64,000 nt of DNA from Verrucomicrobiota bacterium (GCA_021772675.1 JAJFLO010000068.1:5429-69428); one strand, 5' to 3'; positions 1-64,000 are shown, counted from the first letter of the stretch. Translations and numbers: made by a program. Notes: generated by a model not told the origin, from the sequence alone.

Positions 1-541
1 CGATAGCGTTGGTACCATCTTTAGTCGAGATTGCCCCCAATATCAAGTAAAGACGCCTAATGGCGCAATCATTCATATCTTAGTAAATCGTTTTAAATCG
101 CAGTCAGGAGGAGGCGGGGATAAACGCCAGAGACAATCTGCTCAAGTACGTGAAATTGTTAAGAATTTAGTTTCTGAGGGTAAACATGTAGTAGTACTCG
201 GCGATTTAAACGAAGGACCTGCGACAGAAAGAGCTCATGCAACAAACCTTGCAAACCTTTTCAACAATGGGAGTCCATTAGTTGATTGTTATCAGCAGCT
301 CAATTTTGATCAAGGGGGTCGTCCAGGAACTTATGATTCATGTGGATTGAGAAACAGATTAGACTATCTATTAATTTTTCAAAGCCTAGTCCCACATTTC
401 GATAGTGGAGGCATTCACCGTGAGGGCTTATGGGGTAAACGAATTACACGTCCGACGAATTGGACGACCCATCCGGAAATGACTAAATCTGAAGAACAAG
501 CATCTGATCATGCAGCTGTACGGATCAAGCTCAACATTTAA
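1..541 (+). CDS. Endonuclease/exonuclease/phosphatase (EEP) family protein, 5'-partial
   Basis: Frame open from position 2: FSRDCPQY, LVNRFKS, VVLGDLNE, RLDYLL, ASDHAAV motifs of the EEP fold. Confidence 0.85.
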   Translation, partial: DSVGTIFSRDCPQYQVKTPNGAIIHILVNRFKSQSGGGGDKRQRQSAQVREIVKNLVSEGKHVVVLGDLNEGPATERAHATNLANLFNNGSPLVDCYQQLNFDQGGRPGTYDSCGLRNRLDYLLIFQSLVPHFDSGGIHREGLWGKRITRPTNWTTHPEMTKSEEQASDHAAVRIKLNI

Positions 542-1128
542 AAAAATCAGCACGAACCATCCCATAGTCTGACTTCCATTAATTTCTTTGGAACTGGACT
601 TGTTACAGGTTGATGACTGCCTTCTGCCCCAGATTAATAAAAACAGAGTTAGTTTAACAGGTTTATTTTTGATTTTCTTATCCGTTTAACTCACCTTTTT
701 CTGGAACACTCTTTTCACAAAAGTACCCTGAATAATTTTCTCATCAGGAATGTTTCCTGTATTAATCCAATCAATCATAATTTTTAGTGAAGAAGAAATG
801 AAAGCTCGAAAACAATTCCCGGGGAAAAAATCAAGAATGTCGCGTTTAGATAACAGATTGTTATAAAAATTTAATAATTCTATTTGAAGTACGATCGTTT
901 CGTTGAAAGTTAATTAGAAGAATACAGCTTTTCAATGTAGGGATCAGCCGATGGTCTGTAATTTGGGATACGGGCAAATTATTATTAATAATATTTTTCT
1001 TTGATTCATTAGCCACAGCTGGGTGGTCGATGAAAGTTGAGTCCCAATTTTCCATAAAACATAAAACTTAAAATTAGAGATGCGCTCCTCTGAAATTCGA
1101 ACGTATATAGATAAAAAAGGTATTTAGT

Positions 1129-2589
1129 ATGAGTCAAAATGTATTTGTAATAACCAATAGAAAATTAGCAAGTAACGTCATTGGACTTCGTAACAATAGC
1201 GTAATAAACGATTCAACTGATAATGAGACAAAAATAATAAGCGTAAATGATAAGGTAGCAATTTACCGTGTTGAGTATCATGAAAACTATAATTATAAAA
1301 ATAAAGATGAAGAACTTGGGAATGTAGATCTTCACTTAATTCCAGATCTTAAAGAAAAGGTTGAAGAAATTGTACAATCTGGCCAAGAGCAAAAGAATTG
1401 GATTGCATTTCTACACGGAAATGACCAAAAACTATACAAAAACATCCGTAAATGCAAAATTATTGCAGATAAGTATGATAAAAATGTAATTGTTTTTTCT
1501 TGGCCATCTTGGGAGGCTCCAGATAAGGATGACGAATTTCGAACGATTACTGACCATTTAATAGGTATTTCCCGAGCGTTTACCCCCAATGCGTTAGAAT
1601 TCAGTAAGTTTTTAGACATTAAAAGAGAACAGTATCATGATGCTCGCGTAAATGCTATAAAATCAATCAATCATTTAAGTCAATTCTTTGATCATCTAAA
1701 AGAGTTAAATTTTATAGATATGGGTGACTTTAACAAAGAATTTAGGATGAGCTTTTTAGTTCATAGTCTCGGTCACTATATTCTACGAGAACATATTCAG
1801 GACTCAAACTATCCAAATCGACTTCCCTTTTTTGATAATATAATCCTTCACCAAGGAGATGAGTTTAATAATCAACATCATGAGTGGGTTACAAAATTAC
1901 AAGACAATTGCAATGAAATATATGTAACTTATAATGAACATGACGCTGTTCTCGAATTGTCTGATATGATACATGAACAAAATGCATCACTACCTCGAGG
2001 TATCTTGCTAGGACGATTTAAGAATGACCGCCTGGGTAATAGTAGGCGTTATAAATGGAAAAATGGAGTAGCTGGTGTGAATTATCTCGATTTATCTACC
2101 TATGTTCCTATTGGAGAACATGGGCCTTGCTTTAGTTATGATGAAACGAAAGACATATTTGAACCGCTTCTCAATCATGAAAAACTAAGTGAAAATATAT
2201 TAAAAAAATATGATAGATCCCACTCGTTTCAAAGGCCATATAATAGGGTAAGAGTCCTCTTAAGATCGATTTTTAAGAAACTAAAGAAAGATGATGATTC
2301 AAGTACGAATTCAGAAAGTAGGCCTGTACTGGATAATAACAATAGAAATATAATTGATTTTGTTTTCAATGCTGTAGAAGCAAACAACACGATTCACGAA
2401 AATACTGGGCCAATCCACGAAGTTGGGACAAATGAAATTTATATTAGATCAGAAAAGACCTGTAATTATTGTCGTGGAGATTTGTATGAAAAAATTGAAG
2501 AAATTATCGATAATGAGATTAACCTAAATTGGAAGGAATCTTACATAGATGAAAGTGGAAATCAAAAATTGCTTAGAACTAAACAATAA
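1129..2589 (+). CDS. Alpha/beta hydrolase (DUF900-like) with C-terminal extension
   Basis: FLHG, VFSWPS, VHSLG nucleophile elbow, N..D..L..S and RLG motifs. Confidence 0.75.
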   Translation: MSQNVFVITNRKLASNVIGLRNNSVINDSTDNETKIISVNDKVAIYRVEYHENYNYKNKDEELGNVDLHLIPDLKEKVEEIVQSGQEQKNWIAFLHGNDQKLYKNIRKCKIIADKYDKNVIVFSWPSWEAPDKDDEFRTITDHLIGISRAFTPNALEFSKFLDIKREQYHDARVNAIKSINHLSQFFDHLKELNFIDMGDFNKEFRMSFLVHSLGHYILREHIQDSNYPNRLPFFDNIILHQGDEFNNQHHEWVTKLQDNCNEIYVTYNEHDAVLELSDMIHEQNASLPRGILLGRFKNDRLGNSRRYKWKNGVAGVNYLDLSTYVPIGEHGPCFSYDETKDIFEPLLNHEKLSENILKKYDRSHSFQRPYNRVRVLLRSIFKKLKKDDDSSTNSESRPVLDNNNRNIIDFVFNAVEANNTIHENTGPIHEVGTNEIYIRSEKTCNYCRGDLYEKIEEIIDNEINLNWKESYIDESGNQKLLRTKQ

Positions 2590-2661
2590 TTTTTTTTAGC
2601 ATTCTACCAGTAATTATCTTTACATGCAGATTAGGATGATCTTTGCGGAGTTTATTGATGT

Positions 2662-3300
2662 TCATGTTGGAGCATTAACTTGTTGTGTTTGTTTGCGGGG
2701 CATATTCCATAAAATCGGAACGTAAGATTCTCGATTCAAAACAGCATCCAAAGTTTCGCTGAAAACAATATGAAATGAATCAGGTGAAGGAATTTTGAAT
2801 ATGATGGCATCAGCCAAATGAAAATCCTGAACGTAGCTGGACAGTTTCAATGTTGAAATCAGCTTTTTGGCCAAACCAATAGAACCTTCATTAATGTCTA
2901 ACAACGAAAATTGAATTTCTTCGGGTTCAAACAAAGGAGCCACCAAGGTAACAAAGGGAGCGAACGGCCCACAACCGGCGTAAAATATTTGAATCTTCTC
3001 ATCAGGATATTTTTCTTGTTTCGCTTTAATAGCCTCGACCATACCCTGTAAAAACTTCACTGTTCTTTTGTAATCCAAAAAACAATCTGCGGCATGTTTA
3101 AGCGAAAGCGCCATGCCTTTAGCAGTAGGAACCGCAGCTAAATGCTTAATTTCATGTTCATAATTCGACATTTCAGTTAGTTCATGAAAATATAGATAGA
3201 TCTCCTGTATAACACTCTCTACCTTATTTTGGTCAGTAGAGTTTTCTAATAATAAAGTTGAAAGGTTTTTAAGATTTGGAATTGACTTTATGGTTTCCAT
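2662..3300 (-). CDS. Class I SAM-dependent methyltransferase-like protein, possibly C-terminally truncated
   Basis: YAGCGPFAP SAM-binding motif I, LLDIN motif II, SETLD motif. Confidence 0.65.
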   Translation of the reverse strand: METIKSIPNLKNLSTLLLENSTDQNKVESVIQEIYLYFHELTEMSNYEHEIKHLAAVPTAKGMALSLKHAADCFLDYKRTVKFLQGMVEAIKAKQEKYPDEKIQIFYAGCGPFAPFVTLVAPLFEPEEIQFSLLDINEGSIGLAKKLISTLKLSSYVQDFHLADAIIFKIPSPDSFHIVFSETLDAVLNRESYVPILWNMPRKQTQQVNAPT

Positions 3301-3814
3301 ATTTCATTCATTTAATTGCCAATTACTTGAGCCACTTACAAAGGCTATTTGAATCGCATTATTAACGTATATGAGCATCCCTCATTAGGCAATAAATTAT
3401 GTTTATACTAAACCGTTCTGAACTCACTTATCACTTGATGAAGGTGTCGCCTATCCGTCAAAACTCCCGCGTGCGAGGTCTCAATTTTCCCAAAAACGCG
3501 AGAAGCACACCCGTTTTGGGAGTGTGGATACGATGCGCTTAGCATGGCATTCAACACTTCTAAAATTCCCGTACATCCAAAATAGAATGATGCGTGGTCA
3601 AAGATACTTTTGCAAATGGCTCATTTTATGGAGAGCATGCCATGGACTGTTACGAAAACACCAACATTAACTGTAGTGGCCACATTATTGGCTTCGTCAA
3701 CGAAGACTTTGCGATCAGTTTTTCCTCACTTGCGATTCGTGTCTAATCAGAAAATGTAATTTCTAATTGCTGCCTGTCCTGAAAGGTCCAATTTGTATGA
3801 TTTTGTATTAAAAA

Positions 3815-3862
3815 ATGTGGGCAGTCTGTCCCCCGAGGTGGGAGGCGCTCTCCGACCGGCGA
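3815..3862 (+). repeat. REP-like sequences upstream of RAYT
   Basis: GTCTGTCCCC and GTGGGAGGCGCTCTCCGACCGGCGAT resemble RAYT-flanking REP motifs. Confidence 0.45.
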
Positions 3863-3997
3863 TAAATTTTGAGGCTAATATCACTGTGATGGTTTTAGTT
3901 TTTTAGTTATAATTCCAACATAAAAAAACAAAGGACACCCCTTTGAAAAGAGGGATGAATGGGTTATTTTAATTGAAACAATTGAAAGGAGAATGTT

Positions 3998-4963
3998 ATG
4001 TACCAGAGACGCATTAAACTGAAGGCGCAACAAAAGACGTTTTATCTCATTACAAATCGGATAACAGGAGGGAGTTTTATATTCGGGGATGTGGAGAAGG
4101 AATACTTTAGAAAATTATTGTTTGAAGGGCAAGATAGACTGTCCTATACGGTTTGGGATTATGTAATTATGGACAATCATTTCCATGCTTTAATCGAAAT
4201 TCCCGAGGCTTCTGAAATGACTCGTGATGAATTGGCCCTTCGTTGGCAGAAACATTCTCGGCATTCAGATGCCAATGATCCGAGTGATGAAGATTTATAT
4301 ACGTTTCGAGAAAAAATTCATGACATAAGCTTAGTGGTTGGCAATATACAACAACGTTTTACGCAATGGTTTAATAAACGTAATAACCGATGGGGCAAAT
4401 TGTTTGGTGGCCGGTTTGATAGTGTGTTAGTGGATGAAAATTGTGCAATTGCAAAAATGATGGCTTACATCACTTTGAATCCCGTACGGGCGGGAATTGT
4501 CGTAGAACCTGCTGAGTATAAATGGAGTGGTTATAGTGAACGATTGGCTTGTGGTAAACTACAGGAAAATGATCTTGAAATTGCGACTTATTTGGTGCGC
4601 GAACTAGGTTTGCCGGAAAATGCATTGACAGGCAAAGAAAAGGTGGTAATTAATCGAATTTGGGATCGGTTTCGTGAGTATCTACTCGGTCACTCTTCAG
4701 GCCATCGCGATTTAGATATGGCTACCGTTGGGGAATTATTGGATTTTGCCGATATGCCATTAAAGTTGCAGTGGTCCCAACGGCTAATGCTCCGAGTTCG
4801 ATTTGCAACCAAAGGTGTTGCTGTGGGCTCTAAATCATTTGTCGCGGATGTTTTGAAGAGTCAAAAAGACATCCTAGGATATCGCCGCGAACACAATCCT
4901 GTTGAATCTCAAGCCTGGGATAAGGTTTATTGTTTGAAAAAACATCGGGTATTGATTGGATAG
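3998..4963 (+). mobile_element. REP-associated tyrosine transposase (RAYT, Y1 HUH family)
   Basis: YVIMDNHFHALI (HUH), LFGGRFDSVLV, YITLNPVRAGIV (catalytic Tyr), YKWSGY; RBS GGAGAA. Confidence 0.9.
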
Positions 4964-5048
4964 AGTCATTATTAATTGACCATAAATAAATAAAGGACAT
5001 CCTTTAATTGGGTGTTGGTCATCCGGTTTAATATTTTAGTTCGAAATT

Positions 5049-5581
5049 ATAATTCCCAGATTTTTCAACGTTTTGTTTTTGAAAACGGTTGCGTCGTTGG
5101 TCAGTGGTTGGTGTTTCTGGTTCTGTTTGAGTGATCTTGTCTTCAATAACTTTTTCGAGTTCTTTAACCTTTTTTTCGGGTTGTTTTTTAGAGATTTGTT
5201 GTGGTCGGAGACTCTGATTTTTGAGATTAACTTTTGCAAAAAGAGTACGAATATTTAAAATAGGTAATTGCCAACCAATGCGAGTGACCAGGATTTCTAT
5301 CAAGAAGAGGAATTGGAAGCAGACTAGAAACCAGTTTGAGATATCACGTTGTGCTTTTCCTTGAGGAACTAACCAGATATCGCTTAGGTTTGTACGTTCG
5401 GTCCCACCGGAGAGATGGGACAGATGTTTGAGTTCTTTGATCCTGGATTTGTCAAATGACCATTCGGGGTTTGTTCCGGCTACGATGGGACCAAAGGTTA
5501 AGGTGGTATTGCCAAGCTGAACGGCGCCACGGACCCATTGACCCGATTCAAGTTGGGTTGTACTCCGAGAATGTCCTGGCT
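5049..5581 (-). pseudogene. Orphan duplicate of the 3' ~170 codons of the VWA gene (8136-8667)
   Basis: Colinear direct repeat at offset 3085-3086; frame stays open (PGHSRSTTQLESGQWVRGAVQ...) until a 1-bp deletion just before the stop; no start codon for the full fragment. Confidence 0.9.
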
Positions 5582-5644
5582 ATCGTATTTTATGAGATCA
5601 ATGGCATAGTGGCGTTAAGAGGTAATACTAAGGAATCCAAAGAA

Positions 5645-5914
5645 ATGAAAACCAGAACCATTAAACTTGATGAACAGGTTGAAAACCGCTTGCGGGAACT
5701 TGGGGAGAAAATGGCGTGCAGCCCCCATTGGCTCATGAAAACCGCTATTGACAAGTACATAACGGAGCAAGATAATCTATTGGGTGCAGCAAGAGGAAGA
5801 TTTGGCCTGCTGGAACAATTATCTCATGACCGGTTATGCGATATCTCATGAAGATGTTTCCACTTGGTTGGAAAGCATTGGCACACCAAGCGAGAAACCA
5901 TGCCCTATAAGGTA
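5645..5914 (+). pseudogene. Ribbon-helix-helix (CopG-like) antitoxin, frameshifted
   Basis: MKTRTIKLDEQVENRLRELG...SPHWLMKTAIDKYI continues in another frame as EEDLACWNNYLMTGYAISHEDVSTWLESIGTPSEKPCP, typical of ParD/RelB-type antitoxins. Confidence 0.75.
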
Positions 5915-6013
5915 GTCGAGACAACTCCTGCTCTTTCCGACCTGGTTAGTCTTTGGAGGAAAATCAGGGCTTATCAATTGACTTTTTATTCTATTTTTAG
6001 CTATAAATCTTAA
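5900..6013 (+). pseudogene. Truncated RelE/ParE toxin N-terminus
   Basis: ATG overlaps the antitoxin end; MPYKVVETTPALSDLVSL resembles the ParE first strand and helix, then drifts and stops. Confidence 0.55.
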
Positions 6014-6028
6014 AGGCCTTGCCATAGT

Positions 6029-6298
6029 TTACCCAGGCATTCCATTTTTATGTGCCGATATTTGCCATCTTGCTTCAATTGTATCTGCAGATAAGTCAAC
6101 ACCACAATCCCATTCTATAAAATACCCACCATTTGAAACTTGTATAAATTCACTTTGATTTTTCAAATCAGCAAATGTTTCATATTCAAAATACGGGCTA
6201 ACGTCAGAAGTACCGATACGACCATCGTCTGCAACTATTTGTAACGTATAGTTTGCATTGGGATGAACCTCTGTAATTTTGATTGTCAAATCGCTCAT
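6029..6298 (-). CDS. DUF2442 domain protein
   Basis: ITEVHP..NYTLQIVADDG..G..DVSPY...F..LK....F..V...G..IEWDCGVDLSADTI pattern; RBS AGAGGAG before Met at 6298. Confidence 0.75.
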   Translation of the reverse strand: MSDLTIKITEVHPNANYTLQIVADDGRIGTSDVSPYFEYETFADLKNQSEFIQVSNGGYFIEWDCGVDLSADTIEARWQISAHKNGMPG

Positions 6299-6645
6299 AT
6301 CTCCTCTATATTCATTTCTCATGTCATATTGGTTAACTGTAAATACCATGAAGATCACCAGAGTTTTGGAGAATTGTATACTCATATGGAACAGTAATAT
6401 ACAAAATTACTGACTATGGAAAAACTACTCCTTTTATTTGAGGAGTTGATGCACTCCTTCGCGGAACAAATGGGAGGTGCATACAAAATAATAATCAGCC
6501 AGTTCATGAATTCACACGAGTATAAAATGTTTAAGACCATGCTTGATGAATCTTTGGTTTTAAATGCAAATCACCAATCACTGCCTGACAAGCAGTTAAA
6601 TGTGGCTGAATCAGCATGAAAACAGGTAAAAAAATGAACTGCAAA

Positions 6646-6721
6646 ACTTTAGTATTTAACCATTACGGTGATCCTCCTACAAGGGACTTTCGCCCTATAA
6701 GCTCACGCCAGCCGGGCGTAC
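6646..6721 (-). mobile_element. Group IIC(-attC) intron 5' end remnant 1
   Basis: Minus strand begins GTACGCCCGGC...TATAGGGCGAAAGTCCC; abuts ACAA (TTGT target on bottom strand) of an attC. Confidence 0.7.
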
Positions 6722-6845
6722 ACAAGATATTTGAGTACAATTTCCTATATTTGCGCGCGATTTATAGCTTAAAGTGTGGCCATCAAAATCATTACTGCAA
6801 TCACGAGTTTACTCGGCTAGGACATGTCTCAGTTCAACGTTCGCC
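6722..6845 (+). other. attC site (integron cassette recombination site), R'' end interrupted by intron
   Basis: TGAG(t)ACA(a)TTTCCTA pairs with TAGGACATGTCTCA with two extrahelical bases; ends GTTCGCC (6839-6845). Confidence 0.7.
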
Positions 6846-6846
6846 T

Positions 6847-6940
6847 ATGGAATACTGGACTTAACCTTGGATTTCGATTATCGGTAGTCGATTTTCAAAT
6901 GAGGTCCGGGAGACACTCGAGCGTATTCGAACATTTCCTT
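6847..6940 (+). pseudogene. ParE/RelE toxin fragment
   Basis: Reads MEYWT*PWISIIGSRFSNEVRETLERIRTFP; the G.RF..EV..TLERI..FP segment is ParE-like. Confidence 0.5.
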
Positions 6941-7046
6941 GCCGTCGGCTAGTAGTTGACGTAATGTACTTTTATATTTAACCATTACGGTGATCCTCCT
7001 GCAGAGGACTTTCACGTCATAAGATCAGCGCTCATATCGGGCATAC
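6937..7046 (-). mobile_element. Group IIC(-attC) intron 5' end remnant 2
   Basis: Homologous to 6646-6721 (shared ATTTAACCATTACGGTGATCCTCCT, GGACTTTC); CCTTGCCGTCGGCTAGTAG segment; abuts ACAA at 7047-7050. Confidence 0.7.
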
Positions 7047-7114
7047 ACAAATTCATAGATCCAATTTGAGATCCGCTGGCGCTCCATTCAAATGGATCAT
7101 GAAGAAAGTTCGCT
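7047..7114 (+). other. attC site
   Basis: TTCAT(a)GATCCA(a)TTTGA / TCAAATGGATCATGAA inverted repeat with two extrahelical bases; core GTTCGCT at 7108-7114. Confidence 0.8.
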
Positions 7115-7138
7115 GAGAAATGAAACGGACATACAGCA

Positions 7139-7471
7139 ATGAAACTACCCAATGTCGAGAAAGCATTTATCGATATCAAAAAATTAGAGAATTATTGTCT
7201 CAATCCTCTGCATCCACGAGGAAAGCACAAAGCTAAAGTGTTTGCGTCGGCTCTGGGATTGACAAAAGAAAACTCGATTGAATTGAAAGAAGAAATCGTC
7301 AAGTCGATTTCAGAAGTACAATGTGAGATATCTGAGACGGATCAATATGGCCAGCGATACGTCGTAGACTTTGAGTATTTTAGAGGACGTTTAAAGGCAT
7401 ATATTCGTACTTCATGGATAATCAAATCTAATGAAAATTTCCCAAGACTGGTTAGTTGTTATATATTATAG
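7139..7471 (+). CDS. DUF6883-like protein (putative nuclease toxin)
   Basis: KL..YCLNP.HPRGKHKA.VF..ALG, DQYGQRY, RTSWII, PRLVSCY motifs. Confidence 0.7.
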   Translation: MKLPNVEKAFIDIKKLENYCLNPLHPRGKHKAKVFASALGLTKENSIELKEEIVKSISEVQCEISETDQYGQRYVVDFEYFRGRLKAYIRTSWIIKSNENFPRLVSCYIL

Positions 7472-7489
7472 ATAAAGGAAGGCAAAAGT

Positions 7490-7705
7490 ATGAATACAGA
7501 AATCAAAAAGCTTGATGTAATCGCGTTACTCCATGATATTCCGGAAAAAGGACTATTGACCGGGCACGTTGGAACAGTTGTCGAAATATTGGCTGATGGC
7601 GTCTTCGAAGTAGAGTTCATAGACGATAATGGACGCACATATGCAACGTCGGCGCTAAAGAACGAAGAAATACTTCTCCTCCATTACGAGTCCGTCGCTG
7701 CATAG
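7490..7705 (+). CDS. DUF4926 domain protein (putative antitoxin/immunity)
   Basis: LDVIALLHDIP..GL..G.VGTVVE......FEVEF.D.NG.TYA pattern. Confidence 0.8.
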   Translation: MNTEIKKLDVIALLHDIPEKGLLTGHVGTVVEILADGVFEVEFIDDNGRTYATSALKNEEILLLHYESVAA

Positions 7706-7713
7706 AGTACTAA

Positions 7714-7800
7714 AGCGAACCAAACAATTGAGAGTAACGTCCAAAATGCCCGCGCGATTTTGAGCAATTAAGTTGCCGGAAATGTTACATGTCCAGAAGT
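7714..7800 (+). other. Left part of a truncated attC closing the DUF6883/DUF4926 cassette
   Basis: AGCGAAC (7714-7720) is the exact reverse complement of GTTCGCT at the cassette start. Confidence 0.55.
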
Positions 7801-8149
7801 AAATAATGGACACCCCTTTAACTGGATGACTAATAGAAAGAAATTGCGTTTAATTATTGGGGATGTGAGAAAAGTGAGCCAATCCTCTATTCTGATTAAA
7901 TCATGCGCTCCTTAACGAAACGGTGCAGCTTACGTAATTTTAAGTGTGTTAAAGAAGAAATCCGGGTGAAATGGTATTAAAATACGTCACGGTTGATTTT
8001 CGATTTAACTCCCTGAAATTATTTGATATTCGTTGTTGCAGTAGATTCCTCATGAATTATTCAGGCTAGTCTTAAATTGTGACTCTAGCGTATTCAAACA
8101 ATTTTATAATAGCTAAAACTATTATTTATAAATCATAGTTTCCTGATTT

Positions 8150-10861
8150 TCATCGTTTTGCTTTTTGAAAACGGTCGCGTCGTTGGTCGGTGGTTGGTTT
8201 ATCTGGTTCTGTTTGAGTGATCTTGTCTTCAACAACCTTTTCGGGTTCTTTAACCTTTTTTTCGGGTTGCTTTTTAGAGATTTTTTGTGGTTGGAGACTC
8301 TGGTTTTTGAGACTAACTTTTGCAAATAGAGTACGAATATTTAAAATAGGTAATTGCCAACCGATGCGGGTGACAAGGGTTTCTAGTAAGAAGAGGCATA
8401 GGAAGCAGACAAGAAACCAGTTTGATATATCACGTTGGGCCTTTTCCTGAGGGACAGACCAAATATCACTTAGGTTTATGCGTTCTGTACCTCCGCTGAG
8501 ATTGGAGAGATGTTTAAGTTCTTTGATCCTGGATTTGTCAAATGACCATTCGGGGTTTGTTCCAGCGACGATGGGACCAAATGTTAAGGCGGTATTGCCA
8601 AGCTGGACGGCGCCACGAACCCATTGACCGGATTCAAGTTGGGTTGTGCTCTGAAAATGTCCTGGCTTTAGTCGTTCCCAAATAAGGGTGTTGATTTTTC
8701 CAGATTTACCTTCGGACATGAAAATTTCGGGATTAATCTTGTTCATTTTATCGTGCCACGCATCATCATATTTTAAGTCAAGTGATAAAGTGCTACCGTC
8801 GAGTTTTGCTTTTAACCCGATGCCTTCGGGTAACTCATCCCCCATCAACCATCGACTCAAAGTCTGGATGAAATCGCCATATCGGTTCCAACTTCGAATT
8901 CTGTTTGAATATTCTCCTCCCAATGGAAACGATACTGCCGCGACTCGTCCTATACCTCTCTGCCAATAAGCCAACAACGGCGCATTGTATTCATCGGCTG
9001 ATGATATAGCTACATTCGCTTCCTCTCTGGCATAACTAAGATTGTAACCATCGATTGTGTCTAACCAGTTTATAGAACGGGCCGCTAAACCAAGCCAAAG
9101 TTGATTTGGGGTAATCTGTACCGGATCTTCAAGAAATGCGGATCGGACAATGGCAACGGTTTCCTGGGCAAAAAGTGCGGGAAGTTCAACGGGATCTGAA
9201 TTGAAAAAGATGCGACCATTCCCGCGTTCTGCAATATCTTTTAAAAACTCAGCATCTTTATCATCTTCAGTGCCCAATCCAATAACGCTGATCGTGCCAT
9301 TTTCTCTAACGATTTCGGAGATAAGATCTTTATAGTTTCCTGGTTCTTCTGCATCCGCAGCGTCGGCAAATAGAATAATATGACGTTGCCCGATTGTTGC
9401 TTTTTGCAATTTACTCCAAGCGTTAATCAATCCTGTAAACACATAGATTCCACCACCAGCACTGTTGATGCCTCTAATTGTATTTGAAATACTATTCATG
9501 TTTGGTCCCACCTGAGTAAGGGGCACAATTTCATGGGCTTGACTATCAACAGCAAAAACAGAGATAACATCGTTTGCTCCCAGAAGCTCAACGGAACGCG
9601 CAGCACCTTCATTAGCTAGATCCATCTTTGTGACAACTCCAGAGTCCGTCGTGACATGAGCAGCCATACTGCCAGACCGGTCCATGACAATGGCCATTGC
9701 CACCATCAGTTTTCTATGTTCATGTTTTAACTCCATGGATACAGGTAATAATTCATCAATAGCTGAACCGAAATAACCACCCGAACCAAAGCTATACTTC
9801 CCACCAACCATCATCAACCCACCCCCCTGATGTTGAATATAAAATGGAATGGCGGCAAGAAAAGATTCCGGTAATTGATATGCAGGTACATTATTCAGAA
9901 TCAACGCTTTCACTCCAGATAATTTACCGACATTCAATCGGGAAAAATTGTTGATGACTTCCAATTCAAATCCTTGTTGTTTGAGAACTGCAGCAACCGG
10001 ATCCCGGGTATAACCAGTTAGCAATAATATTCTTGGACCACTAACCACTTCTAACCAATTTTCGCCACGATTATTACCCGGCTTCGTATCGTTTTGTGCT
10101 AAAATCTGTACGGAGTATTTATGGGAGCCTGGAACATGTATTCGGTCTGTAAGGCGTAGGACACCTCGGCCGTCGATTATCTCAACCTTGGTTGTTGAGA
10201 TTGATTCGTTATCACGAAATATCTCAATCGGAAGTGTCTGATCAATATTTCCTGAAACAACGATTTCGATGATATAGGGTTCGCTAAGCTGAGTTTTCTC
10301 GGGCACCACAATTTTGTCGATACGAAAATCGACAGCATTTTCATCAGATACAAGGCGATAATCCATCGCTACATTTTTACTGAGGAGTTGCTCGGCTGCA
10401 TCCAACACTGGATTGGTACTGTAGCCATCGGTTAAAACTAATAGCCTTGATGTCCGATTTGGTTGAAGGCTGGTTAGAGCCAGTTGAATGGCCAGTTTTG
10501 TGCGCGTGTATAAGCCGTTTCCTGAAAACTTTTCCGTGTTGTTATCGCTACGGATAATCGCAATATCGGCATAATCGATATAGAAAATACGATCATTTTT
10601 TGATTTCGTTTTTTGTAAAATCTTATCCCATTCATTGAAGCTGGCGGGTAACGAATCGGCTGCGGATTGGGATCGATCGACCAATAACCAAAGGTCAATC
10701 CCTTTGCCTACCAGATTGATACGAGGATGAACCAGATAACCCACCAGGAATATCAAAGATAAACAGCGTAACGGCCTCCAGAGTTGTAACGATTTCTGAT
10801 ATATACCCAATGAAATTAGTATGGGAATTAAAATTAACCATTCAGGTGAATTCATAAACAT
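8150..10861 (-). CDS. Membrane VWA-domain protein with glutamine-amidotransferase-like domain
   Basis: Two MIDAS-like motifs (DRSQS, DRSGS), LTDG, GGGLMMVGGKYSFGSGGY, N- and C-terminal TM segments. Confidence 0.85.
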   Translation of the reverse strand: MFMNSPEWLILIPILISLGIYQKSLQLWRPLRCLSLIFLVGYLVHPRINLVGKGIDLWLLVDRSQSAADSLPASFNEWDKILQKTKSKNDRIFYIDYADIAIIRSDNNTEKFSGNGLYTRTKLAIQLALTSLQPNRTSRLLVLTDGYSTNPVLDAAEQLLSKNVAMDYRLVSDENAVDFRIDKIVVPEKTQLSEPYIIEIVVSGNIDQTLPIEIFRDNESISTTKVEIIDGRGVLRLTDRIHVPGSHKYSVQILAQNDTKPGNNRGENWLEVVSGPRILLLTGYTRDPVAAVLKQQGFELEVINNFSRLNVGKLSGVKALILNNVPAYQLPESFLAAIPFYIQHQGGGLMMVGGKYSFGSGGYFGSAIDELLPVSMELKHEHRKLMVAMAIVMDRSGSMAAHVTTDSGVVTKMDLANEGAARSVELLGANDVISVFAVDSQAHEIVPLTQVGPNMNSISNTIRGINSAGGGIYVFTGLINAWSKLQKATIGQRHIILFADAADAEEPGNYKDLISEIVRENGTISVIGLGTEDDKDAEFLKDIAERGNGRIFFNSDPVELPALFAQETVAIVRSAFLEDPVQITPNQLWLGLAARSINWLDTIDGYNLSYAREEANVAISSADEYNAPLLAYWQRGIGRVAAVSFPLGGEYSNRIRSWNRYGDFIQTLSRWLMGDELPEGIGLKAKLDGSTLSLDLKYDDAWHDKMNKINPEIFMSEGKSGKINTLIWERLKPGHFQSTTQLESGQWVRGAVQLGNTALTFGPIVAGTNPEWSFDKSRIKELKHLSNLSGGTERINLSDIWSVPQEKAQRDISNWFLVCFLCLFLLETLVTRIGWQLPILNIRTLFAKVSLKNQSLQPQKISKKQPEKKVKEPEKVVEDKITQTEPDKPTTDQRRDRFQKAKR

Positions 10862-10920
10862 AAGACTTTTTTACCACGAATTTTCACAGATTGACACGAA
10901 TAATGATATTTTGATTCATA

Positions 10921-12699
10921 TTAACCACTAAATATTTTTTGCTCCTGCTTAAGGGAATAGTTTCCTAATAGCAGGCCCAAAATCAATAGTGCCCAGATTG
11001 GCCAAAGGGTTTCATGGCGACTGTTTTGAATCGTTAAAGTTTTCACTTTTTCAGCAGAAGGATAGATGGAAACAGCTTTCTTGAAATTAGCCTCGCGTAC
11101 GTCGGCAAAGCTTGATGCACCGTTAAGAAGTGTTTTATTTCCCTGTTTCACGGTAAAAAATCCAGGATAAGCCGGGGCTCGAAGTAAAGTCTGTTTGGAT
11201 GGTCTGAATGCTGTTTCTTTGGCGGCTTCAGAGTCGACGGTATTCGAATTATAAATGATTTCTCTACCATCTGGGTCACAAGCAATTCTGGCTAATTGAC
11301 TCAGTTCATAATTTCCGGACTCTGCAGCGACTTTTTTATCTCTTGATGATTCTATAAACCGATGAAGCAAAATGACAAGCGCAGGTGTTTTCAATGCGTT
11401 GCTGTGATGTAAATCAAAATTTATAATCAATCTTTGGATTGAATCATCGCTGCGTAATAGAATCAAAGGTCGTTTTCCCTGCCAGAGAAGAATCTGATCA
11501 TTTTTTGTTGTGTTCATGTTCAGTGGTTCAGCATTAATAATTAGACTTTGCCAGTTTAGATCTTCCATCAACGGATGATTTTCAGCGATAATTGTCCCAG
11601 TCATTGGAAGCGTATTAGTTGAATGTTCAATGAGGAATGAAACACCATTCTGTATGAATTCGGGTGTTTCATTACTCTGAAACTCAGTGAAGGTTAAGTC
11701 GCTGTCGATTAATGCGTGATTTGGATTTATGTCCTGAAAAACAGTTAGAACCTTCTGATAGAAACTGGCTAAGGGAGAATCTGAATTGAACTTAATGCCT
11801 AATTGTTTCGATTTGGGACGCATGACTGGACAGCGGTCATCCAACGTAAATCTGTCGGGTTCTACGTAGAGAACAAACTGATCTATTCCTGTGGGGAAAA
11901 ATCCGGAAAGCGTCATTGATTCACCGGGATTTAATTGAATCGTATTTTTCTTTTGTTTTTGGTTTTTTGTTTCAATCCACCAGTTTCTCTTTTGCGGAGT
12001 CTGACCATAATTTTTAACAAGCACATTCCATTTAACGGCCTCTTCATTGCGATCAACTTTTAAGCCGGTAAATCCACAATTGTCGATGGGATAACCAACG
12101 GAGAGATGTTCAATATTTACCGGAAGTGACTGTTTATGGTCCGAAACAAAAATAATATGGCCTTTCTGACGAATCATATTTTGGGCGAGGTTGATTGCCG
12201 GTAAAAGATCATGATGCCCCTGACTCGGTGTCCATTTTTTTAATGATTGATGCAACTTATTTAGATCATAGCCGGAATAAAGTGTGCCTTGATTGATATC
12301 TGAGGTTATCAGTATCCATTCGGTTTTTGAAGCCGTGTTTTTAAGTTCGCTTAGTCGCTGATTCAGTCGGTCTTCCAATTCATCTTTAAACGCTGCCATT
12401 GATACAGAATTGTCAAGAATGATCACCGCTTTTAATACGGAGTCTGACCGAAGCCACATTGGCTGGATTAAGAGCCATGTTAGAAGTAGAACAATTAGGA
12501 GCTGCAACCAAAGATTTAGCGAATTACGCAGCCGTGTAACTCGACGGCCGGAGATGTCAGGGGGTTCTGTCTGAGGAAGCAGAAACAGGGTGCTGGTTGG
12601 TATTTCATGATAGTTTCGCTGAAGGCAGTGGATAAGAAGTATAATCGGAATACCTATTAGCGTCAGGAATCCCCAGGGATTTCCAAAGGTCAGGTCCAT
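10921..12699 (-). CDS. BatA N-terminal / VWA domain membrane protein
   Basis: FGNPWGFLTL..IPII..IH BatA N-terminus; LDNSVSM MIDAS; C-terminal LWP TM. Confidence 0.85.
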   Translation of the reverse strand: MDLTFGNPWGFLTLIGIPIILLIHCLQRNYHEIPTSTLFLLPQTEPPDISGRRVTRLRNSLNLWLQLLIVLLLTWLLIQPMWLRSDSVLKAVIILDNSVSMAAFKDELEDRLNQRLSELKNTASKTEWILITSDINQGTLYSGYDLNKLHQSLKKWTPSQGHHDLLPAINLAQNMIRQKGHIIFVSDHKQSLPVNIEHLSVGYPIDNCGFTGLKVDRNEEAVKWNVLVKNYGQTPQKRNWWIETKNQKQKKNTIQLNPGESMTLSGFFPTGIDQFVLYVEPDRFTLDDRCPVMRPKSKQLGIKFNSDSPLASFYQKVLTVFQDINPNHALIDSDLTFTEFQSNETPEFIQNGVSFLIEHSTNTLPMTGTIIAENHPLMEDLNWQSLIINAEPLNMNTTKNDQILLWQGKRPLILLRSDDSIQRLIINFDLHHSNALKTPALVILLHRFIESSRDKKVAAESGNYELSQLARIACDPDGREIIYNSNTVDSEAAKETAFRPSKQTLLRAPAYPGFFTVKQGNKTLLNGASSFADVREANFKKAVSIYPSAEKVKTLTIQNSRHETLWPIWALLILGLLLGNYSLKQEQKIFSG

Positions 12700-13598
12700 A
12701 CCTCAACGACTCCATTTTCGAGTGCCTCATGGCGAAGGGCCTCAATGAATTCACCTGTCTCTGGAATTTTTGCGATCTGAATTTTATAACGTCGACACTG
12801 TTCAAACCACATGTCGAAATGTCGCAGATAAGCATTCTTGTAACGTTCCAAAGTGATTGAGTCGACCTGACGACGGTGAATCATTGATGATTCGACATCG
12901 ATCAGATCCACGTTACCTGACCAGTCCGGCGTGGCTTCCTCCCGAGAATAGGGAACGAATATCACGCCACGGCCTTTCGCTGAATAGAGTGATGACAAAA
13001 TATTATCATAGCCTTCAGGGTACAATAAGTCAGATATCAAAATTCTCATGGATCCATATGCCCAGGGAATTTCGGTTAAAACTGGTGCATGATCAGGATA
13101 CAGTGGCATCGGAGTTACGTCCCATTTACCTGCAAGTATCAAACTTTTTGACAGTTCGCACCAACCATCGCCATGGGTTTGATATACTTTTACTGATGCA
13201 CCTGATTGAAGGGCATTTTTTAAGCAAAAATAAAACAATTCGAGTGTCCGGTAGGTTTTCCGCTGATCAATAAACATCGAGTTTGACACATCCAAAACCA
13301 GATCAACCTGAGGATTCACTTCTTCCCGGTACAATTTCATTGTGTACTGGCCGGATCGGGCGAATATCTGCCAATTTATATAGCGCGGATCGTCTCCCGG
13401 ATAGTAGGCTCGGTGGTCTTGAAAATCAATGGAACTACCAATGCCTGATCCCATCCAGTTTCCCGCAGACCCCTGCCAATTATTTTTCCGAAATGGCAGA
13501 TGAATCTGTTGTGCAATGATTTCCATATCTGCCTGGATTTTATTGAGATCGATTGTATACAAACATGCTGGAAAGGAATTTGTTAATGATAGGTTCAA
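12690..13598 (-). CDS. DUF58 domain protein
   Basis: GSSIDFQDHRAYYPGDDPRYINW, LDVSNSM, ISDLL. Confidence 0.9.
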   Translation of the reverse strand: MNLSLTNSFPACLYTIDLNKIQADMEIIAQQIHLPFRKNNWQGSAGNWMGSGIGSSIDFQDHRAYYPGDDPRYINWQIFARSGQYTMKLYREEVNPQVDLVLDVSNSMFIDQRKTYRTLELFYFCLKNALQSGASVKVYQTHGDGWCELSKSLILAGKWDVTPMPLYPDHAPVLTEIPWAYGSMRILISDLLYPEGYDNILSSLYSAKGRGVIFVPYSREEATPDWSGNVDLIDVESSMIHRRQVDSITLERYKNAYLRHFDMWFEQCRRYKIQIAKIPETGEFIEALRHEALENGVVEVWT

Positions 13599-13601
13599 GG
13601 T

Positions 13602-15038
13602 TCAGGGGTTCGGGGGTTCAAGGTTCAGGGGTTCAGGGGTTAAAATTTTATTCTGTTCGAGATTCAATTCTATCTCTCGAATTTTCTGTATATTTTTTTT
13701 CACTTTGGGTGCCAGAATTAGAATACAGATGATTGTCGTTGATAATGGCATCGTCATCTCAGGAATTACCATTCCCCTTTTTTCCCAGGTAAATAAAGCT
13801 GCACTTGGCAGGAGATAAATATAATCCATGATTTTGCTGTCTACTTCATCTTTTGCAGCCAAAAGTATGACAACAAGAATCAATACACAGACCTGGATTA
13901 TCCAATAAAATTTATATATAGATTTTTTAGAAGGGAAACATAACGTCACAAGGGCTAAAGGCATGATGATTGTTCCGATGATGGCAACAAAATGCGCCAG
14001 CATATTTTCACTATCTGGATATTTCATACCTGTCAATGCCTGTAGAATTATTAACGTTGTGACAAAGTAGAGTAAACCACTGCACCATCCTGGATAGAAC
14101 AGAAATCGCAATCGTTTAATCAATCTGTTCCCTGTTAAAAGATTTTGAGAAATCGATGGGATCATCTTTATGTCTTCAGTAATAGCCTCTACCCATATAA
14201 TCAGCATGGGCACCACGGTGCAGCCGAGGACGATATTCTTCTCAAGGTCCGTCAAAAAAAGCAATGCACAAACCAGGAGAAACGCAAAGCCGATCCATCG
14301 TTTTCTGGCACTGTAGTTTTCTGCATGAGGTGCAATTTTTGAGGCACCTATTGTGAGCATAAACACAATTAATAGTGGGCAAAATATCATTAAAAATAGT
14401 ATTAAATCACTATCTACCTTTGGCATTCGTCTAAAGATTCTCATTTGGCCCAAAATCATCATTAAAAAATAGAAGAAAATAATACTCCCAACGACCTGGC
14501 TTACTCTGCTTGAACTCCGTTTCGATTTCGTTTTAGAGACATAGGCCGATTGGGCAATGGCCATTGAGGTGAATAACATTGAGAGAATCAGTAAAATTGC
14601 GAAGATCTTGAAATCAGCCAGCAGATTTATTCCACCCAGATAATATCGAAGAATAAAATAGGGTAAGATCGAACTAAATAGCAGTAGTATTTGTGATCCA
14701 TAAGACAACCATTTTCCAAAGACAATGCGCCATGCTGTTAGTCGGGTTAACATGACTAGTTCCATTGTATTCTGTTCTACTTCCCTACTAATAGAATGAA
14801 TTCCTCTTCCCGGAAGAACGAAAAGCAGCAATAGACCAACCATCGACCAGAACAAACCGTTATAACCTTCGGTGCTTTTCCCTGCATTAACTGCAATCAA
14901 TCCCATAATGACGGTACCAATCATAAGTATTTGAGTCAGTAAAAACCAACCAGTAAAGACCTTGCTCCTCAACCCTTGGCGCAGTTCTTTGACAAGTACC
15001 GGACTTAAATAATCGCTTTTATCTTTTTGTATCTTCAT
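13602..15038 (-). CDS. ABC-2-type permease-like membrane protein
   Basis: SPVLVKELRQGLR, SISREVEQNTMELVMLT.L...IVFGK; many TM helices. Confidence 0.8.
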   Translation of the reverse strand: MKIQKDKSDYLSPVLVKELRQGLRSKVFTGWFLLTQILMIGTVIMGLIAVNAGKSTEGYNGLFWSMVGLLLLFVLPGRGIHSISREVEQNTMELVMLTRLTAWRIVFGKWLSYGSQILLLFSSILPYFILRYYLGGINLLADFKIFAILLILSMLFTSMAIAQSAYVSKTKSKRSSSRVSQVVGSIIFFYFLMMILGQMRIFRRMPKVDSDLILFLMIFCPLLIVFMLTIGASKIAPHAENYSARKRWIGFAFLLVCALLFLTDLEKNIVLGCTVVPMLIIWVEAITEDIKMIPSISQNLLTGNRLIKRLRFLFYPGWCSGLLYFVTTLIILQALTGMKYPDSENMLAHFVAIIGTIIMPLALVTLCFPSKKSIYKFYWIIQVCVLILVVILLAAKDEVDSKIMDYIYLLPSAALFTWEKRGMVIPEMTMPLSTTIICILILAPKVKKNIQKIREIELNLEQNKILTPEPLNLEPPNP

Positions 15039-15174
15039 TTTTTTAACACCTAAAAATTCTTTTACTCGTAATCTTAGTTCTTATTCTTCCGGCAATTCAC
15101 TAGTCCCTATCTTTTGATTAAGAGTAAGAAGTATGATTAAGATTATGAAAAATACTTTAACAGTCCATATGCTT

Positions 15175-16137
15175 TTAATTCTCTATACCCATATTTCCGT
15201 TTTCCGCTTTTCTAATTATATCTACAAATGCGTCTTCAAGTTTGTGTTCCACGAAGTGAAACTCAATAACTTGCAATCCATCATTAACCATTCGTTTTAA
15301 TGTTGCAGCAATAAATTCATGTTCGTCTGATTCGATAGCAATGTGACCGCCATCTTTAGTCTCATTAACCAGTGATACTCCCGGATTCATTGATACCCAT
15401 TCAGATAAACCATCGAGACCAGAGGCTAATCGTACATTAATTATGTGTTTACTATCATCCTTGCGTTTAAGTTTTTCAGATGATCCGTGGTGAACAATTT
15501 TGCCATTATCAATGAATAACATGGTATCACACATTTCACTGAGTTCTGATAATATATGTGAACTGATGAAAATGGTTTTACCCTCTTTTGCCAGCAAAAT
15601 AATCAGGTTTCTCAGTTCTATCCTCGCCTTCGGATCAAGACCCGCCGCCGGTTCATCCAATACTAAAACATCAGGATCATGAAGTAAGGTACGTCCTAAG
15701 CAAAGACGCTGCCCCATTCCTTTTGACAGTTGATCCACATACCGAGTCTCTATAGAACTTAAATCTGTAAACTCCATGATCTCCTGAATTCGGCTCTGAC
15801 GATCGTCGCCCTGGTAGCCAAATGCCCTTGCATAAAAATCGAGGTACTCAAATACCGTCATCATGTCATATTTACCATACGCGTCTGGCATCCAACCGAT
15901 AGTCGGACGTACCTTATTCGGGTGATTAACGACGTCGACTCCGTTGATCCTGATGCTGCCTGAATCTGGTTGATCCAGCGTGACCATCATACGCATAATG
16001 GTTGTTTTTCCAGCACCGTTTGCACCAATAAAACCGACAACCTGCCCGGACAAAATTTCAAACGAGACGTTCCGCACCGCATGTACATCGCCAAAAGAAC
16101 GACTCAGATTATTTACCTCAATTACTGGAGTACTCAT
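15175..16137 (-). CDS. ABC transporter ATP-binding protein
   Basis: GANGAGKTT, LSKGM signature, VLDEPAAGLD, SSH. Confidence 0.95.
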   Translation of the reverse strand: MSTPVIEVNNLSRSFGDVHAVRNVSFEILSGQVVGFIGANGAGKTTIMRMMVTLDQPDSGSIRINGVDVVNHPNKVRPTIGWMPDAYGKYDMMTVFEYLDFYARAFGYQGDDRQSRIQEIMEFTDLSSIETRYVDQLSKGMGQRLCLGRTLLHDPDVLVLDEPAAGLDPKARIELRNLIILLAKEGKTIFISSHILSELSEMCDTMLFIDNGKIVHHGSSEKLKRKDDSKHIINVRLASGLDGLSEWVSMNPGVSLVNETKDGGHIAIESDEHEFIAATLKRMVNDGLQVIEFHFVEHKLEDAFVDIIRKAENGNMGIEN

Positions 16138-16260
16138 TTTTTGTATCTTTATTTAAAAATTTAATTCCTCGACGGTTGCCATCCTCGTTTAGCACACTCA
16201 CCAGACGTGAGCTTTCTCATAATGTCGATAGTCAATATTTGGCTACATCGAGGCCAATAG

Positions 16261-18084
16261 CTATTCATGTAGTGTCGATACCATCGGAGTTACCTGGCCA
16301 AAATAAAACACGGGTTCATCTTGCCAGCGAATATGTCGCGAGGTTTCAATCGCAACATTTTTTGCAGCTGATGAAGTCGCAAAAAAATAATTACTTTTGC
16401 CATTCGCTTTCTGTAATATCTTGCCGACATTTTGACCCGCATAATGCTGATATGAATTAAACCATTTTCTAAACGTATCTAAATCGGCGTAAATCAATTC
16501 CTTGGTTTCACCAGTCCTCATGTTTGTACATGTCCATATCTGCCCGGATGCATCGATATAATAAAATTTGTCCAGTGTATTCAAAAGAGAAGATTTGCAT
16601 TTCAATATATCAGACTCATTCTCGCTAACTTTTTCAATCTCTATTTTGCCTCGAGTCGAATCAACTTTCATCAGGAATTGACCCTGTAACTGACGACTGC
16701 GAAACCAATCGTCTGCATACATATTCTCATCTACAGAATAGCTGTTTAATTCTCTTTTTTGGTAATGAGGTATTTTTATCTTTTGGGCCAAATTTAATGA
16801 CGTGATATATAGATCGTCATCCCCCCTAAATTTTTGTGATAGCAATATCCCTGTGCTAGATATCTGTTCCTGGGATGTAATTTGAGTCATTATATTGGGA
16901 ATTATTTGTACAGTCGTAAATCGACGCCCTCTACCCCCAACACCGTCCTGGAAGATCATTAATAAAATTAATATGAGGCTAGCGATAATCGCAATGAGTG
17001 GTGTTGTCCACAAAAGTTGCATTGGCCGTCCTTTTTTTCTTGACGACCGTAAATTCAACGGCCCAACTACCCATGCAAATACAATAATAAAGCCTACAAT
17101 CATAAAATTTTTCACAGGTTTTGAATCGACTCCCTCCCGCAATGGCCAGGCATCGGCATATTTAGCATTGAGTCGGTCTGTAATCCTAGACGTGTTCGTT
17201 AAGGACTCCGAAAAGTTTAGTGATGTTAAATTATTCTGATGTACCGGAACCATTCTAACAAATCCGGCACCAATCTGAACATAATTAGACTGTTGATTGA
17301 TCGCACGAAAATCTGAAGGAGTTTCCCTTCCAGGAAAGTATAAATTTCCACCCTGAATCAACCATGTTTTTAGCGCATGTTTCGATTCTGCGGATAATTG
17401 AGACCAGTCAGATATCGTCATCCAGATACACTCGATACCTGTTAACCCCAACCAGTTACCTGGAAACTCGCCGGGATTAAATGAAGAACCAAACAGGTCA
17501 ATATTCCGTAATCGCTGCTTTACTAATTTCGTTTTAGTCCCTTTGCGCCTGGATTTCTGTTCCTTCATAACAGTTTCATTATAATAGTTATTTAGGAGTC
17601 CCCAATGTTGCTGGTGAAGCACATCGCTCATTAGCAAATAGGGAGTTTTTGCCACACTGGAATATCGTGGACCTGAGGCGGGAAATTTAATTTTTCGATT
17701 ACTAATCCCGAACCCCGAGATGTCGCCAAGTATTTGTTGGTGATAATACCGATTTACTCCAGACGTATAGATTGGAACGTTTATACTGAAGATTCGTTCA
17801 ACATTATTTTTGACCGTGAATCGTTTATTAAATTCAATCTTACCTGAATTTAACTGATATTGATTGATGGCCGATATGAATGTAAAATCCCAGTGCCTGG
17901 TTTTTCCAGAATGATTGGTAATTCGGATATTGACTGGCATGTATCCAGATTGTGGCAGTGCTTCAAAAGGCGATGAAACTTTTATATCAATATTGGCGTC
18001 ATTGTCATAATTCACTCGGGAAAACGGATAATCTGCGTAACAATTAAATAGGAGAATGAAAAATATAAGGAATAATTTCTTCAA
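16261..18084 (-). CDS. Exported/membrane hypothetical protein of the MoxR-VWA cluster
   Basis: Signal peptide, two TM helices (VVGPLN, WTTP), overlapping neighbour. Confidence 0.7.
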   Translation of the reverse strand: MKKLFLIFFILLFNCYADYPFSRVNYDNDANIDIKVSSPFEALPQSGYMPVNIRITNHSGKTRHWDFTFISAINQYQLNSGKIEFNKRFTVKNNVERIFSINVPIYTSGVNRYYHQQILGDISGFGISNRKIKFPASGPRYSSVAKTPYLLMSDVLHQQHWGLLNNYYNETVMKEQKSRRKGTKTKLVKQRLRNIDLFGSSFNPGEFPGNWLGLTGIECIWMTISDWSQLSAESKHALKTWLIQGGNLYFPGRETPSDFRAINQQSNYVQIGAGFVRMVPVHQNNLTSLNFSESLTNTSRITDRLNAKYADAWPLREGVDSKPVKNFMIVGFIIVFAWVVGPLNLRSSRKKGRPMQLLWTTPLIAIIASLILILLMIFQDGVGGRGRRFTTVQIIPNIMTQITSQEQISSTGILLSQKFRGDDDLYITSLNLAQKIKIPHYQKRELNSYSVDENMYADDWFRSRQLQGQFLMKVDSTRGKIEIEKVSENESDILKCKSSLLNTLDKFYYIDASGQIWTCTNMRTGETKELIYADLDTFRKWFNSYQHYAGQNVGKILQKANGKSNYFFATSSAAKNVAIETSRHIRWQDEPVFYFGQVTPMVSTLHE

Positions 18085-19091
18085 TTAACATCCTTAATTG
18101 TAGCAGGAATTCCTTGCTGATTGACCGGTATTTTTTTCAATATTGAATCGACAATCATGGATGTGGTTTTTCCATCTAGTTTCGCACGGTAATCAAGGAT
18201 GATTCGATGTTGTAAGACCGGCTTAGCAAGGGCTTTCACGTCTTCGAAACTCGCATTGATTCGCCCATTTAACAAGGCTCTGGCTTTTGCTCCTGCAGCA
18301 AGTCCTAAGGCTGCTCGAGGACTGGCCCCAAATTTTATCAACGATGAATTGGGGTCTTTTTCATGTGTTGCATCGACTATCCGAGCAATATAATTTGCAA
18401 CAACATCCGGCAAATAAACTCTGTGAACCAAGGCGATTAATTCAAGAATATCATTCTTGTTCATTATGGAATCTATATTGGGTTCTATACCCATTTCTCG
18501 TTCATTGACAATCTTTTCAAGAGTACTAACATCATTGCGATAGACATTCAGCTTAAACAGAAACCGATCAAGTTGTGCCTCAGGCAGTGGATACGTCCCT
18601 TCAAGTTCGATAGGGTTCTGGGTGGCGAGAACAAAAAAAGGATCTGCGATTTGGTGAACCTCGCCCATGACAGTGACATGCTGTTCCTGCATGGCTTCGA
18701 GCATCGCTGACTGAGTTTTTGGTGATGCCCGATTAATTTCATCAGCAAGAATCAAATTTCCAAAAATAGGGCCTTTTTGAAAGACAAATTCTCGTTTGCC
18801 TTCATTTTCCTGCAAGACTGGATTGCCCGTAATATCACCAGGAAGCAAATCGGGTGTAAATTGAATTCTCTTGTGATCTAACTGGATACACTTCGCAAGG
18901 GATTTGACTAATTCGGTTTTTCCTAATCCGGGCAACCCTTCGAGTAAAATATGACCGCGGGCAAGTAGTCCAATAATTACATTTTCAATGAGATTCTTTT
19001 GACCAAAAATTGTCGAATTAAGTGTGTCAGCAAGTTTATATATTTTTTTTGATGCTGCAGTCGATTCACTTTCGCTGATATGTTTTATCAT
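18081..19091 (-). CDS. moxR: MoxR-family AAA+ ATPase
   Basis: GLPGLGKT, RIQFTPDLLPGDITG, DEINRA, ATQNPIE.EGTYPLPEAQLDRF. Confidence 0.95.
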   Translation of the reverse strand: MIKHISESESTAASKKIYKLADTLNSTIFGQKNLIENVIIGLLARGHILLEGLPGLGKTELVKSLAKCIQLDHKRIQFTPDLLPGDITGNPVLQENEGKREFVFQKGPIFGNLILADEINRASPKTQSAMLEAMQEQHVTVMGEVHQIADPFFVLATQNPIELEGTYPLPEAQLDRFLFKLNVYRNDVSTLEKIVNEREMGIEPNIDSIMNKNDILELIALVHRVYLPDVVANYIARIVDATHEKDPNSSLIKFGASPRAALGLAAGAKARALLNGRINASFEDVKALAKPVLQHRIILDYRAKLDGKTTSMIVDSILKKIPVNQQGIPATIKDVN

Positions 19092-20437
19092 TTGAAATAC
19101 CGTTTCAATAAATTTTTTTCGTTGGGATCCAGTGATTCACGCCAAACCGTTTCGCCGCCCTTACCCATTTCCTTTATATTTCCGGCATTAGCGGGACCAT
19201 TGTATGCATTCGGATTGATATCGTGTTCACCCTTTATATATCCAAGCTGATCTCCAAGGATAGGCTTGGACGTGTCCTTGTTGCTGACGGATTCAATTTT
19301 TGTCGATCCCAAACTCGTCGGTTCGCTGTTTAGCTGAATAGGCAGGGAACCCGGTCCCTCGCTGACACCTCCACTACCCATCGTTGCCAAAAGCAACGTT
19401 GATGCATCTTTACTATCCAACCCCTCACTCAAACTAATCTCGCAGCCTTCGATACCTTCAGCAAGCTGTTTTTGTAAATCTGCTAATTGTTCCTTACTCA
19501 ATTGTTTTAACTGATTTGGGTCAATACTTTTTAACTGCTCCATTAGCTTTGAATTGACTGAGAGATCCGAATTGCTAAGATTGTCCAGAATTTTCTTCCA
19601 GTCAGATGCTGATTTTTTGAGTATTTCCTCAAGAGATTTATCACCCTTGGTAAATGTGTCTAGCATTGAAGTATTATCATCCCCTAATGATAATTTCTGG
19701 AGCTGATTAATGGTTAATAGGGTATTTTGGGCTAATTCAAGGTTACGTTCCAATGCTTCGATTGACATCTTTGCCTGTTCTCGAAGCCGGTCACCCCCCT
19801 CCAAACTACTATGATTATACCAGGAATCTTGAGGTTGGTTACGCAACATTTCGATCTGTTTCTCCAGCTTATTTAAAGCGTCCTTGTCAACAATTTCATA
19901 AGTTTTTAATGTGTCAATCCATGAATCAACTTCGGTCCAGGATATCGGTTCTTCAAGAGAGTATTGGGTTGTTTCCTCCGAGATATAAAACGGGATCCAT
20001 ATCGCACTGCCCATCAGTAACAAAATCATTAAAATTGGGCCAACAATATGTCTTGGACTCCATACGAGGCCAGAAGATTCATATTCTTCATAACCAGGCC
20101 ACTCACCCACTCCCTGATAGGCACTGTAAAGTCGATTATTTAATTTCAATCGATCATCTAATCGAATTAGTACATCTCTTGTGTCGTAAAAGCGAGTCCG
20201 ATTTTTGAAGTAGCTGAGAATAGCCAAACCAACTAATAGGCAATAAAAGAGACACCACAATAGAACTAAACCAACGACTGACAGACCGTTTCGCTTAACG
20301 ATAAATATCAGACAAGTTGTTATGCCACTTGTGATAATAGCTCCGGGTAAAAACGTACTGAGACACCAGGCAAAATTAATTTTCCATGCAATTCTTTTTG
20401 CTGTAGTAAGCCAATTTTTTTGGGTACATTCACTCAT
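19088..20437 (-). CDS. Membrane-anchored coiled-coil hypothetical protein (first gene of MoxR operon)
   Basis: Three TM segments, helical region, C-terminal LL.RYF; start moved to MSECTQ because upstream DNA is a repeat element. Confidence 0.7.
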   Translation of the reverse strand: MSECTQKNWLTTAKRIAWKINFAWCLSTFLPGAIITSGITTCLIFIVKRNGLSVVGLVLLWCLFYCLLVGLAILSYFKNRTRFYDTRDVLIRLDDRLKLNNRLYSAYQGVGEWPGYEEYESSGLVWSPRHIVGPILMILLLMGSAIWIPFYISEETTQYSLEEPISWTEVDSWIDTLKTYEIVDKDALNKLEKQIEMLRNQPQDSWYNHSSLEGGDRLREQAKMSIEALERNLELAQNTLLTINQLQKLSLGDDNTSMLDTFTKGDKSLEEILKKSASDWKKILDNLSNSDLSVNSKLMEQLKSIDPNQLKQLSKEQLADLQKQLAEGIEGCEISLSEGLDSKDASTLLLATMGSGGVSEGPGSLPIQLNSEPTSLGSTKIESVSNKDTSKPILGDQLGYIKGEHDINPNAYNGPANAGNIKEMGKGGETVWRESLDPNEKNLLKRYFK

Positions 20438-20459
20438 TTTAATTATCCCCGAATTAACA

Positions 20460-20560
20460 TATACTGCACGTAGTAAATTTTTCGATATTCCCACCGCGGC
20501 GGATCATTTTGGGCAAAAACTTAACAGAAACCTGTCGAGAACCTGATCGCGATTGGTATA
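20460..20560. repeat. Partial MITE, TATACC-end family (homologous to 24345-24440)
   Basis: CAGAAACCTGTCGA(g/a)AACCTGATCGCG(a/t)TTGGTATA shared. Confidence 0.7.
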
Positions 20561-20665
20561 ACTTCGCCTTTTCCATTTCAATATTCAGGATAGAATAATA
20601 TGAATCTTGCGGATGAGGTGATGTTCCATTGACCATGAAAAAAGAAAGTTTACTAATCAGGTTAA

Positions 20666-20747
20666 CCTGCGTTATGCATAAACTTTTGTCATGAGAATTT
20701 TAAGCTTGCCTAAGAACAATGAGTTATGAATTTTATCCGCATGCAGG
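20666..20747. repeat. 82-bp CCTG...CAGG mini element (copies at 24931-25012 and 47826-47899)
   Basis: Shared AAC/GTTTTGT..TGAGA...CAATGAGTTATGAA core and CCTG/CAGG ends; this copy flanked by TTAA/CTAG. Confidence 0.75.
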
Positions 20748-20769
20748 CTAGTTATAAAAACGACAACAA

Positions 20770-22830
20770 TCATTTCCCACAGGCAATATAGATTCCTTCT
20801 TTATACTCTTTCGTAAAGATCTCAGGTTCATCTAGATAGCTTCGGCTTCGCTTAAGGAATTCCAGGGTAGGGCCATCATCAGGCCATTTTTGATTGAGAT
20901 TAGTAAATTTATAAAAACTATCCTGAAATTTTGATTGCATAAGTAACGTTCGGGCATCATTAAATTCAGAGATAAGATTGAAAAAATCACCCTGATTGGT
21001 GTTTTTTTCAAAAACCTGATAAATTCGAATTCCTTGTGTTTTACCCATCACTTGGACAGTATCTAATTCTCTAGTCAGTATTTTCTCACTAGAATCAGTG
21101 CAGGCTTTTATTAACGCCTCATACGTAGAGCCACTGATAATAATTGGCACATTGTATACTTTACATAGCCCCTCAAGTCTGGATGCCAAGTTAACTTCAT
21201 CTCCCAGCACTGTGTAATTCAGTCTGTTTTCAGTACCGACATTGCCAGCGACCAATTTTCCTGTGTTTATACCAATACCCATTTTTATTTTTTTGATAGG
21301 CGGATTAGCAGTATCGTTGTTGAATTTTTCCAACTCTTCTAACATTTCCTGTGCTGCAGAAACGGCTCTGACCACGTCATTCTTTTGATTATCAAGCACT
21401 CCAAAAACCGCCATCATCGCGTCGCCAATGTACTTGTCAATAATGCCATGTTGATGTTCAATACACTTACTCATATAGGTAAAATATTGATTCAGTAACT
21501 GAAGTATTGTTGTGGGTTGAAGACCTTCTGAAAGAGTTGTGAACTCTCGTATATCTGAGAATAGAATCGTCGCGTATTTTTCTTCCCCCCCCAGCTCTAT
21601 TTTTCCTTTTAACATCTCTTCAGCAATTTCCTTGGATACAACTTTATCCATTGCGGATCTTACTTGTTCCTTTTCCTCTAATCCCTGAGCCATTGAATTA
21701 AACGAATCTCCTAATAAAACAAATTCGTCATTTGAATTAATGTCCAGGCGATGTTTAAAATTGCCTTTTTCGATTTCGCTCGTCGCATTTTGCAGATAAC
21801 CAATGGGTTGGGTAATTTTCAGTGAAAATAGAAATCCAATTACAATCGCAAGGCAGACACCAATAAACCCTGTCAATACGATCTTTTTTAGTAATTTCCG
21901 CAAAAAGCTTAACTCTTTGTCGAGTGATTTTATGACCAAATATTCAGTTCCTATTTCATTTCGCCCCTTACTCATATAAGTAATAATTCCAGAATTGGAT
22001 TCGGAGAGGTCTCCAGCAACAGTGCTCCTAAAGGGCGTAATAAAATACAAAAACCGTTCGTTAAATAGACGGGTTTCGTTCAGGTCAGATTTTAAATGGA
22101 GTTTTTTTGTCTGACGCTTTGACGAAGCCGATATATCCATATTAAATTCCCGGATATATAAGTCATTCTGCTTCGGGTCGCTGCTCCATTTTGTTGATAG
22201 GAAAATCGTGGAACCATTCAAAAAAGCCAGTTCTACACCGCTAATTTCTTTGATCTTCCCAATTGCGTGCTCAGTAATACGTTTTCCAATACAAACCAAG
22301 CCTATCATTTCTTCATTTAAAAAATAAGGATCAATAACGATCTGGTAGAAACTGTCTTCACGATAAATAAATCCCAATCCGCTATCTCCATAATCCAGAC
22401 AATTCCGGAATATGGAGAATTTCTTCAAATCATCGATGACATTTTTTCCGGTGTTGTTGCTCGCAAGAATGTTTCCTTCAGTATCAGCGACGATGATAAG
22501 ATCAATATTTTCGCTGAAATAAGAATAAATTTCATCGGTAATGAGATCGTCCCGGGTCGCCTCGTCCATGTTTTTATCTGTTAATACTTCTTTAACATAA
22601 ACGTGGCCGATAATTGCATTTGTCGTATCTGATAGTCGTTTAAAACTTTCATCAAGATGGCCTCGGATCATGTCCTGGGTACTATAGAGATCGGAATGAA
22701 TGCGTGAGATAAACTGAGTTTCCAGATCATGTTTAACAATCTGGTAGGTAACAAATAACAAAACCAAAAGTATTAGTGAGATAATTAAGGTGAGCTTAAA
22801 CTTAAAAGGAACATACAATGCCTTTTTCAT
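20770..22830 (-). CDS. Class III adenylate cyclase with extracytoplasmic sensor and HAMP domain
   Basis: Two TM, HAMP, LFSDIREFT, IDKYIGDAMM, YTVLGDEVNLASRLE. Confidence 0.92.
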   Translation of the reverse strand: MKKALYVPFKFKLTLIISLILLVLLFVTYQIVKHDLETQFISRIHSDLYSTQDMIRGHLDESFKRLSDTTNAIIGHVYVKEVLTDKNMDEATRDDLITDEIYSYFSENIDLIIVADTEGNILASNNTGKNVIDDLKKFSIFRNCLDYGDSGLGFIYREDSFYQIVIDPYFLNEEMIGLVCIGKRITEHAIGKIKEISGVELAFLNGSTIFLSTKWSSDPKQNDLYIREFNMDISASSKRQTKKLHLKSDLNETRLFNERFLYFITPFRSTVAGDLSESNSGIITYMSKGRNEIGTEYLVIKSLDKELSFLRKLLKKIVLTGFIGVCLAIVIGFLFSLKITQPIGYLQNATSEIEKGNFKHRLDINSNDEFVLLGDSFNSMAQGLEEKEQVRSAMDKVVSKEIAEEMLKGKIELGGEEKYATILFSDIREFTTLSEGLQPTTILQLLNQYFTYMSKCIEHQHGIIDKYIGDAMMAVFGVLDNQKNDVVRAVSAAQEMLEELEKFNNDTANPPIKKIKMGIGINTGKLVAGNVGTENRLNYTVLGDEVNLASRLEGLCKVYNVPIIISGSTYEALIKACTDSSEKILTRELDTVQVMGKTQGIRIYQVFEKNTNQGDFFNLISEFNDARTLLMQSKFQDSFYKFTNLNQKWPDDGPTLEFLKRSRSYLDEPEIFTKEYKEGIYIACGK

Positions 22831-22839
22831 TATTTATCT

Positions 22840-23523
22840 TCAATAATTTTCCACTGGCTTTGAATAGGATTTGCCATATTTATTTTTATGTTTGAAGATT
22901 TGCCGCGATACACGGGTACTTCTGATGGAAAGATCAATTTTAACATCTTTATCAAGATTCAATTCCTGAGAAACTTTTCCTCCGTAAATATGCCATACAT
23001 GAATCGTATATTTCCCAGGTGGAATATCTTTTATATGGAAATCGCCTGCTCCATTAGTTACCGAAAAATAAGAATTTTCGAGAACAATAACATCGCAAAT
23101 CATTTGCTGATGAATATTACAATATACTTTATAAAACCCAGGGACCTCAAATATTTCTTCTCGATACAACCCCTTTTCGTATCGGTCGAAATCAAATGAT
23201 TTTTTTCTATCTTTACAAAATACGTTGTGCTGCACTTTGTCCTGATTCCAAAATTGTACTTTTTGACCTTCAACGACCGGTAGAAGTCGAGGCTCAAAAG
23301 TTTTTCCAATTTGCTCTGATTTGGCCGGATCTGGAGGAGGAATCGTTTTAATCCCAGAGATATAGACAATCGCATTTGAAGCATCTTTCAGCCGTTTGTT
23401 GCCACGCTTTTTATATACCTCTACGCTTCCACGAATATCAAACGCCCACAAAGAAGTAAGTGAAAAACAATAAACTAAAAAACAACAATAGTTCTTACAA
23501 GAAATCAAGGACTTGATCTGCAT
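22840..23523 (-). CDS. Exported cupredoxin-like / carboxypeptidase-regulatory-like protein
   Basis: Signal peptide; F.PR.L.V..G..V.F.N.D...HNVF; YCNIHQQM; IPPGKYTIHVWH. Confidence 0.75.
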   Translation of the reverse strand: MQIKSLISCKNYCCFLVYCFSLTSLWAFDIRGSVEVYKKRGNKRLKDASNAIVYISGIKTIPPPDPAKSEQIGKTFEPRLLPVVEGQKVQFWNQDKVQHNVFCKDRKKSFDFDRYEKGLYREEIFEVPGFYKVYCNIHQQMICDVIVLENSYFSVTNGAGDFHIKDIPPGKYTIHVWHIYGGKVSQELNLDKDVKIDLSIRSTRVSRQIFKHKNKYGKSYSKPVENY

Positions 23524-23953
23524 GAATATCTGTTTTCACTTTCTTAATTATCTTTTTAATAAGCCCTTCAGAGTTAATGACAAAAGTCGTCCGAAATATC
23601 CCCTGATACTTTTTCCCATACATTGATTTTTCACCCCATACACCATATGCATTTATGATTGTTTTATTTTCATCTGCCAACAAATGAAATGGCAACTCAA
23701 ATTTATTTGCAAAGCTCTTATGGGATTCAACAGAATCCGGGCTGACGCCAATTACAACCGCATCACTTTGTTGCAATCTGTCGATACCATCACGTAAAGA
23801 GCAGGCTTCTTTAGTACAACCTGGTGTATCATCTTTTGGATAAAAATAGAGAATTATATTTTTTCCTTTGAAATCATTAATTGAAATTTTATCACCATGC
23901 TGATTGGTTCCCTCAAAATAAGGAGCTTGAGATCCTTCTTTAACTTCTATCAT
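23495..23953 (-). CDS. bcp: Thioredoxin-dependent thiol peroxidase (Bcp/PrxQ)
   Basis: YFYPKDDTPGCTKEAC. Confidence 0.95.
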   Translation of the reverse strand: MIEVKEGSQAPYFEGTNQHGDKISINDFKGKNIILYFYPKDDTPGCTKEACSLRDGIDRLQQSDAVVIGVSPDSVESHKSFANKFELPFHLLADENKTIINAYGVWGEKSMYGKKYQGIFRTTFVINSEGLIKKIIKKVKTDIHADQVLDFL

Positions 23954-23995
23954 TGATCATTCCTTTAAAATTTACGTCCTTTATTTATGTAATAT

Positions 23996-24144
23996 CTCAC
24001 ATTTTAGATTTGTTATTCAAATATGATTAACTTGCAATCAAAACTGAGTAACGCGGTCATTCCTGGCTACGCAATTCACAAGGCATCTCAGCCAGGAATG
24101 GCCGAGTTACTTTAACAAATCAAAAATGAAACCTAAAATGTGAG
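23996..24144. mobile_element. MITE with CTCACATTTTAG terminal inverted repeats and internal REP-like doublet
   Basis: TIRs at both ends, TAATAT direct repeat on both flanks, internal GTAACGCGGTCATTCCTGGCT...AGCCAGGAATGGCCGAGTTAC. Confidence 0.75.
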
Positions 24145-24228
24145 TAATATGTTCCGTACCGAGAACCCGACTGCCACAAAACTGCACATGATATTTCTTG
24201 AGACCATAAATCAGTACGCATGGATATC

Positions 24229-24439
24229 ATACCAAACGCGATCGGGATTTCCATTCCTCATCCGGGATCGCAAAATCTACTGCTGGCAGTGTAAATAGAA
24301 TATCGGATTGTCAAAAACAGCCAGAATATATAATGAGATAAATGAAGTATACTGCAAGCAGTAGGTTTTTCGACATTCGTTATTCATTTCAGGCAACAAT
24401 TTTACAGAAACCTGTCGAAAACCTGATCGCGTTTGGTAT
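24229..24439. mobile_element. MITE with ATACCAAACGCGATC terminal inverted repeats
   Basis: Perfect 15-bp TIR; second partial copy at ~20460-20560. Confidence 0.75.
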
Positions 24440-24634
24440 ATAATCATTTTGGGTTGAGAGATGGCTTAGCCTGGATTATTCATAAACCTTCTATTACGAG
24501 TTATTATATCACATAATTTCAACGAGTTAACCGGCTGCGCCGGGATTTCTTATCGCGACAATAGGCAAAATCAATCCTGCTCACAAGCGGGACTGTACTC
24601 CGAACCTCTTATGCTATAAATTTAATTGCAGCTC

Positions 24635-24748
24635 GTTCGTAATCCCGTCTTCAGGCGGAAGTTTCAGGAGAGCTTCAGCGATTTCCTATGATGGAATGTC
24701 CTCGCTGAAGCATCGTTCAGGCTTCCGCCTGAAGGCGGGACTACAAAC
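24635..24748. repeat. REP doublet (REPIN-like), GTAG class
   Basis: GTTCGTAATCCCGTCTTCAGGCGGAAG / CTTCCGCCTGAAGGCGGGACTACAAAC; single arm also at 45593-45619. Confidence 0.8.
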
Positions 24749-25033
24749 GAGACACGCTCCTTATTCGAGATGTCCTATAATTTGATATAAGATTCAAAGT
24801 TTCAATAACTTAAAATACACTACCTATACTATCGAGTTATAAAATTCTACGAGATTGAAAGAGTTTCCACCCACCACGGCGCGTTATAAACCACGGCAGA
24901 TTTTCAACATTATTCTCTACGAGCTGGAAGCCTGCACGCGAATAATATTCATAACTCATTGATTTCACGCAATCTAATAACTCTCATCACAAAACTTTTT
25001 GCATAATCCAGGTTAGACGCTTGAATCAAGCGT

Positions 25034-25170
25034 CTTTGGAGTGGGGTGACCTGGCGCAGCTTTCATTTACCACAGAGTGGTAGGAAGGATTACTGCACCA
25101 CTCGATAAACACCCAACTTCTATTTGCTCCACAAATTTATAAAGCACAGCCGGGTCTGCGCACTCCAAAG
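25034..25170. repeat. Degenerate REP doublet, TTTGGAGTG class
   Basis: CTTTGGAGTG...CACTCCAAAG; same family as 44271-44439. Confidence 0.65.
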
Positions 25171-25223
25171 TGGAGCCTGTATTCAAAAATGCTTAGCGCA
25201 CTGGACATAATGTAATGTAAATA

Positions 25224-26021
25224 TCAATCGTAATCAGTATATTTTTCAGGTGAAATATATTTTAATCCAGAAGTGAAAGCATTAATTTTAATCGTAAGTT
25301 GATTTGCTGCACTTCTATTTGGATTGTCTGAGCTTGTATCCCCAGCGGTAAATGGATTTTTCACAAGCCAGAATCCAGCTAATTTGGTCGCTTCTCCAAT
25401 AGTAACATAACGATGCTCGCCCACCGGCCGCAACTTTCCCGATTTTGCGTATATAAGTGCTCGACATGTTGCTGTGAAATTTGTTGTATCATCGAATAGC
25501 GGTGCGTCAAATGGCACATTTGTAACTTCACTTGAATTATTATCTTCCGGATCCGTAGTGTATTTAATTGTTCCTACGATTTTTTGAATACCCACATCAT
25601 CGTCGGCTTCCATAATAGAATAACTTGTTGGTAGATACTCCCACTTTGTACCTCCAATCCAGCCGGTGAATGAATAAGTGGCGCCACTGAGAGTCACAGT
25701 AGCCAGCCGATATGCCCTAAATTTCTTTTCATCATCCAAATCCAGGGCCGGATTTTCGACAGGACTGACATTCGTCAATTCACCTGGAATTACTAATGCG
25801 ACATATTCACGATTTGATTGCGCATATTGACGAGCCAAATTTAATTGGGAACCAATCAATCGAACACTCGAATTTAGTTTGCTACTTGAGGTCATACTAT
25901 CAAAAACAGGAAGAAACATTCCAAGCATAAGCCCCATAATAACCATGACAACTAGCAATTCTACTAAGGAAAAGGGCCGAATGCGCGACTGATAGTGATT
26001 ATGTGAATGAGTATTGATCAT
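25224..26021 (-). CDS. Prepilin-type N-terminal cleavage/methylation domain protein (GspH/FimT-like pseudopilin)
   Basis: RPFSLVELLVVMVIMGLMLGMFLP followed by L.LARQYA.S. Confidence 0.85.
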   Translation of the reverse strand: MINTHSHNHYQSRIRPFSLVELLVVMVIMGLMLGMFLPVFDSMTSSSKLNSSVRLIGSQLNLARQYAQSNREYVALVIPGELTNVSPVENPALDLDDEKKFRAYRLATVTLSGATYSFTGWIGGTKWEYLPTSYSIMEADDDVGIQKIVGTIKYTTDPEDNNSSEVTNVPFDAPLFDDTTNFTATCRALIYAKSGKLRPVGEHRYVTIGEATKLAGFWLVKNPFTAGDTSSDNPNRSAANQLTIKINAFTSGLKYISPEKYTDYD

Positions 26022-26170
26022 AACGGTTAAATATAAATTGGATCGGATAAAAATCAACCGAAGTCATTTGTATTATTTACCTTTTAGATAAGGTGCAATA
26101 TCCGTATTTTTATACGACACAAAGCAAATCCATTTGTAATTGTGAAAGATTATTTTAAACTATTCAACAA

Positions 26171-26342
26171 GAGTGTGTATTCAAAATGTGAGTAACTCTG
26201 GTGAATGCCCGGATTGAGTTAAAAGTAACGCGGTTCCACGCAAAGCGGGACTAAATCTGTGATTTAGCTGGCTGCGCACATGGTATTCATTCGCCGCGGC
26301 GAACGATTTACTATTTGTCGCTCACATTTTGAATACACATTC
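26171..26342. mobile_element. MITE with GAGT(G/C)TGTATTCAAAATGTGAG TIRs
   Basis: 22-bp TIR; flanks ATTCAACAA / ATTGAACAA; homologous in reverse orientation to 45797-45938. Confidence 0.8.
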
Positions 26343-26380
26343 ATTGAACAATAACTCAATTACTTTTCTCACAAACAATT

Positions 26381-27214
26381 ATGCTGTATTTATTCTTATT
26401 CATAGCCATTTCACTTACAATTATATCGTTTCATAATTCAAAAAACCGGGAACGGCATCCTCTATGGTCAAATTTTAAATTAGATAGAATGCTGGGAACC
26501 AATTCCGCAACAGTGTTCTGGGCAACAAGTATACTGATCGCTATTATCATGCTAATTTTGGATTCCGAACCTGGAGAAACGAAAACGAAACATCAGCGAT
26601 TAGAAAATGAACGTGTCGCGCAGAAAGCGTTAGGCCACTATTTTGGCAAACGTTTTTCGCATTTGGCACAAGGAGAATCAAAGGTTTTGATCATTGATAA
26701 TGCAGGACATGAAGCTGGACGAAATTACCATGGAGCATTTGTTGAGGGTTTTGAATCAGGAATATTTCGTCACATCAGTGGAATTAAAGAAGAATTTGTT
26801 GGTTTGGAAAATAAGGAGTCAGAAAACGGAGAAAACACTTTTAATGTGGATCTTCATATTGACGCCGAAAAGATTGATGAATTGGTTACAAAAAACGAAG
26901 AGTGCAAAATCGTAATTCTTTTGACTGATCTTCCCAGAAATTTTATAGGCAGTAAAACCTGGATTAAAGTAAATCATAGAGAATTATTGTTGGGTATCGT
27001 GACCAGTAATGTCTATAATAAAGGTGGTATGATATTTGAGAGTGAAATTTCAGTTTGTGCTGTCCCGCGAACTTTATATAATTATGATAAATCATATCTG
27101 AATACGAATTTAGAGGAAGTATTTGCACTCAGATATATAGATATAAATCCAGAAAATGTAGCGGAGATGCTCAAAAAACACCGGCAATTATTTCAACCTT
27201 CGAATTCGCGATAA
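26381..27214 (+). CDS. Hypothetical membrane protein
   Basis: 277 aa ORF, two N-terminal hydrophobic segments. Confidence 0.6.
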   Translation: MLYLFLFIAISLTIISFHNSKNRERHPLWSNFKLDRMLGTNSATVFWATSILIAIIMLILDSEPGETKTKHQRLENERVAQKALGHYFGKRFSHLAQGESKVLIIDNAGHEAGRNYHGAFVEGFESGIFRHISGIKEEFVGLENKESENGENTFNVDLHIDAEKIDELVTKNEECKIVILLTDLPRNFIGSKTWIKVNHRELLLGIVTSNVYNKGGMIFESEISVCAVPRTLYNYDKSYLNTNLEEVFALRYIDINPENVAEMLKKHRQLFQPSNSR

Positions 27215-27237
27215 AGATACCTTCGCTCATTAAATTC

Positions 27238-28677
27238 TTAGCTCGATTCCTTTTTTATCATCTCAGAGGCCAACTGTGGATTTGCTTTCCCTTTACTGAA
27301 CTTCATTACTTGTCCTACCAGAAAATTCAACGCCGATGCCTTACCTTCTTTTAATTGTTGTACCGGTATGGGATTATTTTCGATTGCTCGTTTTACAAAC
27401 TCAAGAATTTCCTTGGTGTCTGTAACTTGTTTTAACCCCTTTTCATCTATGATAACTGATGCTGATTTTCGAGAAGAAAACATGTCATTAAAAACAGTCT
27501 TTGCGATTTTTCCATTAATGGTATTATCCGTTATCAGCAGGATTAATTCAGCAAAATCTTTTGGACTGATTGGACATTTGTCAAATGTTTTATTTGACTG
27601 GGACAATTCCCTTAACAACTCAACCATTATCCAGTTAGATGTCTTTTTAGGATTGGAGCCGAAGCGGATACATTGTTCAAAATAATCAGCACATGCTTTA
27701 TCTGATGTCAATACTGATGCATCATATTCAGGTATTGAAAATTCCTGAATAAAGCGGGCACATCGCTGACCTGGTGTTTCCGGAACTTCCTTCTTTAATT
27801 CCTCCAAATAATCCGAACTAATCTCTATCGGCATTAGGTCCGGTTCTGGAAAATATCGGTAGTCTGCTGCGTCTTCTTTTGTTCTCATTATATACGTTTC
27901 ACCGATATCATCATTCCAGCCTCTAGTTTGCTGAACAAGATGTCCCTTGCTCTCAAGAACATCAGATTGCCGCTCTATTTCATAGTGCAACGATTTGTGA
28001 ATCGCCTTAAAACTGTTCAGATTTTTTACCTCTGTTTTCGCATTTAATGTTGGAGATCCGGATGGTTTTACGGAAATATTAACATCACATCGCATTTGCC
28101 CCTTTTCCATATCACAATCACTGATATCTGCATATTGCATAATCTGTTTTAACGCGGTTAAATAGGCATAGGCTTCATCCGGTGTTGTCATGTCCGGTTC
28201 ACTGACAACTTCCATTAGAGGAACACCAGCTCGATTAAAATCAATCCCGCTGTATTGCTTAAAATGGGTTGATTTAGCAACATCCTCTTCCAAATGAATT
28301 CGGGTTATTCCAATGGTTTTTGTAGCAATTAATTCCTGCGAAAGCCCTTTGCCGGAAATAACCAGTTTCCCATCCTCACAAAACGGCAGATCATACTGGG
28401 AAATTTGGTAGTTTTTGGGCATGTCAGGATAAAAATAGCTCTTGCGATCAAATTTACTGTACAAAGCAATTTTACATTCACACATCAATCCCGCTAATAA
28501 TGTATTGCGAATTCCTTCTTTATTAGGAACCGGTAATACCCCGGGATATCCCATGCATACCGGACATACTAACGTATTCGGTTCTGCACCATATCGATTC
28601 GAACACCCACAAAACATTTTCGTATTTGTTCTAATCTGAACATGCACCTCTAATCCGATAACAACATCAAACTTCAT
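27238..28677 (-). CDS. gatB: Asp/Glu-tRNA amidotransferase subunit B
   Basis: MKFDVVIGLEVHVQ, FDRKSYFYPDMPKNYQISQ, DYRYFPEPDL. Confidence 0.98.
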   Translation of the reverse strand: MKFDVVIGLEVHVQIRTNTKMFCGCSNRYGAEPNTLVCPVCMGYPGVLPVPNKEGIRNTLLAGLMCECKIALYSKFDRKSYFYPDMPKNYQISQYDLPFCEDGKLVISGKGLSQELIATKTIGITRIHLEEDVAKSTHFKQYSGIDFNRAGVPLMEVVSEPDMTTPDEAYAYLTALKQIMQYADISDCDMEKGQMRCDVNISVKPSGSPTLNAKTEVKNLNSFKAIHKSLHYEIERQSDVLESKGHLVQQTRGWNDDIGETYIMRTKEDAADYRYFPEPDLMPIEISSDYLEELKKEVPETPGQRCARFIQEFSIPEYDASVLTSDKACADYFEQCIRFGSNPKKTSNWIMVELLRELSQSNKTFDKCPISPKDFAELILLITDNTINGKIAKTVFNDMFSSRKSASVIIDEKGLKQVTDTKEILEFVKRAIENNPIPVQQLKEGKASALNFLVGQVMKFSKGKANPQLASEMIKKESS

Positions 28678-30151
28678 CGTTCTTTTCCATTTCATTTGCA
28701 AATTCAAACCAATGAGCTGCCTGCAAAAGCCTAATTTCATCCATCGAATTCCCAATAAGCTGAATTCCAATTGGCATACCATCCCCATCAAACGATGCTG
28801 GAACTGAAATTGCGCAATTCCCCACCAGGTTGACCGGGATAGTATAAATATCCGAAAGATACATTTGTAACGGATCACTAACTGAACCAAATGGATACGC
28901 TGAAACTGGTGAAACCGGGCTCAATATCAAATCGCAATTGTTAAATGCATTATTAAAATCATCTCGAATTAAAGTCCTGATTTTTTGGGCGCGAAGGTAA
29001 TACGCATCATAATAACCACTGCTTAATACATAAGTACCCAAAAGAATTCTTCTTTTGACTTCTTCCCCGAATCCATTTTCCCTTGTATCTAGATAAATAT
29101 CAAGTAAATCAGATGTCCGATCTATCCGATTCCCATAGCGAATACCGTCAAACCTTGAAAGATTGGAACTCGCCTCCGCAGTTGCGATGATATAATACGA
29201 AGATACGGCATAAGCAATACTGGGTAATTTGACGTCAACAATGTCACATCCGCGAGATCTAAATACCGAAATAGATTTCTCAAATGCATCGTTTACTTCT
29301 GAAGATAAACCATCAATTTCGAGGAACTCTTTTGGGATGCCAATTCTTAATGAACTTACATCAAAATCATTACCGACCTCGTGATGATTGAAATCACTAT
29401 TAGGCAATGATGTAGAATCTAATTCATCGCGCCCGGAGATTAATTCCAACAAAATTGCTGCATCTTTAACATCTCTGGTGATCGGTCCGATTTGATCAAG
29501 TGACGATGCAAATGCAACCAGTCCGTATCGTGAAACCCTGCCATAAGTTGGCTTTAACCCCACAACGCCACAAAAGCTTGCGGGTTGCCGAATAGAGCCT
29601 CCGGTATCCGAGCCTAATGCTGCCAGCGCCTGTCCTGAAGAGACGACTGCAGCAGAACCACCGCTGGAACCACCAGGCACGCGATTGATATCCCAAGGGT
29701 TGGACGTTTTCTTATAGGCACTGAATTCGGTCGTGGATCCCATGGCAAATTCATCCATATTCGTTCGACCAAAACAGATAACGCCGTTTTTTTGCAGGTT
29801 ATTAATGACTGTTGCATTGTATGGAGATATGAAACCTTCAAGTATTTTTGATGCGCATCCACATGTCTGCCCTTTAACTGATAAATTATCCTTAATGGCA
29901 ATGGGTATGCCATCATACCGGCTTAGCTGTTTACCGTTTTTCCGCCTCGCATCTGACGCATTGGCATCCTCTAAAATTTGACTGGTATCCAAACTCAAAA
30001 AACCATTAATTTTACCATCAATGTCATCATGCCGGCCGATTAAATTTTGACAGAGTTCCAATGAACTTATTTGTCCAGTCTCCAATGCGTCCGATGCCTC
30101 ATGGATCGTCCCAGAATCAATTTTATTTACAAATTTCTGCGCGGCACTCAT
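28667..30151 (-). CDS. gatA: Asp/Glu-tRNA amidotransferase subunit A
   Basis: IAIKDN, PGGSSGGSAA, LGSDTGGSIRQPA, EVKRRILLGTYVLSSGYYDAYY. Confidence 0.98.
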   Translation of the reverse strand: MSAAQKFVNKIDSGTIHEASDALETGQISSLELCQNLIGRHDDIDGKINGFLSLDTSQILEDANASDARRKNGKQLSRYDGIPIAIKDNLSVKGQTCGCASKILEGFISPYNATVINNLQKNGVICFGRTNMDEFAMGSTTEFSAYKKTSNPWDINRVPGGSSGGSAAVVSSGQALAALGSDTGGSIRQPASFCGVVGLKPTYGRVSRYGLVAFASSLDQIGPITRDVKDAAILLELISGRDELDSTSLPNSDFNHHEVGNDFDVSSLRIGIPKEFLEIDGLSSEVNDAFEKSISVFRSRGCDIVDVKLPSIAYAVSSYYIIATAEASSNLSRFDGIRYGNRIDRTSDLLDIYLDTRENGFGEEVKRRILLGTYVLSSGYYDAYYLRAQKIRTLIRDDFNNAFNNCDLILSPVSPVSAYPFGSVSDPLQMYLSDIYTIPVNLVGNCAISVPASFDGDGMPIGIQLIGNSMDEIRLLQAAHWFEFANEMEKNDEV

Positions 30152-30152
30152 T

Positions 30153-30470
30153 TCAGGCTGGGCCCTCCGAACCATGGCGAATAACCACTGGAACTTTTAT
30201 CAGCTCATCATCAAGCACATCCGGTGCATTATCCAGTAATTCACTTCGAGTCATAGAACCCCTCTCTTCATCACTTCGAATTACATTTGTTATTGATGCA
30301 GCATGTGCGGTAGGACTAACATCAGATAAATCGACCTTTGACAACTGTTCAGCATAACTCAATATTGCATTAATATCCGTTTCATATCGGCTAATTTCCC
30401 CGTCATTCAGATTCAACCGAGCCAAATTGGCAATATGCCTGATATCAACATCTTGTGATTTTTCATTCAT
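30153..30470 (-). CDS. gatC: Asp/Glu-tRNA amidotransferase subunit C
   Basis: IRHIANLARL, PTAH, NVIRSDE, NAP...IKVP; position upstream of gatA. Confidence 0.95.
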   Translation of the reverse strand: MNEKSQDVDIRHIANLARLNLNDGEISRYETDINAILSYAEQLSKVDLSDVSPTAHAASITNVIRSDEERGSMTRSELLDNAPDVLDDELIKVPVVIRHGSEGPA

Positions 30471-30590
30471 TAACATAGACCTTTTATTTTAATAACCGCC
30501 TCGTTACAGTCATCAGGAAAATAAAGTTAGACATTAAATTGAACTGCTATAATACCGATTGCCAATCTGTTTTCAAGGTCAAAAAACGGG

Positions 30591-30989
30591 TTAGCCTGAT
30601 TAATTCATGCGGTTTCGCTACGAGAGTGCTTAGCCTGATTAATTCATGCGGTTTCGCTACGAGAGTGCTTAGCCTGATTAATTCATACGATTTCTACTGT
30701 GAGAATTTTTTTAACTTCATCTGAATGATTTATAAAGAATCTGAAACCTTGAAATAGTTCACTATTCCTCCAGCCTCAGATTATTGATAAATCATTCACC
30801 TAAGGCAAACTAAATCCTCTCGTGACAAAATCGAATGAATTAATCAGGCAAGCATTCTTTAGATCAATGAGTTATGTAGGTTCCGAAGGTGAAGGAATAG
30901 TGAACTATTTCAAGTCTTTGGGTTCTTCACAACTCGCTTATATGAAGTGAGATATGCGCACGCAGTAGACGCCGAATGAATTAATCAGG
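30591..30989. mobile_element. Nested CCTGATTAATTCAT-ended MITEs with 39-bp tandem duplication
   Basis: Outer 30595-30989; inner inverted copy 30673-30848; both contain GGAATAGTGAACTATTTCAAG. Confidence 0.85.
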
Positions 30990-31779
30990 TTTGCCTGCAT
31001 TATGGATAAAGTTTTGTGATGAGAAAAGCCACATAGCCCAGATATTTCTCAGCGCGGCGGAGCTGCAACCAAAAGAACAAAGATTTTTGCCCATCCACCG
31101 TTGTTTATTTTTATGATAACTATGGTGAGACAGGCTGAATCACGTGAATCTTCATATCGCAGCCGTTGGTCGCAACCAAAATTTAACTTAACCATTCATG
31201 CTGTGCAGCAGAACAGGCTATTTTTCACGGTTCGACACGGATACAAAACGTAGTAGATCGCGCTGCTCATACTGAGAGAAGTCCGCCGCGGCGGATTCTC
31301 TCTCAGACTCTTTTCCTAAAACTTTTCAACTCTAACCATGTGAAAGTCCGGAACTTCATTTTAAAAACTTGTCAAAAAAACAAAGTTTTTACTGATAGTA
31401 GTACGAATAGGACAAAGACAAGAACCATATCCACGGTTTCGCCGAGCGTAACCGTGGATACAAATTCGTGAAGATTCGAGTGATCGGTGGGCAGCTTTTT
31501 AAAATTAGTAATTTGCCGTAACACTGTATAGTTAGGACGCAAAACTTGCTAAAAAAACAAGTTTTTAGATTTAACTGACACAACCAACTAATTTCAAATA
31601 GGTTACATATAAATATTTACTTTTTCATGATAATATCCAGGTTAGAAAAGGTATCAATTGAATTCATTGTTGAAAACACATCTCCGGTGAAATAGGTTTT
31701 ATCGATCTGTGAATCAATCTTTTGAACGATAAACGTCTCAACAAAACCTGTAATTCACTATAATCTAGAAAACAAAAAA

Positions 31780-32610
31780 ATGATGATAGACAGAATAGCA
31801 TTTCAAATTGGAAACATCACCATATACTGGTATGGGATATGTGTCGCTATATCAGTTCTCGTTGGTTTTTTTATAATCCAATACAGAGCGATAAAATTTA
31901 AGATCGATTCAGATCAAGTATCTGATTTATGTTTTTACGCAATTCTTGGGGGAATATTAGGTGCCCGGTTTTTATATGTTGTTTTAAATTTTCAGGACTA
32001 TTCGGATAATCTCATAGAGATAATCAGAATTGATCACGGAGGTCTGGTATTTTATGGCGGGTTTATCGGAGCCTGTGCTGCGGTCACGTGGTATATCAAA
32101 CGAAAAAAATTAGATTTTTGGACCATTGCCGATTTATTTGCTTTGGCACTGCCGCCCGGGCAAGCAATAGGTCGTATGGGATGCCTTATTAATGGGTGTT
32201 GCTTTGGCTCTTCCACAAAAAACTGGTTTTCAATAAAATACCCCAGCGATTCAATCATATTCTCTACCCAGGTTCACAAACACGAAATTTCACCTTATGC
32301 AACCGAATGTTTACCGGTTATTCCTACTCAAATCACCCAAAGTCTGATTAATATTCTGATTTGGTTTATCCTTATTTTTTCGGCAAAAAAACTGAAACAT
32401 AAAGGTCAATTATTTTCGCTGTACTTAATTTTGTACGCAATTGGACGCTTTACTAATGAATTTTATAGAGGCGATTATCTGACATACTATGCTGGAATGA
32501 CAATTTCCCAAATCGTATGTTTAGTTTTACTTCCCACAGGAATCTTTTTTTATATAAAAAACCGTGTACAAGGAGCCCCAAAAAATCAACGCACAGGACA
32601 AACCAGCTGA
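31780..32610 (+). CDS. lgt: Prolipoprotein diacylglyceryl transferase
   Basis: IYWYG, GARFLYV, GGLVFYGG, GQAIGRMGC..NGCCFG, RF..EFYRGD. Confidence 0.95.
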   Translation: MMIDRIAFQIGNITIYWYGICVAISVLVGFFIIQYRAIKFKIDSDQVSDLCFYAILGGILGARFLYVVLNFQDYSDNLIEIIRIDHGGLVFYGGFIGACAAVTWYIKRKKLDFWTIADLFALALPPGQAIGRMGCLINGCCFGSSTKNWFSIKYPSDSIIFSTQVHKHEISPYATECLPVIPTQITQSLINILIWFILIFSAKKLKHKGQLFSLYLILYAIGRFTNEFYRGDYLTYYAGMTISQIVCLVLLPTGIFFYIKNRVQGAPKNQRTGQTS

Positions 32611-33559
32611 ATTAATCACTCGTAGTGCTAGAATTAAGATTAATAAAGACGAGTCCGGAGTAAGATTGGACCAATTTTTGTCCAAAAAATTTTCTGCCTT
32701 TTCGAGAAGTGCGTTGCAGAAGATGATTGAAGACGGTTCTATTTTGCTTAACAAAAAAATGACGCAAAAAAAAACCAGACTTGTGTGTGGTGACGAAATT
32801 ACAATTGATTGGCCTGATGAAGAACCTGACTTACTGCCCAATGCAACGATTAAATTTGCGATCATATACGAAGATAATGATATACTTGTCATTGATAAAC
32901 CTGCGAATCTTGTTGTTCACCCTGGGGCAGGGACCGAAGATGGCACATTAGTTAATGCGCTTCTCCATCATGATTTTACATCATTTAATGCCATGCAAGG
33001 AAACGAATTGAGACCTGGTATCGTTCACCGCTTAGATAAAAACACAACCGGCGTCATGGTTGTTGCTAAGAATGAACTTGCAAAAACAAGATTAATCGAA
33101 GAATTTAAATTAGGGAACACAGCCAAAGAATACCTGGCGCTAGTTAACGGTATTTCCGACTATAACTCTGGCACGATAGAAACACTTATTGGTCGCAGCC
33201 CGAGAAACCGTAAAAAGATGGGGGTTGTCAATGAGAATGGTAAACAGGCAATTACATCCTATCAGGTTGTCGCTCAAAAAGATAAACATTCGCTTCTTAA
33301 AATAAAAATTAAGACCGGAAGAACCCATCAAATCCGAGTTCATCTGGCCCACATCAATTTACCTGTCGCCGGCGATACATTGTATAATAAAAAGAAAAAA
33401 AACGACATTTATTTCCCCAGGCAAATGCTGCATGCCTTAACGTTAAAATTCCATCATCCAACAAGCGGAGAATTGAAAACCTTCCATGCTGAACAACCAA
33501 ATGATATGATTGAGGCTGCACATGATATCGGATTAAACATTGGAAATTATGACAGTTGA
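32564..33559 (+). CDS. rluD: RluA/RluD family 23S rRNA pseudouridine synthase
   Basis: S4 domain RLDQFL, DKPANLVVHPG, GIVHRLDKNTTG, TGRTHQIRVH, RQMLHA; exact start uncertain. Confidence 0.9.
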   Translation: MYKEPQKINAQDKPAELITRSARIKINKDESGVRLDQFLSKKFSAFSRSALQKMIEDGSILLNKKMTQKKTRLVCGDEITIDWPDEEPDLLPNATIKFAIIYEDNDILVIDKPANLVVHPGAGTEDGTLVNALLHHDFTSFNAMQGNELRPGIVHRLDKNTTGVMVVAKNELAKTRLIEEFKLGNTAKEYLALVNGISDYNSGTIETLIGRSPRNRKKMGVVNENGKQAITSYQVVAQKDKHSLLKIKIKTGRTHQIRVHLAHINLPVAGDTLYNKKKKNDIYFPRQMLHALTLKFHHPTSGELKTFHAEQPNDMIEAAHDIGLNIGNYDS

Positions 33560-33687
33560 TTTAGAATTGGCAAAAAAAATCAACCCCTGAAGAAATAAAC
33601 CCCTTTTGAATCAGATGTGGGATCTTTCGCAGCACCTGTAGATAAGATATGATATTAATTCAAAAACAACTGGGATCATAGTTTCTT

Positions 33688-33857
33688 AGGAACTGGAAAT
33701 AAATACATCGTCGACAGAGCTCTCAGATTTGGTCGTAACCATTGAATAACTCCACGGCTGTAGCTTGCCTACTGCGAGGATGTTGCGATTGACTTGGGAT
33801 CAAATATGGAGTGAACCTGAGATGCCAATGTCGATGAGATATTTATTTCCAGTTCCT
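33688..33857. mobile_element. 170-bp MITE with 29-bp TIRs
   Basis: AGGAACTGGAAATAAATACATCGTCGACA / TGTCGATGAGATATTTATTTCCAGTTCCT. Confidence 0.8.
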
Positions 33858-33865
33858 CGTTGACG

Positions 33866-34297
33866 TCAAGACTTTTTCCGGGGTGCACAATAAATCTTTT
33901 TCTTTTGTTCTGGACTGGCGGCGGGTCTACCATACTTTCGTAACCCCTTATAATAAGTTTTAGCCATCCGTTTAGAAACCCCGTCAGCAATACATATATC
34001 CCTAAATTCTTCATCTGCTTCTTTTCTATAAGTTCTTGTGTCAAGCTCTTTGTTCCTCATTAGTTGATAAAGCGCATCATGAACCACGGAAGCACGCATA
34101 TTTTTCCTAGTATCTGGCACCGGGCCAGAAGGACCGTCCCATGCATATCCTTTTTTGATCGTCAATTTCCCTTTTTTGTCCAGTTTTATAAATTCTGTAT
34201 TGATCTTGCGTTCTTGTTTTATTCGTATGTCTACTTCATAGCTTTCTGATAATTGATATTTGTATCCCTTTCTATAATGAATAAACCCTTTAGCCAT
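33866..34297 (-). CDS. DUF1353-like protein
   Basis: GYAWDGPSGP, ASVVHDALYQL, RKEADEEF...C..DG motifs. Confidence 0.75.
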   Translation of the reverse strand: MAKGFIHYRKGYKYQLSESYEVDIRIKQERKINTEFIKLDKKGKLTIKKGYAWDGPSGPVPDTRKNMRASVVHDALYQLMRNKELDTRTYRKEADEEFRDICIADGVSKRMAKTYYKGLRKYGRPAASPEQKKKIYCAPRKKS

Positions 34298-34370
34298 TTT
34301 TCACTTCCTTTCAAGTAAACTTTCTTGATATATTTGGGTGTTGAAATATGATGCCCATATTATCGAACAA

Positions 34371-37300
34371 CTAATTCGTATACAACATCAATAATTGTTC
34401 AACAAATACAAGAGATCCGACCCCTCCGAATGGAAAAAGAAGAGCAACCACAACTGGGTTTTGGGTCATAGGCGCAAATGCACCTTTTTTAAGCGTTTTG
34501 ATATCATTTATGAAATAGTTTAATCGTTCAATTTCTTTATGATAGGCAGGCGAAGAATGGTCACATTCACCTACATCAGCATCCATAACAAAAAGAAGTT
34601 TGGCTTTCAGCCAATCAATTACATAACCACGTGCATTTAATGCACTACGTTGTAAATTGATAACACAAAATGCAGTCATAAGAAAAGCAGCACAAATTGT
34701 CACAATCAAAGAAATCGGCCAGTTCCAATTATCAAAATACGATATTCTAGAAATAATCGACAGAAATAAAATGAAAAATGGAAATAGGATTAGGCTACCA
34801 ACTAGCTCCGTTCTACTGGCAATTATCCGAATACTTAACCACGCATCAAGTGCATCAGGACTGTTAAATTTTCTTAAAGGATGAAAATGATTTATTTTCG
34901 GTGTTGGAATCAAATATTTAGTTCGCGTTTCTTCTGGCCATTTATACACCTGCCGGGTAAGTTCAGTAATAAACTTCCTACAATCCAGCGCAACGTTAAC
35001 AACAAAAAATATCAGTAGGACCATGCAAAAATGAAATGATAGGGTAATGATAAAATCAATGGTATCAGAATAACTTCCGCGAAAAGGAATCATTGGGGGA
35101 GTATACATTCGATCCAGTGGATTTATTATGACGACGTAAAAAATCGCGATAGTTAATAAAAGAGAAAAAATGCCTTTCAAGCTACATCCCTTCCGAGTGT
35201 ATTCATACCATAAAAGTCTTACGTGTGTGTCATTCTTTAAATTATTAATGCCCAACTTTTGACCAATCCAGTTTTTTATTAGCTTAATCTGAAAAAATCC
35301 AGCCAAATTATATATTAGAAACGAGAATGAAATTAATAAAGTCCACAGTCGGCTGTTTTTTTTCGTTTTCTTGTCCTTAACTATTTCTTTTATTTGTCGT
35401 TTAAAAACTTGATCAGTAAGGCTGAATTCACTTGTTAATTTCTTATTGGAAATTATGATTTTCAAAACTGAAAGAATAAAAAAATACAATGCAAAGAAAA
35501 TGCCAATTAGGCGAATAACTTCCGTGGGCCAAATACTAACGCCTTCAAAGAATAACCACGGCTCACCCTCTCCGTTCATATACGCTTGATTAACTATGGC
35601 AGGTAACCTTATAAAAACGGTCAAGCTTAGCATAAAGAGCATAAGAAACCAGATTGTAAAATTAGCTCTAGGCAAATTGTCCAGTTGATTTGCTTCCCTA
35701 ATTCCAAGAAACGTGGCAAGAACGAAAAGAAATAACAAGGTGAGGGAAGTAGGAGAATACCAAATCTTTCTTTGGAAAGTTTCCAACGAAAGTTCTCCAA
35801 TACCTTCTAGCTGATCTTTCCTTCTGGGATGAAGGGAATGACTTGAAGCGTCCCCAGGCGTCAGGTTAATGATGTCACGTTTTCCTATTTCAAAAATTCT
35901 GGGTTGATGCTTGTGAACCACTTTTTCCTTGATTTCGCCAAGGGCAACTAAAATTGCGGTAAAAATAGACGTTTGGTAACTATACCGAAATGGTGCGATA
36001 TCTTTTTGATACAGGTTATTTAGTTTAAGACCGTAACTTGAAGCGACAATCATATTTTGTGTAAAGCTAATTTCACTAGGATCTGCAAGGCGCGCATCGA
36101 TATCCGTTGTAAAAAAAAGAACATCCGGAAAATGTTCACGTAATGCACGAGAAATAAGTAATTTATCGTAGACATCAGATCCCAATATCCCTATAACCCT
36201 CACTTTACTATTCGATTCTTGCCTAATTCTATCGTTATGTTCCCTTATTTCGCTAACAATGCGCTGTAAGTAGTCAATCTGATGGCGACCAGCGGCATGA
36301 GTTTGCTTCTGCTGCTGGTTGATATCCCTGGGTTCGTTAGGATAATTTGATAGCTGTTCTTTCAATAAAATTTCACGTTTTTTTTCTGGAAGTTTTCCAT
36401 CCAAACCGCGCAAATAACTAAACGTTTTTACACGTTCGTCCGGGGAAATTTCATTGCGGGTAAGTAGTTCCCGAAACTCTTGGGATTCGAGATATGGATA
36501 TAAATTGAATTCTCTCCCATAAAATTGAATCGCTGATTTTTTATTCTCAAGCCCCTCATAATGTTCTGTGACTACCTTTTTAAAACTCAGTGGTAACAAA
36601 CGGCCATAAAACGTATCCCATTCGCTAACCAATACGATATGACCTAATTCATTCTTATACTTTAGGAATCCTCGCCTGGATAATTCTTCCGTTATAGTTT
36701 TTGAAAGTGCGGTGTCTGAATGAATCAAAAAATGAAACCGGATCTTAAATTCTGGCGGTATTGAATTTTGCCAACTGCTATCCCACCCATTTTCGGCGAT
36801 TTCCCCGTCATATTTAGGGTTGCTGCCTAATAACTTCCAATCAGCAGTCGCAAAGGGAGAATATATGTGAAGGGTGCTATTGTTATCGTTAGTATATTCA
36901 TTATATCTTTTTGATACACTTTTTTTTCTTTCATTTGCCTCGTCAACACACTTTTCCGCTTCTTTTAACTCGTCGTGAGAGTTCTCCACAATTTGTTTTT
37001 CATAATCTATTTTTCCCCTGATTTCTATTAACTTATTACACTGCTTCTTGACTTTCTCAAGGTCTCTGCTTAACTCTCTTTTTGCGCGTATATATATTCT
37101 TTCTATGTCATCTATCACTGCTTCTCTTGATTTTTGACCGCCTAAAATGAATTCCAGATCTTTTAATGCCAGTTCTCCCAATTCTCCATTTGGTGTAACT
37201 GTTGCCTTTAATTCGAGGTATTTTTCCATATAGTCAAGAATCAATCCATGTTTATCGGAAAATTCATTGACAAAAAGGCTATCCAGAAAGATGATATCAT

Positions 37301-38489
37301 CATTATTTTTTGCCAGTTCTTCTTTGTAGTAGCTGCATTCTACTTCAACTTCTCCATTTTTCCGCTTTGCAGCAGCATTTACTTTAGTTAATGCCATGTA
37401 AGATTTTATCCGATTTGACTCACTGTCTTCATGATAACAAATCTTATCTAATTTCTTGAATATTTCTATTTCCTTTTCTTTCAGGTCATCTGCCATCTCA
37501 AGACTGAAATCCAGCGAATATCTAATAGCCTTGGCAAACCATTCAACTCTTGATTTTATTTCTTTTACCCCTTCAAATAAATTAGCTCGCGCATTTTCTA
37601 AATCATTACCAATTGATTCTAGTCCCACCAGACGCTCGGAAGTCTTTTTCCTCTCTTCTTCATACCTGATATTTGCTACTTGTAATCTGTCTTTCAGTAT
37701 ATTGAACTTTGATAATGCCTCGTCATAGGAAATTTTCGCCATTTTGGAACCGTTGTCATATTCCTCTAAAAGATCAACTGCTGCATTCCGCTGCTCTACG
37801 ACTTCTAGGACTTCTTTTGCCATTTGGGAGAATGAAGTAGATTCTGGAGGGCCAATGATTTTAATGTCGATATCAGGCCTATTATCTAAATCCTTACGGA
37901 TAGAGTTATTGAATTTTCGAAGTTTAATTAGTGATTTCTCGTTAAACAGATCAGCTGGTGGCCAGACAACCAAAATTGACTCAGGTTTCTGTATGCTATT
38001 TCCACCCCCCGTAGAATTGCTCTTTTTATTCACTGACGAAATATCGAGTTTAAACCATTCGAATGGAATTCTGCGGCCATTTCCGTAACAAAAATAGCTA
38101 AGGTGGCTAGCGTTATCTGGTCGATATCCAGTGGCATTTAACGCTGAAAGCACCGCATAACGTCTTCGTATCCGGCGCTCTACATCCTCCGAATATGGGA
38201 GGTTATTGATTAATACTGAAAAAACTAAAACAGAACCGGATCGTTCCCGCCATAGGTCGAGATTTTCATCCTCCAAAGTATCAAAATCAATAATAGCTTG
38301 GTACGGATCCTGCCAAAGTCTGGTAGGTACTTTTTTTTCTTCTTTACCACCATATTCTGTTTTATCGGCCACCGCAGGTCTTCGTGACGTCAATGGAGTA
38401 TGCAGAAGAGCACCTCCAATTACGGCAGCAATTAATAAAACAAGAGTAGGTGCTGGTGAAGAAGAATTGGAGGATTGAATGCCCAACAT
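34371..38489 (-). CDS. Large uncharacterised multipass membrane protein with extracytoplasmic domain and coiled-coil insert
   Basis: N-terminal TM/signal, soluble alpha/beta region, about 9 C-terminal TM helices. Confidence 0.8.
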   Translation of the reverse strand: MLGIQSSNSSSPAPTLVLLIAAVIGGALLHTPLTSRRPAVADKTEYGGKEEKKVPTRLWQDPYQAIIDFDTLEDENLDLWRERSGSVLVFSVLINNLPYSEDVERRIRRRYAVLSALNATGYRPDNASHLSYFCYGNGRRIPFEWFKLDISSVNKKSNSTGGGNSIQKPESILVVWPPADLFNEKSLIKLRKFNNSIRKDLDNRPDIDIKIIGPPESTSFSQMAKEVLEVVEQRNAAVDLLEEYDNGSKMAKISYDEALSKFNILKDRLQVANIRYEEERKKTSERLVGLESIGNDLENARANLFEGVKEIKSRVEWFAKAIRYSLDFSLEMADDLKEKEIEIFKKLDKICYHEDSESNRIKSYMALTKVNAAAKRKNGEVEVECSYYKEELAKNNDDIIFLDSLFVNEFSDKHGLILDYMEKYLELKATVTPNGELGELALKDLEFILGGQKSREAVIDDIERIYIRAKRELSRDLEKVKKQCNKLIEIRGKIDYEKQIVENSHDELKEAEKCVDEANERKKSVSKRYNEYTNDNNSTLHIYSPFATADWKLLGSNPKYDGEIAENGWDSSWQNSIPPEFKIRFHFLIHSDTALSKTITEELSRRGFLKYKNELGHIVLVSEWDTFYGRLLPLSFKKVVTEHYEGLENKKSAIQFYGREFNLYPYLESQEFRELLTRNEISPDERVKTFSYLRGLDGKLPEKKREILLKEQLSNYPNEPRDINQQQKQTHAAGRHQIDYLQRIVSEIREHNDRIRQESNSKVRVIGILGSDVYDKLLISRALREHFPDVLFFTTDIDARLADPSEISFTQNMIVASSYGLKLNNLYQKDIAPFRYSYQTSIFTAILVALGEIKEKVVHKHQPRIFEIGKRDIINLTPGDASSHSLHPRRKDQLEGIGELSLETFQRKIWYSPTSLTLLFLFVLATFLGIREANQLDNLPRANFTIWFLMLFMLSLTVFIRLPAIVNQAYMNGEGEPWLFFEGVSIWPTEVIRLIGIFFALYFFILSVLKIIISNKKLTSEFSLTDQVFKRQIKEIVKDKKTKKNSRLWTLLISFSFLIYNLAGFFQIKLIKNWIGQKLGINNLKNDTHVRLLWYEYTRKGCSLKGIFSLLLTIAIFYVVIINPLDRMYTPPMIPFRGSYSDTIDFIITLSFHFCMVLLIFFVVNVALDCRKFITELTRQVYKWPEETRTKYLIPTPKINHFHPLRKFNSPDALDAWLSIRIIASRTELVGSLILFPFFILFLSIISRISYFDNWNWPISLIVTICAAFLMTAFCVINLQRSALNARGYVIDWLKAKLLFVMDADVGECDHSSPAYHKEIERLNYFINDIKTLKKGAFAPMTQNPVVVALLFPFGGVGSLVFVEQLLMLYTN

Positions 38490-38541
38490 AACGTTATAAT
38501 GATACGAATGTAAAAATCATTAAGGAGGATAATGGAATTCT

Positions 38542-41500
38542 TTAATTACCGTTGGCATCGCCAAGGAACATGACAGCAGTCTCATAATCTTGAACCGCAT
38601 CGTTTCGATTATTCATGACAGCCTCAATCATCTCATGAACAATTGTAGACACAAAACGATTTGCCACTTTTTCGCCATTTACTGCAGAGTCATAAGTAGT
38701 TCGTTTCTCTTTCAGTTCTTTTTCCGCTGCTGCTTTCTCATTTTTCTTATCCACTAGCATTTCTTCAGCAGTTTCCAGTTTTTTCTTTGCCTGCTGTTCT
38801 TCTTCGTGCGCCATTTTTAAAATATCTTGAACAGTATCAACAGACTGCTCGGTAACCGGGAGGGGTTCTTTGGCTTTCGCTAAATTATTTTGGGCAGTTG
38901 TATAATTTTCTTTCTCTTTCTCAACTTTTTTTTCAGCTGCCGTCAATTCTCCCTTTATTTTCTTAAGTTTATCATCAGCAGTTTTAAGATTTTGTTTGTC
39001 TGCTTTTGTCAGATACAAGTCTCTAATTCCCTGAATAAGCTGATTGTGAAAGCGTCGGCTACCGTGAAGAACACCAATAATCAATTCACCAGTAGTATGA
39101 TAATCCAGTTTTTTGTTCCGTTCGATCTCCTTCAAATTCATTTCTAATAATTCTATTGGTTCCTTTAAATAAAGCTTTGTAGCATCATCTCGTTTTATTT
39201 TCAACTCATTTATTTTTTGTTTTAAGAACTCATTTGTCATCCACGCATCTTCAAGTCGTTTTGGTAGCGATTCACCTAATAGTTCAACAACCAATTTCCC
39301 ATCTTTAGCGGTTTGTGTATTATATGCGATTTCATATTTTAGTAGAAGAGATTCAAGTTGTCCTTTTGAGGACTGACCATTATCCGATTCGCCATTGGCA
39401 CCTTCTTTCTGAGCCTCCAATATCCGGCGATTCAGATTTATTCCCATTTTTCCACTTAATCCCAACAGAGCAAGATTTTTCGCTGATTCGATAATCGGTT
39501 TCGGATCGGCGCTGTACGATTTTACATACCAGTTACCAATATCATCTTTAGCAACGACATAATTGGTTTTGCCGCCACCGGCAACGCGCACTCGATTCAC
39601 GTTCTGCCAAAACTGTTTATCGATGTCCGTATTAATGAGGTTACTGGTATTTTTATTCGGATTTAACAGTCCATGCCACCGTGCAGCAAAAGGTAGACTC
39701 CTCGCTCCCTGTTGACCGAGCATATTGTCCCAGGACAAGTTTGGATCGGATTGCAATGACGTCGAGGGATAACTGGTTCTTAAATATGACGAGGCTGGAC
39801 GTATATGAACCATATTCGCTCGATGTGCATAAGCCGCGTTGAGTGCAGCCGCTATATGCTTAGCACGTCCTTCCTTTGCTCCACTTTCCCGAACTGCCTG
39901 GACATGCTCATAGCGAAGAGCAGCAATCAAGGCATCCGTGACATCTTTCGCATTATGGTCATCCTCTTTTAATCCGAAATTAGCCAGATCAATCGGATCA
40001 GTAGGGGCTTCGCGACCTTCTAAAGAAATGGCAGCATCACCATAGATTTTTATTGTTTTGTCGGCAGATTCCATTTCTGCTTTTGTTTTTGATTTTTCCG
40101 CTTCCGCTTTCGATTTTTCTGTGGCATCATTATTTCGAATCGCAACTACCAATCTTGCCTCTGCCTTAATTTTTTCACTTTCCGCTTCACTTTTCTCACG
40201 TTCTGCTTTTGTTTTGCGCTCATTGATCAGTCTGCGAATCCGTGAATATACATCGCTGGGTATACCACCGGCATCCGTGGTATCGATCTCCTCCAATAAA
40301 TCATATTGTATATTCTGAACTGCTTTTACTGCATTCACTTTTTTCGCTTTTTCCCCAATAGACGTATTTAATTTTTCTTGTGCATTTTTTAAATTTGCAT
40401 CAGCTATTGATTTCTCAGATTTCTTTACCTCCAATGTTTCTAACGCCCGGCCCAAATCCGTCTTTTCTTCAATCAAATTATCAGCAAGTGGTTTGATTTT
40501 ATTTTCAACTTTGCCAAAACTTCGTTGCAATCGTTTAATAATGCTGTCAATCGCCGTGTCAGAATCCATTTTTATATTATCATTTAACGATTTAGTTATT
40601 ACCATTAAGTTTAAATAATCGATGGCATCCGGAATATTTTCCAGATCAGGTAATCCACTTGAGTTTAATCGAGGTTCCAGTAAATCCTTCATTTTTCCAG
40701 CGATTTTACGTTCAGTATAGGTTATTATTTCCGTTTGTGCGTCTTCATCGTCGCTGTTGTTAACCAATGCTGCGTCATCTTCTCGGATTCGTTTTTTTAA
40801 CTCATGCACGATTTCTTCAATGAAATACGACTTAGCATTAATAATAATTTTGTGTTTTGACTTTAACCCTTTTAACTGTTTTTCTAAGTCGTCAACTTCT
40901 GCTTTGGCTTTTATCACGTTTTTCTCAGCGTCAACTTTGGCTTTCTGTGCAACCGCCTTTGCCTCTTCCATTTTTTTCTTATCTACAGTCAATTTTTCCG
41001 CTTTTTCATTCGCATCAGTCACATCTTGTTCTAACGACTTAATAAGATTGTCAAGAGTAATTTTGGGATCAATTTTTAGCGATCGCTTCAACGCTTCTAA
41101 TTCCGTCGCATAGTGATCCTTGAGCTGTTTTTTGTATCCTTTGACAGTTATTAATTCGTTTGCCTGTGTCAAAATAGAATTGCCAACAGCTTGGAGTACT
41201 CGAATATACGAATCTTCATTACCAGGTGGAGTTGACTTACCGAATAATAAACTAAGACTGGAATCCAAAGTTTTACCTACGATTCCGCGAGCACTTAAAT
41301 TCATCACATCGCAGACTGCTCCATTCTCATTGGTGCCTTTTTCATTGGTGCCTTTTTCATTGCCCAACAGTCCGCGGCGAGTTATATCTACTGTATTGTC
41401 CAATAGTCCTTTTTCTTCCAGAGGCGAAATAAGCGTCGTATAATTGGCAATTGGCAGAAGCTTTGATGCAAACCGAATTAATGCATTGATTAATTGCTCT

Positions 41501-43266
41501 TGTTTAATATGAATGGAATCTCTATTCTGATAGGAACTATTTAGATAGCTTTCAATTAGTGTTTCCAGACCTAGATCAAGCCGTCCCCTTTCCAATCCAT
41601 GTTTGAAACCAGACAAGGTATTGCTAGCTTGGCTTACGACTTTAGCTGCATCAAATTCTGCACTAGGTCCTACTGAAATACCAAATGCTCGTTTAATTGC
41701 TGAAGTAAAACTTTGACCGAGACCGGCATTCTGAATTATATTAGCATTATTTAAAAGGTGGTTAGATTTAAAAAACGAATGGGCGGATTGAAGAGCAATG
41801 GCCGTCTCATATGGACGTTGAATAATTTCATGGATCACCGCATCTCTATATACATTAAATATAGGACTATCCGTATCCCATTTTCCACTGGCATCTCTAA
41901 TCGGTTTGGTTTGAACAATAAAAAATCCATCTATTGGAATACTTTTCTGTAAATTTCTACTTAAATTCACTAATTCCTTAGGAACATTTCGGCTATGTGT
42001 TTCAGCAACGGATAACACTGTAGCTAGATCGCGGAGATTAATTATTTCTACAACAAATTCTGCGGGATGTTGAAACACACGCTTCATTACCTCTGAGTTT
42101 GCCTTTTCTCTGTAGTTGAGGCCAGTTTTTTCGATGCCAACTAACGTTGCCTCCAACAAATTTTCGATGGATTGGCGACTTTTCATGAATGAAAAGGCAA
42201 TCTCGATGACCCGTTGTTCAAAATGTTTCCTTTCTTTTTGAATATTTGAATTTTTTTTACAATTGAAGAGATATTTCGTATGATTCTCGACAATGGAAGA
42301 ATCAGTCAATGCCTTGAAAAAAGCATTCGCACTTCTGTCTATTTGATTGTCATTGAATGTGCCAAATACATTTTGGGGGGCGAGAATATTGTCTTTATTT
42401 AGATATATCATTTCTTGAGCTTCAATAATCTTTGAATCATAACGAAAACCATCTCTATTGGTGAAAAAATTGCGATAACCAATAAACAACTGTGCTTTAA
42501 CTATCTGTTGAATTAATTGGTCGATCTCTATCTGAGCGTTGTTTCCTTCAGATTCTTTTTCCATTGCATTGCCATGTTTTTCTTTCCCTTTTCCAATCCC
42601 TTCGACTTCTAACTTTTTAGCCTCTAGCATTAGAGATTTGGCGGCCTTAGATAAATTGTTTCTATAATGTTTCTTTATTTTTAATTCTTGCTTCCAAAGC
42701 TTAATATTTTCCTCAACTGGTTCATTGATAAAATAATCACTACACATACTATTTTTAAATGAATTAAATTCTCGCTCTCCTTCTTCTGATGATGGTTCTC
42801 CAAAGATTCGCCATTCTTGTCTAAAATTGTACAATGCTTGACGACCATCATCAATAACTTGTGTCAATCGGGTGGATTTGTCCTCATAAAGATATAAAAC
42901 CGAATTCATTCTATTTGCATTTTCATCATAAAAATAACTTTGCCCATCAATGGTAGGTATATGGCGAGCTTTATATCGATCTCTATCTTTCTTAATGTCT
43001 ACAAATGGAACCATGGAACCGCTATTTTTTAACTCTTTTCTTTTTTCAATTTCTAATTCATCACGGACTTGAATTAGCAATGGTTTCGCCCCAATAGCCA
43101 TAACCGCCATTTGTTCAATCTGTACGTCTTCATGATTTGCCAAACTTCCTTTATAAACATCGACATCAACGGTTAATACAGCACATCCTACCCCCATAAG
43201 ACATGATCCTGTTATCGTAATGATGCTTAGTCTTTTTATGATATTTTTTCCTAAAAAATTAGTCAT
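38542..43266 (-). CDS. Giant coiled-coil putative lipoprotein (~1574 aa)
   Basis: RBS GGAGG before Met 43266; signal peptide ending GVGC (lipobox-like); several K/E/A-rich coiled-coil tracts. Confidence 0.8.
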   Translation of the reverse strand: MTNFLGKNIIKRLSIITITGSCLMGVGCAVLTVDVDVYKGSLANHEDVQIEQMAVMAIGAKPLLIQVRDELEIEKRKELKNSGSMVPFVDIKKDRDRYKARHIPTIDGQSYFYDENANRMNSVLYLYEDKSTRLTQVIDDGRQALYNFRQEWRIFGEPSSEEGEREFNSFKNSMCSDYFINEPVEENIKLWKQELKIKKHYRNNLSKAAKSLMLEAKKLEVEGIGKGKEKHGNAMEKESEGNNAQIEIDQLIQQIVKAQLFIGYRNFFTNRDGFRYDSKIIEAQEMIYLNKDNILAPQNVFGTFNDNQIDRSANAFFKALTDSSIVENHTKYLFNCKKNSNIQKERKHFEQRVIEIAFSFMKSRQSIENLLEATLVGIEKTGLNYREKANSEVMKRVFQHPAEFVVEIINLRDLATVLSVAETHSRNVPKELVNLSRNLQKSIPIDGFFIVQTKPIRDASGKWDTDSPIFNVYRDAVIHEIIQRPYETAIALQSAHSFFKSNHLLNNANIIQNAGLGQSFTSAIKRAFGISVGPSAEFDAAKVVSQASNTLSGFKHGLERGRLDLGLETLIESYLNSSYQNRDSIHIKQEQLINALIRFASKLLPIANYTTLISPLEEKGLLDNTVDITRRGLLGNEKGTNEKGTNENGAVCDVMNLSARGIVGKTLDSSLSLLFGKSTPPGNEDSYIRVLQAVGNSILTQANELITVKGYKKQLKDHYATELEALKRSLKIDPKITLDNLIKSLEQDVTDANEKAEKLTVDKKKMEEAKAVAQKAKVDAEKNVIKAKAEVDDLEKQLKGLKSKHKIIINAKSYFIEEIVHELKKRIREDDAALVNNSDDEDAQTEIITYTERKIAGKMKDLLEPRLNSSGLPDLENIPDAIDYLNLMVITKSLNDNIKMDSDTAIDSIIKRLQRSFGKVENKIKPLADNLIEEKTDLGRALETLEVKKSEKSIADANLKNAQEKLNTSIGEKAKKVNAVKAVQNIQYDLLEEIDTTDAGGIPSDVYSRIRRLINERKTKAEREKSEAESEKIKAEARLVVAIRNNDATEKSKAEAEKSKTKAEMESADKTIKIYGDAAISLEGREAPTDPIDLANFGLKEDDHNAKDVTDALIAALRYEHVQAVRESGAKEGRAKHIAAALNAAYAHRANMVHIRPASSYLRTSYPSTSLQSDPNLSWDNMLGQQGARSLPFAARWHGLLNPNKNTSNLINTDIDKQFWQNVNRVRVAGGGKTNYVVAKDDIGNWYVKSYSADPKPIIESAKNLALLGLSGKMGINLNRRILEAQKEGANGESDNGQSSKGQLESLLLKYEIAYNTQTAKDGKLVVELLGESLPKRLEDAWMTNEFLKQKINELKIKRDDATKLYLKEPIELLEMNLKEIERNKKLDYHTTGELIIGVLHGSRRFHNQLIQGIRDLYLTKADKQNLKTADDKLKKIKGELTAAEKKVEKEKENYTTAQNNLAKAKEPLPVTEQSVDTVQDILKMAHEEEQQAKKKLETAEEMLVDKKNEKAAAEKELKEKRTTYDSAVNGEKVANRFVSTIVHEMIEAVMNNRNDAVQDYETAVMFLGDANGN

Positions 43267-43978
43267 TGTCCACCTCCCGGGAATTTGGAATATCAGCTTG
43301 TACATCTTTAGCAAACTCATTAAGCCGCTTTCGTTCATTCGTAATGTTCGATAATGCCTTAAATAACAGTGTATTGAGTCTGGAACTATTTTGTTCGCTT
43401 ATGGCTTTAGAAATAGTTCCAATCGACGTATCGATTGCATTAAAAAAGTCTTCGGGACTTGATCCCATTAATATTACCAATCGATGATCCTTTGGTGCTT
43501 CCCGGAAGCCCTCTGGACCGAAAATCATGAGCCGACGTCCAGTAGGAATCGCGCCGGCCACCTCACCTTCGGCCCTTGTTATCGACACGTTACCTGAACC
43601 GTCCTTAAATCCAACTTGTGAACCAAGTGTATCGATCAAATCCGCACGTACCCACCCCGAGGCAAACTTTTTGAAACTCAGGAAACTGGCCTGTCCCCGA
43701 ACCCGAACCCGATAAATCGTATCCGGTATTTGTTCCTGAGGATCGAATACGCCAAGATAGTAAACCTGCTCAATTTCATTATTTGGTGAGTAGGATCCGT
43801 AGACCGTCGCTGCGGCAATCCCAAGAGCTAAATTTTGTTCAGGTGTGGAACACCCTATCAGGAATAAGATATTCAGCAGTGCGGCAGTATAGATAATCGT
43901 TTTTGTTAATGTAAATTCTCGAATTCGTTCAACGAATCTGTCAGGATTGAAAGGAATATTAATATTTTTTACAATCAT
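43259..43978 (-). CDS. Putative lipoprotein (~239 aa)
   Basis: RBS GGAG before Met 43978; hydrophobic stretch ending LIGC; stop overlaps next start. Confidence 0.75.
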   Translation of the reverse strand: MIVKNINIPFNPDRFVERIREFTLTKTIIYTAALLNILFLIGCSTPEQNLALGIAAATVYGSYSPNNEIEQVYYLGVFDPQEQIPDTIYRVRVRGQASFLSFKKFASGWVRADLIDTLGSQVGFKDGSGNVSITRAEGEVAGAIPTGRRLMIFGPEGFREAPKDHRLVILMGSSPEDFFNAIDTSIGTISKAISEQNSSRLNTLLFKALSNITNERKRLNEFAKDVQADIPNSREVDND

Positions 43979-44270
43979 TTTAACAATCTCCGCTAGGTGT
44001 TCAGTTTTTTTGTAAATGAGTATATCCAGACATGAAAGAAGGCATCGGAGGCGCCCCACGCTTATGCGTCTAATTACTATCCCACAATTAGTCACTGAGG
44101 CAATTTTACCGCATTGAGACATGGTGTCAAGGAAATAAAAAAATAAAATGAATTTTATTCAGAGAAAATTAATCTTTTTTACTTTAGTGACAAAAAAATG
44201 GAGCGCTAACGTTAATTCGCATTGCTCATAACGACGTTGATGCGAAAAGCGGGTTAAGACTTGCCGAAGG

Positions 44271-44439
44271 CTTTAGAGTGCATGCGGCCTGACGCCGCTT
44301 TGGATTCCCCCGGAGTGGAGGAGGGCCCGGACTACAGTTGTTCCTTTACTTGACCATGCGGAGTTTTGCTTGAAAATACCCTCCCCCATTTTCGCTCCGC
44401 GAAGTTTCAAAGCGGCGTCAGGCCGCACGCACTCCAAAG
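44271..44439. repeat. REP doublet, TTTGGAGTGC class
   Basis: CTTTAGAGTGCATGCGGCCTGACGCCGCTTTG / CAAAGCGGCGTCAGGCCGCACGCACTCCAAAG. Confidence 0.85.
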
Positions 44440-44624
44440 ATTTGCGTTGCAAATCAGGCGCCCCTCGAAAATTCAACTTAACGGCCAACAGATACAGTTC
44501 ATATCTTAACCTGAAAACACAGTTTACTGAATCGATACAACTGCTACGTAAAGAAAAATCTGCATACAATTTTCAACATATTGATTATAAGAATTTTACA
44601 GATTTCCGAGAAGTTCCTTATTAA

Positions 44625-45533
44625 TTATAGATTTGCTATCGTTAGCATACCATTTTTTTCTTTCGCAAACAGCCTGGCAGCCGCTCCAATTGGCAGCACA
44701 ACCCGATTGGTATCGTGTCCATACTCCAATCCAGATAAAACTGGACCATTTACATATTCAGCGACTTCTCGATATAAAGGTTCCAAATCGCCATGACTTT
44801 TACTTTCCGGAGTACAGTTATTGAAGTGACCAAAAACCAAACCTCTAATCTTGTCAAAGATCCCGGAAAGCCGCATTTGTGTTAGCATCCGATCAATTCT
44901 ATATGGCTCTTCATTGACATCTTCAATCACAAGGATTGCCTGATCAAGTATTGGCATGTATTCGGTACCAATCAAAGAAGTAATTATAGATAGGCAGCCT
45001 GCAATTAAAGTGCCATTTGCAACACCTGGTTTTATGATATTGAGATTCTCTACCTGATTAAAATTCCCATGGCAGCACAGATCCCAAAAGTAGTTATGAG
45101 TCAGTTCACTGAATCCATCCTGAGTGCAATCCGCACAAAGTGTTATACCTGAAAATGTAACCAAATTTATTTTAGAGTATATTGCTAATTGCAATGCTGT
45201 GGTATCACTAAATCCGGAGAATATTTTTGGATTATTCTTTAAGAGTTGGTAGTCTACGTTTTTGAGTAGTCGTGTTGATCCATACCCTCCTCGTGCAACA
45301 AATATGGCCGATATTTCCGGATCAGAAAACATGGTATGCAAGTCGTTTAGACGATCGCTGTCGTGACCAGCAAGGTATCTGTTTTTTTTATAGACAGACT
45401 CCCCGAGTTTTACCCGATAACCAAGCTTCTTTAGATAGTCAATTGCAGGCTGCAGCCGGTCCGAACTCACAACTCCCGAAGGTGCGATGATTCCGATTCC
45501 ATCTCCCGATTTCAATAATGCAGGACGTAGCAT
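44625..45533 (-). CDS. LD-carboxypeptidase (peptidase S66)
   Basis: IGIIAPS, ARGGYG, GFSDTTAL (Ser), IEDVNE (Glu), YGH (His). Confidence 0.92.
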   Translation of the reverse strand: MLRPALLKSGDGIGIIAPSGVVSSDRLQPAIDYLKKLGYRVKLGESVYKKNRYLAGHDSDRLNDLHTMFSDPEISAIFVARGGYGSTRLLKNVDYQLLKNNPKIFSGFSDTTALQLAIYSKINLVTFSGITLCADCTQDGFSELTHNYFWDLCCHGNFNQVENLNIIKPGVANGTLIAGCLSIITSLIGTEYMPILDQAILVIEDVNEEPYRIDRMLTQMRLSGIFDKIRGLVFGHFNNCTPESKSHGDLEPLYREVAEYVNGPVLSGLEYGHDTNRVVLPIGAAARLFAKEKNGMLTIANL

Positions 45534-45796
45534 AATGTTTACCGAATATTTATTGATTTAACTGAGTAATAGCGGCTGAAGCTCGCTTAAAACTTCCGCC
45601 TGAAGACGGAACTACAAACGTCGGCATCCATGACTCATCCATAAATTTAAAACACGGAATCTGTACGAAAATTTCATGCAGTTTCCCTAAATTTTATATT
45701 AGAAAAACGTTCGTTCGTCCATAATTGCTGGTGGTATTGACTTCTTTTCAGGTAATTTACAAAAAATTAAATCATAGTATTTTGCGAGTAATTATG

Positions 45797-45938
45797 GAGT
45801 CTGTATTCAAAATGTGAGTGGCAAATAGTAAATCGGCCATTCCTGGCTGAATCATATGAGCGCAGTCAGGAATGACTGTGTTACTTTGACCTCAACCTAA
45901 AGCCTTCCCGGAACCACTCACATTTTGAATACAGACTC
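45797..45938. mobile_element. MITE with GAGTCTGTATTCAAAATGTGAG TIRs and TAATTATG target duplication
   Basis: Perfect TIRs; TAATTATG at 45789-45796 and 45939-45946. Confidence 0.88.
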
Positions 45939-46156
45939 TAATTATGGGTGAACTCCAACACGTGCTTCGACATATATATTGCTTTATCCAAAATACCCAG
46001 GATTATACGAATTGTTATGTGACTTTATTAATTAAACGTTCACCCCTAATTGCTGGGATTTTGCACTTGAAATGCGTTGAAAACATGAGTTCCCAATCAG
46101 CATAGAATCCATGCGAGAGCCTGTCAATCAAAATCAAATAAAATGGTCGGATTCAA

Positions 46157-46549
46157 CCCGCATTTCTCACAGAAAATCGTTATGAAACGATGTATCAGTT
46201 TGAAGTTGCTGAAGATGCGACGGGTAAATTCCACAGACGTACTCGCCAGTATGTCACGGATAATTGCCCGAGCATTTCTAACCCGGATTTCTCACAATAC
46301 TTCGATTACAAAAGCGCATAATACCGAGATTCAATGTCTTAACTTGACCCTCAAACTCAAATGTGTATCGACACACTGTGTCATTCTTTCGTCCAAGTTA
46401 AACCTCTGAATATAGGCAATCTATGCTTTTCCACCAGAAAGTTCGTGAGAAAACCAGGCTAACAAATACGGCCTGAGACGGAGTGCCAGCAGGTTTCTTG
46501 AGAAATGCGGACTAAGTCCTCTCATTACGAAGTTGGTGAGAAAAACGGG
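46157..46549. mobile_element. Nested CCCG(C/G)ATTTCTCA-ended MITEs
   Basis: Inner 46282-46458 flanked by CTAA on both sides; outer 46157-46511; extra right end at 46549. Confidence 0.75.
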
Positions 46550-46678
46550 CTAGTGGAGAAATCATTTAATTTTACATCATTGCTCGCATTGGCATCCAAT
46601 TGAAAAGTAGCAAACTATCATAACACTTCATTGTCAAATTGAACATACCTTCGCGCAATGGTCTCAAAGTAATTCGAA

Positions 46679-47815
46679 TTATTTAGAAGACATAATATTA
46701 AATACCAACAATCGATTCGATTCGGGAACAATCAAGAGTAGATATGTCTGATCATCACATACGATAACACCGAAGCTATTACCGAATGCTGGGGCTTGGA
46801 CCGAAATCTTGAAATCTAAAATTTCCTGAGCCCCTGAATGCCGGTTGAATACCTTAATCGATTGATAATCGTTTCCAAGAGTAATTATTTTATCGTGATA
46901 GGCGATGAGTGGTCCGCCTCCAGCACCAACCCAAATGGTTTTTCCATCTGAATCAAGGGCCTGAATTGTATCATTCTCGACAGCATAGAAATTCCCGTCT
47001 TCGTCAACGGCAAAATAGTTGATTCCCTTGCTAAATTTAGGGCTTATTTTTGCTGACTTGGTAAATTTTCCAATTTCCGGATCATAAACTTTTAAATGCC
47101 CATTATTCCCCATAAAAATGGTTTCTCTTTTTAAGGGTAAGTCAGTGCTTAAGATAGAATGACCAAATGAGAGTAGGTTTACATGATGATCAGAACCCCA
47201 TTCAATCTTATTTTTAAAAGGCAACTGTAGCAAAAAGGGTATATAAATATTGTGGTCAATATTTGAATTATTAATCCTGGGATTTTTTTGCTCCCAGACA
47301 AAGGTATAAGCATTCTCCATTGAATAATCATTATAGCTATTGGTATCAATTACTATGGGAAGAAACTTATTATCATTGTCTAAAAAACCCCATCCGATTT
47401 CCTGTAAATAGAAAAGTGAATCTGAATTACCGGAATAGAAAAAATCCAGGCTTTGGCAGTTGTTACATATTTCCTCTGAAAGATTTAATCGCCACCGTTC
47501 TGACGCACCCGTAAAATCAATCGCGTTGGGCAAAATGTTTAATAGTTTAAAACGTTTTGGGATTCTCTTTTTATGGGGTCTAATTTTTGAGGGAAAACTG
47601 AACCAATCGTCGTTTTTATTGGCATTCCTAACAGTATCGATTTTTTTTGCAAGTGGATTTAGCAGTAGTGGATCACCTAAGCGTTGCTGATGAACAAGTG
47701 CTAATGAAATATCATCTCCCTGAACTGACATATTTACCATCAGCAATAAAAACATAACATTAGGTTGAAACAAATTCACAGGTATTAAATTTCGTAATTG
47801 GAAATAATTTTGCAT
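46679..47815 (-). CDS. Hypothetical exported protein, C-terminal beta-propeller-like repeats
   Basis: 378 aa; FAVDEDGNFY, ALDSDGKTIW blade-like segments. Confidence 0.6.
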   Translation of the reverse strand: MQNYFQLRNLIPVNLFQPNVMFLLLMVNMSVQGDDISLALVHQQRLGDPLLLNPLAKKIDTVRNANKNDDWFSFPSKIRPHKKRIPKRFKLLNILPNAIDFTGASERWRLNLSEEICNNCQSLDFFYSGNSDSLFYLQEIGWGFLDNDNKFLPIVIDTNSYNDYSMENAYTFVWEQKNPRINNSNIDHNIYIPFLLQLPFKNKIEWGSDHHVNLLSFGHSILSTDLPLKRETIFMGNNGHLKVYDPEIGKFTKSAKISPKFSKGINYFAVDEDGNFYAVENDTIQALDSDGKTIWVGAGGGPLIAYHDKIITLGNDYQSIKVFNRHSGAQEILDFKISVQAPAFGNSFGVIVCDDQTYLLLIVPESNRLLVFNIMSSK

Positions 47816-47922
47816 GCAGTCCTAACCTGAACAATTCATAACTCATTGATATCACGCAATCTAATAACTCTCACTACAAAAGTTTATGAATTATTCAGGC
47901 CAATGTGCTAAAGATTGAAAAA

Positions 47923-49887
47923 CTAATCCACCAAACAAAGTGACGAGTTACAATCATGAATATTTGTGTTGTTTAATTCATCGATTTCGTTACTCCAGTG
48001 GCAAAGATTTGCGATAAGCCACAAATTTTTGTCGCCAGTATTTAACATTTTTTCTAGTTCAGCAGAGTTAAACAGAGATTGCGACAGACTGGAATTGAGA
48101 CAAAGATCTCTCATGTAATCAGAAAGAGAGGTTGAAAACCAAGCTGAAAAAGGCACCGGAAAGCTCATCTTTTTCCGATCTATAATCTGATCAGGGAGAA
48201 TATTTTTGAATGCATTTCTTGTAAGTCGTTTTGTTTCTAATAAATCAAACTCATCGATTTGATCAACTGTAAGTGATTGTCCCCGCTGCTTTGCTTCGTT
48301 GTTCCGCCAATCCATTTTGTAATGATCAGGTAATGAAAAGGCAAATTCCACCAAACGATGATCAGTGAATGGAACCCTGGCTTCAACAGAAGTAAGCATG
48401 GTGCTGCTATCTACTCTTGATAATAAACTTTCTAAATTGAAATTTGCATGTAAGTGTAATCGTTTATCAAACGTGGAACATGATTCCAATCGATTAAAAA
48501 ATGATTCATAAAAAGAAATCATTTCACTATCATCGTCTAATTCTGTCCAAACCTCTTCTTTGAATAACTTAAACTTATCAACCAATCCCATCCAGGAACA
48601 GGTACTTAAAAAATGATCGGTATCATTGAGGAAAAATGCCCTCCCATATTTCATGAGCATCGACATAGAAAATGGGTCAGATAAATCAACAGCATCTGAT
48701 TCCCGAGAACATCGATCATAATCAAAAGCGGAAAAATGAGGTTGGACATAGCCGCCGAAAATTTCATCGGCTCCTTCTCCCGTTAACGTTACCGTACATC
48801 TCTTCTTCAATGCTTTAGCAAGCTTAAATATTGAGATTTCATTTGGGGTTGATAGCGGTAGTCCCTTGTTCTTAATCAATGCAATCCAATTTGTTACAAA
48901 ATCATCTGATGTTATTGTTTCACTGTTCATCTCCAAGGCGAATTTATCTGTTACAAGCTTCGCATAGTGATACTCGTTTAATGTTTCATCATCTGTCCCA
49001 GCGCAAAACGTTGGTATCTTTTTGAGATAGTGGTTTGCAACGACGGCTGAAATAATTGCCGAATCCAAGCCACCACTAATAAATAATCCAAGCGGAACAT
49101 CACTCATTAATCGCATTTTTACCGAATCGTCAATCAATGCATGACATTGTTCAACTGCTGTATCAAACGAAAGATTCAATTTTTCCTCATCTGGAATTAC
49201 GGGAATTTGCCAGTAGCTCTTTGAGGATACATTCCAGGAGTTATAGTTAATCGATCTATAAGTTCCTGGTTTTAGTGTGTATACATCATTAACAAGTGTA
49301 GTTTCCCCCAAACAAGTTCGACCAGTTGTCAGGTAATGCGACATGGCAGACAAATTATAAGAGCACTGTGTTTCAGACAGTAGGGCCACTGCAGGAATCG
49401 TCGAAGCAAAGCACATTCTGTTTTTACTTTGAGTAAAATATAGTGGTTTAATTCCCATACGATCTCTTGCCAGATGCAAAACTTCTTTTCTAGGATCGAC
49501 TAAACCTATAGCAAAGAAACCGTTAAAATACTCGAAACAATTTAATCCCCAGTGCAGATATGCTTTTAGGACAACTTCAGTGTCACAGTTTGTAAAAAAC
49601 TGGTATCCATATTTTTTTAGTCGTTCCCTCAGATTGATATAATTATAAATTTCTCCATTATAGGTTAACGCACAACCTGAATCACCATCCACCATAGGCT
49701 GACTACCCGATTCAATATCTATAATAGCCAGTCTTGTATGACCAAAAACCCAGTGAGAACCTTGGCATGTCCCCTGCGCGTTAGGTCCTCTGTTGTGGAG
49801 AATTTTCAATGATTTATTGATTAAATCATTATTCTTATGACGGAGATTTTCATCGGGCGTACTTATGATACCGGCGATTCCACACAT
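47923..49887 (-). CDS. asnB: Asparagine synthase (glutamine-hydrolysing) / AsnB-like amidotransferase
   Basis: MCGIAG Ntn start, HTRLAIID, YNGEIYN, SGGLDS, LTGEGADEIFGGY, EARVPF. Confidence 0.93.
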   Translation of the reverse strand: MCGIAGIISTPDENLRHKNNDLINKSLKILHNRGPNAQGTCQGSHWVFGHTRLAIIDIESGSQPMVDGDSGCALTYNGEIYNYINLRERLKKYGYQFFTNCDTEVVLKAYLHWGLNCFEYFNGFFAIGLVDPRKEVLHLARDRMGIKPLYFTQSKNRMCFASTIPAVALLSETQCSYNLSAMSHYLTTGRTCLGETTLVNDVYTLKPGTYRSINYNSWNVSSKSYWQIPVIPDEEKLNLSFDTAVEQCHALIDDSVKMRLMSDVPLGLFISGGLDSAIISAVVANHYLKKIPTFCAGTDDETLNEYHYAKLVTDKFALEMNSETITSDDFVTNWIALIKNKGLPLSTPNEISIFKLAKALKKRCTVTLTGEGADEIFGGYVQPHFSAFDYDRCSRESDAVDLSDPFSMSMLMKYGRAFFLNDTDHFLSTCSWMGLVDKFKLFKEEVWTELDDDSEMISFYESFFNRLESCSTFDKRLHLHANFNLESLLSRVDSSTMLTSVEARVPFTDHRLVEFAFSLPDHYKMDWRNNEAKQRGQSLTVDQIDEFDLLETKRLTRNAFKNILPDQIIDRKKMSFPVPFSAWFSTSLSDYMRDLCLNSSLSQSLFNSAELEKMLNTGDKNLWLIANLCHWSNEIDELNNTNIHDCNSSLCLVD

Positions 49888-49924
49888 ATAATTTATCCCT
49901 TTAGGTAATTGACAATAAAATTTT

Positions 49925-49940
49925 CGCAATTCCGATGCCA
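49925..49940 (-). promoter_or_regulatory. Sigma-54 (-24/-12) promoter for asnB
   Basis: Minus strand TGGCATCGGAATTGCG matches TGGCAC-N5-TTGC with exact spacing, 38 bp upstream of asnB start. Confidence 0.7.
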
Positions 49941-49947
49941 GGCAAAA

Positions 49948-50637
49948 ATGAAAAATAGTACAGATCAAAAATCATGGGAAGGTAATAACTTTTTCAATCA
50001 CCTCTTATTTTATCTAATCTCGTTTGGTTTTTTTATTAATGCATATGTAATGGCAACGGGAAGGGATTCAATTATATTTTATTTTTGTTTTTCGACGATT
50101 TGGTTAGTTTGTGCAGCAATAAATGATGTTTTCCTTAAGAATAAATTTAAGTCATTTATGGCTACCGTCATAATCATGGCGAACACGTTTATCATTCCTT
50201 TCTCATTATACTCGTATGGATGTACAGTTGGTATGGCAGCGTTGGGAAGTATACTTTACATTATTGTAACAATCGCCCTGTCTCCACTATACGTAAATAT
50301 CGCCGCAGCTTCTGCAGGGATATATTTTTCGTTCATTCAAAAAAGGTATTATGTTCAGGATGATTACAATTCTGCTAATTTCTTTTACATAATGGCTGCT
50401 TATATCAGCCTAATATTTATTGCACTTTGTTGGCGTTTCCTAATACAAAAACTTTATGTACTCATAAATAATGCAATCAATTCTGTTCAGAATTTTCAAC
50501 CTGATGAGGTATCAATTGCGAAAAAGCAGTATAACGATTTAATGAATAATCAACGATTGCTAAAAGAAGAAATTGCTTTGCACATCACTGAATTGAACGA
50601 TATAACCGGGCATCAAAGAAATTTAGCTGATCAATGA
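49948..50637 (+). CDS. Multipass membrane protein with C-terminal coiled coil (possible sensor)
   Basis: Six to seven TM helices; stop overlaps next start (ATGA). Confidence 0.65.
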   Translation: MKNSTDQKSWEGNNFFNHLLFYLISFGFFINAYVMATGRDSIIFYFCFSTIWLVCAAINDVFLKNKFKSFMATVIIMANTFIIPFSLYSYGCTVGMAALGSILYIIVTIALSPLYVNIAAASAGIYFSFIQKRYYVQDDYNSANFFYIMAAYISLIFIALCWRFLIQKLYVLINNAINSVQNFQPDEVSIAKKQYNDLMNNQRLLKEEIALHITELNDITGHQRNLADQ

Positions 50638-51323
50638 ACACAGACGGTGCGAAAGATAAACCTAATTTATTAGTAAATCATCATAGAATGAATAAAATCA
50701 TTCGGCATAAGCTAAGGAACTTGTGCGCGGGCGTAAAAATGGCCATTGATCGAATCGCCGAGCAAACGATCGAAATTAATCCCAAAATTAGCGAACGATG
50801 TTCGATCATAACTTCAGAATTAGATAATCTTGAAAATTTCTCCGTAAGAATGGATCTATTATTTGACAGTCTCCCCCCGCCTGATTGTTTATCATTATTT
50901 GAAATAATTTCTTTATCACGTAATTTCTTTATCCAAAGGTTTCCATTTTGCACATTATCCATAAATGGAAACCAAGATGATATAAAATTTATACATGGCT
51001 CGTGGCTCTTAACTGCTATCAAAGAGTTATTAATAAATGCAGGCGAAGCAAATGAAATTGATGGAGAAGTAAAACTATCCTGGGATTTTGAAAATGAACA
51101 ATCAATTCGCTTAGAAAATTGTGGTGATTCTATACCGGATGAAATTCCTTTAAATCCACCGCAACCATTTTTCACATTGAAAAGCAGGCATGACGGCCTT
51201 GGCTTGGCAATTGCAGACAGAATTTGCCAAGAAATTGATAGCGAATTAAGCATTAAACCCGTCCCTTCTAATTCCGTGAATGTAATGTTAAAATTGCCAA
51301 TAAAAGAAGTTATATATGGATAA
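50634..51323 (+). CDS. Sensor-less histidine kinase-like protein (HisKA/HATPase)
   Basis: IRHKLRNL H-box, ELLINAGEA N-box, PFFTLK F-box, DGLGLAI G2-box. Confidence 0.75.
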   Translation: MNTDGAKDKPNLLVNHHRMNKIIRHKLRNLCAGVKMAIDRIAEQTIEINPKISERCSIITSELDNLENFSVRMDLLFDSLPPPDCLSLFEIISLSRNFFIQRFPFCTLSINGNQDDIKFIHGSWLLTAIKELLINAGEANEIDGEVKLSWDFENEQSIRLENCGDSIPDEIPLNPPQPFFTLKSRHDGLGLAIADRICQEIDSELSIKPVPSNSVNVMLKLPIKEVIYG

Positions 51324-52701
51324 ATTTTCAGTATTAATTGTAGAAGACAATCTTCTGGTAAGTACCACGGTACAGGATATTTTAACTGATGAAGGTTACA
51401 GGGTTGAATGTGCTGAAACTGGAAAATCCGCACAGAAAATTTTGTCAAAAAATGAATTTAATATTGTTATTCTCGACATGATGCTACCAGACATTGACGG
51501 CCGAAGCTTACTGACAAAATGGCATAAAGCATACCCAAATATCGTCATTATAATTATGACGGCATACGGAGATGTAAGTACAGCCGTAGATTGCCTTAAA
51601 TCTGGAGCCTATGACTTCCTGACAAAACCGGTGGATAAAACATTTCTCTTAAAAACGTTAAGCAATTGCATCGATCACTTAAATTTATCAAAAAAGGTAA
51701 ATGTTCTTACACAACTAACAAAAAGAGAAACTGACACGGTAGTGATGGGAGAAATTATAGGCAAATCACCCATACTTAATAAAACGATTGATATGGCAAA
51801 ATTGATAGCACAAAGTGATTTTTCCTGTTTATTCATTAAGGGGGAAAGTGGTACGGGGAAAGGTTTATTCGCCAAAACAATACATAAGATGGGAAAACGT
51901 TCTGGTAAACCATTTGTCGAATTAAACTGCTCAGCTCTACCTGCTAACTTAATAGAAAGCGAACTGTTTGGTCATAAAAGAGGTGCATTTACAGATGCGA
52001 AAGAAGATAAAATTGGACTGTTAGAATTGGCGCATACCGGGACGCTATTCTTAGATGAAATTGGTGATATGGACGTTACGTTGCAAGTCAAACTTTTAAA
52101 GGCCATAGAGGAACAGATATTTCGGAAAATAGGAGGTACTGTCGATGTCACGGTTGATATTAGCATTATCGCTGCAACCAATCAAAACGTTGAAAAACTC
52201 GTTGCAGATGGGAAGTTCCGCGCAGACTTATATTATCGATTAAATGTGGTTCCAATTGAAATTCCACCGTTAAGAGATCGAATCGAGGACATTCCAAGTT
52301 TATCGGATCATTATGTAAACGTATTTTCTCGTAAATTTGGAAAAAACATAGAGGGATTCACAAAAACAGCCAAAGAAGCAATCTCTAATTATTCGTGGCC
52401 TGGCAACGTTAGAGAATTTAGGAATGTTGTGGAAAGAGGCTGTATTTTATCTAAGAATAGTTTGATTGGTAATGACGAATTATTATTTCCCGACATTATC
52501 GGTCAGGAATCAAATAATAGTGACATAAATGATAATTTGCCAGCCATGCCTTTAGCGAAAGCTGAAAATCTGATAATTAAAGCAGCGATGACTAAAGCTA
52601 AAGGGAATAAAAATAAGGCAGCACGGATTCTCGGAGTCCATAGAACAACTCTATACAAAAAGCTTGAAGAATATTCGATATCTGTTACAGACTTTATTTA
52701 A
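51316..52701 (+). CDS. Sigma-54-dependent response regulator (NtrC family)
   Basis: REC domain, GESGTGKG, ESELFGHKRGAFTDA, WPGNVRE, Fis HTH. Confidence 0.95.
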   Translation: MDKFSVLIVEDNLLVSTTVQDILTDEGYRVECAETGKSAQKILSKNEFNIVILDMMLPDIDGRSLLTKWHKAYPNIVIIIMTAYGDVSTAVDCLKSGAYDFLTKPVDKTFLLKTLSNCIDHLNLSKKVNVLTQLTKRETDTVVMGEIIGKSPILNKTIDMAKLIAQSDFSCLFIKGESGTGKGLFAKTIHKMGKRSGKPFVELNCSALPANLIESELFGHKRGAFTDAKEDKIGLLELAHTGTLFLDEIGDMDVTLQVKLLKAIEEQIFRKIGGTVDVTVDISIIAATNQNVEKLVADGKFRADLYYRLNVVPIEIPPLRDRIEDIPSLSDHYVNVFSRKFGKNIEGFTKTAKEAISNYSWPGNVREFRNVVERGCILSKNSLIGNDELLFPDIIGQESNNSDINDNLPAMPLAKAENLIIKAAMTKAKGNKNKAARILGVHRTTLYKKLEEYSISVTDFI

Positions 52702-54578
52702 TCAAACGCATCATGAATTAAACGTGCCAGTGATTCTATTTTAAACGGCTTTGGCAAAAATGCAAAAGCACCTTTGTTGATGATCCATTGACTATCCATT
52801 CCTCCCGGGAAAGCACTGATTACAATAATAGGAAGTTTGGGCTTTTTTGATAGGAAATAATCCAGAAGATCATCGCCTCGGATTCCAGGAAGAACAAAAT
52901 CCTGAATAATCAAGTCAATCTTATTTATATGTTCCATAAAAATGTCACGCCCATCGACACCATTATCGACTGATAAAACGTCGAATCCAAAAGACTTTAA
53001 CCACGCTGTAATCCCACTGTTTATTAGAGGTTCGTCTTCGATTAATAGAACTGTTTTGATTTGTTCAAACCTGAAAGGCTTAATTTTTAATAATGGACTT
53101 TGGGGTTTAGAGTTGCTGCTTTTTTCCTGGTTTCCAGATTGACTCAATGTTTTGAGTTGAATTTCAAATGTGGTGCCATGGTTCTTTTTACTTTCTACGG
53201 TAATTTTACCACCTAATGTTTTGACAGATTCATTAACCATCCAAAGTCCAAGACCAGTTCCTTTTTCTTTTGTTGAAAAATAGGCGTTAAAAATTGATTT
53301 AATCTGGTCTTCGGATAAACCACAGCCGTCATCTTTAACACGTACAACGACATATTCGTCAGTTTCATTATCTTTGTTACTCGTTCCTTTTCCGTCTATT
53401 TTATAACATTGAATCGTGACTTTACTACCTTGCGCAACCATAGCATCCCGGGCATTAATACATAGGTTGAGAATCATATCTTGTAATATGCTTCTAACAC
53501 CCAAAATCGGAGGCAATGAAGGTTCTATGATTAGGCTAAATGTAATATGAGGAGAAATAATGTGATTAATTAGATCATCCAGTTCCAAAAGTAAATCACC
53601 CAGATTAATTTCCTCTATTAAAGTATTATTACGTTTTCCACCAATTAATCTTAATACATTTGTCAATAGCGAGGCCGCTTGGTTTGTATACGATATTGTT
53701 TTGCTTAATGCATTTGTAATATTTCCAGGTGCCTCGGGTCGGGTCACACACCATTCCACAATATTTTGAATACCAGCTAACAGATTTTTAAAATCATGAA
53801 TCATTCCTTCCACAAGCTTCACTGTTAAGGATTGTTGTTCGATTTGTTTTATTTCGCTAATTGAAAAATCCTTTTTGACTATACACCCCGATATCACAGG
53901 CCATTTGTCATCAAGTTTTATAGCCCCCAGATAGTCATCAACTTGAACAGACCCTCCATATAATTTTTTAATCCGATATGATATTTTATAATGACCCCCA
54001 TTTTTGATACAACTATCCAAAATCTCATCGTAAGAAGCGAGATCCTGTTTCAAGATAATTGAACGCCAATCAAAAAATTTTAGATTATCTTCTGGTGAAA
54101 TGATCGACATTTCTATAAGTCGATTTATATCTGAAAAAATTCGTTTGTTCTGCATTAAATCATGTAAATAACACAAGCTGAATTCAGAATGATCTACACC
54201 TTCGTATGTAATTGATCTTAAACTTGTCTTCTTTTGATTTTGAATTGATCTTCGATCGGGTAGCCTAGTAAAAATACCAAATTCCGCAGAAATCAGAAAT
54301 AACTTAAAACCCGCATCCGATTTTTTACGTTCATACAAAACAATTTTGTTTCCATCTTGACTAATAAAGTAATAAATTTTTGAAGGATTAAATCCCTTAG
54401 CAGTTTCAAATTCAACTCGGATTGGCTTATGTGATTCAAAATTAAAAAATCTTCGCGCTTCCTTATTTAAGGACAGAATTAAATTATGCGCAAAGTCAAT
54501 TATCAATGCTGGTTTATTTAATTCTTCGACCAATAATGTTAATTGATTTCCCGCAAGAGAATTTTTTGAGGTTTCCAT
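52698..54578 (-). CDS. Hybrid histidine kinase (PAS-like, HisKA, HATPase, REC)
   Basis: IHDFKNLL, NLCINARDAM, DDGCG, FSTK..GTGLGL, C-terminal receiver. Confidence 0.9.
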   Translation of the reverse strand: METSKNSLAGNQLTLLVEELNKPALIIDFAHNLILSLNKEARRFFNFESHKPIRVEFETAKGFNPSKIYYFISQDGNKIVLYERKKSDAGFKLFLISAEFGIFTRLPDRRSIQNQKKTSLRSITYEGVDHSEFSLCYLHDLMQNKRIFSDINRLIEMSIISPEDNLKFFDWRSIILKQDLASYDEILDSCIKNGGHYKISYRIKKLYGGSVQVDDYLGAIKLDDKWPVISGCIVKKDFSISEIKQIEQQSLTVKLVEGMIHDFKNLLAGIQNIVEWCVTRPEAPGNITNALSKTISYTNQAASLLTNVLRLIGGKRNNTLIEEINLGDLLLELDDLINHIISPHITFSLIIEPSLPPILGVRSILQDMILNLCINARDAMVAQGSKVTIQCYKIDGKGTSNKDNETDEYVVVRVKDDGCGLSEDQIKSIFNAYFSTKEKGTGLGLWMVNESVKTLGGKITVESKKNHGTTFEIQLKTLSQSGNQEKSSNSKPQSPLLKIKPFRFEQIKTVLLIEDEPLINSGITAWLKSFGFDVLSVDNGVDGRDIFMEHINKIDLIIQDFVLPGIRGDDLLDYFLSKKPKLPIIVISAFPGGMDSQWIINKGAFAFLPKPFKIESLARLIHDAFD

Positions 54579-54848
54579 AATAAAATTCTTTTAGATAAAT
54601 GTGATCAATTTTTTACTGTAAACTAGGTTTTTCTACCTAACTCAACATCTTATAATCTACTGTATTATTGAATTAAGTTTAAAATTTGAAAATAAACTGT
54701 CGATATATATTACAGAACTTGGCCCATTTTTAAATAGAACCCATTCGAATTAACGTCGCACATCATGTGTGAGCTATTCAAAATGGACACTAAATAGTAA
54801 TCTCAATATTTTATTGTCCACTAATACAATTCTAACGTAAAAATTACT

Positions 54849-56108
54849 ATGCCTTCAACTAGAACGTCCATTAATAAAGTGCTAATTATCGACGATGAAG
54901 TTAGTATTCGTCTTTTAGTAAAAGAAATACTTGAAGATAAAAACAGTATTCAGGTGTTAGAAGCGGCAAACGGAGAAGAAGCATTAACGATAGTTGAAAA
55001 CCACGATTTGAAATTAATCATTACCGATATGGCAATGCCTAAACTTTCTGGATATGATTTACTGATTGAAATCAAGAAACGGAATATAGACGTTCCAGTC
55101 ATAGTTATAACAGGTGAGCAAATCGTTGAAATGGCTGTAGAATGTATAAAGTTAGGGGCTGTAGATTACATCACTAAACCGTTTGATATAGTTAATTTCG
55201 AAAATTTAATTTGCAACATTCTTACCAAAGAAAACTCTTCGAATAAGATCCAATACGATGACGGTATTCCAAAAAATCAGAATCGAACACTTGGCGACTA
55301 TCGAATTATCCAGGTAATTGGTGAAGGAAATATGGGCATCGTATTTTTAGCAGAAAAAATGATACGCGGTATACCACATCAATTTGCTCTAAAGATATTA
55401 AAATTAAGCCAAGGAAATGAGAAGCTAAAAGAGCTGTGCAAAGAACGATTTATACATGAAGCAAAAGCTGCCGCAAGCATAAGACATAAAAATATTGTCA
55501 AGATTATTGAGTACGGTATTTCGACAGAGGAGAATATCCCGTATATCGTGATGGAATATATTAAAGGGAGATCTCTAAAACATTTTTTAAGTGATAATAC
55601 CTTAACTTATAAAGAAAAAATTTTAATAATTCGCCAAATTAGCGAAGCTCTCGCAGCCATTCATGAATGCCAGATATGCCATCGTGACATTAAACCTGAC
55701 AATATTATAATTGACTGCAATTTGAATGTTATTGTTACTGACTTTGGCATTGCAAGGTTACCCGACTCTGATTTAACTATGACTAATGATATAATGGGTT
55801 CACCTGCGTATATTTCACCTGAAGCGTTTGTATCAGCAAAAGTCGATTATCGATCAGACATATTCTCATTAGGATCTGTATCTTACGAACTACTGGTAGG
55901 AGAACGGGCTTTCAGAGCAAATAATTTATTTGGGTTTTGTCAATGTATCCGCAAAAAAGAACCAATGGACCCGAGAAATGTAAAAAAAGACTTTCCTGAA
56001 TTCTTAACCTATATCCTAAAAAAGATGATGAAAAAAAGGCCGTGTGATCGCTATTCTTCGGCAATTGCCATTATTAATGATCTAGATCAATATTTGACAG
56101 CGTGCTGA
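54849..56108 (+). CDS. Receiver-domain / Hanks-type Ser/Thr kinase fusion
   Basis: IIDDE, ITDMAMP, YITKP; IGEGNMGIV, ALK, HRDIKPDN, DFG, YISPE. Confidence 0.92.
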   Translation: MPSTRTSINKVLIIDDEVSIRLLVKEILEDKNSIQVLEAANGEEALTIVENHDLKLIITDMAMPKLSGYDLLIEIKKRNIDVPVIVITGEQIVEMAVECIKLGAVDYITKPFDIVNFENLICNILTKENSSNKIQYDDGIPKNQNRTLGDYRIIQVIGEGNMGIVFLAEKMIRGIPHQFALKILKLSQGNEKLKELCKERFIHEAKAAASIRHKNIVKIIEYGISTEENIPYIVMEYIKGRSLKHFLSDNTLTYKEKILIIRQISEALAAIHECQICHRDIKPDNIIIDCNLNVIVTDFGIARLPDSDLTMTNDIMGSPAYISPEAFVSAKVDYRSDIFSLGSVSYELLVGERAFRANNLFGFCQCIRKKEPMDPRNVKKDFPEFLTYILKKMMKKRPCDRYSSAIAIINDLDQYLTAC

Positions 56109-56203
56109 ATCGAGAAATAAGCATTAATGAACGACCTCAGTACAAGCCTACGAAGAATTAAATCGAAATGCAGCAAACAGGGGGTATTAAACCCTCAATC
56201 CAA

Positions 56204-57088
56204 TTAAAATAAATTTTTAAATTTCGACCACATATTTGACGAATCAGGTCCAGTATTGTCCACCTGCTCTATCATCAATTTCAATTCTCTAGATACCTGC
56301 AAAATTGTTTCAAATTTCGCCTCATCATCCTTGGCAAGCAACTTCAACAACAATGTGCTTAGATCCCGAGAAATCATTTTATTAAATTCTCTCGGTGGAA
56401 TCGGTGTTGATTCCGTAATCAATTTTATCATTTTTTGGATATTAGTACCCGGGTCAAGGCGGTAAGGAAGTTCGTATGTTAACATTTCATATAACAAAAC
56501 TCCAAAACTGTAGATATCGGAACTTTGAGAAATGTACATTCCTTTTGCCTGTTCAGGAGACATATATTTTGGAGTGCCGATAAGCGATTGACCAAACTTC
56601 AATGAATTACTTGGGCCTGAAGTAACAGATCCAAAATCATTTAAAATGGCTTCATTATTTTCATTTATCAGCACGTTTCCGGGCTTTAAATCGCCGTGGA
56701 CAATATTAGAGTTATGCGCGTGAGATAGTGCCTCTGCTATATCTAGGCTAAGAAGCAAAGCGGAATTTATATCAAAATATTTTTGAGAAATTAGATTTTC
56801 TAAAGTCCCTGGTCCTCTTATCAACGTCATAGCGATAAAATACGCATCATCTGATTTTCCAAATTCCAAAATGTGAGTGATTTTGGGGTGTGCTGGCATT
56901 TTAATTGCAACTTCTGCATTTTCTAAAATATGTTCAAGGACTCTATTTTCTATAAATGGAGATTCCCTCATAACTTTTAGAGCAATTTCTTGCTCATTGG
57001 AATCCGTTGCTAAGTAAACAGAACTGATACTACCCTTTCCGATCAAATGCTTTAGTTTATAATTACCAATTGTTTTTTCTTCATTCAT
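56204..57088 (-). CDS. Soluble Ser/Thr protein kinase (non-RD)
   Basis: IGKGSISSV, ALK, HGDLKPGN, DFG, GTPKYMSPEQ. Confidence 0.9.
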   Translation of the reverse strand: MNEEKTIGNYKLKHLIGKGSISSVYLATDSNEQEIALKVMRESPFIENRVLEHILENAEVAIKMPAHPKITHILEFGKSDDAYFIAMTLIRGPGTLENLISQKYFDINSALLLSLDIAEALSHAHNSNIVHGDLKPGNVLINENNEAILNDFGSVTSGPSNSLKFGQSLIGTPKYMSPEQAKGMYISQSSDIYSFGVLLYEMLTYELPYRLDPGTNIQKMIKLITESTPIPPREFNKMISRDLSTLLLKLLAKDDEAKFETILQVSRELKLMIEQVDNTGPDSSNMWSKFKNLF

Positions 57089-57115
57089 TTAGGCTTTGGA
57101 TCGTTAATATAAGTT

Positions 57116-58159
57116 TTAGCTAATTGGTGGCCAAGGTTCAATTTCATCACGTTTTATATACAAGAGATCCGCTATCGTTTTTATCTCACTTTTGGCTAAC
57201 GCTGGGTATATAGGTATTGATAGGATATGGTCGTATGCCCAATTTGTAGTAGAAAATTTAGTATCGTCCAAGTTTAACAATTTTGATATAGGTTTGTATA
57301 CCGGTCTTTTAGTTTCTACTCCTGCATGTTTAAAAAAACTAATTGCATCGCCAATATTGGGAACTTTGATTAAAAACCGTGAATATATACTATTTGCAAT
57401 TTTTTTGTTACCAGTGAGGGCAAAATTAAATCGTTCTGCAATCTTTATTCGTTGCTCAATAAATTTATCCAGTTGATTAATTTGACTGATTCCTAGTGCT
57501 GCATTAAAATCTGACATTAAAAAATGATAATGAGCATCCCATTTATCCTGTTTGTCGTGGGTTAAAAGATGAATAGCCCGATCATAATCACTTTCCTCAT
57601 CTCCCAATATCATACCGCCATGACCTGTTGTTAAAAGCTTTGTTCCGTAAAACGAGCAAACAGTAAATTTCCCCATACAACCAACCCGTTTTGATCCAAT
57701 GTTTGCGTTGAGTGTTTGAGCACAATCTTCGATAATCGTTACGTTTTTTTGATCTTCGATATTGACCGGAATCCCGAATAAATGAGGGACAATTATAGTT
57801 GCCACTATTTCCCTAATGACTGAGATAGATTCGTGGCCTATCGATAGAGTTCTTCTATCAATATCGAATGGAAATGGCAAAGCCCCAATTATTGAAAGCG
57901 CATCAAGTGGAGCACTGCACATATAGGAAGGCAAGCCAACCCTATCCCCCGTTTTTACTCCAGCCAGAAGCAATGCTGTAACAATGGCATCTGTACCACT
58001 TTGAGTCGCGATGCCCCATTGTTTTCCTGTTTTAAGCGCCACTAACTTGGAAAACTCTTTTGCTTTTGCACCATTCGTAACAAAGCCTGACTTTAAAACT
58101 TGAAGTACAGACTCGTCATCAACTCGATTAAAAAAAGGTTTTGAATGACTTATATTCAT
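57116..58159 (-). CDS. DegT/DnrJ/EryC1/StrS sugar aminotransferase
   Basis: SGTDA, IIEDCAQ, SFYGTKLLTTGHGGM, LSIPIYP. Confidence 0.9.
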   Translation of the reverse strand: MNISHSKPFFNRVDDESVLQVLKSGFVTNGAKAKEFSKLVALKTGKQWGIATQSGTDAIVTALLLAGVKTGDRVGLPSYMCSAPLDALSIIGALPFPFDIDRRTLSIGHESISVIREIVATIIVPHLFGIPVNIEDQKNVTIIEDCAQTLNANIGSKRVGCMGKFTVCSFYGTKLLTTGHGGMILGDEESDYDRAIHLLTHDKQDKWDAHYHFLMSDFNAALGISQINQLDKFIEQRIKIAERFNFALTGNKKIANSIYSRFLIKVPNIGDAISFFKHAGVETKRPVYKPISKLLNLDDTKFSTTNWAYDHILSIPIYPALAKSEIKTIADLLYIKRDEIEPWPPIS

Positions 58160-58503
58160 TTTTAGAGAAGAAAAAAAAGAATTCCAAAACAGCCTGATTC
58201 TTAATTAATTTATAAATTGCGATAGAAAAATTACACTTTTCTTGTATATTACCATTTCAATTTCAGTTATTTACGATATAAAACAAGTGTTTACTTAAAT
58301 ATAGAACCAAGGAATCGTAACGTCTTCATACGACGAAATTATATATAGGTAATAATTTTACAATTGATGGTCACCTTGTAAGCTAACTCAATTTTTAAAA
58401 TCGCAAAGATTTTTAAATATTTTTTATGAGCAGGTTTCTTAATCCCTTCAATAACTACCCCAGACTTAAATTGACACTAATTAACCATTCTAAATAATCG
58501 CAT

Positions 58504-60450
58504 ATGGACAATAATAGAACAAATACAGTTGCACCGTCCCCAAGTGGTTCAACAATAGACATTATGGACTACTGGTGGATTTTACGTCGCCGATACCGCT
58601 TAGTCTTATCCATATTCCTTATCATTTTCGCATTATCCATTGTTTTGACAACAGAAGAAAAAGCAGTATTTGAATCGTCATGCTTGCTTAGCATCTCTTC
58701 CCGTAAACCAATGGCATCTATTAGCGGAACTAATATCCAGTGGTATGGCATGGGGAAAACCGATCTCTCAGCTGAGCTAAAAATGATTGTTCACGATGAG
58801 AATATACTTAATAATACCCTTGAAAAATTAAAAGCCATGATAAAATCTGGCACAGTTAGCATTGGTATTGATGAGAAGTCATACATTACAAATTTAACAC
58901 TCACAAATTTGAAGAGTAGCATCAGAACCGAGAAACAAACCGGAAGCGATTTAGTATCAATTATTATACGAGGACCCTACGCAAACTATACACAATTTGC
59001 GGCAAATTCGCTTGCTCAAGTATATAGGAGTGAATTTGCCAAAGCAAAAACAAATGAAGCATTGGAAACAAAGCAATTTATTGACGAACAGCTCACTGAT
59101 CGAAAAGGAAATTTAAAATCAGTTAATTTGAAAATGGAAACATCTTCGAAACGAATAGCAATAAAAGGATCAACTGATGTTTACCAGGAAGAACTATCAC
59201 ATTTAAAAATTGAGTTGTCCAAAGCAAAAGAGCGCTACACGGATAAACATCCCAAAATAAGAAAGATATTAAACCAAATTAATGTCATAACTGTTGAACT
59301 CAAAAAATACCCTAAAGATCAATTATCACATGATGAAATTGTTTACAAGCAAGATATTTTAAAATCGATGATAAAAACACTCCAAGAATTATCCATTAAA
59401 GCCGATATTGAGTATAAGCAGAAAAAAGAAAAAGCTTTAGATGAAATTCAAATAATTGAGGAAGCCCAACTAGGCCAAAATTTATCAAAAAGTAATCGCA
59501 ATATTAATTTGTTAATTTCAGCATTTTTTGCACTTTTAGTTGGAGCAGTAACTGCATTCATATGGGAAGGAATGGATACTTCAATAGGGAAAATTGAAGA
59601 TGTCGAAAGAATAACTAATTTTTCTGTTATCGCCCATATTCCATTGATTGGCCCCAAGGAAAATCGCAATGGTATTTATACGTTTTTTACTAGAAAAACT
59701 CCCCCAAGGCAACTTGAAAATAAAATATTATATAATTTCGATAACAAATCAGTCGCAGCCGAAGCTTATAGAACACTTAGAACAAATATTCAGTTTGCAA
59801 CCATGAATTCTCCTGAAAATAAAGTGTTAGCAATTACCAGCTCAAGTCCAGCTGAAGGAAAAACACTGACGTCAACAAATCTATCGTTGGCAATTTCTCA
59901 AATGGGAAAACAGATTTTATTAATAGAGGCAGATTTAAGGCGCCCGCAGCTATCTTCGATCTTTAAAGTTGATACCAAACCGGGACTGTCAGACGTTTTA
60001 ATAGGTTCAGTCAATCCAGACCAGGCAATCAGAACAGCGACTGATATTCTTGTGGGATCGACTGACTGGGACAAGATTGTTGGTGAACACAGTATAGATA
60101 ATCTTAATATTTTGCCTGCTGGAACGATTGCACCAAACCCCACAGAACTTGTTGCATCATCAACATTTAAGTCATTGATAGATTCGTTAAAAGATAGATA
60201 CGATTATATAATTATTGATACTCCCCCTGTTTTACCGGTTGCAGATGCAAGTATCATTGCATCAATGACAGACGGGACCATCTTTATTTATCAATCAAAT
60301 ACCACTTCTCGCCACCTACTTCTACGAGCAATTGGTACTCTCCAAAAAAACCATGCGAATATTATTGGTATTGTAATAAACCAACTTTCATACGACGTCA
60401 TTTTACCTAAATCGTATTATGGCGGGTATGGCTATAGCTATGGTTATTAG
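58504..60450 (+). CDS. Polysaccharide co-polymerase / BY-kinase (Wzc family)
   Basis: Wzz-like periplasmic part, EAYRTLRTN, SPAEGKT, EADLRRP, IDTPP, Tyr-rich tail YYGGYGYSYGY. Confidence 0.93.
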   Translation: MDNNRTNTVAPSPSGSTIDIMDYWWILRRRYRLVLSIFLIIFALSIVLTTEEKAVFESSCLLSISSRKPMASISGTNIQWYGMGKTDLSAELKMIVHDENILNNTLEKLKAMIKSGTVSIGIDEKSYITNLTLTNLKSSIRTEKQTGSDLVSIIIRGPYANYTQFAANSLAQVYRSEFAKAKTNEALETKQFIDEQLTDRKGNLKSVNLKMETSSKRIAIKGSTDVYQEELSHLKIELSKAKERYTDKHPKIRKILNQINVITVELKKYPKDQLSHDEIVYKQDILKSMIKTLQELSIKADIEYKQKKEKALDEIQIIEEAQLGQNLSKSNRNINLLISAFFALLVGAVTAFIWEGMDTSIGKIEDVERITNFSVIAHIPLIGPKENRNGIYTFFTRKTPPRQLENKILYNFDNKSVAAEAYRTLRTNIQFATMNSPENKVLAITSSSPAEGKTLTSTNLSLAISQMGKQILLIEADLRRPQLSSIFKVDTKPGLSDVLIGSVNPDQAIRTATDILVGSTDWDKIVGEHSIDNLNILPAGTIAPNPTELVASSTFKSLIDSLKDRYDYIIIDTPPVLPVADASIIASMTDGTIFIYQSNTTSRHLLLRAIGTLQKNHANIIGIVINQLSYDVILPKSYYGGYGYSYGY

Positions 60451-60507
60451 TCCAAGTATCACCTAATCCACCACTCCTAAATATTGATTTCAAAAGGATT
60501 ATACTCT

Positions 60508-61005
60508 ATGCCAATTTATGAATTTTATTGTTCAAATTGTCATACCCTTTACAACTTCTTGTCAAGAAAAATTGATACAAAAAAAATTCCTTCTTGCCCA
60601 GAATGTAACAAATTTGAACTAGAGAAAAAAATTTCTTTGTTTTCAATATCTAAAGGATTAAGTGAAAACGAAGATGTTAGTTTGCCTAACATTGATGAGT
60701 CCAAAATGGAAAAAGTAATCCACGATTTAGCAGGTGAGGCTGACACGATCAATGAAAACGATCCCAAACAGGTTGGGAAATTAATGCGCAAGTTGTATAA
60801 TTCCACTGGCCTCAGTCTCGGCCCTGGCATGGAAGAAGCAATTCTAAGATTAGAAACGGGCGAAGATCCTGACAAAATCGAACACGAGCTTGGTGATGTT
60901 ATAGAAAGTGAAGATCCATTTTCATCAAGCATTAAGTCAACGATTAAATCAATTGCAAAAAAGTCTTTACCTCCTAATATTGATGAAACACTTTATGAAA
61001 TGTAA
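60508..61005 (+). CDS. FmdB-family zinc ribbon protein
   Basis: MPIYEFYCSNC...CPEC. Confidence 0.85.
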   Translation: MPIYEFYCSNCHTLYNFLSRKIDTKKIPSCPECNKFELEKKISLFSISKGLSENEDVSLPNIDESKMEKVIHDLAGEADTINENDPKQVGKLMRKLYNSTGLSLGPGMEEAILRLETGEDPDKIEHELGDVIESEDPFSSSIKSTIKSIAKKSLPPNIDETLYEM

Positions 61006-61029
61006 AAATCAAATTAAGAATCAGTATCA

Positions 61030-62448
61030 GTGAAATCACTATTTGATCAACGCCTCAAATCCACGAACCTCCTTTCTCTCTCATTAGTATTTTTAGCTTG
61101 TCCACTTTTTGTATACGGTTCAAGCAACCTAATTTCAAATCAACAATCCTTGAAATTCTTAATTTTTGCCTCGTTTCTATTGGCAGTTGTTACATTTTTC
61201 TATCCTAAAGTAGGTTTAGCAATTATGTTAATTTCAATGCTATTCGCCACTGACGTCCCAGTAGGCGAGGGAGGGGAAACCACTAGAAATAGGTCTGTTT
61301 CGATAAGAGCTGAGGACTTATTATTAATTATAATCTCTGGAGGATGGCTTATTCGACAGGCTGTGACCCGGTCATTATCAAACCTAAAAAATGTTCCTGC
61401 CAATAAACCCATTTTTTGCATGGTGCTAATTATGTTATTAGCATCATCATTCGGATATATTCAGGGTACGACTCCCTTATATCGAGGCTTTTTTTTTACA
61501 ATGAAACGAATTGAGTATTTTTGGATATTTTTTATGACCATTAATATTTTGGATACACAAGAAGAAGGGAAAACATGTGTAAAACTATTATTGGGAAGTG
61601 CGATTATAATTGCACTGCTTGGTATTATTCAACAGATATTATTCCCCGTTGCCGGGGGTATAACAACTACTGCGGGATACGGTAGAGCAAACACCTTAGG
61701 TAGTTTTCTATTAATCGTAATTGGCATCTCTCTGGGGGTATATTTATACGAACAATCTAAAAAAAGCATTTTACTTTTTTTACTCTTTTTGGTCTTATTT
61801 GCAACCTTGATTTTCACAAAATCTCGTGGCGCCTATGTAAGCGTAATTCCCGTTATTTTTGTACTAGGTTACATAACAAAAAGTAGGCGTTTTATTAACA
61901 TTATCGTTTTGGCGTTAATAACCATTACGGGTTTAGCAACAATGGATATCTTTTTTTCAGGAAAATTAAAAATATTGTCACAAATCCATTCTGATGATTT
62001 TGGCCAACAATTCCAGTCTATTTCAGACGTTGCAACCAAAGGAGTTAAAGCAGATTCATCATTAGATGCACGTGTCAGCTTTTGGAAAGGCTCAATTCCT
62101 GAAATGATTAAATATCCATTATTAGGTAAGGGGGTAGGCTCCATTGGATTAGGAACTGCGGATAACCAATATATTCGAGAGATATTAGAAACTGGTTTTA
62201 TTGGTTTGATATGTTTTCTTTATATGAACTATATAATTGCGAAAACTACGTTGGATTTATTCAGAATCGCTAACGATTCTGTTATAAAAGGATTTGCCGT
62301 AGGATTTTTCAGTGGTCATGTAGGAATGCTAATTCATGCTATGACTATATCAAACTTCTACACAATTCTTACAATGGAGGTTTTTTGGTTTGTAACTGCG
62401 TTGATAATGTTATTCCACTACAACTATCAGGATTACACAACGAGTTAG
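61030..62448 (+). CDS. O-antigen ligase / Wzy-like polymerase
   Basis: ANTLG, FTKSRGAY, PLLGKGVG, DNQY...L.ETGFIGL; many TM helices. Confidence 0.85.
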   Translation: MKSLFDQRLKSTNLLSLSLVFLACPLFVYGSSNLISNQQSLKFLIFASFLLAVVTFFYPKVGLAIMLISMLFATDVPVGEGGETTRNRSVSIRAEDLLLIIISGGWLIRQAVTRSLSNLKNVPANKPIFCMVLIMLLASSFGYIQGTTPLYRGFFFTMKRIEYFWIFFMTINILDTQEEGKTCVKLLLGSAIIIALLGIIQQILFPVAGGITTTAGYGRANTLGSFLLIVIGISLGVYLYEQSKKSILLFLLFLVLFATLIFTKSRGAYVSVIPVIFVLGYITKSRRFINIIVLALITITGLATMDIFFSGKLKILSQIHSDDFGQQFQSISDVATKGVKADSSLDARVSFWKGSIPEMIKYPLLGKGVGSIGLGTADNQYIREILETGFIGLICFLYMNYIIAKTTLDLFRIANDSVIKGFAVGFFSGHVGMLIHAMTISNFYTILTMEVFWFVTALIMLFHYNYQDYTTS

Positions 62449-62471
62449 GCAATAGTCCATGTTCAAATTAT

Positions 62472-64000
62472 CTAAAACCGACTTTTCCCAGTTCTAACGG
62501 TACCCTGAAAATCATAAATGTCTGTGATAAATTCCATCCAAGTAGTGAAAAATCCTGTGAATCGACCAAATTTACTGATTTTGACCTCAGGTATATAAAT
62601 AATATCTCCTTGTTGTAAAATAATATTTTCGCCTAAATCTCCCTTAAACAATTTAGTTAGATCTTTAATTATGACATTGCGTTTATCTAGAACCCCACCG
62701 CGAAAAATAGCCGCTTGGGCGGTGAATTTTCCAGTCGAAGTAAGATCTCCTGCACGCGCGAGTACATCAATTAGACTAAGTTCTCTTGTAAGAGGTATTG
62801 CCTGTGGGCTACTAACTTCACCAAAAACGTATACTTGTGATAGGGTTGCTTCAGGTATATAAATAAAATCATTTGCTTTTACTATAAGATTATATTTCAT
62901 TACTCCCCCCTGTAACAAATCCTGAAAATCAACATCAAGAGGGTTGCCATCTCGAAGTATATAAGACGCCTTTAAATTAGCCAATACATCACCACTGAAA
63001 TCGGGCCTGAATAATAATCCTCCTGCTTTTGCAATCATATCAAGAATTTTATCGCCCTCATCGACAAAGTATCGGCCAGAGTTGCTTACAGCCCCTATGA
63101 TTGAAATTTTATCATTCCTCTCTGGAACATAAATAAAATCATCATCTAATACCTCCAAGTTGGTTGTCATATCTTTTTCATTTAAAATGGAATCTAAGTT
63201 TATATCATGATATTTTTGCCCTCGTTTAAGATACGCTTTATTCCAATTTGCATTGTCCTCCACTCCTCCAGATTTAATAAAGACGTCCAAAATTCTGTCC
63301 CCACTACCCAATGAAATCAAACCAGGGTTAACAACGGCTCCCAATACCTTTGCAAATCCTATATTTTCAGTTCGGGTTAGTGATTTCGGTGGTAAAAAGA
63401 TAACATCACCATCCCTTAGTTGAATATTATCAGAAATATCCTGACCATTTAATAGTGATTCAAAATCTATATCTATCCCTTTTCCATCCCGAAAGAGTTT
63501 ACATTTAGAGAAATCTGCCAATATGGTATTATCTTTACCATACAAAAGTCCTTGTGTTGCAGCGATCATCTCAATAATACGATCACCTGTATCGATTTCG
63601 TAGCGCCCAGGATATCTAACAGCCCCTCGGATAATCACGTGATGTTTTGATCCTCTGGATAAGGTATCAGGATCGATATTTACCCTTGGATCGTGATAAA
63701 ACGTCGATAATCGTTTCTCAATTTCATCTGCTAATTCACCAAATGTTTTATTTATTGCACGAACATTACCAATCAATACGTAATTCACATTTCCGTCTGG
63801 TAAAACTGAAACTGTTTTATTCATGTCTTCTTCATCAAATACAGAAATGGTAATTCTATCTCCTCGTTTTAGACGGTAAATTTTAGGTGATAAATCTTCT
63901 TGCAGTAATAATGATTCTGCACTTTCGGCAATTGATTGTTTTGGGATATTTTCTGCGGCATTCTCTGGATCAGTTTTTCCGATATTGGTTGATTGCGAAA
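62472..64000 (-). CDS. Polysaccharide export protein (Wza/SLBB repeats), 5'-partial
   Basis: Frame open to window end; YRLKRGDRITISVF...V.PDG poly_export motif and repeated SLBB units (GAV..PG.Y...GD...D.IA.AGG). Confidence 0.9.
   Translation of the reverse strand, partial: SQSTNIGKTDPENAAENIPKQSIAESAESLLLQEDLSPKIYRLKRGDRITISVFDEEDMNKTVSVLPDGNVNYVLIGNVRAINKTFGELADEIEKRLSTFYHDPRVNIDPDTLSRGSKHHVIIRGAVRYPGRYEIDTGDRIIEMIAATQGLLYGKDNTILADFSKCKLFRDGKGIDIDFESLLNGQDISDNIQLRDGDVIFLPPKSLTRTENIGFAKVLGAVVNPGLISLGSGDRILDVFIKSGGVEDNANWNKAYLKRGQKYHDINLDSILNEKDMTTNLEVLDDDFIYVPERNDKISIIGAVSNSGRYFVDEGDKILDMIAKAGGLLFRPDFSGDVLANLKASYILRDGNPLDVDFQDLLQGGVMKYNLIVKANDFIYIPEATLSQVYVFGEVSSPQAIPLTRELSLIDVLARAGDLTSTGKFTAQAAIFRGGVLDKRNVIIKDLTKLFKGDLGENIILQQGDIIYIPEVKISKFGRFTGFFTTWMEFITDIYDFQGTVRTGKSRF

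Follow-up and report, generated by a model that had tools for sequence, protein, structure and literature searches.

Four co-directional minus-strand genes of an uncultured Lentisphaeria bacterium, ordered lipoA, ccB, memC and DUF1353 within the 64,000-nucleotide stretch of DNA analysed here (the window), may be best understood as three envelope modules, uncharacterised and independent in their evolution, that came to lie side by side in this lineage, with a memC sensor and a DUF1353 lipase as the likeliest mechanism. We assign this reading a probability of roughly 40%.

Open reading frame (ORF) and repeat analyses confirmed the arrangement described in the first-pass annotation (genes, protein regions and the promoter match below are on the minus strand unless noted). 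LipoA (43259..43978) and ccB (38542..43266) overlap by 8 nt, 52 nt separate ccB from memC (34371..38489), 73 nt separate memC from the DUF1353 gene (33866..34297), and neither gap contains a terminator-like site. The four genes are flanked by rluD (32564-33559, plus strand) and an LD-carboxypeptidase gene (ldcA, 44625-45533, minus strand), which are not adjacent to each other in any of the four closest genomes. Just downstream of the DUF1353 gene lies a MITE-like element of 170 bp whose termini are inverted repeats of 29 nt (33688..33857), and an inverted-repeat search placed two REP-like units of 45 nt, inverted relative to each other, upstream of lipoA (44271..44439). These repeats are found genome-wide, the MITE-like element with 30 matches in the assembly (approximately 20 near full length) and the REP-like arms with approximately 20 occurrences; the G+C content of the four-gene stretch resembles that of its flanks, and an earlier description of the cluster as mobile was not borne out.

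The first two genes each have alternative starts. From its first ATG, the lipoA ORF (43259-44122) would encode 287 aa and the ccB ORF (38542-43338) 1598 aa; starts at 43978 and 43266 yield proteins of 239 and 1574 aa, respectively. The shorter starts, those of the first-pass annotation, are the better choice because homologues begin approximately 20-30 residues ahead of the lipobox and, for lipoA, also because the best sigma-70-like promoter match (TTGACA-16-TAAAAT, 11/12, a consensus match only; 44103..44130), approximately 120 nt upstream of the shorter start, falls within the longer ORF.

LipoA and ccB encode predicted lipoproteins bearing the lipoboxes LIGC (Cys43) and GVGC (Cys28), as had been noted from the sequence. 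In both proteins the motif follows a hydrophobic segment, and alignments support the lipoprotein assignments: the cysteine is at least 90% conserved among lipoA relatives and invariant in 22/22 ccB relatives. The glycine at position -3 of the ccB lipobox is unusual. The lipoA family comprises 249 clusters at 50% identity (E ≤ 1e-3), its best relatives share 50-57% identity with the window protein, and lipoA has no Pfam, NCBIfam or PDB-sequence match.

CcB is mostly helical, and its portrayal as globular blocks joined to long coiled coils held up: in the alignment and a composition scan, conserved globular blocks alternate with coiled-coil-like stretches at residues ~711-864, 927-1070 and 1332-1530. 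The most conserved N-terminal block (residues 28-130, CAVLTVDVDVYKG...AKPLL; 42877..43185) begins at the lipidated cysteine and contains invariant or nearly invariant columns; its counterpart in a homologue model (residues 21-36) has a pLDDT below 50. The variable, coiled-coil-like middle (residues ~711-1070; 40057..41136) is missing in short forms of ~1040 aa, with alignment gaps across it in relatives P0122, P0127, P0140, P0145 and P0149. Invariant columns mark a further globular block (residues 1095-1300, IRPA..YLR.S, DKQFWQN.NRVRV.G.G.TNY..KDD.GNWYVK; 39367..39984), which forms small beta strands at low confidence in the homologue model. The model of the short homologue P0149 (pLDDT 76, pTM 0.51) is nearly all helix; it returned no Foldseek match at E ≤ 1e-3 and only generic helical bundles with VIA (Z ≤ 10.6).

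Both genes are present in 58/80 ccB-relative loci. Among the 58 informative loci, in which the upstream sequence extends to 900 nt or more, the gene directly preceding ccB in the same orientation is lipoA in 52; in 29 of these 52 the two genes overlap by 4 nt. The layout in Nitrospira sp. UBC2 is identical. Judged by these neighbourhoods, lipoA-ccB is a conserved and translationally coupled pair, the only conserved unit among the four genes, and its products may form one periplasmic membrane-anchored complex. Coiled-coil envelope lipoproteins such as Lpp (Braun's lipoprotein) are described as setting periplasmic spacing (PMC8824477), and ccB resembles them as a lipoprotein with periplasmic helical or coiled-coil stretches. 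However, it is 20-30 times longer than Lpp, to which it is related neither in sequence nor in fold, and it has globular blocks that are conserved and a small lipoprotein as its obligatory partner. A comparable spacing role for ccB is speculation.

MemC (1372 aa) is a predicted inner-membrane protein that, from hydrophobicity, a homologue model and fold matches, consists of an N-terminal transmembrane helix, a periplasmic Venus-flytrap domain and eight further transmembrane helices. An 878-residue loop separates a single N-terminal hydrophobic segment from 8-9 C-terminal ones, and K+R counts of the loops agree with an N-in, domain-out topology; this matches the large extracytoplasmic domain and approximately nine transmembrane helices first ascribed to it. 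We identified 221 database relatives and at least 540 stretches in species genomes. For the extracytoplasmic domain (residues 34-911; 35757..38390), a type-I periplasmic-binding-protein (Venus-flytrap) fold is assigned from a modelled homologue, P0028, which is ~30% identical to the window protein and whose model is confident (pLDDT 83, pTM 0.85). With VIA, the P0028 model aligned to LivK (3td9) over 305/350 residues (Z 21.0, rmsd 3.8 Å), and the next 25 matches were all type-I binding proteins; AmiC (1pea) scored Z 18.4, and the top Foldseek matches were mGluR ectodomains and LivJ (E ~1e-6). Modelling thus showed that the extracytoplasmic domain of this memC homologue has a predicted Venus-flytrap fold of two Rossmann-like lobes. 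Pfam binding-protein families (Peripla_BP_6, ANF_receptor) gave no match at E ≤ 0.05 in 20 memC members and none at 0.01 for window memC.

The two-lobed fold is common to the memC-homologue domain, type-I periplasmic binding proteins (LivJ/LivK, AmiC) and the ectodomains of class C GPCRs and natriuretic-peptide receptors, and class C GPCRs likewise fuse a flytrap to a polytopic membrane domain. Unlike these proteins, memC has an N-terminal helix of its own as membrane anchor, and after the flytrap come eight helices bearing distinct motifs (residues 912-1363, identified by alignment and hydrophobicity; GEP..F..G.S.WPTE, P.RG, YFDNW, GAF.P; 34401..35756); in contrast to LivJ/LivK-type systems, it has no ABC-transporter partner genes. 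Window memC further differs from known flytrap proteins in a ~300-aa coiled-coil-like insertion within the flytrap domain (residues ~232-540, from alignment and composition scan; 36870..37796), which is a gap in 18/19 aligned homologues, with a comparable insert in P0020 only. We considered and rejected assignment of memC to the class C GPCRs: it has eight helices rather than seven, neither the window protein nor the 20 members matched 7tm_3, there is no cysteine-rich linker, and GPCR fusion proteins matched the memC profile in the PDB at chance level (E 0.009-0.9), leaving a likeness of architecture only. MemC is a stand-alone family.

The last gene encodes a basic, 143-aa protein without a signal peptide that belongs to the TtaP-type phospholipase-A2 (PLA2) family (PF07087; 30.6 bits, cut-off 22.5). 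DUF1353 is now described as a PLA2 family with assigned His and Asp roles, and its founding member, TtaP of Salmonella Typhi, had measured PLA2 activity that D85A abolished (PMC11525133). The only PDB sequence match of the window protein is also a PLA2, 7ygk_A, and the phmmer alignment, weak at E 0.33, places HD on HD and keaDeeF on kriDdnF, pointing to H73, D74 and D95 as putative catalytic residues (codons within 34013..34081). The His-Asp pair and downstream Asp are shared with TtaP and the group XIV secreted PLA2s. As far as TtaP is described (PMC11525133), it (125 aa) and the window protein are both single-domain proteins of similar size without a signal peptide, a comparison made through the shared family; their contexts are unrelated, the window gene adjoining a flytrap membrane protein and having no toxin islet. 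We predict a cytoplasmic PLA2-like enzyme. The earlier suggestion that it serves as an enzymatic partner gains support from this family assignment, the retained H73, D74 and D95, its status as the only DUF1353 gene in the 7.3-Mb assembly, and the other lipases found beside memC relatives.

Those lipases were sought among adjacent genes, called as longest ORFs by greedy choice, a crude procedure. Six of 58 scanned same-strand neighbours of memC relatives encode lipid hydrolases: patatins (loci L041, L077), Abhydrolase_2 'phospholipase/carboxylesterase' proteins (L037, L052, L061) and a Lipase_3 protein (L054); further alpha/beta hydrolases lie near memC relatives at L052(+2) and L070(+1). For ccB relatives the count is 4/49, comprising DUF900 alpha/beta hydrolases (L099, L084) and patatins (L105, L123), and BLAST clustering showed the DUF900 gene to recur near ccB relatives in seven loci. 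Among control genes more than 4 kb away, 1/100 encodes a lipid hydrolase. The difference between adjacent (10/107) and distant genes gives a Fisher's p of 0.01, a value that overstates the case because few independent lineages contribute: the Nitrospira loci are mutually syntenic, and L041 may be related to L077. Most memC loci (~70 of the 77 for which genes were called) have no lipase within two genes. The recurrence of unrelated lipase families near memC and ccB relatives suggests a possible sensor-phospholipase link.

The first-pass model of one complex spanning the envelope, in which outer lipoproteins and a coiled coil across the periplasm would join an inner-membrane receptor or channel and an enzyme as partner, can be weighed against the conservation of the four genes. 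The common strand, the overlap and the short gaps lacking terminator-like sites are consistent with such a complex, and the coiled-coil-like insertion nearly private to window memC could reach a coiled-coil partner. However, tblastn and family HMMs found no ccB, lipoA or DUF1353 relatives within ~10 kb of the 80 best memC-relative loci, and no memC relatives occur in the 80 ccB-relative loci; the conserved multi-component cluster that the first-pass annotation had proposed did not emerge, an outcome which that annotation had itself named as refuting it. CcB matches occur in 5/201 sampled Nitrospirota genomes (four full-length, one fragmentary), all five of which also carry memC, as compared with 23/201 overall; this co-occurrence is explicable by shared ancestry within Nitrospira. 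Furthermore, in four Nitrospirota genomes carrying both genes, a distance of 0.45 to 2.2 Mb separates ccB from memC or the two are found on separate contigs, and ccB is missing from 4/5 memC-bearing genomes tested. A single complex is accordingly quite improbable, and the comparative data indicate that the four genes make up separate, uncharacterised units and not a single conserved apparatus. The absence of these units from each other's loci, together with the otherwise heterogeneous neighbourhoods of memC relatives, would also fit a lipoprotein pair, memC and a DUF1353 gene that are functionally unrelated and stand side by side in this genome by chance. We consider this unlikely: the assembly's sole DUF1353 gene starts only 73 nt after memC, other lipases repeatedly adjoin memC and ccB relatives relative to the distant-gene control, and all four genes are tightly spaced on a single strand.

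A doubtful reading, to which we give about the same weight as to chance, is that the genes belong to an anti-phage or inter-bacterial conflict system in which an insult to the envelope, sensed by memC, lipoA-ccB or both, would set free a phospholipase that destroys membranes, lipases being the interchangeable effectors. The distribution is suitably sporadic, with ccB found in none of 300 further genomes from this class and in few Nitrospirota, and memC in none of 40 relatives; unrelated lipase families are swapped at the same position; and the DUF1353 protein matches the phage protein family phrog_1158 (2e-29). Conflict-type neighbours also occur, namely CHAT-TPR (L010), cyclase-STAND (L007), an Eco57I-type methylase (L013) and a NERD nuclease (L025), as does an eCIS-core protein beside the L077 patatin. 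CBASS with CapV is a sensor-plus-patatin defence module, and the parallel with it would be the pairing of a putative sensor with interchangeable phospholipase effectors. The window cluster, however, has no cyclase or nucleotide-signalling gene, and its putative sensor faces the periplasm. PADLOC 2.0 gave no family match for three of the four proteins and a single chance-level match for lipoA (LeoB, E 0.011); the three large proteins were likewise without Pfam or NCBIfam matches, in keeping with the initial impression that they belong to no characterised pathway. Also weighing against conflict, the window flanks are housekeeping genes, the G+C content is like that of the surroundings, and the stable housekeeping surroundings of memC in Nitrospira (dnaE, accA, selO) suggest vertical inheritance.

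We favour, tentatively, the juxtaposition of independent modules, within which any coupling among memC, ccB and the lipase is inferred. The periplasmic flytrap domain of memC most likely binds a small ligand, and its eight-helix membrane domain, in a protein with no recognisable cytoplasmic output domain, most likely relays a signal, or carries a substrate, to the other side of the membrane. LipoA-ccB would be a separate periplasmic scaffold, with ccB as a long helical or coiled-coil rod, likewise often beside lipases. MemC would act as a sensor to which a lipid hydrolase encoded next to it, in this case the DUF1353 enzyme, responds by acting on membrane phospholipid, and the purpose of this response could be lipid remodelling or conflict.

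Four co-directional open reading frames occupy the minus strand of the window at exactly the coordinates given by the first-pass annotation: lipoA, encoding a small lipoprotein (43259-43978, 239 aa); ccB, encoding a coiled-coil lipoprotein (38542-43266, 1574 aa); memC, encoding a membrane protein (34371-38489, 1372 aa); and the gene for a DUF1353 protein (33866-34297, 143 aa). lipoA and ccB overlap by 8 nt, the remaining intergenic gaps of 52 nt and 73 nt contain no terminator-like site, and the top promoter-like match on this strand lies approximately 120 nt upstream of lipoA. A public protein collection holds lipoA as a 287-aa product initiated at an upstream ATG (P0241; additional window positions 43979-44122); we favor the 239-aa form because of its homologues and the promoter-like site. 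On one side of the cluster lie lgt and rluD, on the other an LD-carboxypeptidase gene (ldcA). The lgt frame (31780-32610) overlaps the longest rluD frame (32564-33559, GTG start) by 47 nt, and since RluD family alignments begin near residue 25, translation of rluD probably starts further downstream. In a same-genus genome, the rluD match (G001:C1:1422674-1423621) contains one in-frame TAA. Downstream of the LD-carboxypeptidase region, a 378-aa minus-strand frame (46679-47815) is without a Pfam match at E<=0.01.

The cluster had also been proposed to be mobile. It is bordered by a 170-bp MITE (33688-33857) with 29-nt terminal inverted repeats and by a REP-like element (44271-44439) consisting of an inverted pair of 45-nt units. 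The assembly contains about 20 MITE copies of near-full length, and family copies from the window and about 20 other contigs share 69-87% mutual identity; the REP-like units recur at about 20 places. Because both repeats are scattered genome-wide, their presence is no sign of mobility of the cluster, and its G+C content (0.33-0.43) resembles that of its flanks, so the proposal was not borne out. The 45-nt unit is separate from the MITE family and often occurs as inverted pairs, several of them on contig C115, for example. None of the four closest genomes has rluD next to ldcA, and they therefore offer no empty junction for comparison. The host assembly comprises 7.3 Mb in 605 contigs and is 86% complete; its GatA is closest to those of Lentisphaeria and Victivallales MAGs, with about 60% identity to named ones, and the stretch is present in DNA sequencing runs of one biofilm study.

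Comparison across genomes argues against the four genes forming a conserved cluster, as they had been read: neither the 80 best memC loci nor the 80 best ccB loci carry the other module. A search of the protein collection at E<=1e-3 gave 221 memC relatives, almost all of them 1000-1150 aa long and all named "hypothetical", and at least 540 were confirmed among the 600 pattern matches listed from one-genome-per-species contigs. Across the 80 best memC loci, examined with flanks of up to 10 kb and with a usable gene call in 77, tblastn and family-built HMMs detected no relative of ccB, lipoA, or the DUF1353 protein, and neighboring genes were heterogeneous apart from synteny within Nitrospira. 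The protein search returned 147 ccB relatives, and metagenome contigs yielded 191 ccB-encoding stretches; the best 80 of these loci comprised 58 with lipoA and ccB, 18 with ccB alone (mostly cut by contig ends), three with lipoA alone, and one with neither called, and memC was found in 0 of the 80. Nitrospira sp. UBC2 encodes lipoA-ccB at approximately 583 kb and two memC copies at approximately 129 kb and 2.82 Mb. Among 201 Nitrospirota genomes, memC is present in 23 and ccB in five (four full-length and one fragmentary); all five also have memC, never in the same contig region, a co-occurrence (Fisher p ~1e-5) that is confounded by shared ancestry. Closer to the host, searches of 300 other genomes of its class found no ccB, and those of 40 relatives of the host genome no memC.

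The association of lipoA with ccB is of a different kind. Upstream sequence of at least 900 nt is available at 58 ccB loci, and in 52 of them lipoA lies directly upstream on the same strand; fewer of these are independent cases, several contigs being near-duplicates from related samples. Among these 52, the two genes overlap by 4 nt in 29 and by 1 nt in five. The lipoA family falls into 249 clusters at 50% identity, its members are lipoproteins of about 210-230 aa, and the top relatives are 50-57% identical; strongly conserved motifs include EIEQ.YYLGVFDP, YRVRV.GQAS, FASGWVPA, FGPEGFREAP, and HRLVIVMG. ccB relatives all open with a lipobox Cys, and a near-invariant CAVLTVDVDVYKGPLAN block follows immediately, an uncommon arrangement in a lipoprotein tether. 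A second invariant block centers on DKQFWQN.NRVRV.G.G.TNY..KDD.GNWYVK; the protein is helical between and after the two blocks, and short forms of about 1040 aa are without the coiled-coil middle. In an AlphaFold model, one short form (P0149; 53-row alignment) is helical nearly throughout (pLDDT 76, pTM 0.51). The least confident parts of the model, residues 21-36 and 774-853 (within about 28-45 and 1210-1300 of the window's ccB), are the family's two most conserved blocks, and scores above 90 belong to helical bundles that are less conserved. We conjecture that such blocks would fold upon binding a partner. Against solved folds, this ccB homologue matched only generic helical bundles (Foldseek E>=0.046; VIA Z<=10.6), in comparisons that chiefly covered residues 119-609 and 862-1026. 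A complex prediction for lipoA 44-239 with ccB 27-135 and 1095-1300 scored 0.01 against a mark of 0.32, the partner's own fold being uncertain, and weighs neither for nor against their binding. In the ESM Atlas, the top lipoA score (0.80) was to unnamed "lipoprotein" clusters and ccB had no usable match. The two lipoproteins very probably form one periplasmic complex. In Nitrospira sp. UBC2 (L084:7484-17654; G041:C1, approximately 582-593 kb), the pair is followed by four more same-strand genes, encoding a DUF900 alpha/beta hydrolase (349 aa), a predicted lipoprotein (329 aa), and proteins of 138 aa and 739 aa, the last with an HGIGE-type motif and without a Pfam match. A trio of 339, 321, and 716 aa recurs in L108-L110 and L113, and this Nitrospira run of genes may be a larger lineage-specific operon.

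memC opens with a helix (residues 15-33) and an 878-residue loop, followed by hydrophobic segments at 912-930, 948-966, 995-1013, 1104-1122, 1146-1164, 1233-1251, 1259-1277, and 1345-1363 and a ninth C-terminal segment (1048-1066) in a variable region. Loops rich in Lys and Arg span 1014-1103, 1165-1221, and 1278-1344, a pattern that fits an external location of the big domain only if segment 1048-1066 is not membrane-spanning. A model of the homologue P0028 (87-row alignment, pLDDT 83, pTM 0.85) shows this domain with a predicted type-I periplasmic-binding-protein, or Venus-flytrap, fold. VIA aligned it with LivK over 305 residues (Z 21.0, rmsd 3.8 A), followed by many Leu/Ile/Val-, urea-, amide-, and aromatic-acid-binding proteins; ectodomains of glutamate-receptor-like proteins, taste receptors, natriuretic-peptide receptors, and mGluRs scored Z 14-16, and Foldseek placed mGluR ectodomains and LivJ in its first ranks. 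A flytrap joined to a polytopic membrane domain is the architecture of class C GPCRs. The memC membrane domain has invariant motifs of its own, and the protein contains no cytoplasmic output domain. Inside its flytrap domain, the window's memC carries a coiled-coil-like insertion of about 300 residues (~232-540) that is absent in 18 of 19 aligned relatives; an insertion is also present in the homologues P0020, P0100, P0006, and P0009.

Genes adjacent to these modules provide a lead to function. Scanning of 58 of 72 same-strand genes adjacent to memC relatives (very short ones and a few duplicates were dropped) identified six lipid hydrolases from three unrelated families: patatins upstream (L041, L077), Abhydrolase_2 "phospholipase/carboxylesterase" proteins downstream (L037, L052, L061), and a Lipase_3 downstream (L054). 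A second scan, of 88 representatives of the remaining neighbors within two genes, also turned up alpha/beta hydrolases (L052(+2), L070(+1)) and, at L046, a YdbH-like phospholipid-transport protein. Near ccB, 4 of 49 scanned same-strand neighbors are lipid hydrolases: DUF900 alpha/beta hydrolases (L099 and Nitrospira UBC2), the DUF900 gene belonging to a 7-locus BLAST cluster, and patatins (L105, L123). Control genes from the same loci (100 scanned of 150 randomly drawn, >4 kb from the anchors) included one, an Abhydrolase_3; adjacency stands at 10/107 versus 1/100 (Fisher p = 0.01). As the Nitrospira loci are mutually syntenic, these represent about four or five independent events for memC and three for ccB, and a lipase is absent near most memC and ccB loci. 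The recurrent adjacency is suggestive. One Thiobacillaceae MAG locus (L077:2352-13189) has three consecutive same-strand genes, for a 1819-aa eCIS-core-domain protein, a patatin-like phospholipase of 550 aa, and a relative of memC.

The DUF1353 protein scores above the Pfam cut-off and has a further match in PHROGs, to a phage protein family. A 2024 report showed that the single-domain DUF1353 protein TtaP is a phospholipase A2 with a distant relationship to the group XIV secreted PLA2s; its catalytic residues are H70 and D85, and D71 assists (PMC11525133). The only PDB sequence match of the window's protein is a phospholipase A2, a weak one (E 0.33), with H73-D74 and D95 aligned. The protein is basic and without a signal peptide, and its gene is the sole copy in the assembly. 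Together with the lipase neighbors, its position 73 nt after memC is the only functional lead from our data.

In our reading, the cluster brings together three modules in a lineage-specific manner. These are the pair of lipoproteins, a membrane sensor or transporter of the flytrap type, and an enzyme resembling phospholipase A2, and the likeliest working relationship among them would be that of memC with the lipase. A fuller reading, to which we assign a probability of about 0.12, is that memC represents a widespread bacterial receptor class, of class C GPCR architecture, that would sense a ligand in the periplasm and exert direct control over cytoplasmic phospholipases of interchangeable families. 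This lipid-directed surveillance of the envelope would then have a second arm, the lipoA-ccB rod, anchored in the outer membrane. The two arms would have come together in the present Lentisphaeria genome, memC gaining its coiled-coil arm for docking on ccB. That all four proteins instead build a single four-part complex is distinctly improbable; the gene order of the window is compatible with it, and the separate memC and ccB loci of other genomes speak against it. A conflict system with swappable lipase effectors would suit the sporadic distribution of the families and their few conflict-type neighbors, and fits less well with the stable housekeeping context in Nitrospira and the lack of any meaningful PADLOC match; we consider it unlikely. 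Plain chance adjacency of the modules, which is in keeping with their separation elsewhere and less so with the lipase recurrence, we likewise consider unlikely.

Lipoproteins, the flytrap fold, and the DUF1353 phospholipase are components of known kinds. As far as we have seen, no description exists of a flytrap fused to an eight-helix membrane domain, of the giant lipoprotein pair, or of their apparent link to lipases. For lipoA, ccB, and memC, no meaningful match came from Pfam, NCBIfam, PADLOC, or PHROGs and no significant one from profile searches of PDB sequences, and text searches of the literature, outside supplements and subscription journals, found no description of these families. 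All three occur in hundreds of environmental bacteria, including nitrifiers, anammox bacteria, methanotrophs, and Planctomycetes. This host range led us to consider a tie to intracytoplasmic membranes or a wide periplasm, which is speculation, as taxa are known only for the best 80 of each search.

These results correct the unit of study, with lipoA-ccB and memC (with its lipase) as separate modules. lipoA-ccB offers a clean two-gene target for structural work, and the recurrence of lipases provides a concrete hypothesis for the function of memC and of cellular DUF1353 phospholipases. memC joins the best-known ligand-binding fold, employed in bacterial transport and in animal neurotransmitter receptors, to an uncharacterized membrane domain of eight helices. 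Should memC be a receptor, it would represent a signaling architecture so far undescribed in bacteria, as far as our limited searches show.
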